From NCBI GenBank assembly GCA_951406725.2, contig OX597821.1, positions 15,004,001 through 15,068,000 on the forward strand: a DNA stretch of 64,000 nt, given 5' to 3'. Each line of letters opens with the position of its first letter. Position 1 is the first letter of the stretch. Source of the DNA: Octopus vulgaris. Taxonomy: Eukaryota. The notes under the pieces are model-generated. The model was not told the DNA's origin and searched no databases. It saw only the letters and a list, made by a program, of their open reading frames with translations. Of the stretch, positions 1 through 64,000 are shown in pieces. The position numbers were made by a program, and so were the translations under genes.

Positions 1-345
1 ACCCTCCAGATATACCATTTATCAGATATCTTGAGGAAATTTCGAACGTGGGTATTTTCCGATATTATTATTATTCCGGTCACTGGCTGGAATCGAAATC
101 TTGAGATTAGTAGCCCGCACTTTTAACCACTAAACCATATTACTATATGCACTAAGCCATATGCCCGTGGGCAATTATGGAGTGAATTCTAGGGTTTATA
201 AATCTAATATTTTCCTATCTTTCCTTAATACCGGTTCAACAAATGTTTGACAAACAACAATGTTTTGTTTATATTATTTACATTATTTACATCCTCATAT
301 TGTTTGTTGTTAACACAACGTTTCGGCTGATATACCCTCCAAGAG
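1..345 (-). mobile_element. Tandem repeat unit with tRNA-like Pol III head plus hammerhead-like motif (retrozyme/SINE-like), truncated by the window edge
   Basis: Minus strand: HHR 3' half cagcc-GAAA-CGTT-gtgtt plus tail (342->255), spacer, tRNA-like head with A-box tggtttagtgg and degenerate B-box (167->78), then ccacgttcgaaatttcctcaagatatCTGAT..ctggagggt (55->1). accctcca recurs at 1 and ~335. Homologous to 28256-28376. Confidence 0.6.
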
Positions 346-421
346 AAACAAAAATACGAACACACATTCAAATACACCCACCATATAAATGTATGCTTGT
401 ATGTACGTATCTCTCTATGTT

Positions 422-465
<44 letters not shown>

Positions 466-477
466 TCTATCGATCTA

Positions 478-775
478 ACTACGATAGGCTTCCTTTAGTT
501 TCTGTCTGCCAAATCCACATACAAGGCTTTGGTCCAGGGCTGTGAACGGAATCATATATTTGGGAAGAAAACTGGGATCTTTTCCTTTTGATGGACGGAA
601 TTTTCTAGTTAACTAAACAATTTGAAACTTCGTATACTGGTAGAATGTGTCAAAAGAAAACATTATTGTAAACAAAATTGAAAACCAAACTGTAATTTGT
701 AAGTTTAACGTAGTTTAATTCTTCGAATTTTAACCAATGAAACGCCAGCATTTGAGCTTACCACACAGCCACATT
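478..775 (-). mobile_element. Degraded SINE-D 5' half interrupted by an unrelated ~185 bp insertion
   Basis: gtctgccaaatccacatacaaggcttt and cttaccacacagccac match the reverse complement of the SINE-D copy at 42547; 572-755 is foreign. Confidence 0.55.
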
Positions 776-1159
776 CATAATTAATAAAACAATTGAAAAA
801 GCGGTAATTTACAAAGAGAAAAATAAGCTCGAAATTATCACTATTGGTATTAGAAATCAGATATTAGATAGACATATTACTATTAAGTATAAATACGATT
901 TTATTTTGATTAAGCAAGGTGTTGCTAATGTATAGGCGAGACGTATCTGAAATTCATGTAATTTTGATGCATATTATTGGTGTAAATGAATATTCTACCG
1001 GAAATCAACCTATATATAAATAAAAAGTAAGCTAAAAATCCAATAGAGTATGAAAATAATATAATAACATCTGGAATAATCAGTAACAAGTTTAATACGT
1101 AATAAAGAATAGATTGGACTTAAAGATTTCTGATTTAGATACAGGGTTAGTAATATTTA

Positions 1160-1340
1160 AGGGAGAGCTTAGTCAATACCATTGACCCCCAGTACATACA
1201 CTTGAACTTAAATGTATCGACTTGCGAGGGATGAAATGCAAAGCTGACCCCGCTAGGATTTGAGATCAGAATGTTCAGAGATGGAACGAATACTGCAATG
1301 CATTTTTCTGACGTTCTCACGATTCTGCCACTTCTCTACC
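1160..1340 (-). mobile_element. Old SINE-B (Nin/Deu-domain-like) copy
   Basis: gaccccagtac...tatcgac...gatgaaatgcaaagctgacc similar to 41990-42217. Confidence 0.6.
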
Positions 1341-2409
1341 TTAATAGAAGATATCATTGGAAATAACAGCAACTTTTTTTCTCACTCTATCGTTTATCCT
1401 CCTTGCTTCACCATCGGTTTCTTTATCAACATAACCAACACGACTATTACCATAGAAAAAAAAAATGAATCGATAACAAATAAAATTTTTTAGAATAAAC
1501 TACAATCGCATGTCATAAAAGCCTAAAATAGAACTACAACAATAATAACAACTACTAGTAAAACCAACACGAACCGCTACTGTTGCGGATCATATGAAAA
1601 TCAACTGCTGTTTGCAAGAAAGGAAACACAAGATAAAAAGTGAAGATGGTGGAATCAACAACGCAATCATTTTGTTAGCAAGAAAAGAAAGCAAGAAAAG
1701 GAAAACAAAGAATACCAAAAAAATGAAACAACAACAAAATAAAACGTTAAGATGTATGTGCTCTGTCTTTTTTCTTCTTTCCTATCATCCTATTTTCCTT
1801 TCTCATGCCATGTTTTCCCTATCTTACTCCCATCTTTTCATGGTGGAGGATAATAGCAAAATGAACAATAGTAATAACAGTAATAATATATTAATAAATG
1901 CAACAACCAAAAGAAACACAAGACCAGAAAGCAGTAAGAAAGAGAAGGAAATTTCACCCAAAAACAACAACTAACTACAAGTAAATATGGAAGAAAATTG
2001 AAGATAAGAAAGGAGAGAGAAAAAAAATTACGAAATTACAAAATTTTGAAGTAACAATGTAAGAAAGGAAAACAAAATGACCATCAAGTTATTGCAGTTT
2101 GCTGAAATTAAATATATTTCTGTAATATTTTGTAATTACATTAGACAAAGCGAATCCAGCCAGTAATTTTCTCAATTAAATAGCAAAGTGTAGCGTCTGA
2201 AAATATAATTTATTTCTTTTTATTATTTCTGTATAAGTTTCATCTCACCCCCCACTTCTCTCTACTTTTAGATAAGGAGAATGTTTATTTCATCGAGTTT
2301 GCCAGATTTCTAGGATAGGAATTATTATATTATTGGTGAGAATAACAATAAGAATAGCTATAAAAATAACAATAATAAATAGCTGTGGTTGTGGTAGTAA
2401 TAATACAAA

Positions 2410-3525
2410 GTGTTTCTTAGGCACATGGTAATTTTGAAGACTTGGAATAGTTGATTTCTCCAACTCTCAGTAGGTGACTGGTACGCTATTTTATTGAACC
2501 TCAAAGTATGAATGGCAAAGTTGACCTCAGCGGATTTGAACACAATAATAAATGACGCAAAGTAGTTTTTCGGACGCTCTTACGATTCTGTTAAACCACC
2601 ATCCTGAGTAATAATATTTGTTTCTGATGTAAGTAAAAGGCCAGTACTTTTGTGGAAAGCAAAAGTAGTAGGCACAACCGACATAGTACTTGGGTGATAA
2701 CTTATATCATCAGCCCCTGGATGGGTGAAAAGCAAAGTTAATAACGGCAAGACTTGAAATCAGAAATTAGGAACAAATACAAAGTAAATATTCCTCCCCC
2801 ACCCCGATACTCTGAAAATTCTGCAAGATTGCTGTCGTAAGAATAGCAGCAATAAAATAATAACGAGAATACTATAGATGAACCCGACCGGTCTCAAAAA
2901 TTAAGTAAAAATAACAGCGAAAATAATCCAGAATCTTTGACCGGTACCGGATCGAGACCAAAATATAATCAGTTCGTGCCAGTCACGAGGCCAAACATCC
3001 TTGAATGTTTCATCCGAATCCATCCAGCGGTTATTTTTAGATATCTTGTCCACGGACAAACAAACACGACTGAAAACAATACCTCCGACTTCGCTAAAGC
3101 GGAGGTAATATTCCCTTCTAGCTTTGACACAAGGCCAACAGTTTTAGGTAGAGTAGGATTAGGGGATGTCATTGATCCTGGTTCTTGTTACCGAAAGGAA
3201 TTATGGCGAACTCGACCTAGGTGAAATTTGAACTTACAGAGAAAACGTAGACTAAAGGTAGCTAAGCTTTTCGTCCAGCGTGCTAACGATTTTGCCATCT
3301 CACTGCATTAATAATAATCCTCTCTTTTACAGGCACAGCGCCTGAAATTTTGTGGAAGATGGCTAGTTGATAACATCAATTCGACAGGTATTTATTTCAT
3401 CAATCCTGAAAGGCACATTCGACCTCAGCGAAATTTGAACTCAGAACATAAAGACGGACTAAATACCACTAAGCATTGCATTTTATCCGTCATACTAATG
3501 CTTCTGGCCACTCTCCGCATTGAAT
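2410..3525 (-). mobile_element. Cluster of about four old head-to-tail SINE-B-type copies (approx. 2410-2605, 2620-2835, 3112-3310, 3320-3525)
   Basis: Repeated ggcaaagttgacctc/gacctcagcgaaatttgaactcagaac and acaaggcca-type tail motifs, separated by aataat tracts. Confidence 0.65.
2880..3110 (+). mobile_element. Helentron/DINE-like non-autonomous fragment
   Basis: tttcatccgaatccatccagcgg...acaaacaaacacg followed by terminal hairpin tacctccg-acttcgctaaag-cggaggta (3080-3107). Confidence 0.45.
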
Positions 3526-3829
3526 AATATTTTCTATTGGGAAACAACAAAAAACAACAGTAGAAATAATAATTCCATTAGAATTGTAACTGGGAGAAAT
3601 TATGATTTTATTCTTTCTATATTCATACTTTGGATCTGCTTGATTGGAAGACATCCAAGAAAAAAACAATGCTTATGTCATCGTAACCTTGTTTGAATAT
3701 ATCAACAGACTAAGGAATATGCAAATGCAGTTGGCTTTATAGCTTCGTATTATCCGAAATCGGATTCTCTAAATAGGCAATGTATACGACCATATCACAT
3801 CATATCATATCATATCAAATCATAAATAT

Positions 3830-4034
3830 ATATAGTTAATCCAAACAAGAAAACACAAAAAAACACAGCAACGCGAGGACGTGGAACAAATAAAGTATTA
3901 TTGGACGCTCAGGAAAGAAGGGAAGAAGGAGGGTTTAACGTTTCGAGCGGAGCTCTTCGTCGGAAACAAAGGAGAAGGAAAGATCCCGAGAAGGGAAGAC
4001 AGAGGAAAAAAAATTGCTGGCGGTGCTCATGAGG

Positions 4035-4036
<2 letters not shown>
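3830..4036 (-). mobile_element. Penelope-like 3' end fragment next to (TA)n
   Basis: Pyrimidine-rich minus strand carrying the HHR at 3933-3967; related fragment around 60270-60410. Confidence 0.5.
3933..3967 (-). ncRNA. Minimal type-I hammerhead ribozyme motif (U4C variant)
   Basis: gttt-CCGACGA-a-gagc-tcc-gctc-GAAA-CG-TT-aaac: stems I and II pair, palindromic AACGTT replaces stem III. Confidence 0.6.
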
Positions 4037-4073
<37 letters not shown>

Positions 4074-4724
4074 CGTGTGTGTTTGTGTATTTCAAAGATA
4101 TATAAATATATAATATATATGTCTATATGTATGTACATGTGTATGTGTGTGTTTGTGTGTGTGTGTGTGTGTGCGTGCGGTGTTTGTGTGTACGCGCGTT
4201 TATGGCTGCTCATCTCTGCTGACTCATCAAGAAGCGATAAATTCCAGGACTCAGCACGTAAATATAGAGAACATCTCAACATATTTTGAGGAAAGGACAT
4301 ATGTTGTTAGTACTCCGAATTTCACAATTTGTCACTCTTTCAACTGATCTTCTGATGGTTTTGGCTTCTAGAAAACGAAGAAACGAACAGCTTAAAATAT
4401 CCGATGTACAGTTGTAGGACGTGCCATATCTGTTAACGGACACTTGGAACATTTATAGTAGCGAACACTCCTGTCAATTTCTTGCATTCAAGAATGAACT
4501 GATCTCAAAATTGTCACTACAAGAATAAAATTACCTTTGGAAATTTTGCTCTGGCTACAATGTAATAATACAAAAGAAAGAAACCCAAAACCCAGATACA
4601 GAAATGGATTGAAATTCTGGTGATTTTCAAATGTCTTAAAATTCCTTGATATTTTTGTTTATAGCTGAAAGTTTTATATACATGCTAACATTTTAATATA
4701 TACAATATATATAGTTACATAAAG

Positions 4725-4905
4725 GAAGCGAGATGGCAGAATCATTAGCATTCTGGGAAAAATGCTTGGGCATTTTGACCTTCTTTAGGTTCTGAGGTCA
4801 AATTCCACCGAGGTCGACTTTGCTTTTCATTCTTTCGGAACACTGGGTCAATGTAAACGACTCTCCCACTACCGTATAATTACTTTGAGTCAAAATTTGA
4901 AACCA
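4725..4905 (+). mobile_element. Old SINE-B copy
   Basis: atggcagaatcattagc...gtcaaattccaccgaggtcgactttgcttttcattctttcgg. Confidence 0.7.
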
Positions 4906-4974
4906 GCATGCATGCATGCATACATACGTACATGCATACATACATACATACATACATACATACATACACAGGTA

Positions 4975-6345
4975 CTACACATCTTTCACGCACTTTGATA
5001 AACCTTTGTAATCCCATAACTTTAACTATCCACACCCAAAATAAACTTTGAACTAAGACAAAGTAAGCCTAGCAAACTACTGCTTAAAAAATACTACCAT
5101 TCTCTTATTCTTTCTCACACACACTTTTTCCAATTTCTTCCAATTTCTTCAAATTCCCTACTTCCCACTTCCCTCTTAGCCTTCCCACCGCCCCACTTTC
5201 AAACCGTATTTAACACTACCCGACTCCTTAGAAAGCTAACCAATCTACCTCTACACCTCCCTATTCATATCCCTATATTCAATTTCATGTTTCTCTCCGA
5301 ACCATAACACCCGCTCCCATATCAATCTAATTCTTTTGTCCTACTAATAACTACTATTTTGACCATTCACTCACCCCCACTCTTCCCCTCCATATCCTCT
5401 CATCCCTCTCTACATACCTTACTAATCTTTCTCAGCCACTGAACCAGTCAACTTATTTCCATCAAATAATGGCCATTCTCATTTTGATTACCTCAACTCT
5501 ATAGCCTTCATACAAACTAACACAAAGGTCACCATTCATATACTACCTAAAGTAGTGGAGGCGTAATGGCCCAGTGATTAGGGCAGCGGACTCGCGGTCG
5601 TAGGATCGCGGTTTCGATTCCCAGACCGGGCGTTGTGAGTGTTTATTGAGCGAAAACACCTAAAGCTCCACGAGGCTCCGGCAGGGATGGTGGTGACCCC
5701 TGCTGTACTCTTTCACCACAACTTTCCCTCACTCTTACTTCCTGTTTCTGTTGTACCTGTATTTCAAAGAGCCGGCCTTGTCACTCTCTGTGTCACGCTG
5801 AATATCCCCGAGAACTACGTTAAGGGTGCACGTGTCTGTGGAGTGCTCAGCCAATTACACGTTAATTTCACGAGCAGGCTGTTCCGTTGATTCGGATCAA
5901 CCGGAACCCTCGTCGTCGTAACCGACGGAGTTCTTCCACTACCTAAACTACCCTTCCCTCTTCCTCCCACCATCCATTTATAACTCTGAAATAACCTCTA
6001 ACCCTGACATCTATTTCCTCCTCTCACTACTCTCTATCTAAATACATCCCAGCTCCTCCTGATAATACACTTAGTTCTTCACAAAATCATTCCATCTTTA
6101 ATATCTTCTCCGTCAACACCTCAAATGTAAACTTCTTTTCTGAAGACAGAGGCTGGCATTATCTGATGATGGAATAAATTTACAACCATTATTTTGAACC
6201 ACCAAGCCCCCAGAAACAGCTGCCGGACTCGATGAATTTATTCAACCCCTATAATTCCTAATATAATTTCTATTCTATAAACATATGATTTATAGGTAAA
6301 CATATGTACATTTTTTGTATTAAATGTATTTAATATTGTTTGTGT
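4975..6345 (+). mobile_element. Decayed Penelope-like element 3' region, interrupted by SINE-A, with degenerate HHR at 6140-6228
   Basis: Strong C/T skew on one strand; CTGAAGA-cagaggctgg...ccaagccccca-GAAA-CAGCTG near the 3' end; flanked by (TACA)n. Confidence 0.45.
5552..5937 (+). mobile_element. SINE-A, full-length tRNA-derived SINE
   Basis: A-box tggcccagtga, B-box gtttcgattcc; 10-bp TSD actacctaaa (5542-5551 / 5938-5947); near-identical to 11963-12342. Confidence 0.92.
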
Positions 6346-7855
6346 ATCGACTTGCCTGACTTGCTTATCCTTACATTTATTCCTCTATCAGATCAAGTTT
6401 AAATCTCTTGAGCACTACGAAGTATATTCTATACGGAGAATATCTATCTTTTATCTATAAACCATATTCCTTTTGCTCGGCCGAGCGCTACTTATAGATA
6501 ACACTCATGGATAAGCAATTCTTGGGCATGTCTACAAAAAAGCTTTTCTCTTAAGTAACAGTAATATTCCTAGTCCATACAGGACTAGGAGAAAGTCTGA
6601 CACCGACACATGCGTCACATTAACCCAGTGGTGTATGGTTATGTCTTGGTTTCACATGAACAAGTATTCTTGCTTAGTGTTAGCAGCGCTTTGCGCCTGC
6701 AAGTTAAATTCAAAAGAAAGGGAAACAATCAGAGTAAACCGGAAATAAATCGGCTGAAGGCAATATGAATCATCAGATTTTAGCATTGAGGTACATGATC
6801 TCTGACATATATGAGTACGTAAAATTATACGCGTAAAGAAAAAGAGACACAGGTCATTACTTCAAGCTAATAAAAATCTGTTCAACAGCTTTTATTTATT
6901 CATTTTGCTTATAGCTTTGGATATAACGGAGGCATGTTTTGATTTTCTTTGCATTGAAAATCAATGAGAATATCAGAAAATATAACACTCGCCATTAAAT
7001 GGTAGTATTAGTTTCAGGCATAAGAATATGCTAGAAAAACTGAAGTTAATTGTTTGCTGAACTGCATTATCGATTTCATAGTATCGATCATTCTAGAAAT
7101 ATGTGTAAACATATTGAGAGTGACACTGAGTGGTAGTTTAAAGAGTTGAACTGGTTTCAGCTGGTTAAATTCGGTTTGAAACAACCGGTTTCACCAAATA
7201 TAAGAATACTTCATATCCATGTAAATGTTTGTTTAGGATTTTGTTATGGACTGAAGTAAAATCTCTTCAAGGTTACTCTCGATAAACAGAATCAAAATAC
7301 CGCAAACATATCTTATGCAAAAATTATGTACCATGTCATGAGATGTCTCAATGGCATTTAGTCAGCTCACACCTGACTAAATATGTATAGTATTTCCTTA
7401 TTAACTTGCTACTAGCTGCTCGGCTCATCTGAACTCCAGGAAACGAAGTAAGAAAAATGTCAAACTTCTTTAATTTCCATTAAAGAGTAAAATAAGCAAA
7501 ATCAATGCAATCACAGATAGAACAACGAACCACTAACGAATATGTCGGGTGTTGTTGGTGTTATTGTTGTTTTCAAGCCAGCTTTCATTGAGCAGACTTA
7601 TGATCAAAAGCATTCAAGCTGATACTGTCCCGTTTTCACTCCTTCCCATTTGTAATGCTACTGAGTGAGAATTCAAATGCCTTTAGCTGTCATTCATAGT
7701 AAATCGAGCGAATATTATTTATTTCATTGGTGGGGACTAACCACGTGAAAACGTAAAGGGTAAATATAAGGACAATCTAATAACTGAATTCACAAAGGAA
7801 TATCTGTCATTTATAATTTCCCGTAAATTTCAAACACACTCACGCACATACACTT

Positions 7856-8186
7856 GTGAAGGCGCATGGCTCAGTGGTTAGAGCGTCGAGCTTACGATCG
7901 TGTGGTTTTGAGCTCGAATCCCGGACCGGGTTGCGTGTTGTGTTTTTGAGCAAGACACTTTATTTCACATTGCTCCAGTTCACTCAGCTGTAGAAATGAG
8001 TTGCGATGTGCCAAGCTGTATCGGCCTTTGCCTTTCCCTTAGATAACACTGGTGGCATGGAGTGGGGAGGCCGGTATAAATGGGTTACTGCTGGTCTTCC
8101 ATAAACAACCTTGCCCGGACTTGTGCCTGGGAGGGTAACTTTCTAGGTGTAATCCCATGGTCTGTGTCGTGACCGAAGGGGGTCTC
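7856..8186 (+). mobile_element. SINE-C, tRNA-derived SINE with Meta/CORE-like central domain
   Basis: A-box tggctcagtgg, B-box gctcgaatcc, central ttgagcaagacactttatttcacattgctccagttcactcagctg; partial copy at 9316-9444. Confidence 0.85.
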
Positions 8187-8397
8187 AGAAAATGTACATG
8201 CAGATATGCACATACATATACATACATATATATTCCTATGTGTATGTATATGTTACATATGTGTTTATATGTATATATGTGCTTCTGTTTGTCTGTATGT
8301 ATGTATATGAGGAAACGCAACTTAACAGTAATAGCAAAATTGATTCAACAGCTATGTGTAATAGGCGGAGAAATTATAGCTTTTCTTTACCAACAGA

Positions 8398-8595
8398 AGG
8401 CGCGGTGAGCTGTCAGAACTGTTAGCTCACCGGTGAAGATACTTAGTGACACTTACTCCGTTGATCCCATCGTGGTAGACTTTGCCTCTCACTCTCTCGG
8501 GAATGATGAGATAAAGTACCAGCCAAGCATTGGAGTCGATATAACCAACTTTCTTCCACCCACTCAAAATTGCTGGCCTTGTGCTAAAATTAAAA
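8398..8595 (+). mobile_element. Old SINE-B copy
   Basis: ggcgcggtgagctgtcagaac...gactttgcctctcactctctcggg...aaagtaccag. Confidence 0.6.
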
Positions 8596-9315
8596 GAAAT
8601 AGTTTGCTTTCAGTCATCTTTCCTTCCAAAAAATTCTACTGAAGTGATTCTTGGAAACGTTTATCATGTGAAAGTTAATCCTTCTTTAAAATCCTTAGCT
8701 GGTTCAAATTTCTTTAATCGTAATCCTGTTAATTATTTTGAATTCTACATTCCTACTTCAGATGAATATACTCCTCGATATATTTTCTCTATCTTAAATT
8801 ATCAATTTTTCCTATATCCTAAGTTATAAGATAATTAACTCTTTCCTTGATAAATATTTTCTTCCTTCAAGTTAAGGCTTTTCCCGCCTATTGATTTGAC
8901 CTCACTCTACTAAATTCCAAATAACTCCGAATAACGTAAATACTTCTGCTTATGACTTTTATAAGACGTAGGCGTTGTTCGAAATTATTTAATGTTACGA
9001 TTTAATGCTATTTCTCATTTAATTATTTCGTTATTAAAATTTGTTTACAATAATTTTTACCTAAAATTAGATTTGCAACTTGCTTAAATTACTACAAGCA
9101 CACTGTGTGAAGACATCTCCAACACAAAAGGCATACTATACATGATGCTATACGCACATATATAACACACATCATAGATTTATGGATGCACATATAAACA
9201 CTCCACACCAGATAATTTCACACGCACATACATATATGCAAACACAAACTATTTATAATATTATGCACAATATACAAACCGTGTACATTCCAGGATAAAT
9301 TATATATATATATTA

Positions 9316-9444
9316 CCAGCTGTGGATTGGAGCAACGTAAAATTAAGAGTTTTGCTCAAGAACACAACGAATCGCTCTGTCTAGGAATAGAAATCAAGAT
9401 CTTACGATCATGAGTTCAATACCTTAACCACTAAGCCACGCGCC
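9316..9444 (-). mobile_element. Partial SINE-C copy
   Basis: Reverse complement reads ggcgcgtggcttagtggttaagg...gtgttcttgagcaaaactc...gttgctccaatccacagctg. Confidence 0.7.
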
Positions 9445-9604
9445 AATTTTTACATACGTACATGCAACAGGTGTTGGTGTGTTAACATACACATATATGT
9501 ACATACATATATACACATACATACATATACATACATACATACACACATATACATACACCCATACATATACATACATATATATACATACATACATATACAT
9601 ACAT

Positions 9605-9657
<53 letters not shown>

Positions 9658-10275
9658 TAGTTGAATGAATTATCTTAGTATGGATAATTCGGTTAACCGA
9701 TACCTGGGTAGCAAATTCACGTCAGAAAAACACGGTTGAAGCTACATGCCAAGGGCAGAGATCACGTGCTTTCGTGTGGAAATTTGTGTGTTTTTTTAAT
9801 ACAAATAAATAAATATATATATATATATATATATAGGTTAGTAGAGTTAGAGGTTAGAATAACCGTCTAAGAGAGAAGAGTATCTATTACACTACTGGTA
9901 TAATTTCCTATGTTAACTCTGGACATATATATGCAAGCATATTATGCGCATAGATTACAGGTAATGACAAAGATAAACATGAGTTTATCATGAATCAAAG
10001 TTAAAGTAAACAGATCCTATGGCACTAGTTATCCTGCTTTTGGTTGCCTCTAGTTGATGTCAGTAGGTTGAAGAGGATCTGTGAGGTGCTGTGCGAACAT
10101 ATTTTTGAGCCTAAAAAATTTGGTTAAGCGATCGCTGGCAAGGCGACTATCAGACGCCGGATGACCATCATAACTAGAATGAAGCCGACCCCCATGCTCG
10201 GGAATTGCTAGCATTTCGTATGGCCAATATTCAGAGATGGCCTTCCTCTGTCACGAATGAACAACCATTATATAT

Positions 10276-10652
10276 GTGGCTGGGCGGTAAGAAGCTTGCT
10301 CTCGGGTTACGTCACATTACGTGGCAACTTGGGCAAATGTCTTCTACTATAGCCTCGGGCCAACCAGAGTCTTGTGAGTGAACTTGCTAGATGGAACCCG
10401 AAAGAATTCCATCGTGTATATATATGTGTGTGTGTGTATGTCTTAGGGCTTGTGTTTGTCCCCACATCACCGCTTGAAACAGGTGTTGGTGTGTTAACGT
10501 CCCCGTAACTTAGCAGTTCGCCATAAAATACCGATAGAATAAGTACTAGGCTTAAAAAGTCCTGGTTTCGATTCATTCGACTAACAACTCTTCAAAGCTG
10601 TGCTCCAGTATGACCGTAGTCAATTGGCTGAACAAGTAAAAGAATAAAGGAA
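10276..10652 (+). mobile_element. SINE-D copy
   Basis: cttgggcaaatgtcttctactatagcc, internal (TA/TG)n, tail ccgatagaataagtact...gctccagtatgaccg...aacaagtaaaaga. Confidence 0.85.
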
Positions 10653-10666
10653 TATCTCTCTCTCTC

Positions 10667-10718
<52 letters not shown>

Positions 10719-11962
10719 TATATATATTTATATATATATATCAGCCATTCTTGGAGACTTAACAGTGGCGTTTACATCACTTGATGTATCTCAGATAAGT
10801 AAGTAGCCCGTCATTTTATCTACATATCAAATTTAGTACTTCCAGAAAACTGGAACTTGTAGTTTGCATTCTATAAATATTTTACACGTTATTTCATATC
10901 AGAGGCTTTTTCAGAAAAGAACCCAGTCTACTCAGTATTCAGGCATGATATATATCTAAACAGACGGAGGTGACATATAAATATTTATTTACCTATTTCT
11001 CCGTAGACAGAAAAAATGACGAACAACCTTACTTGATTTTCGGAACTTACTGCAGTCCGATAAGAGGTGTATCATCACTTGATCAAATCCCAGAGAAAAA
11101 AGCAACCAGTCATGAAATCTAATATGTATGCTCGATAATTGTATTTATTTCTGCAATCCTTATAGGTAGTTGTAAAATCATGACCAGGTTATTGTTTGTA
11201 GCTTAAATTCAGATTTCCAGGTCAGACAATTTCCAATACATACATATTATTCACTGAATGTTAATGAATTTATTGAGCTAGGTAAGAGAATTAAATAAGT
11301 CATAATTTTTTATGTAAATTTCATAATAGACAATTTTCTTACTTGTTCTGTGTACCTCAAACTTCTGTCAGTTGTAACTATGAAATGCACAATAAAATGA
11401 TCTTGATATAAATAGCTAGGAGAAAAAATATAATATAATAAACCTAACACATGTTTAGAATATCGCTTTTAATTTAATATTTATATTAACGTACTTTTAT
11501 ATTTCCCCCCATTAACTTAACAGTTAATTAGATTGCTGAATTTTATATCCATAAATGATTCTACTAAAATAATATTTAAAATTTCAAATACATTTAAACA
11601 ACTATAAATGCCAGTTACAAAACAGAAACGATTCTATTACAATAGTATAACAATATCAATAATTGCAGATATAACAATTACAATAAAATTAATAATCAGA
11701 AAGACGTAACAAAAGCGTATCAACACTAACGGCATTAAAACATGACTACAGACAAGCAAGAGAAACAAAAGCGGCTAAAAAAATTTGAAGAAAATATAAA
11801 CAAAACTATCAATGCAGCGCTCACAACAGCACTAATAATTAACAAAACATTCTACCTCCACAACTATTGCTGCTGCTGCTGCTGCCGATGATGAATATTC
11901 GTTGAATCTCCATCCTTTGTTTTCGTGTATAGAATTTTATTCAAACTTCGATAATAACATGT

Positions 11963-12342
11963 GGAAGCACTCCGTCGGTTACGACGATGAGGGTTCCGGT
12001 TGATCCGATCAACGGAACAGCCTGCTCGTGAAATTAACGTGTAAGTGGCTGAGCACTCCACAGACACGTGTACCCTTAACGTAGTTCTCGGGGATATTCA
12101 GCGTGACACATAGAGTGACAAGGCCGGCCCTTTGAAATACAGGTACAACAGAAACAGGAAGTAAGAGTGAGAGAAAGTTGTGGTGAAAGAGTACAGCAGG
12201 GATCACCACCATCCCTGCCGGAGCCTCGTGAGCTTTAGGTGTTTTCGCTCAATAAACACTCACAACGCTCGGTCTGGGAATCGAAACCGCGATCCTACGA
12301 CCGCGAGTCCGCTGCCCTAACTACTGGGCCATTGCGCCTCCA
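11963..12342 (-). mobile_element. SINE-A, full length
   Basis: Reverse complement of 5552-5937; 14-bp TSD cgataataacatgt (11949-11962 / 12343-12356). Confidence 0.93.
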
Positions 12343-13845
12343 CGATAATAACATGTACAAATTACCTCACCAAGAAGTTACAATGCAATCATAAAAGAAA
12401 TACGTTAAGAGGAAAAGAATAAGCGGTTTAAAATTTTATATTATGTGATTTGAGCTACATTGTTTTTAAAATGTGACCTTTCCACATAGCTGTTAGTGAT
12501 CTTTAAAATATTTTTTCACATTTAAAAAAAAAAAAACTCTGAATTTATTATGCAGTTCTGAATGCGTTAAAAATATAAAATGTGTGTGCATTGTTTGAAT
12601 AGCTGAGGTTCGCGAATGGACAGAGAAGGGGCACGAACAATAACACGGACAATTATGTCGTAACTAGCGATGTATTAAAATTCAATGGAGGTATTTTCAG
12701 AGTTTATTTTGAGCTTAGATCTATTTAGATCTCAACTGCGGTGTATTTCTCTTGCAAGATACATAATAGCTGTCAACGTCATTTAAATAGGTTAAATGGA
12801 ATGTTCTCGCGAGAATTAAATAGATTAACATATTTTTCACTTTGTATCAACTTCCATTTCCTCTAACAGTATGAGACTTTTGCACACACTATCTGCAGCA
12901 GTGTCGTTGACTACGTCACATCCCAATGCAAAGCATAAAATTTTCTTCACATAAAATGGATAGATTCGTCGTGTACTGGAATTCATTTAATGTGATAACT
13001 ATAAGATAAGTGTAGTTTTCAATTCATGTCATATAAGGATACTGGTCAAAATGTCGACCATCTATATAATCATGTCACTGTGTAGCAATTAAAATGTGAT
13101 ATACAATTTGCTTTCTTTTTTTATACTGAGACAATATAAAATCATAATGGCAGCAAAGGGAATCTACATAAATACGAAATCTAGCCTCGGTTTCATTTTA
13201 TATATGTGTTCAATTCTTGTAATTTGTTTCAGCACATTTTCACGGAAAGCAAATCTAATACCGACAACCTGTCCTCAATTATCTTGGAGAATAATAATTC
13301 AAGAGTCTAAGCTGGTTAAATAGTTTAGCTCAGAATATTCTGATGGCTTGCCTGATCTAGTACAATGTCAATCGATTAGGATAAACAGAACACATATCAC
13401 TGGCGATTATAGATTTTAGTACATTGTGCATCATTCCCTGACATCCTAATACTAAAATACTGTTTTGTTTACATTGGTTGTCCATATATTTATTTAGATG
13501 AGAGATATTCTAACACTGTTTCGTTTGCACTCTTGTTTATAGTACAAGCAGGTCAAGTTTTACAAATTATTCAATATATAATACATCAGAACCTTTGAAC
13601 AAATGGTTTGATTTACACCTTCACTCTTTCTAACATAGGGCAACAGAGTGTATACAAATATGAATTTCTGGAATGCTAATTGTATGTCAAACTCTGCCAT
13701 CTTTGGGATCGTTGACTTGAACATAAATTCTACAGTAACGACAATATCACGAAATAGTTTTTCATAATTCTTTCACATAATTATCAAATCATGTTGGAAA
13801 TTCACATGAACAATTATTACCAAATAAAGACTAATCATCTGTATA

Positions 13846-14277
13846 TATTCTTTTATTCTGTTATTCCTTTCAGCCATTTGACTGTGGCTATGCTGGAGCA
13901 CCACATTAAAGGGTCTTAGTCGAAGAAATCGACCCAAAGACTAATTCTTTGTAAGCTTAGTACTTATTCTATCGATCTCTTTTGTCGAACCGCTAATTTA
14001 CAGAGATGTGAACAGACAAGCACCAGTTGTCAAGCAATGGTGGTGGTGGTGGTGGTGGGTCAAATACTGACACAAAGATACACACCCACACACAAATACA
14101 CACACACACATATACGACGGGATTTATTTAGTTTCCGTCTACCAAGTTCACTCACAAGGCTTTAGTCAGCCCGAGGCTGTTGTAGAAGATACTTGCACAA
14201 AGTGTCACGCTGTGGAACCGAACCTGGAACCAGGTAGTTGGACAGCAAGCTTCTTACCACTCAGTCACGCCTGCTCC
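13846..14277 (-). mobile_element. SINE-D copy, full length
   Basis: Colinear with the reverse complement of 42547-42953. Confidence 0.85.
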
Positions 14278-15226
14278 TATATATATTTATTAAAATTCTT
14301 ATCGTCCGTTAACGCCAATCTGTAAGAATAATATTGCTAAGCATTTCATTATATTATTCGTTTTATTAATAATTTTTCTTGGGTTAAACATACACGTAGA
14401 AATATGCAACAGAGCACGAAATATTTCAATTCCAGATAGATGACGAAAGTAAGGCTTTTTCAAGAGGTTTGTGACCTCCATGTGAACTAATCGGGTGAAT
14501 TGAAATGACAAGTTTGTGAGTTAATTTAGAAAGCGAAAATTAGAAGATTAGATGAATTAACATAAATGTAATTTACTAGCCACAAAACTGTTGATCGACA
14601 CTTCATCAGATTGTATTACATTACCAAATGACCGCATTCTAGGCGTGTAACTATTCTATTCTGCAATCATATGCAATAGATCAGACCTATACAAAGCAAT
14701 GAGAAGAAATAAAACAATTGACAGTGAGAAAAACAACACTTCTGAAAGTTTATCAGAAAAGTTTATCTATAGAAGGAAGGAAATATGTTTTATTCATCAT
14801 TATACGATAATACTCATCAACACTAGAAGCATCTGAGTAGTCGCCATGTTTTAGAGATTTATGGACATTGCTAATTTCTGTAATGTGTTATTCTTAGAGT
14901 AATTTAGATACACACACACACGTACGCGCGCGCAGACATACTTAAATACAGGCGTGAATAATTGTGTACATATGCACAGATAGAAAGACAAATAGAGAGA
15001 GATATATATAAATAAATTTTTGGCTATCATTATAGAATTGTAGAGGAGTATCTAGAACCGCAATTGCCATTCTCTGTGGGCCACTGAGTAAGCTTTAAAG
15101 CATTTTACAGTTTTCATTATTGGATTTTTAATAGCTGTATGAAGGTAGTTTAGCGATGAAACAAGAGTAAATTGTCACGTTTAATAACACGCTCACTCAC
15201 GCGCACATACATACAAAGACAGAGGA

Positions 15227-15278
<52 letters not shown>

Positions 15279-16349
15279 GTTTACGAAACTCAGAGTAGCA
15301 TGGGTAGCCCGTTATACTCGGATCACATGCAGCTGTTTATGAATATTTGCAATGCTTGTGAAACATGATTATATGAATGGCATTTTTCAAAAATATCTTT
15401 AGCAAACTATAGTTTTTACACAGTTAAGTTGAAAAATTGTTACACATACTTCTCCCCCTCTCTCTTTCTCTCTGTATATATATATATATATATCTTTCTC
15501 TGCATATCTCTTCCTCTCTCCCTTCTCTCACCTACACTCCAATTCTCACTTGACCAATTTTTATGACATTCATAGTTGTAATACATATTGCAATGATGTA
15601 CTCTGTTAGCATATTGATTTAGCAGTGATGAGACTGATTTATAAAGAAAATTATTCCAAAAGGCCAGCTACAAAAATAATGTTACCCACTCGGCATACGG
15701 TACTTCCTGAAAACAAATACTTTTTACAATCGCACAGAAGTCGAATTTTCAAGATACATTAGTGTAAAGGTAGTCAAGTTTGAAAGATCGTCGGGACGGT
15801 GCTTCATATTAGCTTAGTAAAGATTATGCAATAATATGGTAAATGTAAAATATGCTGATGAAAATCATATTTCGAATAACAAACTACTTAGAGCATAAAT
15901 AAAACTTACAATGATGTTCACAAATTTTCTAGACTTACTTAATATCTACAAATAGATAGCAATAATTTGACAGTCCCAGGAAGAGCCCACTCTTGCAGCA
16001 AACACATTGATTGCATATCAAATTCATAGTAATAAACTACAGTAAAAATATAAGTACATAAAATGTTTATAAACGAAATAGTATATAGCAACAGAACTAT
16101 TTATAAAGAAACATTTTATAGATGACTGCATTATTAAAAAATACAGCCACACAAAGCAATAATGAAAGTTTACTGATTGTGTCTATTTCCTACGCCAAGG
16201 AAAGAAAATTTATGGGAAAAATGCTCTGGAGTATTGTATGAAATATTACTTTATGTCATTTTTACACCTTTGAAATATTTTATATCACAGCAAGTCATAT
16301 TTTATTTATGGGATTCAACCACACGCACAGATATACACATAATATATAT

Positions 16350-16435
<86 letters not shown>

Positions 16436-16485
16436 ATACACATATATATACATACACACACACATATATATATACTTATGTATAT

Positions 16486-16543
<58 letters not shown>

Positions 16544-16562
16544 TTATATATATAAATATATT

Positions 16563-16650
16563 AAAATATTTTTGTTAATGAGATAAAAAACCAAGGCTGT
16601 GTAGATTTTAGAACAAGCCTTGGTTTTTATTTCATTACGAAAATAATTTT
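16563..16650. repeat. Short fold-back inverted repeat next to (TA)n/(CA)n
   Basis: aaaatatttttgttaatgagataaaaaaccaaggct versus agccttggtttttatttcattacgaaaataatttt. Confidence 0.75.
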
Positions 16651-17075
16651 TTATATACACACGCTGACATATGACCAGCGTTGAACCCCTTATTCGCATA
16701 ATCACCGAACCTGGAACTTAACTCTGGTCTATCTATAGCACTTATTCAGCATTACCTGACATCTTTGCGTCTCAATGACACCATTACCTCTCATAACATC
16801 CATATATATATAAGTATATATTTATATACGTATAGATATACACATACATACGTATGTATGTATGTATGTATGTATGTACTCTTTTATTCTTTTACTCATT
16901 TAGGTCATTTGATTGCGGCCATGCAGGAGCACCACCTTTAGTCGAACAAATCGACTCCAGGACTTATTCTTTGTAACCCTAGTACTTATTCTATCGATCT
17001 CCTTTGCAGAATCGCTAAGTTACGGGGACGTAAACACACCAACATCGGTTGTCAAGCAATGGTAGGGGACAAACA

Positions 17076-18337
<1,262 letters not shown>

Positions 18338-18737
18338 TATATATATATATATATATATATACACGAAGGGCTTCTTTCAGTTTCCGTCTACCAAATCCAC
18401 CCAGACAGCTTTAGCCAGCCTGAGGATATAGTAGAAGACACTTGCACACGGTACCACGCCGTGTGACTGAACCTAGAACCATGTGGTTGAGAAGCAAGCT
18501 TCTTACAACGCACCCACTCCTGTGCCTATCCACGCACCTACATCCGTGCCTGTATATGTACACACAGACAGATAGACACACACACACTATATAATAAAAC
18601 GAATGGTTTACAGCGAGTAACTTATTGGTAAACACGATCACTTTCACAGTGATCGTTTTGTATATAGTAAATTAAAGACAGAAGATGGAATACACGAGAA
18701 TTTATTATTAATCACGACAATGGTTTTGGCATATTTT

Positions 18738-18739
<2 letters not shown>

Positions 18740-18798
<59 letters not shown>
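18740..18798. repeat. (CTA)n microsatellite
   Basis: Direct inspection. Confidence 0.97.
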
Positions 18799-18799
<1 letters not shown>

Positions 18800-19163
18800 G
18801 CCCACGTATTAGATTTTCGCACGTTTGACGGTCGTGGCCAAAGTGGCGTTAATATAGGCTGGTCGTTTGTTGAATATATCTTCGTTGACGAATAATCTAG
18901 ATATTCTGGCCGAAATGTTATTAATTAGTACCCTAATGATAGACGGGGGATGATTTGACCCAAAGTTTATGTATTATAGGCTTTCATTGGGTTTCTAAAA
19001 TGGTTCGTGCAGCCTAGTATCTAAGTATTTAACCTACGATATTCGTTGTCTATGGTTATTAAGTGTCCGAAGCTTTAAAAAAAAATATTTTTTTTGTTTT
19101 TCTCATTGTACCTTACTGCATTTACTTATGAAGAATGACGCGTCATCCCCGTATAGATCTACT

Positions 19164-19226
<63 letters not shown>

Positions 19227-19369
19227 CTATGTTTCCTTATTCTCTCACAAAGTAACAGTCCACCTGGGTCTATATATAAGTCACTTGCCGAAGAAGCAAC
19301 ACACTGGGGCTGAACTGATGGTTACATGCAGGGCAACACATGCACACACACACACGCATATATATATAC

Positions 19370-19414
<45 letters not shown>

Positions 19415-19565
19415 CATATAAATATCTATATATAATTCTTTTTGGGATTTGGTTTGCAAGATTCTTTATATGAGTTCGTGTGTTAAAGCATATTCTGTTG
19501 TGTTTACCGGTGAGTGTGTAAAATAATAAGGCACTAAAAGAGAATGACTCTCTCCAGACACAACA

Positions 19566-19646
<81 letters not shown>

Positions 19647-21184
19647 ATCATTTAATATAGTAAGAAAGTGTTCATGCTGTTTAACAACCCAGGACAGCCC
19701 TGGTCAAATAAGTTTCTCAAAAATCACAATCAGGTGTTCTATTTCCGGTCGATTGGCTGTGGTTTCTAGTAGATAGAATAATGGCGTAGGAGTTCTTTAA
19801 ATGCAAGTTACTATGGTGAACACACTGTTGCTAGAAGAGAAACTTTTACTATGCTGTTGCTATTTCTCTATGTTGACTGTATTACCGTAGGTTGCTACAA
19901 TGAGCAAAATATTGTATTTCTTTCATTGTTTTTGTGTTTGCTTCCCTCTGAAGTCTCTCGAGAGAGCAGTGTCCTTCACGCTCTACAGTGCTTCTGATCC
20001 TTGTGGTGGGTAATCTCAAATCGAAGACCTACTTGAAACAAAATAGGTTTTATAAGGTATGACGATGGAATTTGAACTCATTTCACTAACAGTTGGAACA
20101 AATACTGCAAGGCACTTTTCCGACATACATGTTGTCCAGCAAATCTCTTGACATAGATCCATTTCGTCATCGATACCAAATGCTTGAAACTGATCTCGGT
20201 GCGATTTCAATTCAAAGCGGTGAATGCCAAAACAAATCCTGCGAGGTAGTCTCTCCGAAGCTCAAGTGACAGTACAAATTCGTCGCCTACAGTTTCTGTT
20301 GTTTGTGGTTAACCTTAGTCTGTTCCAATCGGATGATTTGTTCATGCATATCCAGTATTTTCTGGCAGGCATTATTCATAATATCATTCTGTTCATTATT
20401 TTCAAGGCGGCAGGTTTTGATTTTTGGGAGATTTAGTTATATTCATAGTATCGTGCTCCTATAAATTCTTTCAAAGTAAAGGGAACACTGGTGTATATTC
20501 CTGTGAATAACAAAATATTGCCATTCATTGCTATGAGAAAAACTGAATGACTACATATTACAGTAGGGTGCCGAGTCGTTAATGTCAACATTAAAAACAA
20601 TGTTACAGAATTTAACGGCATGCTATAAAAAGGATGCAAGTTTACTGTAGCTTGGATTTGTGAAAAGAGAATTAACAGACGTAACTATGTGCAGTGAGCG
20701 CTGTTGACTGTTGCAGTCGGGGAAATGAACTACTTTATAAGGATGTATTCACTACGCAGTACTTGTTTAGATTTCAATACAAAACACAGCATTGCTAAAT
20801 ATTGTTCTTGTATACCATTATTAAAAGCAAGGCATTGTATACACGCACACTCATACACACACACATATCCTCACTATATGTATGAATATTAAAATACATA
20901 CGTACATTAAACACAAGTATGCACACATATATATCATATATGTCTGTATAATATTCATATGTGTGTATGTGTGCAACTATGTGTGCATGTATAGAAATGC
21001 AATATATATATATAAATATATATATATATGTGTATATATATGTGTATATGTATACATATATATATGTGTATATATATACATATATATATGTGTATATATA
21101 CATATATATATGTGTATATATGTATATATATATATATTATATACATATACCTACATACATACATACATATATATATATATTACA

Positions 21185-21814
21185 TACGTGGGAAATTCTG
21201 TCTGTGCGTGTGTTTGTGGAGTTGTTAGCTAACTGCTCCTACATCGTTTTATCGATTTTGATGAAGCTTGACACTTGACTAGAATCCTTGTCTGGAAACC
21301 TCATGGCATACTCAGAATGTTGAGAAAGTCGATAATACAGCCTCTGGAAGGGATCCTTATACACAGCCAAGGGAAATAACCCATTCATTTTCATAAATTA
21401 TTTGGTGAAAATGAAATTGTGTACGATTATTTCTTAGTATTTGAACTTTTAGAGTTATATTTACAATTATCCAGTACAACCCTTAAACAAGTAAATAGTA
21501 TTTTCCTAAATATTAGATATGTTCTCTGGAAACACGCAAAAGCCCTTGTCGGGGCTACTTTATTTGAATTCTTACTATCGGGTAACTAATTTCATGTTAT
21601 TACATAATTGACTTCACAATTGGAGTATTCGTTACTTATTGGGAATTCCTAAAAATAAGATCCTGTGTAAGACATTTCGGTATTCTCTGTAAATGCTCAA
21701 AATCCGTTTTAGGGGCTACATACTTTGTATTGTTATGGATTAGAGAAACAATTTTGAAAACGGGTCTAAGAGATAAATCCAGCTTTCCCGGGAATTACCG
21801 AGTACGTCAGCTAG
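21185..21814 (+). mobile_element. Non-autonomous Helitron, diverged
   Basis: 5' ctgtctgt...ctaactgctcctacatcgttttatcgattttgatgaagcttg; 3' hairpin remnant cccgggaattaccgag then CTAG|T. Confidence 0.6.
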
Positions 21815-21854
21815 TATATACATATGTACGCACACAAACATACACACACATGTT

Positions 21855-21912
<58 letters not shown>

Positions 21913-22481
21913 CCTTCAACTGTGACTATAAAATTTGTAACTACCTTGTCTGATGCACCCGTCTTTTTTAAGATAAAAGTGATTTGAAGACACTTTGGAA
22001 GCTAACTGTTAAACTCGGGCTGCACATACACTTCCTTTTGGGCTCGACTATTTAAAGTTAATTGACAATGCGAAACGAAACTATTAGTTAACGTTGTTCA
22101 TATGTATCTAGTAGATAGACTTGGCCGAAAGTTGCCTTACCCATCGAAAATACACCATTTTCACGCTTCTTAAAAACCATACACTCAGACACACACAATA
22201 TTGTTACATTTTTCTAAACTCATCACGGTTAACATAATTTGGCGTACGAACTAAACAGCCATCTATAACTATATTTACAACCATTCCACTAGAAACTGTC
22301 GAAGTTTGCAGCTCCTAACTGTTGTTATACCAAAATCAGGACTTCTGATGAAAGTTGTCTATAGAAGGAGAATGTAAAAACCGATAAAAGTAAAGCTGCA
22401 ATTTTCATTTTATTGCTTTTCTAATAGTGATATCAAGTAAAGTAATTTAAAATAGAATGAAATATATAAACAAGTCAAATT

Positions 22482-22539
<58 letters not shown>

Positions 22540-25105
22540 TATATACATGCATGCCTACATAAATGCACACACACATATATATACACACACACACATATAG
22601 ACTGAGAAAGTGTATCAACAATGCAGTCAAATTACACTGGGAGAAATAATGTTAGTGAAAAATTGCGAAATAAATTCACTTATACAAATATACGTACGTA
22701 CGTACGTACGTACATACATACATACATACATGTATATACGTACTCATACACACACACACACTCACGTACATATATAGCCATATACAAACATAAAACACAG
22801 GCTGTGACACATCTATCCATCACTTACACAAATAATTATGGAAAAATTCTTCGTAAGGCAAAATTAAATTAAGATAGAATAAAATAAACGAAATAATCGA
22901 TAAATTGATCTACTGATTGAGTTTTATATTTAAAAAAAATACCACAAACAACAATAAAAATATAAACTAATCCAAAGACGATCAGCATGAGTAAAAGTCT
23001 AACAAATATAGTTAAAATAGTTACTGAAGGAAAGTATGAATAAGTGTGTTATAACACACTTGGTACAGCGAGAGGCAGTTGCTGTAACGACAACAACACT
23101 AACAACATTATAGGAATCAGTTGGCAACAGTGAAAGAATAGGAGCTAAGATATAAAAGCAGATGTAAAACAAAAAATACAAAAAGCGTATAAAAATTACC
23201 AAGAAAGGGAATGTAAGAAACAAAAGAAATAAAATCGAAAAATATTATATCAATAAAATATATATTAACAGCACTATGAGCTAGAAAATGTAAATTGCAA
23301 AAAATTAAGATAACAATAATGACAAAACGTATTGAACAGTCATCTCCACAGCAGTGAAAGAAACCACCAACAAAAGAAAATCAAAAAAGAAAATCAAGCA
23401 CTGAAAATGGCATGGCAGAAGAAATAAGAAGGGCAGGGAAGTTATTAATTCCTGGTTTCTGTCTTTAAGATGTTTCCCAAGAATGTATTTCCAAATCCAG
23501 TTTCAACTTTTTAAATACATCCAACACGAGAAAATGAATAACGACATTAGCTAAAAACATAAAAATATAAATTCTCTTATGTTCTTTCTTTGTTGTTTTT
23601 ATTGTTCTTCCTGTTGGTACAGTATTCCATGAAAGAAGTAAATAAGTAAAGAAGAATGATCGACGACTTAACCGATCTTCAGAATAAAAGTATTAGTTCA
23701 AACAACAAAACGGTTACTTAAATGTCAGCTGAAGTAACAAGACAATTGCAGCTGTAATAAAACAAATAGTTGAATTCTTAAAGAAAATTCTTCCGATAAC
23801 TTCCTTTAACCACTGGCCCATTAAGCAAACATGGCTTCACTTTGATAGGATTATAGTTTGACTAGGAGGGTTTCTACTAGCTAATTGGCCTTTAGTAACT
23901 ATACTGCTATTCTAAGTCTTGTACCCTGACGACTGATGAAGAATTAGGAACTAAGAGTAGGCAATGCATAGTTAAATTGTCGAAGACACTTGGACTACTG
24001 CTAACTGAAATATATATTATTCCACTTCTTTATTACTGTTAGTCATTTGATTAATGATTTAACCAATTAACAAATCGAGTGTTTGAATAATCGTCAATCA
24101 GCTAAGTTCTCTAAATTCTCGACATCATCAATGACATGAAGCAAACCTAGAGCAGAGAAGCCATATCATTGAGGATATTGTGACGACGATGAAAGAGCTT
24201 AAATAAACCTAGCTGATTGTTTGATCGAGTTAACAATCAATGAATGAAACAATCGATTAGTTAATTAGGTACATGGCTAAACATTTGACAAATAAGGATA
24301 CAGAAGTGATAGAGAATCAGTGCGGGTGTTTATTATTGGCATAATGACCTTTTGTAGATATTATCAAATATGTTTCAAAACATGATTATACATTAAAAGT
24401 CCTACAAACCACGCACAAAAAAGAAATTAGCTGAAACACATATTAAACTGTTGAAAGTATAGCCACTTTACAGTCTGTCTTATTAGGCTACTTCATAACA
24501 TGACATATACGGTGAGAGAATGTGGCAGACAAGTTTACTGTAGCTTTGCTTCATTGCCATATAAAAATCAATCTCTCTGTCTGCATGTCTTCATATAAAA
24601 TACACACATACACACACACACATATACATTTATATAATTTCATTATTATATATATATAGTAGTCTATACGTATCAAACTCTGAAGCTATTTTCATTAAGA
24701 GTATCAAAGAAAATGAGTTATATTTTGTCAATACATTTTTTTAAGAGGTCTATTTCGATGGCTTTTGGATGAGATATATGTGAGAGATATGATGTATACT
24801 TTTATAATGTATGAGCAGCATAATTACTAAATCGATACCTTTTGTTAGTGAAGATTCGAAGAGACATGATAATATGAAGGAAAAAGTAAATAAAACGAAC
24901 AGTAAATGTAAGCGAAAATAAAAAGAAAAATATTTCTTGAACAAAGATCAACAGAAGGCTAATTAAAGTATGGAATATATTCTATGGCTTTCATGATTGT
25001 ATCAGATAATGAAGCGGATATATATAAATAAATAAATATATATATCCATATATTTTGTGCGCGCGCGCGCATGTATGTGTACAAAAACACGTATGCATTT
25101 GTTAC

Positions 25106-25138
<33 letters not shown>

Positions 25139-25141
25139 GCG

Positions 25142-25184
<43 letters not shown>

Positions 25185-25309
25185 TTATATATACATATAA
25201 TTACATATATATGTATACACACATATATATAAATATATATATAGATACTTATATATATATAATTACATATATATGTATACACATATGTACATAATTATAT
25301 ATATATACT

Positions 25310-25340
<31 letters not shown>

Positions 25341-25404
25341 TTATGTATAAATAATGTATGTATATGCATATATATATATATATACATATATATATACATA
25401 TACA

Positions 25405-25482
<78 letters not shown>

Positions 25483-26049
25483 CACAGCCGCCACGTTTAT
25501 CCAAGCAAATATACAATGCATAATGTGAAATAGATAAAAAGGAAGACAGAGAGAGTTACACAGTCAAAGACAAGTACATCTACAAAGTAATTGAACACAG
25601 TCTAATTTTGCTTTTACTAAAATAGCAAGAGTTGACGTAGATTCAATTAAATTATCCAAGATAAAAGCTTTCATTACGAGAAATTTCACTGTTCGTTAAT
25701 TGCCCATGAACGTTCTTTAGAGCAGAAATGCTATGACAGTGTAGAAGCATGTTACATATGTTATTCCATTTTGCTTCTATTTGTCTTTTAAGTATATTCT
25801 CGATAACATTCTGCATATCTGTACTTTTATTATTCCCCAAAGCTTTCTCCGTCGCAACGGGATATATGAAACAGCTTTCCTTTGGAGAAATTCCACTATC
25901 AAATCATTAGTGGCTAAAGCATATATAAATTACACTTACTCTTAGAATATTTTTAAGCTTTTGATTCGACAGAAATAAATATGGTTCGTATTATGTAGAA
26001 TCTATTCTGTTTAATCTCAAACAGCAGCATAGAGAGTAAGTATATACAT

Positions 26050-26096
<47 letters not shown>

Positions 26097-26099
<3 letters not shown>

Positions 26100-26461
26100 C
26101 GATAATTAGATAGATATTGCGGTTTCAAATCTTGTTGCAAGGCCAGAAATTTCGGTGAGGGGAGAAACCTGATTACCTCAACACCAGCGCTCAACATAAA
26201 TATATACAGATAGATATATATATATTTATATACACACATATATATATATATATGTATATACATATATATATATATGTATATACATATATATATATATACA
26301 TACATATATATATACATACATACATATACATACATATATATATATATATATACATACATATACATACATACATACATATACATACATATATATATATACA
26401 TACATACATATATATATAGATACATATATATATATACATACATATATATCTATACACACAC

Positions 26462-26518
<57 letters not shown>

Positions 26519-26620
26519 TATTGATAGTTAGATAGTTATAGTGGTTTCAAATATTGTCGCAAGGCCCGAAATTTCGGGGAGGGTGAGAAAGTTGATTACA
26601 TTGACCCCAGTGCTCAATAG
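26097..26620 (-). repeat. Two SINE-B-type tail fragments (26097-26196, 26519-26620) forming an old ~420-bp tandem duplication with microsatellite
   Basis: Both read gatag..ggtttcaaat..gcaaggcc..aaatttcgg..cag(c/t)gctcaa and stop at the same point. Confidence 0.6.
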
Positions 26621-26685
26621 ATATATATATATACATATATATAAATACACATATATATATATGTATATATACATATGTATGTATG

Positions 26686-26760
<75 letters not shown>

Positions 26761-27042
26761 TGAAGTATATTTGCCTCCTAAATGTGGCTGACCCATATGG
26801 GACGATGATACTATAGCTTATAGTCCCAGGAAGACATGACATCTCCTCCACCTGGCTAACGACACACAATCTATGCCTGATCAGTATTTGCGAAGGAAAA
26901 TCATCGTTCCCACCTCTAGACTGACATGATACATACAGACCCGGGTTTCTGGATTATTCCATACTTTTTATACGGAACAAATTTATTATTCTTAGGCAAG
27001 AATGTTGTTGATAGTAACTTTGCAGTTTCACCCAGCTAAGCT

Positions 27043-27087
27043 ATCGTCTGATGATGACTAATCTTGGCGAAACTTCGAAGTCAATGT
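27043..27087 (+). ncRNA. Hammerhead motif (degenerate stems) within a fold-back repeat 26985-27112
   Basis: CTGATGA-tgactaatcttggc-GAAA-CTTCGAAG-TC; the left arm 26985-27035 is an imperfect reverse complement of 27063-27112. Confidence 0.55.
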
Positions 27088-28191
27088 CAACAACATTTTG
27101 TATAAGAATAATATATATGTGAGTGCGTGTACCTGCTCATGCACGCGTGTGTGGTACAGTGAATTTAGTTGGACGATACTTAAAATGCTTCACTTATTTA
27201 CTGACACACTATATATTAGCTTACATAAATTCCTGTTTTCTTAAGTTTTGATGTAAATATCTTATTGTAGAGTTGGCTTTCCAACTCCACCCCCATATCT
27301 TCCAGTGTCTCAAAGCTGATGAAGTACAGTCGTAAACGACCACCTCCCTTTCCTCTTCAGTAGATTTCAATTCTCTGTGATCAACAGCAGGTTTTTCTAC
27401 TTTTCTCCCTCATGAGTCATTTGTCTCTCCCCTTTAACTCTTCACGAAAGAAATGTTGTCTATGGCTGGAACTAGCAATTTGGAGCTCTGTTTCTCCTAT
27501 ATATTCTGTTTCTAATTGGTAGATCATGATGTTTTCTGTCAGACAAGGGAACTCAAGTTTGATGCATGATTATTACAGAAACGTATATTGCAGTCTTACA
27601 CTCTCCCTACACAGTGGCAATTTAAGACATGGTTATGCGATTTAGCCAAAACAAAATACACAATATGAAATAATGCTCATATATAATGCAATTAAATAGA
27701 TGATTCTGAGAAATTAATTCGAGAAGCAATATACAAGTAATTGTATTAATCATGACCCTTACGTAGATAATTTGATTTCAAGAATTTCAATACTTTTTAT
27801 ATATTCTTGAGCAGTCATTGAACAATAACCACACTTGGACACTGAATTGAAGGTTTTGTCGATCATATTGACTCTATGACTTACGTCAATATGATAATTA
27901 TTTTATTGATCACTGTTTATAGAGGAGCTACGTTATGAATAGATATAAAAAGACAGACACAAACGCATACATTTATGTACATATATTACAGGCTGATGTA
28001 CATTTTCTATCAAGTAAGTTATCAAGGTGCACCGCGGCACTCTAAAGCCGAGAATCTCGTAGTTGTGAGACGAATCACTCAACCAAAATGCTACACTTTC
28101 GACTTGATATGCTTCTATATAATGTAGATACCAATGAAACTTTTGCCTGTACCATAGGGATAACAACATCAGAAGCTAATATTCAGCAATA

Positions 28192-28530
28192 TCGGTTTCA
28201 AATTTCGCATAAGACCAGCGATTTCGAGGGAAAAAGGATAGTGGAATATCAACCCCAGGTTCGAAATTTCCCCAAGACACATGAAGAAGGCTGGTGTGTA
28301 TATCAGCTAAAACATTGTCTTAACAACAAAGAAGATGAGAACAAATATCCGTCAAATGTAAATGATGTAAATAATGTATCAACCCTAGTGTTTAACTCTT
28401 TATTTTATCGACCACCAAAGCATGGACGGCAAAGTCGACTTTAATCGAATTTGACCTGGGAGCGTAAAGACGGACGAAGTGCTGCAAAGCATTTTTTCCG
28501 GCATGCTGACAATTCTACCAGGTCGACGCT
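28192..28530 (-). mobile_element. Old SINE-B copy interrupted at 28256-28376
   Basis: ggtttcaaatttcgcataagaccagc tail and tttatcgacc...ggcaaagtcgac body. Confidence 0.65.
28256..28376 (+). mobile_element. 5'-truncated copy of the tRNA-head/HHR element, with TSD
   Basis: 9-bp TSD tatcaaccc (28247-28255 / 28377-28385); aagacac-aTGAAGA-aggctg..cagct-aAAA-cattgtctt; tail matches reverse complement of 255-340. Confidence 0.75.
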
Positions 28531-29606
28531 TTATAATATTCAGAAATATTTATCAGTATTAAATGAGCAAGAATCAATGTGTTCTAAGTTCAATTTCAGT
28601 CGATATCAACTTTGTCTTCCATTATTTAGCGGTGAAAGAAAATTGCCAATCCAGTCTTAACATCACTTGGTATTTTTGGTAGCTTTGGCAGAATGTATTA
28701 CGTAAGCATTCGAAAACGGGTCTCTGGTTTGAGATTGTTTCTCATTTCCCATCCATCTTGGAGGATCTATATAGGCTTATGTGCATTGTCGTCTCTCCTG
28801 GTAAAAATATATCAAGAACTTATACGTTTAAACTGAAGATGATATTTACTAATTTATAAACAATGATACTATTTGGCCGTTTCAAAACAACTTGGATAAA
28901 TACGATAAAATCTACAATTACTTATATAGGTTATATCTGAAATATATATGTATGTGCGCATACACCCACACAAATACACACAAACACACACACACACGTA
29001 TATAAGTAAGTATGCATGTATGTGTTTATGTGTTATCTTCTGTTTGTATGGATTTCGTTCGTACTACATTCTTTATTGTCACGAGATGCTTTTCCTGTTG
29101 ACTTCAGAGTATGACCTGATTCCATATTGACATTTGCAGTGTATAACTGTAGACATTAGCAATAACACTTGAAGCAACAACAAGAAAACAACAACAAATA
29201 CAGCATAAAAAAAATAATAATAATGATAATATAATGACGAAAAAATTACCATACTGTTTTGACATCTGATGTTCAAAATAAATTGAAAATACATTCTAGG
29301 TTCTTCTACTTCTATACATTCTTTGCGAGATATTTTTGTATAAAAGATGCGGCTATATTCGTTTTTGCATTGTTATTTTCAAGAATTGATTTTGAAGGTT
29401 ATTTTCTGGAGAATGTAGGTTAGGGAATATACAACAGAAGTTATATTTAAGAAATCAAAGGGAGAAGTTTGTCTTGGAAGTTTCCTATTCGTAAATTACG
29501 CACAATCATTGGTTGCATTTGAAATGACGGCACAAATCGCGAAATTGTGGCAGTATGTGCGATTGTGTGTGCAATTTTATGTACACAGACGTATACATAG
29601 TTCATG

Positions 29607-29645
<39 letters not shown>

Positions 29646-30180
29646 TCATGAACTGATTATATATATAAATGCACTATGTTGCCTATGACACACTTTCGAT
29701 CGACTGAATCCTGAAATTTCCATCGATCATTTTTCATTCGCAATGCAATTTTGGGTAAATATTAGCAAATATAAGAAAGTAAAAGCAAATAAGGATCCAA
29801 ACTAAAGCCAAATCCGATTCTTTAACAGATCAGCGCCTTAATACAAAAAGAGTACACTTACAATGTCAAAATGCGTGTGTGTGAGTGTGTGCCACTCTAT
29901 GTATTAGTGATTTTACTCAGTTTATATACATATATATGTATATATACACACACACAGACACACCACACGCAACTTTTACCCTTTATCTTTTACGTATGTC
30001 AGTCATTTTAGTGCGACCATGCTGAAGCAATACCCAGAAGGGTTTTAGTCGAACATATTGAACCCAGCACTAATTCTATCGGTGTCTTTAGCGGAACCGC
30101 TAAATTACAGGATCATAAATACACGAACACTGGTTGTGAAGCGGTGGTGGGGGACAAACACAGACACAAAGTCTTCCCCA

Positions 30181-30774
30181 TATATGTATGTATTTATATA
30201 TACGTATATATATATATATGTGTATGTATATATATATATACATATGTGTATGTATATATGTATATATATATACATATGTGTATGTATATATGTATATATA
30301 TATACATATGTATATATATATATGTATATATATATACATATGTGTATGTATATATGTATATATATATATACATATGTGTATGTATATATGTATATATATA
30401 TATACATATGTGTATGTATATATGTATATATATATACATATGTGTATGTATATATGTATATATATATACATATGTATGTATGTATATATATATATATGTA
30501 TGTATATATATATATATATACATATGTGTATGTATATATGTATATATATATATACATATGTGTATGTATATATGTATATATATATATACATATGTGTATG
30601 TATATATGTATATATATATATACATATGTGTATGTATATATGTATATATATATATACATATGTGTATGTATATATGTATATATATATACATATGTGTATG
30701 TATATATGTATATATATACATATGTGTATGTATATATGTATATATATATATATATATATATACATATGTGTATG

Positions 30775-30810
<36 letters not shown>

Positions 30811-30830
30811 CATGTGTGTATGTATATATG

Positions 30831-30864
<34 letters not shown>

Positions 30865-30874
30865 TATATACATA

Positions 30875-30916
<42 letters not shown>

Positions 30917-31000
30917 CATATGTGTATGTATATATATATATATATATATACATATGTGTATTTATATATATATATATACATATATATATGCATATGTGTA

Positions 31001-31031
<31 letters not shown>

Positions 31032-31042
31032 GCATATGTGTA

Positions 31043-31073
<31 letters not shown>

Positions 31074-31115
31074 GCATATGTGTATGTATATATATATATA
31101 TACACATATATATGC

Positions 31116-31188
<73 letters not shown>

Positions 31189-31190
31189 TA
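30181..31190. repeat. TA-derived minisatellite, ~30-34 bp unit (TA)n-CATATGTGTATGTATATATG
   Basis: The unit recurs many times, with a gcatatgtgtatg variant near the right end. Confidence 0.9.
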
Positions 31191-31825
<635 letters not shown>

Positions 31826-31912
31826 AATTTAGATTCAAATGAATATGGTACTTAACTTAGATGCACCAGAATTTTTTATGGTATTACCCATAAAATTATA
31901 TGGGGTGATTAT

Positions 31913-31985
31913 AACCCAAAAATAAGCAACAAGAATGGATCCGGTAATTTAAATTACTGGATCCATTATTGTTGCTTATTTTTGG

Positions 31986-31988
<3 letters not shown>
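31913..31988. repeat. Near-perfect spacerless palindrome in an insertion (31822-31990) inside (TA)n
   Basis: aacccaaaaataagcaacaagaatggatccggtaattt|aaattactggatccattattgttgcttatttttgggtt. Confidence 0.9.
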
Positions 31989-32016
<28 letters not shown>

Positions 32017-32965
32017 GACGGGCTTCATTAAGTTTCTGTCTATCAAATCTTCTCACAATACTTTGGTCGGCTCGAGGCAATATTAGAAGATACCAGATAC
32101 TCACCCAAGTTGCCATGCAGTACAACTCTCAACCCTGAAGTGTTTGGTTGAAAAGTAAGCTTCTTACCACATAACAACGGTACGAATGTATGCATATATG
32201 CATGTATATTTAGTACGTACACGTCCATACACAGATACGCATAGACAGCTACCTCACGTATATCTATGATGTTTGATTGAGATGAGTGCAATATTGCTAA
32301 AACATATATGGTGGAATTTGATTAGAGATATCAGTAATGCGTTTGACGAAATGAAGAATTAACTGGAAATAGAATAGTCTGTTATTGAAAACAAGTATAA
32401 ATGAAGTTCTACTACGAAGAAACACTAAGATATATTTCAGAGTTTAATTTATTATTTAGGGAATATATTAATAGTCGTAATTTTGGAAACGCGAGCGGAA
32501 TGACATTTTAATTTTTTTTTATTAAGTACATTTATTATTTTAAAACGAATATTATATTTAAATCTTTGTCTTGAAGTACTATTATCTTTTGAAATGGAAT
32601 GCCTTACAGAAGTCACTGAAATGCCTGCTAGTCAAGTTAACTGAAGATATTTTTGGTACAAGAGTATATCAAAGATTTCAACATTCGATGTCAACGAACT
32701 TCCTTTATGAAAACATATTTATAGATAAAAGCCCCTATCACGGTCTACTATATATCGATCCACTCTGTGTTTAACTATCTACTTCGTGAGTTAGCTAGTT
32801 GTGTGTATGTATGTGTGTGTATGTGTGTATGTGTGTATGTGTGTATGTATGTATGTATGTAGGTAGGTATGCATATGTTCTCTTTTTTTTCTTAATTTAG
32901 AATAAATTTTGATCGGCCACTATCTTGATTGCAAGGTTGTAGAGGAAGACATCTTGTCGTAACCA

Positions 32966-33710
32966 TCATCCTTTAAATAGTAGGAAGGTCTTGCAGATTT
33001 TTATAGTCCCACATATCGTTATAATTCACAACATATGAATTAAGGATTTGTGTTCTCTCCCCAATATCCCAAGCTCAGTCCTACTCTGCTCAAGACGGAT
33101 TGGTATGCGTCCTCTTGCTTAAATAATAAGTATAAAGTTGAAAATATATCTTCGGTTTGAGATTTGGAAGCATCTTACGAACGGTCCATAGGCGTCTTCA
33201 ACCTCTTGTATCTTTCTAACAACACTGGTGTCCAGAGGGCAGCTGATTTACCAAATACAACTTACCTTCTCCTTGTTGCCCCATATAACAATATTTATCC
33301 AGTTGTGTTGTAACTTGGTGGCTGTTTTAATTTTTAAGTTCCACCCATTATTCTTTTGACATACGTCGGTTTGAATATGGTCAACTTCGTTTGTAGGTGT
33401 TTCTTTTTGTTATTCTGTTCCAAACTGTTTCGGCTACAGCATCATGTCTCGTGGGAGAATAATATAAGGAAGACAATACTCCAGCAGTTGGCAATAATGT
33501 GTTTGTTGTCTTCAATCTTAGTCTTGCCCAGCATGCGTTTGTTGTTTGTCAAAGTTTTCTGCATTTTACGCTGTAGGTACTTGGTGGGTTCTTGAATGGT
33601 ACGGAGGGATGTCATAAACTTGTCAGAAGTCTATACAAAGAGTTTGACATAATCAATTCCTTCTATGGTTTCTTTTTCAATATGGTCGATATTTGGCCAT
33701 ACAGTTTCAA
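32966..33710 (-). pseudogene. R4/Dong-like non-LTR retrotransposon C-terminus (zinc knuckle and REL endonuclease), frameshifted
   Basis: Minus-strand translations: SDKFMTS..TIQEPTKYLQRK, KTKIEDNKHIIANC, PTRHDAVAETVWN, WNLKIKTATKLQHNWINIVIW, SCPLDTSVVRKIQEVEDAYGPFVR, GTIKICKTFLLFKG*. Confidence 0.8.
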
Positions 33711-34471
33711 GTCATATGTATGGATGAACGTTTCACTGCGTCTCTCTACTCTGCATACATACAAACACACACACACACACATACATATATATTTATACAT
33801 ACATACACACAAGCGCACTCACATATACAGGGCTAAATTTTACATTGCATAGCCCCTTTTTACATACATACACAGGCACACACACACACCACATATATCC
33901 AGCCACCTTATATCTATCGTTCTATTTCTCTCTCTTTCTTTCTCTCTCTCTGTAGCTATCTATCTATCATCTATCTATCAATCAATCTAGACATCTCTCT
34001 CTCTGTCTGTCTGTCTATCTTTATACCTATCTCTATCCGAAGCTATCCCACTATTTATATCTACCTCCTTCTGTACCTAACATGCAGTCACTAGATCAAT
34101 CAGTCAATCATTCAATGCATCTGTTTATCGATCGATCTGAGGTAGGAAGATGTATCTGAGAGATGCCAAGATAAACGATCGGTTGACCGAATATGTCTCT
34201 TATTTTTTCTCCCCCAGTAGAATTCTACTTGTTATATCTAAAAGTACATGGAATTCTCGATGAATTCTATGTGTCGTTTATAGAATTCTGCTCTTAACCC
34301 ACATCCAGAATGTACATGCATCTGGCTCTGTTAATATCTTACTTCTATTACGAGAATATTCCTAGACTAATGTCACGAATACCTTTTTATTCCATTACCT
34401 AACAATAGATAGGCAATATAATTACTCTTACATACATACACACATACTTGCATTCAAACATGTACACACAC

Positions 34472-34517
<46 letters not shown>

Positions 34518-34531
34518 CCGATGTATCAATT

Positions 34532-34593
<62 letters not shown>

Positions 34594-34798
34594 GTATATA
34601 TATATCTATACCTATATCTGTCTATCTCTCTCTCTCGCTATATATATATATATACACACACACATATATATGTATGAATATACATGAATATTTATATATA
34701 TACATGTATATGTGTGTGCGTGTGTGTGTATGTATATATATGTGTATATAGGTATATGATATGAAAACGAAAATGGAATTTACGACACTGCTTAATAT

Positions 34799-34901
34799 TC
34801 ACTATGATCGTTTCAACCTATCGTGCACCGGTGCCTCGCGTGTGAGATACTGTACAAGTAATTCTGGTGCATCGTAACTGTAGATGAGTCTCGTCAGATG
34901 A
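34799..34901 (-). ncRNA. Hammerhead motif with long stem-II loop
   Basis: tcat-CTGACGA-gactcatc...gataggtt-GAAA-CGATCa-TA-gtga; the 3' end points into the adjacent microsatellite. Confidence 0.5.
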
Positions 34902-35259
34902 TGAGTCAAAAGGTACCACGTGTTTAAATATCCGTTTCGCTTATTTGTATTATAATACATTTTAGTATTTCGCTATTCATGCACTGAAGAAACTGTGTTA
35001 TAATGTAGAATACTTCTCATATTAGCAATAAAGTGATTTATAAAGAATAAAAAAATAACAAAATAGAAAATCAAGGAAGTGAATCAAATAATGCTATACG
35101 CTGATAATAAATACAGTTAAATTAAAAATATAAAGCAACAATTTGACGGAGACAGAACAAAATATGCAACACAGAAATCTCCATTGAATATTTAAGCTGA
35201 CATAAGCTGACCTTTACCTGTTCACGAAGCAAATAATTTTGGGTAACAATACATCCATC

Positions 35260-35328
35260 CATATATTCCATGTGCTCGTATTTCGTATCTTTTGTTGTAC
35301 ACGTTTCGTGACGTCTTGTTCCCACATA

Positions 35329-35370
<42 letters not shown>

Positions 35371-35916
35371 TCTCTCTTCCTTTCTCCCGTTCTCCCCCTC
35401 CTGTTTTTTTTTCTCACTTATCCTGTCACTTATTTCCCTCACTCTTCCTCCCTTACTCACGTGGCTCCCACATGACCATCGGCCATCTTTCTTCTCCTAA
35501 CTTGTGTTTCTTTCTTGCTCTGCGTTGTAGCTGGATCAAAGAAGACGCGTTCTTGTCTGTCTCCTGTCCAAGCTTCATTTACACGTTCGCCACCACAACC
35601 TCGTTTAGGCTTAGCAGCCCTTCCTGTTTGTTGTCACTCTCCTGTTTGTGTTACCAATTTTGACCCCTGCAAAATCCCAAATTTTATTTAATTTGCTTTG
35701 CGGGAGCAACTGTTTTATCGAAAGCGTATTTTGTTGTGAAATGTTCGAAATACGAGAGTAGAAAAACAGCCAACAACTGATGAAGGGCCATTTTTTGTAA
35801 TGTTTGTCTTGTTTTCCATTTGTGTCTTTCGTTGTTCGAAAAAATAGTTCATATTTTATGTACTCGTACTTCTTATTTTTGTTGTACATGTTTCGTGACG
35901 TCCTGTGCCCACATAT

Positions 35917-35920
<4 letters not shown>
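35260..35920 (+). mobile_element. Unclassified repeat with a directly repeated 3' end (35270-35330, 35860-35918), possibly Penelope-like
   Basis: tttgttgtaca(c/t)gtttcgtgacgtc(t/c)tgt.cccacatat occurs twice, each followed by a microsatellite; CTGATGA at ~35777. Confidence 0.45.
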
Positions 35921-35993
<73 letters not shown>

Positions 35994-36049
35994 GAATAGA
36001 TGTAAGTAAGTACATATACTTATGTATATGTATATATATATATATTATT

Positions 36050-36088
<39 letters not shown>

Positions 36089-37099
36089 TATACAGTAATT
36101 ATAACGATAGAGAATATGGAGACTGGTACATTCACAAAACTTATTTCCTTTTATTTTACAATTTCATACCACATGTTTGTGGTTAGGTCGACCTACACGT
36201 GTTTCCATTGCCCAATATATGGTAGTTGATGTGAAACAAATGCATGGCCTTTCTTACCTAACCTAGTATATATTCTTTCCTATTTCTACTATCCAGCATA
36301 AATACCACAGCCACGAAAATAACTAAGAACATTACATTGAACTGAACCATCCTAAAATAAAATGCTTTACAAGAACTATTATCTTTAGCGTCGATCAGGT
36401 AAATGACAAAAGAATTTTCAAATCTGGTCAGCGCCTCTATTTAAAAGGCATAGCTTATACGGAATTATATTATCTAACGTATTCTACCTTTTCGAAGACG
36501 GCAGAGCGTGATTTTAGCCAGATTTTAAGCATGTTTAGACATAGAGCTGAAGTTCCTCTGCTGCTAATATTTTATGAGATATGAACTAAGTCGGAGCCGA
36601 TGCAATAAATTCATAAATAATTGAGTAAATGAATATTTATAAGCAACATCGGAAAAAAAGATATTATATTCACCTGCATTGTAATAGAAATATTTGTCAT
36701 CAATTTTTACATAATTTAACAAAATATCAATAAATAATATATAATTGTTCTGATTTGACTACGATAGTAGCAACAATAATCACTTATTGGCGACAACGCG
36801 TCTAAATATCGGACACAAGAAAATTCAATGCTGGAAGACATGTTTCTCGCTTTTAGAAATTAACAAGAAAACATCGATCATATGTGATTAAAGAATATAA
36901 ATTAAAATGAATTTTGAATTATGTGTTTCTTGCACTAGAGTTAATAATGATATTCATCGTGAGAGTAATATTTCAGAATACACAAAGAGTCCCACGCATT
37001 ATTCAGAAACTTATGCACACGTGAATGTTTTCCTGTATGTATGAACATATGTATTGTTAAGTCAATCTTAGTGCTACTAGCAATATGTAACCTAACACC

Positions 37100-37310
37100 A
37101 CCTGTTCCTTGTTCGGGTCGTCGGTGGTTATACCGCCAAGCCTACCAAGCCTGTAAGGTAGAGAGGATGGTCTTTGGTGTGCACCATACCGGATGAAAAA
37201 CAAAAATGCGGATGAACTGAGTAGCATCAGAGGGCATCTAATAGCTATGGGTGCAAGAGGACCCCTAGTCTTTGTTTAAACACCTCTCTCGGAGAAAGAA
37301 AACTAGGTGT
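37100..37310 (+). mobile_element. Possible RTE-type LINE 5' UTR remnant
   Basis: GC-richer island with cacctctctcggagaaagaaaact, resembling RTE 5'-UTR motifs (from recall only). Confidence 0.3.
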
Positions 37311-37975
37311 AACGCCTTTGATTTCATTTGCATCCAGTGATCTAGACGCATTTGTCTTTAAGAGAATGCATTCGCTGTTCGTTCAGAGAATGGCACTTGA
37401 TCTGCGTATAGCCTTTCCTCATGTTAGAAAGCTTCAAATAAAGACATTACTTGAATTTTAACATCTCTATTATGTGTTGCAAACAATGTTTGGTCGTAGT
37501 CCACAAAGGCAAAGTCTCAAACACAATTTCCATAGCGGAATGAAGGCATGTGTCAACGTGATTGATAATCCTTCAGAACTATTCCTGGCGTCAATCGTTT
37601 TCACCTCTGTATTACTCATATTTTAGAACCGGTGGCATTACTTGAAATCAAGTTGCAGCCATTATGTATGTATGTATGTATGTATGTATGTATGTATGTA
37701 TGTATGTATGTATGTATGTATGTATGCATGTATGTATATATGCATGCATCTATGAGTGCATGGATGAGTATGACTTCAAACTGCATTTAGAGTTGAGACC
37801 TGATTCGGAAGTTTCAGGGTTTTGAGAAGTTTGAAATACATATAGTTGTAAATATTAGCATGTAAATTTTGGACTGAAAATAGTCGATGAATTATTTCAC
37901 ATTCTCTCTAAAATGTAGAAAATTCTGATAAGGTCAGGTCTCTCGAACTTATCTTTCTTCCTTTCTCTCTGCCTA

Positions 37976-38029
<54 letters not shown>

Positions 38030-38291
38030 TATATGTATACACATATACATATATGTACAATATATACATACACACACGTATATATATATACATATATACA
38101 TATATGTATATATATATACATATATAAAAATAATTTTCCATCACGGGCTATTCTTTAGTGGAAAGCAATACTTTCGTATTGCATTACTATTTTTATTGAA
38201 ACTTCTTCACTGTTCTCGTTCTGTTAACGTCTTGGCGTTCAGTCGAGTGTATTGGCATGGGTGTGGCAACATTTGAAATGTTGTCAATGTA

Positions 38292-38366
38292 AATGTTGGC
38301 TGATGAAGATAAATCAAGTATATGTGTGCAGACATATTTTGAAAAATCTGAAACCGGTACCACATT
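38292..38366 (+). ncRNA. Minimal type-I hammerhead ribozyme motif, canonical core
   Basis: aatgttgg-CTGATGA-agat...atct-GAAA-CCGG-TA-ccacatt; stem I pairs with one bulge. Confidence 0.7.
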
Positions 38367-38551
38367 ATCCCTTTGTAGGTATTTCATCTTTCAGATGTTC
38401 TCCCTGGAGGTAAGACAATTTTTTTCAAGTTTGTTGCACACACGCATTTTTGCTAGTACATACGCAGTGAAGCTATACATTAGCGTCGTATTTATTACGT
38501 TCGTTATTTTCCAGTAAATATCGGTACTTCGTTGTACCATTTATTTGCTTT

Positions 38552-38635
<84 letters not shown>

Positions 38636-41600
38636 TATACATATATATATATATGTACACACACATATATATATATGTACACAAATATATATATATATAT
38701 ATATATATTCATATATGCATTTATATATATTATTAGTTAATAAGACATAAGTTATACACCTGTTAGTTTGCGGTGAAGTACGTTCACTGGCTCAGTATTC
38801 GTTTGGTATTTCATTAGTGAGAGAGACGCATGTTCAGTATTCCAACTGTGAGAGTTCGATGCTTGAAGTGTCGAAACAAACGTATATATTTATCCCTCTC
38901 TCTCATTCTCTCCTCTCTCTATCTGTCTATCGTCTTGAGGTTTACTCTGATGCAGCTATGTGTTAACTAACATGTGAACCACTGCGAGTGAAAGACCCCT
39001 AGCTTAATTTAGAAGAAAATCTGAAGCGTTGTTGGTCTCAGACGCTGTTGTGCCGCTGGTGTTATAGCTGACTGCGTTGAAAAAACCTTTTCAGTTCTGT
39101 GCAATACATTCTCCACTCAAACAGATTCAATCACAAGAATGTCGTTGACTACTCGAACATTTGCATGAATTTACTATGTTTAGACGTCACAAGTTGACTT
39201 CCAGCATGGATATATTTAGCTATGAGGTGTGTGTGCATGTGTGTGCGTGCATGTGTGTGTCTGTGTGTTTACGCGTACGTGTATGTATACGTTAATGTTA
39301 ATAATATGGAAAATATTAGAATTCGGTCAGTATCAGCAAGACTGGATTCGTCTTCATGAAAATGAGTGTGTACAGCACTCTCATTCAGTGTATCATTGAT
39401 TGTATATCCTTTGTGTTTGCATATACCCATCCATCCATCCAACCATTCAGCCGTCCATCCGACCGTCAATTCATTTCTGTACCCATCTATCCATGCATAC
39501 ATGTATACATACAAAATTTGCCAAAATTTCATTTCTTCTTGAGTAAACCGCATTTCCTCTACCGCTCGTCCATACACCAGCACTTTGTTTCTCATTATCG
39601 CTTCTAAATGTCTGGTCACAATCTTTGTCATATGACATTCTCAGATAATTGCAGTGGTATAGAATACATCAACATAAATTATGAAGAATAAATTAAATTA
39701 TAATGAAATAAAATAAATTAAATTAAAATGGGTTATTCATAAAGCGCTGAAAAATAAAGGAAGCAAACAATAAACTGACAGAAATAAGATAATCATTGGA
39801 GATTATAAGTTATTATGAAGGGATTCCGGATTCAACAGGGATTCAGGAACCAGCTGATCTGAAGATAAAATTATGTTGATAATAAAATTTATGTGTGGGT
39901 ATTTCTTTGATTTTATCACTTCAAATGATAGCAGTATGAGGTGATAAATGTGATAGTCTAGTGCAGTATTTATATTTCCACAAATGGATATTCACTATAA
40001 CAAGCAATTTAAATTACACAGCTAAAATACAATTCTTACACTACACTTCCATACGGCAGTTGTATATATTGGCATAACGAATTAGAGTACAATAAAGGTG
40101 AATTATACGAAACGTTAATATTTTATTGTCGTAACTGTAAATTGAAAACACCTACACTTCAGAGTTCATAATGATCTTACAAATGAAGAAACATCTAATT
40201 ATTTTATGTATGATATATCTAACTAGAATATCTTTCTTTTATCGGAAAAGCGTTGCAAGTTTTCTATTGATTAAAGTTGGGAAAAAATATTTTGTTCCTA
40301 ATTATAGTTTTGAAACCATGTTTGCACTAAAACCACCCACAAAGGAGATCTTTGGAGAGATAACTGAGTAGCTGATTCTATTTTTGTTCCCTGTTTCAAC
40401 TATCTATGTGACTAATTTTTCTAAATTTCTCAAGTGACCTTTGCAGAAATTGTAAAGAATCTCTTATCAGTTCAGTCGAAATTAAGAAATAAAGAAATAA
40501 ACCAAATCACCGAGGAAACAGAAATGGAACATTACCATTACTCTGTGTTATTCACGATACCATAAACAATAACAGAAAGACTGAAATTCCTAAAATTCTG
40601 AGTAAAAAACCTTAAAAAAAATAAACAAGAAATATGATAAGAAAGAAGAGCAAAAGCAAAACAAAACGAAACGAAATAAATCTTATCAAAGAAGAAAGAA
40701 ACAACTCCATATAATATTCCCTAGCAGGTTGTTTGTCTAGTGCATGTCTTCAGTTTATGAAAACGTTGGAAGATCTAAAGTTCTAAGACGATGATAACGT
40801 GCTTCAGACGATGTCGTAAATAGAATATGGCCTATGTATTTATTTTCCCAGGATTTTTCTAAACGTAAACAATTGTATTTATATTGTTGGTTGATGTGAT
40901 TGTTGTTTACGAATTTTAAGAAAATTATTGTATCGCTCCGTTACATAACGTCTCTGATATTATCATTGCTTATACTAAACATCTTCTGTGAACATCACGA
41001 ATTTAGCGTAAAAAACTTTGTCAAAATAAATACACAAAATAAAAGCAGCTTATTGACTACTATTGTATACGTAGTTGCAAATTTTACAAACACCTACATT
41101 TGATATTTAGACACAAATATAAGTCAAAAATCTTGTAGATCTGTTTTAGAGTTATGTTGCTTATAAAAACATTGCAATGCTATTTTTATAATTTCCTCGC
41201 AAAGAACTTGTATGTAATACTCTTCCGTTATTCTCTGTAAATTTGGTCTTACTAAGATTTTGATGCATCAAGATGCGACGAACAAAAGATAGAAAGAAAT
41301 TCAATGGTATCTAATAAAATTATTAATTATGGTCTACCTGCTGATTAATATTATGATGTCACCGTTGGTTATGTTGATTTGTCTATAAAAATATTTAAAA
41401 AATAAATTTTGGTAAATGATAATTGAAATAAAACAGCTGCTCAGTCAGATACCAGACGCCAATTTTGTGGAAAAGTGGACGAAAGAATTAATCAGTTGTT
41501 CAACGAATGTACTTGGCTTGCACAAAAAAAGAAGAGAAAACAAACATATAAATGCAGGTATGGTCGGTAAAAAGGTCTGGTAGGGTTTTATCCAATTTAG

Positions 41601-41989
41601 TTGATTTGATTTAACAGAAGCGTAGTATAAACACTAACTAGAGGTTATCAGGGCTAAGTTTAATCACTGAATTTCATGAGATCACTGCATAATATTGGCC
41701 ATATGTTTGAAGGAAGGAACCAGATGTGGTAGTGGAACATATATAGATCTAATCTTCGTTCCGAGTAACGAATATAATGGACTAATATGTCACCTTTAAG
41801 ATGGTAAAGACAAGCTTTATTATTTTACTAACATTACAATCTGTGTAAACCCTAATTTTTCGATGGCTTCAAGTCGTTGTTCATCTTACTGTTATAAAAA
41901 CGGTTAACATAGTGAATTTAAGTTACGATAAGGTTAACACACAAGAGTCAACACAGAAGAGTTATCAGAAGCAAAACAATATAGATTTC

Positions 41990-42217
41990 TTTACTACCCA
42001 CAAGGGGCTAAACACAGAGGGGAAAAAACAAGGACAGACAAAGCGATTAAGTCGATTCCATCGACCCCAGTGCGTAACTGGTACTTAATTTATCGACCCC
42101 GAAAGGATGAAAGGCAAATCAACCTCGGCGGAATTTGAACTCAAAACGTAACGGCAGACGAAATACGGCTACGCATTTCACCCGGCGTGCTACCGTTTCT
42201 GCCAGCTCGCCGCCTTC
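41990..42217 (-). mobile_element. SINE-B, young full-length copy (Nin/Deu-domain-like core)
   Basis: tRNA-like head, gcctttcatcctttcggggtcgataaattaagtaccag core; 26-bp TSD (41964-41989 / 42218-42243). Confidence 0.93.
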
Positions 42218-42546
42218 ATCAGAAGCAAAACAATATAGATTTCCAAAACAAAACGCGATAAAACCCGAAGCTGAAAGCCTACAACTTGTTTGCTTACCAT
42301 CCATTTAAAACGTTTCGATCTATATTGTAGAAAATGCAGGCATATAAAACAAGAAGAACAGAGAGAGTTATCTGAAAAATTTAGTCTCAGCGAGGAAATA
42401 AATTTTGATTACATACAAAATTTTCGGCAGTTTAGTAAGAAAAATCAGCTTAAGTGATTTCACCTTTGTGATGACTCTCAGAAACGCAAATGTCACGTCA
42501 CAACTGAACAAAGAAAGAATACATCATCAGCAAAAATATACATATA

Positions 42547-42953
42547 GGCGCAGGAGTGGCTGTGTGGTAAGTAGCTTGCTAACCAACCACATTGTTCCAG
42601 GTTCAATCCCACTGCGTGGCATCTTGGGCGAGTGTCTTCTGCTATAGCCCCGGGCCGACCAATGCCTTGTGAGTGGATTTGGTAGACGGAAACTGAAAGA
42701 AGCTTGTCGTATATATGTATATATATATGTATGTGTGTGTGTTTGTGTGTCTGTGTCTGTCCCCTTAGCATTGCTTGACAACCGATGCTGGTGTGTTTGC
42801 GTCCCCGTCACTTAGCGGTTCGGCAAAAGAGACCGATAGAATAAGTACTGGGCTTACGAAGAATAAGTCCCGGGGTCGAGTTGCTCGACTGAAGGCGGTG
42901 CTCCAGCATGGCCGCAGTCAAATGACTGAAACAAGTAAAAGAGTAAAAGAGTA
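42547..42953 (+). mobile_element. SINE-D, full length
   Basis: A-box tggctgtgtgg, B-box ggttcaatccc, CORE-like cttgggcgagtgtctt, internal (TA)/(TG), (gtaaaaga)n tail; nearly identical to 55153-55573. Confidence 0.92.
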
Positions 42954-43012
42954 TATATTAACAGGCTACTAAGTTAACGTCCTGGATTTAAGCAAGAAGC
43001 GCTGACATTGTA

Positions 43013-43578
43013 TTGGGTTGTCCGGAAAGTTCGTGCCGATTTTTAAAGGAAAGGAAAAGGTCAGTAAATACTTGCCATTACATTTTTAATCAACCAAATA
43101 TGAACCATTTTCTTGTACAATGCGTCTCCATCTTTCTGTTAACTTGAAATTAACCTCTTCCCAGAATTGAGGTGGTTTCATGGCAAAAAATTCATCAAAG
43201 TATCTTTTTAGGTCATCCAAGGAACTGAAATTTTTATCATTAAGACTATTCTGCAGATACCTGAATAAGGGGAAATCCGAAAGAGCAATATCTGGTGAAT
43301 ATGGAGGGTGGGGTAACACATCCCAGCCGAGCTGCAGCAATTTTTGTCTGGTTGCCAAAGCATCAAGTGCCGAATATGAACTTTCTTATCTTCCATTTTA
43401 AAGGATTACAGAATTAACACAGCTTATAGGAACATAAACCTTGTTCCAAGAAAAGATAGCTTAAACTGAGTTCTGAATGGAGGTGTAGTCAAATCCTATT
43501 TTATGGAGTCAACCATGTTATAAAATAAGTCGAAAGGTAAGCTACTATAAATCGGCACGAACTTTCCGGACAACCTAA
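43013..43578 (-). mobile_element. Internally deleted mariner transposon (mellifera-like)
   Basis: ~30-bp TIRs ttgggttgtccggaaagttcgtgccgattt / aaatcggcacgaactttccggacaacctaa, TA TSD; N-terminus MEDKKVHIRHL joined to C-terminus LGWDVLPHPPYSPDIALSD. Confidence 0.95.
43086..43396 (-). pseudogene. Mariner transposase remnant
   Basis: HPPYSPDI motif and third catalytic D; HTH and first two catalytic residues deleted. Confidence 0.9.
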
Positions 43579-44162
43579 TACTAACGGTCCAATGCGGTCT
43601 TTTACATAGACGTGTATGTACACGGAACTCCTAAGTTCGTACATTTATTAATGAACACTATATACACATAAATATGTATATGCACGCGCGTGTGCATGCC
43701 CGTGCGTGCATGTGCGATGTCTGATTGCACGCGTGTGTGTGTGAGTGTGTGAATGTGTATGTATCTAATAATAAACATCTTATAGCATATAAACAAATTT
43801 ATGATAGCATCAATGTGTTTATGCTTTTCAGAAAATATATTGCTCCTGACTTCGGTTGCTGACGGTTGAAATAAGCCAGTCTGTGAAGTCTCGAGATACA
43901 TGAAGCAATCGACTGCCGATTGCTCACTCAGCTACCGAAGACATTGCGATTCAATCACGGATTATGTTTTCACAGCGAGAATAAATGTTTCTATTAAACA
44001 TAATATGCACGCACACACATACACATACATGGACATAACCACACACACGCATAGAGACACATACAAGCAGACACAGACACACACATACACAACGATTTCT
44101 AAATATATTCTACGTTTGTAATGTTTATGTAATACATACACACACATACCAACATATACATA

Positions 44163-44213
<51 letters not shown>

Positions 44214-44611
44214 GTGTATGTGAGTGTGTGTTTGTGTGTATATATAGTTATGAATATATATATATATATAAATACATATAGATGTTATATATGCGTGTGA
44301 GTATCTGTGCATGCGAATGTAAGCGATTTTAACACCGAAACGTGAGACCGTAGTCGTTGTATACATGTAAATTCCCAGTTAGACGAGTTCCCCTATTGTA
44401 TTAAATCACTAGTCCCTTTGGTTAAGACATGAGGTCACAAGAACCATATTTTCTTCCGCTGTAGTAAGCAAAAATAATTACCTAACTGATAGCATATTTT
44501 CCTGAAGCATCTCCTAGGAAAAACGAAGCAAGATATTTGATATATGCAGCTATTTGCTGGCGTGCAAAATCAATTTACATATATAAATATATGTATATAT
44601 GCATACATGTG

Positions 44612-44700
<89 letters not shown>
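44612..44700. repeat. (TCTA)n microsatellite
   Basis: Direct inspection. Confidence 0.97.
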
Positions 44701-44703
<3 letters not shown>

Positions 44704-44840
44704 CATTCGTTTTTATATTGTTCATATAGCAGTGTGTTTATACGTACGTACTTAGATTTGAGTTCACACACACACACACAAATAAATCATATATATATAT
44801 ACACACACACATACAGATGTACACAAACACTGACATATGA

Positions 44841-44882
<42 letters not shown>

Positions 44883-44940
44883 GTACAGATGTACACACAC
44901 ACTCACATATGAATGTATATATATATATACATACACATAT

Positions 44941-44974
<34 letters not shown>

Positions 44975-45984
44975 GCATACATGTATACGTATATATATAT
45001 ACATATATATATATATTTATATATATATATATACGTATACATGCATGGATATATGTTATATAAACTTTTCTGCATATATGTGTATATATATAGTTGTATG
45101 CATATGTGCGTACGTGTGTATGCTTATGTTTATGAGAGTGTTTTCGTGTATGTTGTTTTTGTGTATTTATCGCAAACGTTAACATGTTTGCAGTTTGTAT
45201 TTCATGTTCCTCTGAAGCACCTACATATTTCTCTTTTCCTACTTTTCGTAAAAGAATTTTCTATTTTTCAGTCAGTTCATGCTATACCAATGCAAGACAG
45301 GTGTTTTACATTCCGTTAACGTCAAGCCTATTTTAATCCATTATCAGCCAATACAACACGCAATTCTAATGAAGCACCGATAAAAGAGATATTCTAGACG
45401 CTGTATATGTGAACGAATTCGATTCTCTTACTTTCAGAGCAAATAACTTGCGTGCGCATAACCGAGGGAAAGATTGGGGTTATCCACACGGATGGATATC
45501 CAAATGTGCATTGAAATATATACAAGTCTATATGGAAACATATATACAAGTCTTTATGGAAACATTTCTTTCAAAATGAGAGAATATATTTCTTTTATCA
45601 TATCGGAAGAAGCTTGCAACAAGGGAGTACATTTACGGTTAAGCTTATTCGTGGGAACGTGGGAGTACGTTCTGATGTTCAAATATTCACATGTCTTTGT
45701 TGATATACAGGGAAGGTGGTGCCGCATTTCGTAATAATATTTCGCTCTTAACTAAGAAAAGAGTTAAGAAATGAAAAACTTGGAAAAGTGGCAGCATACA
45801 TCTCGGATTTTACTAACATTTGAAACGCCATAACTTCCAGATAGCGTGTGAGTGCGCACATGCATGTTTTATATGCGCATGTGAGAGTGTGTGCGTGCGT
45901 ATGTGTGACTGTGTGTATTTGTATGTGTGTGTGTCTGTTTGTGTGTATGTGCATGCTTGTGCATGGATATGTCTGTCTGTCTCT

Positions 45985-46855
<871 letters not shown>

Positions 46856-47374
46856 GTTTATACATAAATTGTAGAGCTTAAAAAACTCATTGTAGAAACT
46901 TAAAATGGAATTATCTTAATATACAAACATGCTTGTAGTTTGTTAAGAACTACCGATATTCATTTATGTTGAACGCATAATTTAATCTACCTTTTCACGT
47001 TATTTACAATTGATACTAACTCCCCCATCTTTCGTTCAGTGATTTTAGTTTACACTGAATCACAATATAACAACTGGCAACGGAGGGAATTTAAAATACT
47101 ATATGTAGATATATTTTATAATACTAACTTTTCAGACTGTTGAACATTATTTATAGGGACAACAGTGCATTGATTATAGAGAGGTTAAAAATGATATTGA
47201 ATGTTTCTTCGATTCGAATTCTGCTAAATAAATTAGATTTCATTATCCTATCGAGGGACAATACCTTCTAATAAATTTATTCATATATTCAATATCAATT
47301 AAAGCTGAAGAAGCATTTTCCCCACCAGGGAATGCGTCAAGACTTTCTTTCCAAGATTCCTATAACCTCAAATT

Positions 47375-47677
<303 letters not shown>

Positions 47678-48140
47678 TCCGCTGGTTTGGGAAATCTTGT
47701 GGGGAAATACTCTTAAACTATTGACATCGATTGAAAAGCGACCTGTGACATAAAGATTGGCAAGACTTCAAATTGAGCATATCAGAGCCTTTTAATTGCA
47801 TGTAGTGTATATATGAAATTACTATCAAGATTATCAGAATATTTTAATTCAAGATCAAAAGAAACAATATGTGATTAAATAATTAAATCAAATAATGTTT
47901 CAAATAAACTTTTTTAAATGCTAAGTTATCCCCTTTGCAGTCTTAATTAAATAATACTTACATTCATGCGTATATAATGAAACATTTGTATTTTTTTTTT
48001 TAAAAAAGCACTACTAGTAAAACGATGTTTTTAAAATACGCTATACGTTAATTGTAAATTCATTTACTATATGAAGTTTCGTAGCTAATCGGTAATCAAA
48101 TGTGTATGATTATTCGAATAATAGAATAAGTTGTTACTTA

Positions 48141-49306
48141 CGAGGGTGGGCTAAAATGTTAATTGACGGAATATTCGAAGGATTGATGGTAGAGCTGCCA
48201 AATTTTGCATGCATTAACTTCAACTCTCCTTAGTAATAAACAGCATTATTTCTTTGCAGGTAAACTCACATCAAAAGTAACTAGTAGCTACTAGTCTTTG
48301 AAATAGACAAAATTTGGCATCCTGGTGCTATCAAGTGCCTGCAGAAAAAGGGTTTAGCTCCCAAGGCCATTCATGCTAACATGGTTGCTACATTAGGGGA
48401 TGGCGCACCAGCTTTATTAACAGTGTAAAAGGGGGGAAGCTGAATTTAGAAGAAGGAAGAGTCTTGAGGTTTACCTAAGGTCTGGACATTCTACAACTGC
48501 TACTACCGATGATGCAAGGCAGGCGATTGACCTTAAATCAAGTAGCCAATGCTATTAACATAGTCCATGAAAGTGTTGAGAATATTCTGGACAATGGACT
48601 TGGCAGGTTTCTCCTGGGTACTATCTCCTCTTACATCTGCTGAAAACCACAGGCCGATAACATCACGGGAAAATCTGACGTTGTTGAGGCAGATCCAGTT
48701 GGTTTCCTTGATAGTTTCCTAAGCCAAGATGAATGTTTGGTTCATCACTTTAAGCCAGAGACAAAGAGACAATGCATGCAACGAAAACACCCCACCTCAC
48801 TTCCTCCAAAGGAGGCCAAGGTCGCTTCATCTGCAGGGAAGGTGATGACCTCAGTTTTGGGGGATGCAAAAGGCGTTGTATTTCTTGACTATCTTCAAAA
48901 GTGTCATGCAATCAATAGATAGTAATATGCCCACCTGCTGAGGTAGTTACGAAAAGCGATCAAGTCCAAACTCCCGGGAAAACTGTAAAAGGGCACTTCT
49001 TTCATGAGGAAAATTCTCCAGTACACAAACCGTTTGCTTCAATGGCTGCTGTGCTTGACTATGGCTTTGAACCTATCGTGTGTTCTTCAACACGGAAAAA
49101 CTTGTTCTGGGAACCAGTATTGCAGTGATGATAATGTCATATCTGCTGTTGATGACTTTTTACCAACAGGATGAAAGCTTCTTTACTAATGAAATCCAGC
49201 ACCAATGGAAGTAGTGTGTCGACTGCAAAAGGGAATATGTTAATAAATAACCTCATTTGGTCATATCCCATGTATGTTAGCCATTGAGCTTTTCAACCGT
49301 CCCTTG
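48141..49306 (+). mobile_element. Near full-length decayed mariner (irritans-like) with transposase pseudogene ~48300-49250
   Basis: TA-cgagggtgggctaaaatgtt ... agcttttcaaccgtcccttg-TA; translations DKIWHPGAIKCLQKKGLAPKAIHANMVATLGDGAP, QDECLVHHFKPETKRQ, SAGKVMTSVLGDAKGVVFLDYLQK; many stops and frameshifts. Confidence 0.92.
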
Positions 49307-49706
49307 TACAACTTTAAAAGCACATTCAAGCAATCTTTTGATACAACTCCTTGCTTCTATAAATAATTTTATTTCTCTATTCTCTTCATTTCTTTGTTCT
49401 CACATTTGTTTTCCAAACAGTTTCTTTCCCTCACCATACGCCCTCTTATCTATTCATTCTATCTCTCTTGTTGTTTGTTTTACGGATTATTTATATTTAC
49501 TTTCGAGTGTAAAAGTAATGACGCGAAATAAATTGTTTTTAAATTTCATGAAGAACTATGGAAATAACGAGCCGGGTCTGCATGCCGTAATATATTGTAC
49601 ATAATAAATATACACAAACTGAAAAAGGTGCTGAATCCTTTATTGTACTGTGAACAACAAACATCGCCTGAGTGGTTGACTTCGTAGAATAGCAAACGGC
49701 TATATT

Positions 49707-49943
49707 AAGGCGGCGAGTTGGCAGAAACGTTAACACGCTGGGGGAAATGCTTAGCGATATTTCGTCTGCCGTTACGTTCTCAGTTCAAATTTCGCCGAGG
49801 TCGACTTTGCCTTTCATCCTTTCGGGGTCGATAAATTAAGTACCTGTTACGCACTGTGCTCGATGTAATCGACTTAATCCCTTTGTCTGTCCTTGTTTGT
49901 CCCCTCTATGTTTAGCCTCTTGTAGGCAAAAAAAAAAGAAAGA
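49707..49943 (+). mobile_element. SINE-B, full length
   Basis: Matches 41990-42217; 14-bp TSD agaatagcaaacgg (49686-49699 / 49944-49957). Confidence 0.92.
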
Positions 49944-50444
49944 AGAATAGCAAACGGAAAAATATTTTATAGGTATATATTTTCTATTGAATCTAAACCG
50001 TATATTGTCTGATTATTCTTTCGATAAACAGAGATTGCTGAGATCAAAGTCCAACTGCAAATCAGAATCTAGGTAGAGATTGGTAGAGAAACTCTATTGG
50101 TGATATTGCCTTGGATGGCTCATAAACAGAGTGAGTCATGGGTTTAATAATCTAAACTAAATCAAATGCATATATGGCAATTTAAAATAATCCATCCGTT
50201 TTGTTCACCAATAACTCCAGGGAGGTTCGGTGGGGTTGGATCCTCAGGCGCTTTTACTATAGGAGCGTCATATCAGAACATAGCACCGTCCTATAAGAAG
50301 CAACTATCATTACGCTTTCCGGATGGATTACTAAAGGTGACCAATTGAGACTAAGAATATTATCCAGCAAAACGCCACAATAAAGAACGATAATTTCCAG
50401 CTGCATTTTCTTAATACATCGAATATTGTTTCATATAAAACAAA

Positions 50445-51011
50445 TCGAACAGATCGAACCTAACTTATTTTTTTAAAGCCTAGTACTTGGTCTATCGGCC
50501 TCTTAAGTCGCACCGCTATGTTACGGGAACATAAATACACCAGCACCGTTTGTCACGTGGTGGTGAAGGGACAAACACAGCCACAAAGACACACACAAAT
50601 ACATGTCTACATATCTGCGACGGGATTCTTTCAGTTTTCGTCTACCATTTCTACTCACAAAGCTTCTGTAGGCCAGAGGCATCTGCCCGAGGTGCCATGC
50701 AGTAGGAGTGAATCCGAAAGCATGTGGTTGGGAAGCAAGCTTCTTATTTCTTTATTGCCCACGGGGGGCTAAACATAGAGGGGACAAACAAGGACAGACA
50801 AAGGGATTAAGTCGATCACATCGACCCCAGTGCGTAACTGCTACTTAATTTATCGACCACGAAAGGATGAAAGGCAAAGTCGACCTCGGCGGAATTTGAA
50901 CTCAGAACGTAGCGGTAGACGAAATACCGCTAAGCATTTCGCCCGGCGTGCTAAAGTTTCTTCCAACTCACTGTTGTGTGGTAAGAAGCTCCGCCGGCTT
51001 CTTAACACACA
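50445..51011 (-). mobile_element. Old SINE-D with SINE-B (50746-50972) nested in its tRNA head
   Basis: SINE-D body 50445-50745, head resumes at ~50997 (gcttcttaacacaca); gcttctta is duplicated around the insert. Confidence 0.8.
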
Positions 51012-51648
51012 TCAGTAGTTTCTATCTTGAGAATTCAAGAGTGGCACAGCACGGGTAAGTAACAAACTGCTATTTTAGCGAGTAGAATTTGTATTCCTTC
51101 GATATTTTGCTATGAATAAGTAGATTCATGCTTGATGTTTGATGTATGCTAAGAGGAACATCAGTGTTGTTGCATTGTACAATATAAATTATCACTGATC
51201 TAATGCATCTCAGCTTACACAAAAACAATATTACCATCAAGCACCTATTTTAGTTCTGTATAAATCATTGCACGTCCAAGTTTCATTCATTTCATTTGCA
51301 AGTACATTATCTGCCTTCAGATCAAATTATAGCTCTACATCTGCAATATCTGATAAAATGTGAGGCTATCTGATAGCATTAGTTATTTTATAGTAGAACA
51401 GTGTTATCTGATAAATGGTAATATCTCACAGTGATCTAGCCATCGGTACCAACATTGGTTCTTCATCACACATATAGATTGATGAAGTCACGTCTTGATT
51501 TACTTGATTTCTTTGCGCGATAAAATCAAAACAAACACTGAATAATAGAACAAGCCTTCTCTTATGTTTTTACTTTATGTACATCTGAAATCAATCTCTA
51601 TAAGTGCCCAAGGCTTTCTGGTTTTCCTGTCCGACCACCTCTGACTCT

Positions 51649-51705
<57 letters not shown>

Positions 51706-52231
51706 CATACATACATAAATACATACATACATACATACCTACATACATACATACATACATACATACATACACACACACATAGACTCACACACATATATAA
51801 ATAAGTGCGTGTAGTGTGTGTGTGTATGTGTGCAAGTGATTCCTTTCCCATCGTATACAGCACACGCATCTACACAAACAAATATAGACATAGGCATATG
51901 TATAATTATACAAGCATATACGTGTGTCTAAATATAGACGCTCCTATTTGTTTATCCGCTTATTCCTATTCTCTCTCATCTCTCACCTATCTCTGTATAC
52001 ATGTATACATATACATGCACACATTTGTATATGTATGTATATATGTAAACATATATATGTATATAAGTATATAAATATATATTATATATATATATATGCA
52101 TATGTATATATATGCAAACAAGCATATATATATGCATCTATCTATCTACACAGACACAAACGTGCATTATATATATATATATGTATCTATATATCCCTCT
52201 CTCTATATATATATATATCTATATCTATATC

Positions 52232-52324
<93 letters not shown>

Positions 52325-53025
52325 GTGCATATGTATCATCATCATGAATGTTGATATTATTGGTACAAAGTACTAAATACAAGATATATCTGGAATATCG
52401 ATATTGATTCTTGAATAAATCCCCATACACTCACACATGCACATGCGCACCTAAGCACCACGCCTATTCTCTCTTTCACGCTTTCTCCCGCCTTTCTCAC
52501 AGTGCACACACACGCCCCTCCACACATATATAATATAATATTTTAAGAAATAAATGTGTTGTAAGGGGTTCTATGCATATGCTTATATAGATTTACGTTT
52601 CTGTACATGACGGTCATTGCCATAAGATTCCAAGAAGTATTCAAGAAAAAATATCAAATATACGAGACAAATTTCGTTGACGAAATCCTGTATCTAATAT
52701 TCAGTTCCATAATTTCTCTCTGTAGGGTAGTTAAATCTGTAATCGAAACCCCTAGAAACTAGCTTAATAAAAATCTGTTTATGATATACATTATACCAAA
52801 TACCATATTTACTATTGTCTGATGAAAAACCCTGTAAGCAAGACTTAGATAAATCTATTTAGGTATATTTTAATGTCTGTTCCTTGTTTTATAAATATTC
52901 ATGCATTAACTGTTTGTCTTGAAGTAATATATATATAATCTAGTTATAGCTACACCAACCTATGTTACCCTTGTCTTAAAGTATTCAAAATATAATTCTC
53001 TTATATTTCATATACATAATATACA

Positions 53026-53420
53026 TCTTTATATATAAAAGTGAAGTTGTGTGTCTGTCTCCTACGATTTAGATTCCTAACTACTCCCACATTTTGCGGT
53101 GCAGTTTAACCGAAACCGGGTATCAAATATTCGTGATTCATATCGAGCCCTTCTGGGTATTAGCGCGCGTCTACGATGAGTCTACGATTTAAAAAAAAAA
53201 TTACCAGCATTTTTTCCATTTTAATGCATTTTTTCGCTATTATATAAGGGAAGTAACTCTCTAAAAATGTCTACGATGAGTCAACGATTAAAAAAAAATT
53301 ATCATCATTTGTTTTCCATTTTTAATGCATGTTTTTGCTATTTTTTGGCTATAACTCTCTAAAAATGCTTATATAGTTATTTCCCTTACAAACCCAAGCA
53401 ACGCCGGGCGATACTGCTAG
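53026..53420 (+). mobile_element. Non-autonomous Helitron
   Basis: A|TC start, subterminal hairpin ccc..gcaacgccgggcg, CTAG|T end, no TSD, internal ~100-bp tandem duplication (53170-53368); second copy at 59290-59694. Confidence 0.9.
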
Positions 53421-53896
53421 TAATTTATATAAAGATATTGAATTCTTACGCTGTACAATGTCATTCTCCTCCTTTCATTGATTTTCGTTGATTTTTCATA
53501 GAATTTTTAGTGACATGATTGCCATACAACTTCTCATTTCTGAGTTTTGAAAATAGGAATAAAAAGTTATTATACCTTAGAAACTAATGTAGAGTTTTCA
53601 GATAAATAGCGTATGGTTAGAACTCTGATGCCTTTCCATATCTGGTATGGTTTTACGCTTTATTTAAATTCCTGCCCTCGTAAGTATTTTATAGAATTTC
53701 TAATTTTCATGATAAAACATGCAGCCTTGATATTGGATTTCATTCAAGGAAACAGATTACGTCTCGTTAAAAAGCGATAAGTTAACCTCTCGAAAGATCA
53801 TCATCAACGTTACTTTCGTTGTCGTCTTGGTCATCTTCGTTGTCATTGTCGTTAGTATCATCATCAATAGTAATAATAGAAATGATAATAGCAGCT

Positions 53897-54028
53897 TCGC
53901 CCATGGTCGACTTTGCATTTCATAATTTCGGGGTTGATAACATAAGTAGCAGTTAAACACTGGGGGTCGATGTAATCGGTTTAGTCACTCCACGAAATTG
54001 GTGGCTTTGTGCGAAAATTTGAAACCGA
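53897..54028 (+). mobile_element. 5'-truncated SINE-B
   Basis: ggtcgactttgcatttcataatttcggggttgataa...ctgggggtcgatgtaatcg. Confidence 0.7.
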
Positions 54029-54102
54029 TATTATTGTCTACTGATGGATAGCTCAGATTAAGCTCATTGTTGGCAGGGGATTATACGGCTGTAAACTTCC
54101 AA

Positions 54103-54217
54103 TTATATTTTTCATTTATTAAATTATTTATAGCTACATAATCCAATATCTGACAAAAGCCATAATTTGGGGAACACTTTTACAGCGAAGTGTACAAACA
54201 TACTTCACCGCAATACA

Positions 54218-54310
<93 letters not shown>

Positions 54311-54496
54311 GCTTTATTTAAAGCAGCAGAAAATTCAACAAAACCTGTTATTCTGTGTTTCGCTGTAAAAGTGTTCCCCAAATTATGGCTTTTGTCAGAT
54401 ATTGGATTATGTAGCTATAAATAATTTAATAAATGAAAAATATAAACTCAGAGTAACAGGTTTTGTTGAATTTTCTGCTGCTTTAAATAAAGCATA
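54103..54496. repeat. Interlocked inverted repeats (54103-54189 / 54359-54445 and 54308-54360 / 54443-54496)
   Basis: The first pair is an essentially exact reverse complement; the second pair is the end of an element continuing to ~54562 with HHR remnant aaactcagagtaacagg. Confidence 0.88.
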
Positions 54497-54579
54497 TTAC
54501 TCTACCACTGGTATTTGAGTACTCTTTTTTCCACCTTGTTTCACATTTATGTGTTTACTCCGGTATATATATATATATA

Positions 54580-55045
54580 TGAAAAAACAAGTCAAGATAG
54601 AAAATGCTAAAATAATTTTATAAAGAACATTTCAGTACCGGTTTCGGTCAGTTTGAGACCTTTTCAACTGTAACGATTAAATAATTAAATTTAGAAAAAT
54701 TAAAAGAAAAGTTTTTTTAAAGGAATATTTGTATAGTGTTCAAATATAAGTGGCATTCTGCCTTTCTTTGTCTCCCTTGTTTGCACTTGTGTGTTCGAGG
54801 TCGTTTTGAATTCTTGGTAGGGTAGAAGAAGAAGAAGGTCGATGAGGAGAGGGGGTGGAAAAATTTGGGAGTGCTTTGATTGTCGTATTTTGAATGGTCA
54901 GTGACGGCTAGCAGTTGCAGTTCAATTCAGGAGAATATTTCTATTGAAAGGTTTGTTTATGAAATTTGCGTAGGTGTTATACTAAAAAGCATTAGTGAGT
55001 TAAGAGGTAGAAGGTTTTTTCATATATATCAACTCGTGTGTTCCT
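54580..55045 (-). mobile_element. Penelope-like 3' fragment between (TA)n tracts
   Basis: Contains the HHR at 54633-54670; pyrimidine-rich minus strand; weak ILLN..ASRH.PF resemblance to PLE ORF ends. Confidence 0.5.
54633..54670 (-). ncRNA. Minimal hammerhead ribozyme with U3-A8 compensatory core
   Basis: cag-TTGAAAA-ggtc-tcaaact-gacc-GAAA-CCGG-TA-ctg. Confidence 0.68.
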
Positions 55046-55063
55046 TTTCACCCTTATACATAC

Positions 55064-55124
<61 letters not shown>

Positions 55125-55131
55125 ATGTATA

Positions 55132-55573
55132 GGCGCAGGAGTGGCTGTTATAGGCGCAGGAGTGGCTGTTTGGTAAGTAGCTTGCTAACCAACCACATGG
55201 TTCCGGGTTCAGTCCCACTGCGTGGCATCTTGGGCACGTGTCTTCTGCTATAGCCCCGGGCCGACCAATGCCTTGTGAGTAGATTTGGTAGACGGAAACT
55301 GAAAGAAGCCTGTCGTATATATGTATATATATATATATATAAGTGTGTGTGAATATGTTTGTGTGTCTGTGTTTGTTCCCCTAGCATTGCTTGACAACCG
55401 ATGCTGGTGTGTTTACGTCCCCGTCACTTAGCGGTTCGGCAAAAGAGACCGATAGAATAAGTACTGGGCTTACAAAGAATAAGTCCCGGGGTCGATTTGC
55501 TCGACTAAAGGCGGTGCTCCAGCATGGCCGCAGTCAAATAACTGAAACAAGTAAAAAGAGAAAAAAGAAAAGA
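55132..55573 (+). mobile_element. SINE-D, full length, with duplicated 21-nt head
   Basis: ggcgcaggagtggctgtt twice (55132, 55153); body matches 42547-42953. Confidence 0.92.
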
Positions 55574-55847
55574 ATATGTATGTATGTATATATATATGTG
55601 TGTGTGTGTGTGTGTATTCTTGAGATTTTACAAATAACTACTTCGCTTATATGCATATATAAGTCACAGCAACAGCACCAAACAGTGACTAGGTCTGTTA
55701 AAATATGCTTGTGACATTTTTGTCTTTTGAAAGCTAGTTCACAGTAGTTACCTAGAAGAAAAAAATTCTCTCGTGTTACCTTTTACCATAAGAGAGGCTT
55801 TTTCTCCACTGTAACTGCGGACGTATTTTAACTAACCCAAACTTCAC

Positions 55848-55849
<2 letters not shown>

Positions 55850-55907
<58 letters not shown>

Positions 55908-55936
55908 CAATAGTAGTAGTAGTAGTAGTAGTAGTA

Positions 55937-55988
<52 letters not shown>

Positions 55989-56030
55989 TAATAATAATAA
56001 TAATAATAATAATCATCATCATAATAATAA
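55850..56030. repeat. Compound (AAT)n/(TAG)n/(CAT)n microsatellite
   Basis: Direct inspection. Confidence 0.95.
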
Positions 56031-56399
56031 TTCTGTTTGTCATTACGTTATTTAGACCATCGGTAACGCTTTCATGTGATTAGAGAAAAAGAGGGAGAAT
56101 GAAAAGAAGGAGAGAGAAAAAGTGGTTAAGAAGAGGGTCCATGACGTGAGTTAAAGGGAACGTATTTGTAACGCTTACACGTGATTAGTTGGCGGGAAAG
56201 AGAGAATCAAGAGAAAGCAAAAGCAAAGAGTAGAGAGAGAGAGACAGAGAGACAGAGAGAGAGAGAGAAAGAGAGAAGAGAAAGAGAGAAAGTGAGAGAG
56301 AGAGAGAGATTATGACGGTGGTGGTGGTTGTGGTAGTGGTGATGGTGCAGGTGGCGATGGTGAGTGCATAGTGAAAAGTAATTTTTTGAATTGAACTAA

Positions 56400-56680
56400 G
56401 TTTTTTATATCCCCTATCACTTAACGCAAGCGCATCCCAAACTTGCCATTCTCTTTAGAAAGAAACCAGTTTCGAGTTTGTCTGCCATATGCAATGACTA
56501 TCAATAAATCACAAGTGCAGACATCTGATAAAGTGGAACTGTTCTTGCCTGAACCTGTATTCGGCCATGGTCAGCTATATTCTCAAGAGTCCGCAAATTA
56601 TCTGATGTGAGAGTTAAAGTTATCAACACTGTTAAACAAGGGAAAAGAAGAGGAAAAACTTGCACGAAGAACATGGTAGG
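56400..56680 (+). pseudogene. Helitron RepHel Pif1-like helicase C-terminal remnant (motifs V-VI)
   Basis: From 56437: PNLPFSLERNQFRVCLPYAMTINKSQVQTSDKVELFLPEPVFGHGQLY, then a frameshift to SRVRKLSDVRVKV...TKNMV. Not in the ORF track. Confidence 0.9.
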
Positions 56681-56848
56681 CACAGTCTGCATATTAGATT
56701 GAAAGGTGTGCGCAAATTGAAATATGTATTGGCTCTGACCTATAGCCTTGGCTTATAAGTTACTAACGACGTGGTTTTCAGAGTACGCCATATCACATTA
56801 AACTTTTACTCTCGTGAAACTGTGACTCCTATATTTTGCATATAAAAG

Positions 56849-57111
56849 GGCATTCCTTCGACAAAATCAAAACATTTTACTTCGGGTATTTCCGCGGAAG
56901 CAAATGACAGTTCGATTCTGTTTTCTGCTTGGAAATTTGCGGATTTTACATAGACACATGAAACAGGTAAGAACAAATATGCAAGGCTTTGTTTCTTCAA
57001 GTTTAAAATGAGACATTGCTGGCATAATTTCGTTATATCTATCCTCCACAACCCACGGAAGTACCTGAAATGAAATGTTTGGATTTTGTCGAGTTATATC
57101 GAAGGAGTGCC
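56849..57111. mobile_element. MITE-like element with ~50-bp imperfect TIRs nested in the Helitron
   Basis: ggcattccttcgacaaaatcaaaacattttacttcgggtatttccgcgg versus ccacggaagtacctgaaatgaaatgtttggattttgtcga..tcgaaggagtgcc. Confidence 0.65.
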
Positions 57112-58118
57112 TATAAAATAATTATTTTTACTATATGATTTTTGTTTTCTAGATAAAAAAATTGTGACCGTATAAATTTTTAAATAATTTTTTTTGTTTA
57201 TAGGGAAAATGGAAAAATAAGAGTGAATATTTATTTTATGGGTGCTATTCTATAAAATTGTGCATGAAGTATATAAAGTATATATATATATATAAAGTGC
57301 ATGATGTAATCATCGTATTCCAATTTCCTTCACTTTTCAATAGATAACAGATGAGCGACTTATCTTTTGATACAGACACAACACTGGCTACGCCTTCAGG
57401 TCTTTTGGGTAAAGTTTTCAGGAATAACCGAAAAAGGTTAATATTAATTCCGTGAAATATTCACAGGTCACGCTAGTATATATAAATACACTCACACACG
57501 CTTACACACACTTTCTCATACACATACACTCTCTCTAACACACACAAAGACACATATATGCCTGCATCCGCACAAATTTTCATATACCAAATCCAGCAAA
57601 ATTAATGGTAGAAGTCACAGCACATCACGCTCAAAATGTTCAACTATTCAGATATAATTACTTGTTTTCTGTTTCTCTTCTTTAAGCTATGGCTCTATAA
57701 AATATACATCAATAACGTATTGAACATTTCAGTGGGGTGTGTCTGAACTATGTTTCGTCAGAATTGACAAATATGTCTATTTAGACATATGTTGCGTATT
57801 ATCTTCTTGTTAAATGAATATAACTATGTTACTGATATAAAGAGAATTTGCCAAAATCTCTGTAATGTCTGACAAATGATGGAGCTTCTTTATGGTAGTG
57901 CTTCTTTATGAATTTAAATTATTATATATTTACCAATGAAACGTAAAATAACGGTCTGCGTAAAAGAAAACGAAATTGATATTTGGCGCTGCTGAAAAAC
58001 AAAAATAATGATATGCGACAGGTTCATTGCTACACATATATGAAGACTGAGAGAAAAACGAGATGAATGATGCACAAAAGAAAAAATAAAAGCAAATATT
58101 AAATGAACTGTGTGTGTG

Positions 58119-58214
<96 letters not shown>

Positions 58215-58369
58215 GCCGAAATTGTGAGGATGAACTGGTACTTGACTGAAGATAAAAAGGCTTCGAATGACCCGTTTGTGTTTTTTTGTGTATCGTTTAT
58301 CTGGATGTTTTGTTGTCCCACTTTGTATTTTATTTTACACACACACACATATATATATACACAAATACA

Positions 58370-58423
<54 letters not shown>

Positions 58424-58424
58424 T

Positions 58425-58548
58425 TATAAAATGAGATAGGGGTTGAAAATTCAACCCACCATGGGATAACATATATCCAATATACTGCTAGATAGGTACC
58501 TTTTATTGTTTTATTGATTTAAGTATGTTTCTCCATTTTCTAATTTTG

Positions 58549-58552
<4 letters not shown>
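58425..58552. mobile_element. Head-to-head fragments of the same family as 17436-18337, inside (TA)n
   Basis: 58425-58487 is the reverse complement of ~18277-18337; 58513-58552 matches ~18128-18168 in direct orientation. Confidence 0.75.
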
Positions 58553-58595
<43 letters not shown>

Positions 58596-58599
<4 letters not shown>

Positions 58600-58822
58600 C
58601 TGTAAATGTAATATGTGTCAATTATTCGGTAGCCATGATAAAACTCTGAGTTTCGGATGCCGAAGTGGAAATCCACCCCGCCATCTCTTCAGTTATCCGA
58701 CCACCGGAAAAAATGCTATGAAAAATGATCGTTATACGGCGTAGATTTCCACCTCGGCATCCTAAACTCGGAGTTTTATCATAGCTACTGAATAATTGTC
58801 ACATATTACATTTACAAATATA
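58596..58822. mobile_element. Fold-back insertion (~80-bp arms 58596-58678 / 58742-58822) inside (TA)n
   Basis: Arms are reverse-complementary; contains the HHR at 58637-58697. Confidence 0.82.
58637..58697 (-). ncRNA. Type-I hammerhead ribozyme motif
   Basis: gataa-CTGAAGA-gatggcggggtgg-attt-ccacttcggcatcc-GAAA-CTC-a-GAG-TT-ttatc. Confidence 0.75.
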
Positions 58823-58977
58823 TATAATGTATATATATATATGTATATATATAATACATATATACATGTATAGTATGTATATATATATATATATATATGT
58901 ATTATATTCGGAGTACAATCTAATTGCGTAGATGGTTAGTCCTGGTTAGGACGATGTAACTACCTTTTTTAACCTCA

Positions 58978-59848
58978 GGAAAACATCTCCAGCTGGCCAC
59001 CGATGCACAACTGCGTCTTTATATCTCGAACAAGGGAGTTAAATATCCCCATTCAGCCCTAAACCGTTTATATATATACTTATGTATGCGTGTGTCAATA
59101 TACAATTATAAATGAAAACACTCGCTATTTTTAAGTAGGGTAACATTTTTAATATCTTTATAAAATGAATAATTGACCGGAAAGCATCTTCATCAGCTGG
59201 CCACCGACGCACAACTGCGTCCTTATACCTCGAACAAGGGACCTAATATCCTCACTCAATCTTAAGCCGTTTATATATATATATGCATACTAGCAGTATC
59301 GCCCGGCGTTGCTCGGGTTTGTAAGGGAAATAACTATATAAGCATTTTTAGAGAGTTTTAGAGCCACAAAATAGCAAAAAAATGAATTAAAAATGGAAAA
59401 AAAATTATGGTAAATTTTTTTTTTAAATCGTTGACTCATCGTAGACATTTTTAGAGAGTTACTTCCCTTATGTAATAGCGAAAAAATGCATTAAAATGGC
59501 AAAAATGATGGTAATTTTTTTAAAAATCGTAGACTCATTGTAGACGCGCGCTAATACCCAGAAGGGCTCGATATGAATCACGACTATAAGATACCTGGTT
59601 TTGGTTAAACTGGACCGCAAAATGTGGGAGTAGTTAGGAATCTAAATCGTAGGAGACAGACACACAACTTCACTTTTATATATAAAGAAGAAGATATATA
59701 TATATATGTATAATATGTGTGTGTGAAATATATATGTGTGTAAATATATACATATACATATACAGATGTTTGATTTTTATATACAATTATAAATGAAAAC
59801 ACTCGCTATTTTAACATATTAAATATCTTTTTAAAAGGAATAATTGAC
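58978..59848. repeat. Two pairs of diverged direct repeats (58978-59070 / 59179-59272; 59098-59178 / 59780-59848), interrupted by a Helitron
   Basis: cagctggccaccga.gcacaactgcgtc..tcgaacaaggga occurs twice; atacaattataaatgaaaacactcgctatttt occurs twice. Confidence 0.7.
59290..59694 (-). mobile_element. Non-autonomous Helitron, same family as 53026-53420
   Basis: Reverse-complement match with TC start, hairpin and CTAG end at an AT target. Confidence 0.9.
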
Positions 59849-60329
59849 AGCCACTTTGACGTTCTGGCTAAGTATCCCTCATCGGGCAATCCGATTATGA
59901 ATACATAATTGAAACATTGAAGAATCGGTAAACCGTTTCCTTCTAAAATTATTATGCATGCATTTTTATACTGTCGTGTTTTCGAAACTTTCGACGAAAT
60001 GAAAATAGAAAAAACAAATGAAATAAAAGTGTAATGATTAGATCAAATCTCATTGACATTTCGAGGTTAGGCTCTTCTTCGGAAAATTAGAGAGTCACAA
60101 AACACAAAGAAGAAAATGTGTATTGGAAGGAAAGAAGCAAAAAGAAAAAAAAAAGAAATAGAAGTAAAAATACTGCCTGTTATTAACTCTTTTTCCTCTC
60201 TCTCTCCTACTGTACACATACATTTGTGTGTCTTTGTGCATGTATTTATAAAAAAAAAACAAAAGACGAAGACATGTGGTGTAGACAACAAACAGATGTA
60301 TTAGTATAACGCTCGGGAAGTGAAAAAGT

Positions 60330-60365
60330 CTTTAACATTTCGAACCTACGCTCTTCCACAGAAAG
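60330..60365 (-). ncRNA. Degenerate minimal hammerhead motif, relative of 3933-3967
   Basis: cttt-CTGTGGA-a-gagc-gtag-gttc-GAAA-TG-TT-aaag. Confidence 0.45.
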
Positions 60366-61689
60366 GAACACAGAAAGAGACAAGGAGAGAAAATAAAGAA
60401 TGTGTAGTGGCATGCATGTATTTACCTATGTATACAAGTACATACATGAAATGATGGGTAGCAAAAAATGAAGAAAAAGAAAATATAAACAAATAGAGTG
60501 AGAAAGAAAATCGGTACAGACTGATAAACAGAAAGGCAGATAAGGAATCTTTTTCAAATGTATTTCAAAGAGCAGAGATCCAGTATAAATAGACTGCAGA
60601 AATGAATAGCCGATTTAATTTCTCTCTCTTTCTCTCTCTCTCTCATTCTTTCTTTTCTATTATTTTACTTATTTTTTCTTCAGATAAACTATTTCAACTA
60701 CTTTAACTAACATCTAAATACAGAAACAAGCTGACATTAACAAGCAGCAGCGAAAACAAAATCACAACTACGACCACCACAATCACCAACATCGCAATCA
60801 GCCCCACCAATAATAACTACATCACCAGCAGCAACAGCTATAGCTACAACAATAAATAGTAACACCATTAGTTAATAAAATAATAAATAAAAGAGGTCCA
60901 ATTTGAGCCACCGACTTGGCACCAGCATCAAATCAGTTCTTTCATAACTAAATTTTATTCAATTTTTCTGCTCAATTTAAACTTCAAAATCATAGATTTT
61001 CACTGGAAGAACAGATGGATGCTTTCTCCGAAATTATCTTTAATGATGTTTCTACATATCAGTTTTGTTATTGTTCTCTTTTTGTTATTTATCTTGTTTT
61101 AAATTTATCATTTTCCTCAGCATATCATGCTTATTAATGAAAATGATGGAAAACTATTTCGCTATGTTGGTGGCAGGAAGAAATTTTGTCGTTGTTGTTG
61201 TTGTCGTTGTTGTTATCAAAAACAAAACAAGAACAGAAAAGTAAGAGTAAAAGTATTGAAAATGCTCTGCCAAATTATGCACAAAACATAACTGAAAGAA
61301 TCTAATTTAGATGAAGGTGTTTATATGTCTATTTCTGAGCAGAGCGTTTACGAACTTAATCTGCAAAGTGAGTGATGAGACAGGGAAATAAGTAGGAAGA
61401 CAGAATTGAATAGAGTGAGAAAGAAACTGAGAAGTGTAGAAAGATGGGAGGAGAGACAGAAGAGAAAACAAGAGAGAAGAGAGAGAGGAGCGAGACGGCT
61501 ATTTAGCAAAATATCTTGGAGATATTCCGCTAGTTAGGATGATAATATTCTCGAAATCTCTTTAAACAATTACGACGGAAAATAGCAAACAAAACTATTT
61601 CCATAATATCCATACATTCTTAGCAACCACAGAGACTGTAACTATTTAATAGTAAAGATAATTGTTTACGTAATGTACACAACCATATA

Positions 61690-63090
<1,401 letters not shown>

Positions 63091-63393
63091 CTACACGATT
63101 TTCAGTCGCCCCGATGCTTGGTTAAAACGGTAAAAAAGTATTGAGATATTGAGAAGGGTTTTCCGACTGGTTTTCCTTGATTATTAGGTACCTAGTCAAT
63201 AGGAATACGAATGATACCAATATATTAGGTAAATGTAAAGTGGAGAAAAATTGAAGGGGTGGGTTAAATAGACAGAGAAAAGCAAATCGAAAAAGGGGAC
63301 ACTTGGAGCAGATGGGATTTTCTGCTACGTTTCTTTCGATAAAAGAAAAATCTAACAAGAACAACTTATACTGCCACCTTCGCACTTACTTAA

Positions 63394-63441
<48 letters not shown>

Positions 63442-63443
<2 letters not shown>

Positions 63444-63960
63444 CTTATAAGAAAGGGCTAAAGAAGATATTTCTAAAGCCAATATATATCCACTTATAAT
63501 CCACTTGCTACAGGAAAAATTGAACTGAAAATCGGGCAACTAACCTTTAGCAAATTTAAATTTCGTTATCTCTATATTGAATCAATTTCGGAATTAATCC
63601 TATAAAGGATACATTCTTCGTCAGTAGAGCTTACAAGGGAATATAAATAAAATACTCACATGCGTTTATGGAAAAAGCAGAAGCTAAAAACATAACTACA
63701 TTTAAGTACATCATTTATATCTAAAAATAAACATTCCTTGGTCAGTCTCAGAACAACCTGTTGACTTTTCGCCGCTACATCTTGTAATGGTTACCAGTCC
63801 CCTGTAAGCAAGCAGTAATGAGTTTACTACTAACAAATATAGGATGAAGCCCCTTAGTTGCCCGATTTTCAGTTCAATTTTTCCTGTAGAAAGTGGATTA
63901 TAAGTGGATAATCAGTATATTGGCTTTAGAAATATCTTCTTTAGCCCATTCTTCTAAGAT
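63442..63960. mobile_element. Fold-back insertion: ~100-bp inverted arms (63442-63542 / 63853-63960) with an HHR in the spacer
   Basis: atcttataagaaagggctaaagaagatatttctaaagccaat...atcgggcaactaa versus its reverse complement; abuts (TA)n on the left. Confidence 0.82.
63570..63629 (-). ncRNA. Type-I hammerhead ribozyme motif
   Basis: ctcta-CTGACGA-agaat-gtatcctttataggatta-attcc-GAAA-TTGA-t-TCAA-TA-tagag. Confidence 0.75.
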
Positions 63961-64000
63961 GTTCATATTTCAACCGTAAAGGTTTTATTTAATATACTGC

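Follow-up and report, generated by a model that had tools for sequence, protein, structure and literature searches.

How did the centre of a short fold-back insertion in the genome of Octopus vulgaris come to hold an inverted copy of the DNA that lies beside it? The window analysed here, a 64,000-nucleotide stretch of contig OX597821.1, is AT-rich, laden with microsatellites, and free of N. It contains a 256-nt insert with (TA)n on both sides, a fold-back whose centre consists of left-flank sequence, copied exactly and in inverted orientation. There is good support for insertion templated by this local flank, because the exact copy is accompanied by microhomology at both junctions and the patch lies outside the 5′ half of the hammerhead at which the arms of the insert begin.

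Structure of the insertion and its junctions

The features of the locus, with positions in the window, are:

54103–54189, plus strand: template of the patch, in flank DNA
54103–54104, plus strand: TT, 2-nt microhomology at the left end of the template, which pairs with AA at 54444–54445 and is the overlap of the two inverted repeats
54186–54189, plus strand: CGAA, 4-nt microhomology at the right end of the template
54190–54212, no strand: 23 nt of flank left uncopied, which form a weak hairpin with the last bases of the template (−3.0 and −4.9 kcal/mol, z −1.3 and −2.0, for the two strands)
54213–54307, no strand: left part of the target, (TACA)n(TA)n, with the alternation broken at 54307
54308–54362, minus strand: left arm, an inverted truncated element copy that starts at the hammerhead CGAAAC (54362–54357); its CG is assigned to the element from two other GAAACTCAGAG copies
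54363–54443, minus strand: net templated patch of 81 nt (87 nt with junction overlaps, 54359–54445)
54444–54496, plus strand: right arm, a sense copy of the element from AAAC, delimited by alignment of the arms
54444–54455, plus strand: minimal hammerhead 3′ half, with part of GAAA, the palindromic stem III (54446–54454) and the GTA triplet (54453–54455)
54486–54491, plus strand: AATAAA hexamer, putatively functional, mirrored at 54313–54318
54497–54563, plus strand: tail of 67 nt, without a counterpart at the left end; a stem-loop lies around 54497–54523
54564–54580, no strand: right part of the target, (TA)n

Positions 54359–54445 are reverse-complementary to the template at 87 of 87 positions, and the two segments are 169 nt apart. 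The pair has a BLAST E-value of about 1e-39 against the masked window, and alignment of the patch to the flanks scored 166, compared with at most 32 in 30 shuffles. The best other match of the template in the window scored 46, within the range of 40–53 obtained from eight shuffles, and thus the inverted copy is the sole relative of the template in the window. The template ends 23 nt from the microsatellite and 118 nt from the element. The 23-nt gap has a 12-nt match at 38769–38780 in the window, which does not extend further. The 87 nt contain the junction overlaps; the strict arm-to-arm spacer is 83 nt long (54361–54443), or 81 nt if the CG at 54361–54362 is counted as element. The original prediction, that the spacer is an inverted copy of sequence about 170 bp upstream and arose by templated insertion, agrees with these data. 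It had also placed a hammerhead remnant at the start of one arm and the end of the insert at 54562; the remnant was found again, at the start of both arms, and the insert ends one nucleotide later, with (TA)n from 54564.

The two arms (54308–54360 and 54444–54496) are identical at 51 of 53 positions. Both differences, at 54351 and 54356, are carried by the left arm and lie at most 12 nt from the joint (p = 0.048). The outer 43 nt are identical, which suggests a young insertion that has had scant opportunity for a second event. With 2/53 differences between the arms and 0/87 in the patch, there is a hint of a younger patch (Fisher p = 0.14). The distribution of differences fits either an insertion that is young and suffered damage at its ends or a patch of slightly later date. 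The two differing positions fall inside stem III beside the joint, where they break the palindrome, and may represent damage or errors at an exposed end. Folding of the RNA of arm plus tail gave no unusual structure (z −0.6).

The junctions differ in the length of their microhomology. The left arm ends in TTCG, which complements the CGAA at the end of the template. This is the CGAA nearest to the inner end of the left arm: the motif occurs at 53993, 54012, and 54186 within 53900–54307, and is absent from 54190–54358. At the right junction the overlap is 2 nt, as the right arm starts from AAAC, shares only AA with the patch, and lacks the CG. Two nucleotides of the 4-nt primer repeat are seen at the locus, and the other two are taken from the hammerhead consensus. 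A C precedes the motif in both other GAAACTCAGAG copies, which were found by a search that left the preceding base free. It is also present in three other displayed fold-back cores, which provide weaker support because they were chosen by eye or by a pattern that requires the C. CG stands before AA in 17 of the 825 cases counted locally and in 342 of the 12209 counted across the window, that is, 2–3%. Since a chance CG at the left arm is this rare and the right arm lacks one, it is likely that two separate 3′ ends, each antisense to the element and so of cDNA polarity, met at the centre of the fold-back. We infer that a top strand ending in TTCG once existed by itself. Folding was considered as the reason for the choice of 54186 and rejected: forced pairing costs 5.9 kcal/mol there and 5.1 and 6.7 kcal/mol at two farther sites, over which 54186 has no advantage. 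The order of the switch points, 54103, 54189, 54362, and 54444, is of the type 3-2-1-4.

Hammerhead remnant, element identity, and neighbouring fold-backs

Both arms halt at the hammerhead GAAA. The right arm begins with AAACTCAGAGTA, and the remnant at 54444–54455 lacks the 5′ core and stem II. The first 11–12 nt of the right arm recur at 15286–15297 and 58644–58654, the latter within a complete type I topology (58642–58692, minus strand). Two complete type I hammerhead topologies are present in the window, and none in 10 block shuffles of it. No Rfam family matched at its gathering score. At E-value thresholds, the 150 of 360 whole-window matches that were listed consisted of hairpin and microsatellite noise, and no Rfam hammerhead was detected in three small regions. 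The minimal hammerheads of Penelope elements were defined by a relaxed descriptor (PMC4209133). An isolated CGAAACTCAGAGTA at 15284–15297 directly follows (AG)n and has neither an inverted partner nor matching downstream sequence.

Only the first 12 nt of 54446–54562 recur in the window, and beyond these the arm family has no further copy there. Searches for an exact 20-nt element motif in prokaryotic genomes gave no match, and no element match was found in phages. Two weak, AT-rich matches to Borrelia plasmids (74.5% identity, 20% cover, E-value 3e-3) were taken as chance. Two element motifs are absent from the supplement of PMC8557442. Beyond the hammerhead motif, homology of the arm and tail to the other fold-backs was unconvincing among the six targets compared: the best alignment was AT-rich and misregistered, and its score was reached by 7 of 500 shuffles. 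The 27 of 106 open reading frames that were scanned contained no match to reverse transcriptase (RT) or GIY-YIG families, and a transposase fragment in one of the 27 was the only Pfam match; most of the remaining reading frames lie in microsatellites. The absence of such a reading frame is expected, because the copy is truncated and an insert of 256 nt is too short to hold one. Traits typical of Penelope-like elements are present in the form of an inverted truncated head-to-head copy, a one-ended tail, and a microsatellite, AT-rich target. The insert thus looks like the end of a Penelope-like element, a pLTR fragment. This assignment is structural, because the scanned reading frames hold no RT or GIY-YIG fragment and the window no second copy of the arm family.

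The original prediction had proposed a survey of other fold-back spacers for local templates. Six short fold-backs were aligned, and five of them could be searched, as one spacer of 6 nt was too short. A locally templated spacer was found in one of the five; the other four matched their flanks at shuffle level, and their centres contain hammerhead parts. The larger inverted pairs at 43010–43581 and 49715–50969 were excluded from the survey, the first being classed as a terminal-inverted-repeat element and the second as two copies of a dispersed repeat.

The fold-back at 17432–18166, beside (AT)n, has arms of about 360 nt (345 of 364 alignment columns identical) and a 12-nt spacer; judged by eye, a stem II longer than 100 nt seems to be closed by a hammerhead-like GAAAC that lies at about 17903 and has a palindromic stem III. 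The fold-back at 58585–58834 lies in (TA)n, contains the GAAACTCAGAG motif and the type I topology at 58642–58692, and its arms share their 3′ end. At 63442–63960, arms of about 105 nt enclose a 310-nt spacer with a complete type I topology (63575–63624, minus strand). An older fold-back at 26977–27120 (47 of 59 columns identical) has a hammerhead core motif at its centre (27048–27073). A small palindrome at 31910–31991, with 38-nt arms and a 6-nt spacer, adjoins (TA)n, and no hammerhead motif was seen in it.

Other repeats of the window include an element with 36-nt terminal inverted repeats (43010–43581) and a piece of a reading frame (48644–48919) that matches Pfam Transposase_1 with an E-value of 2e-8; we take both to be mariner-like. 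Two inverted 231-nt copies of a dispersed repeat with many relatives in the window (89.6% identity) flank another dispersed repeat at 49715–50969. A degenerate tandem pair with a period of about 100 nt is located at 53169–53367, and an exact 21-nt tandem duplication at 55128–55169 starts a SINE-like repeat after (TA)n. The 130-nt insert between two (AT)n tracts at 58421–58551 is possibly another element tail; over 27 nt, its end is 89% identical to the outer ends of the fold-back at 17432–18166.

Origin of the patch

The explanation that we put first, with evenly balanced confidence, is that two-ended priming by a Penelope-like element together with theta-type end-joining wrote the patch during integration. 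Both DNA ends at (TA)n would have been extended on the element RNA across an uncleaved hammerhead, the right end primed from the tail end at 54563 and the left from an internal site at 54496. The two extensions would have stopped at most 2 nt apart at GAAA, the foot of stem II. Such ends of identical sequence would be unable to anneal, and one of them would have been extended on the flank. In the simplest version, the left end TTCG would loop back to pair with the closest CGAA in its own strand and copy about 83 nt leftwards; once released, it would join the right end through AA/TT. The reverse order would yield the same product, with 2 nt used by the right end to invade the flank and 4 nt used for the joining. 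A theta-type enzyme is the probable polymerase and host repair the probable source of the copying, although the reverse transcriptase itself may have been the copying polymerase.

Several known activities are compatible with these steps. A purified Penelope-like protein cut and extended both strands in vitro, used RNA with an uncleaved hammerhead, and set its tail by two internal start sites (PMC11167929). This behaviour matches the arms described here, whose starts are 67 nt apart and each of which extends across the GTA triplet. Hallmarks of Penelope-like elements include truncated copies placed head to head, a tail on one side only, and insertion into (TA)n (PMC8557442, PMC3846280). Snap-back synthesis produces same-side inverted copies with primer repeats of 3–4 nt (PMC5728401), and polymerase theta can snap back from two paired bases (PMC11292364). 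At the locus itself, a patch written during integration is favoured by the position of the template on the same side, its uniqueness in the window, the identity of the patch at all 87 positions, and the GAAAC of the left arm, which begins where the template ends in CGAA. Counting against it, there is one event only, the argument from CG is built on an inferred element consensus and not on true family copies, and no element protein ties the arms to the Penelope family. The loop of 169 nt and the patch of 81–83 nt are far longer than in usual theta snap-backs, and the template lies outside the 15 bp usual for templated insertions of L1. Folding gives no preference for 54186, the CGAA of which is in a weak hairpin. 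In addition, although the left arm ends at an ATAT that occurs just once in the examined 119 nt of the element, its match is broken by 54307.

The same sequence and strand polarity are predicted if the fold-back came first and lost its original spacer later, when a break at the hairpin or cruciform centre or a 3-2-1-4 switch of a replication fork allowed host synthesis to write the patch. The absence of differences from the patch points in this direction, since 0/87 has a chance of 0.035 at the rate of the arms; the direct comparison with 2/53 gives p = 0.14. In apes, type 3-2-1-4 is one of the two most frequent switch patterns and copies up to 128 nt (PMC7954356), and TA tracts are cruciform-prone break sites repaired by theta-mediated end-joining (MMEJ; PMC13645644). 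However, two events would be needed in a young insertion, the position of both arm differences next to the joint suggests damage of an end rather than age, and the much longer palindrome at 17432–18166, with its 12-nt spacer, persists without such a scar. We consider a later origin somewhat unlikely. Alternatively, a single cDNA could account for the whole structure: after synthesis from the tail up to AAAC it would have changed template to the flank for 87 nt, then folded back and primed on itself, with the left arm as the resulting second strand, before joining the left (TA)n. In R2 insertions the cDNA ends prime on the cDNA and, in fewer cases, on target DNA close by (PMC11371274); a proposal for the head-to-head repeats of Penelope invokes self-priming (PMC3846280), and matches of 2 nt would suffice for both switches. 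This course of events is quite unlikely: it requires three junction events on one strand and leaves the CG match to chance (2–3%), since AAAC is where the retained cDNA stops.

A sequencing chimera or misassembly would agree with the identity of 100%, and polishing can homogenise near repeats. A simple mirror artefact nevertheless predicts different flanks on both sides, and the right arm is followed by a 67-nt tail for which the left side offers no template. The window has no N and spans microsatellites of up to 1.6 kb, and we regard an artefact as very improbable. Even less credible is an origin of the 87 nt in the element itself or in some other repeat, with the outer copy as a separate insertion. 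Penelope elements can hold captured host spacers (PMC3846280), but the spacer here lacks a CTGANGA core and has T at 54443 in place of the invariant G of GAAA. Two identical copies lie 169 nt apart with no third in the window, and the four other searched spacers match no local flank and hold hammerhead parts at the element's own 5′ position.

The formation of the patch at integration, to which we return, bears on the remaining statements of the original prediction. The overlap of CGAA with TTCG and the lack of CG in the right arm speak for end-joining of two cDNA ends, as it had proposed, although a later break or switch gives the same sequence. The accompanying model, in which such elements patch breaks, receives no support: nothing in the sequence points to the patching of a break that was already there, and a Penelope-like protein itself cuts and extends both strands in vitro (PMC11167929). 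The claim that the elements duplicate local sequence holds for one event, in one of the five searchable spacers, and was overstated, because this event is single and the copying was probably done by host repair. As a tentative generalisation, which we doubt somewhat more than we believe, Penelope-type head-to-head fold-backs may consist of two cDNAs from both ends of a cut (TA)n, stalled at the hammerhead and stitched by theta-type synthesis, with rare flank patches recording the free 3′ ends.

Comparison with known systems

The insert resembles the inverted 5′-truncated pLTRs of endonuclease-bearing Penelope elements in its head-to-head copy, one-ended tail, and (TA)n target (PMC8557442, PMC3846280), and in the presence of a hammerhead at the pLTR (PMC4209133). 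It differs from them in that it holds no reading frame, its tail is 67 nt long rather than 30–40 nt (PMC8557442), and the 5′ half of the hammerhead is missing from both arms, with local flank in its place. The host DNA captured by Pen1_Av is a spacer of 0.9–1.5 kb and not a copy of the target flank as here (PMC3846280). The origin of Penelope-like inverted ends is still called undefined in PMC8557442, and self-priming on an antisense template has been proposed for them (PMC3846280). No target-flank patch within a Penelope fold-back was found in the literature searched, which included few subscription papers; the accessible parts of PMC13580325, PMC13282606, and a retrozyme preprint contain nothing on such patches. 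A patch with asymmetric microhomology holds information about strands that a plain palindrome lacks, and one example proves little. If the proposed origin is true, flank patches collected genome-wide would decide between two-ended priming and the published self-priming for inverted pLTRs. The main value of the locus is this cheap genome-wide test of how inverted pLTRs form.

Both L1 and R2 are known to acquire locally templated insertions at their junctions, and the patch is therefore neat rather than surprising to a specialist. In L1, genomic DNA from less than 250 bp away was copied in at 22 of 3,598 insertions, usually from within 15 bp of the insertion site (bioRxiv 10.1101/2024.08.27.596794), and three cases are described in PMC11702581. 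As in L1 templated insertions and twin priming, nearby DNA is copied in and an inversion results from two primed ends joined by microhomology. Unlike in these, the retroelement is of a different class, and the arms overlap fully (53 nt), whereas the median internal duplication of L1 is 22 bp. With the same 53 nt in both arms, no poly(A), and a target duplication that is unresolvable in (TA)n, the insert departs from the twin-priming pattern. The snap-back 5′ junctions of R2 are similar in that priming from the 3′ end of a cDNA, either on the cDNA or on target DNA close by, generates an opposite-strand copy; R2, however, uses one cDNA and a fixed rDNA site, whereas two ends of cDNA polarity probably took part here (PMC11371274).

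Four-point template switches of the type 3-2-1-4 have the same order of switch points and are compatible with a switch within one strand. The 87 nt copied here are below their maximum of 128 nt and above their median of 12 nt, and the event lies exactly at a retroelement junction (PMC7954356). The SD-MMEJ pathway of polymerase theta shares with the locus the same-side inverted copy, the short primer repeat (4 nt), and the short resolving microhomology (2 nt) (PMC5728401, PMC11292364). The primer repeats of theta snap-backs are mostly less than 10 nt and up to about 25 nt apart (PMC5728401), and their templated inserts measure 3–30 bp (PMC11292364), in contrast to the 169-nt loop and the patch of 81–83 nt. 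Since both lengths exceed the usual range of theta snap-backs, the event works like the SD-MMEJ class without being a typical member of it.
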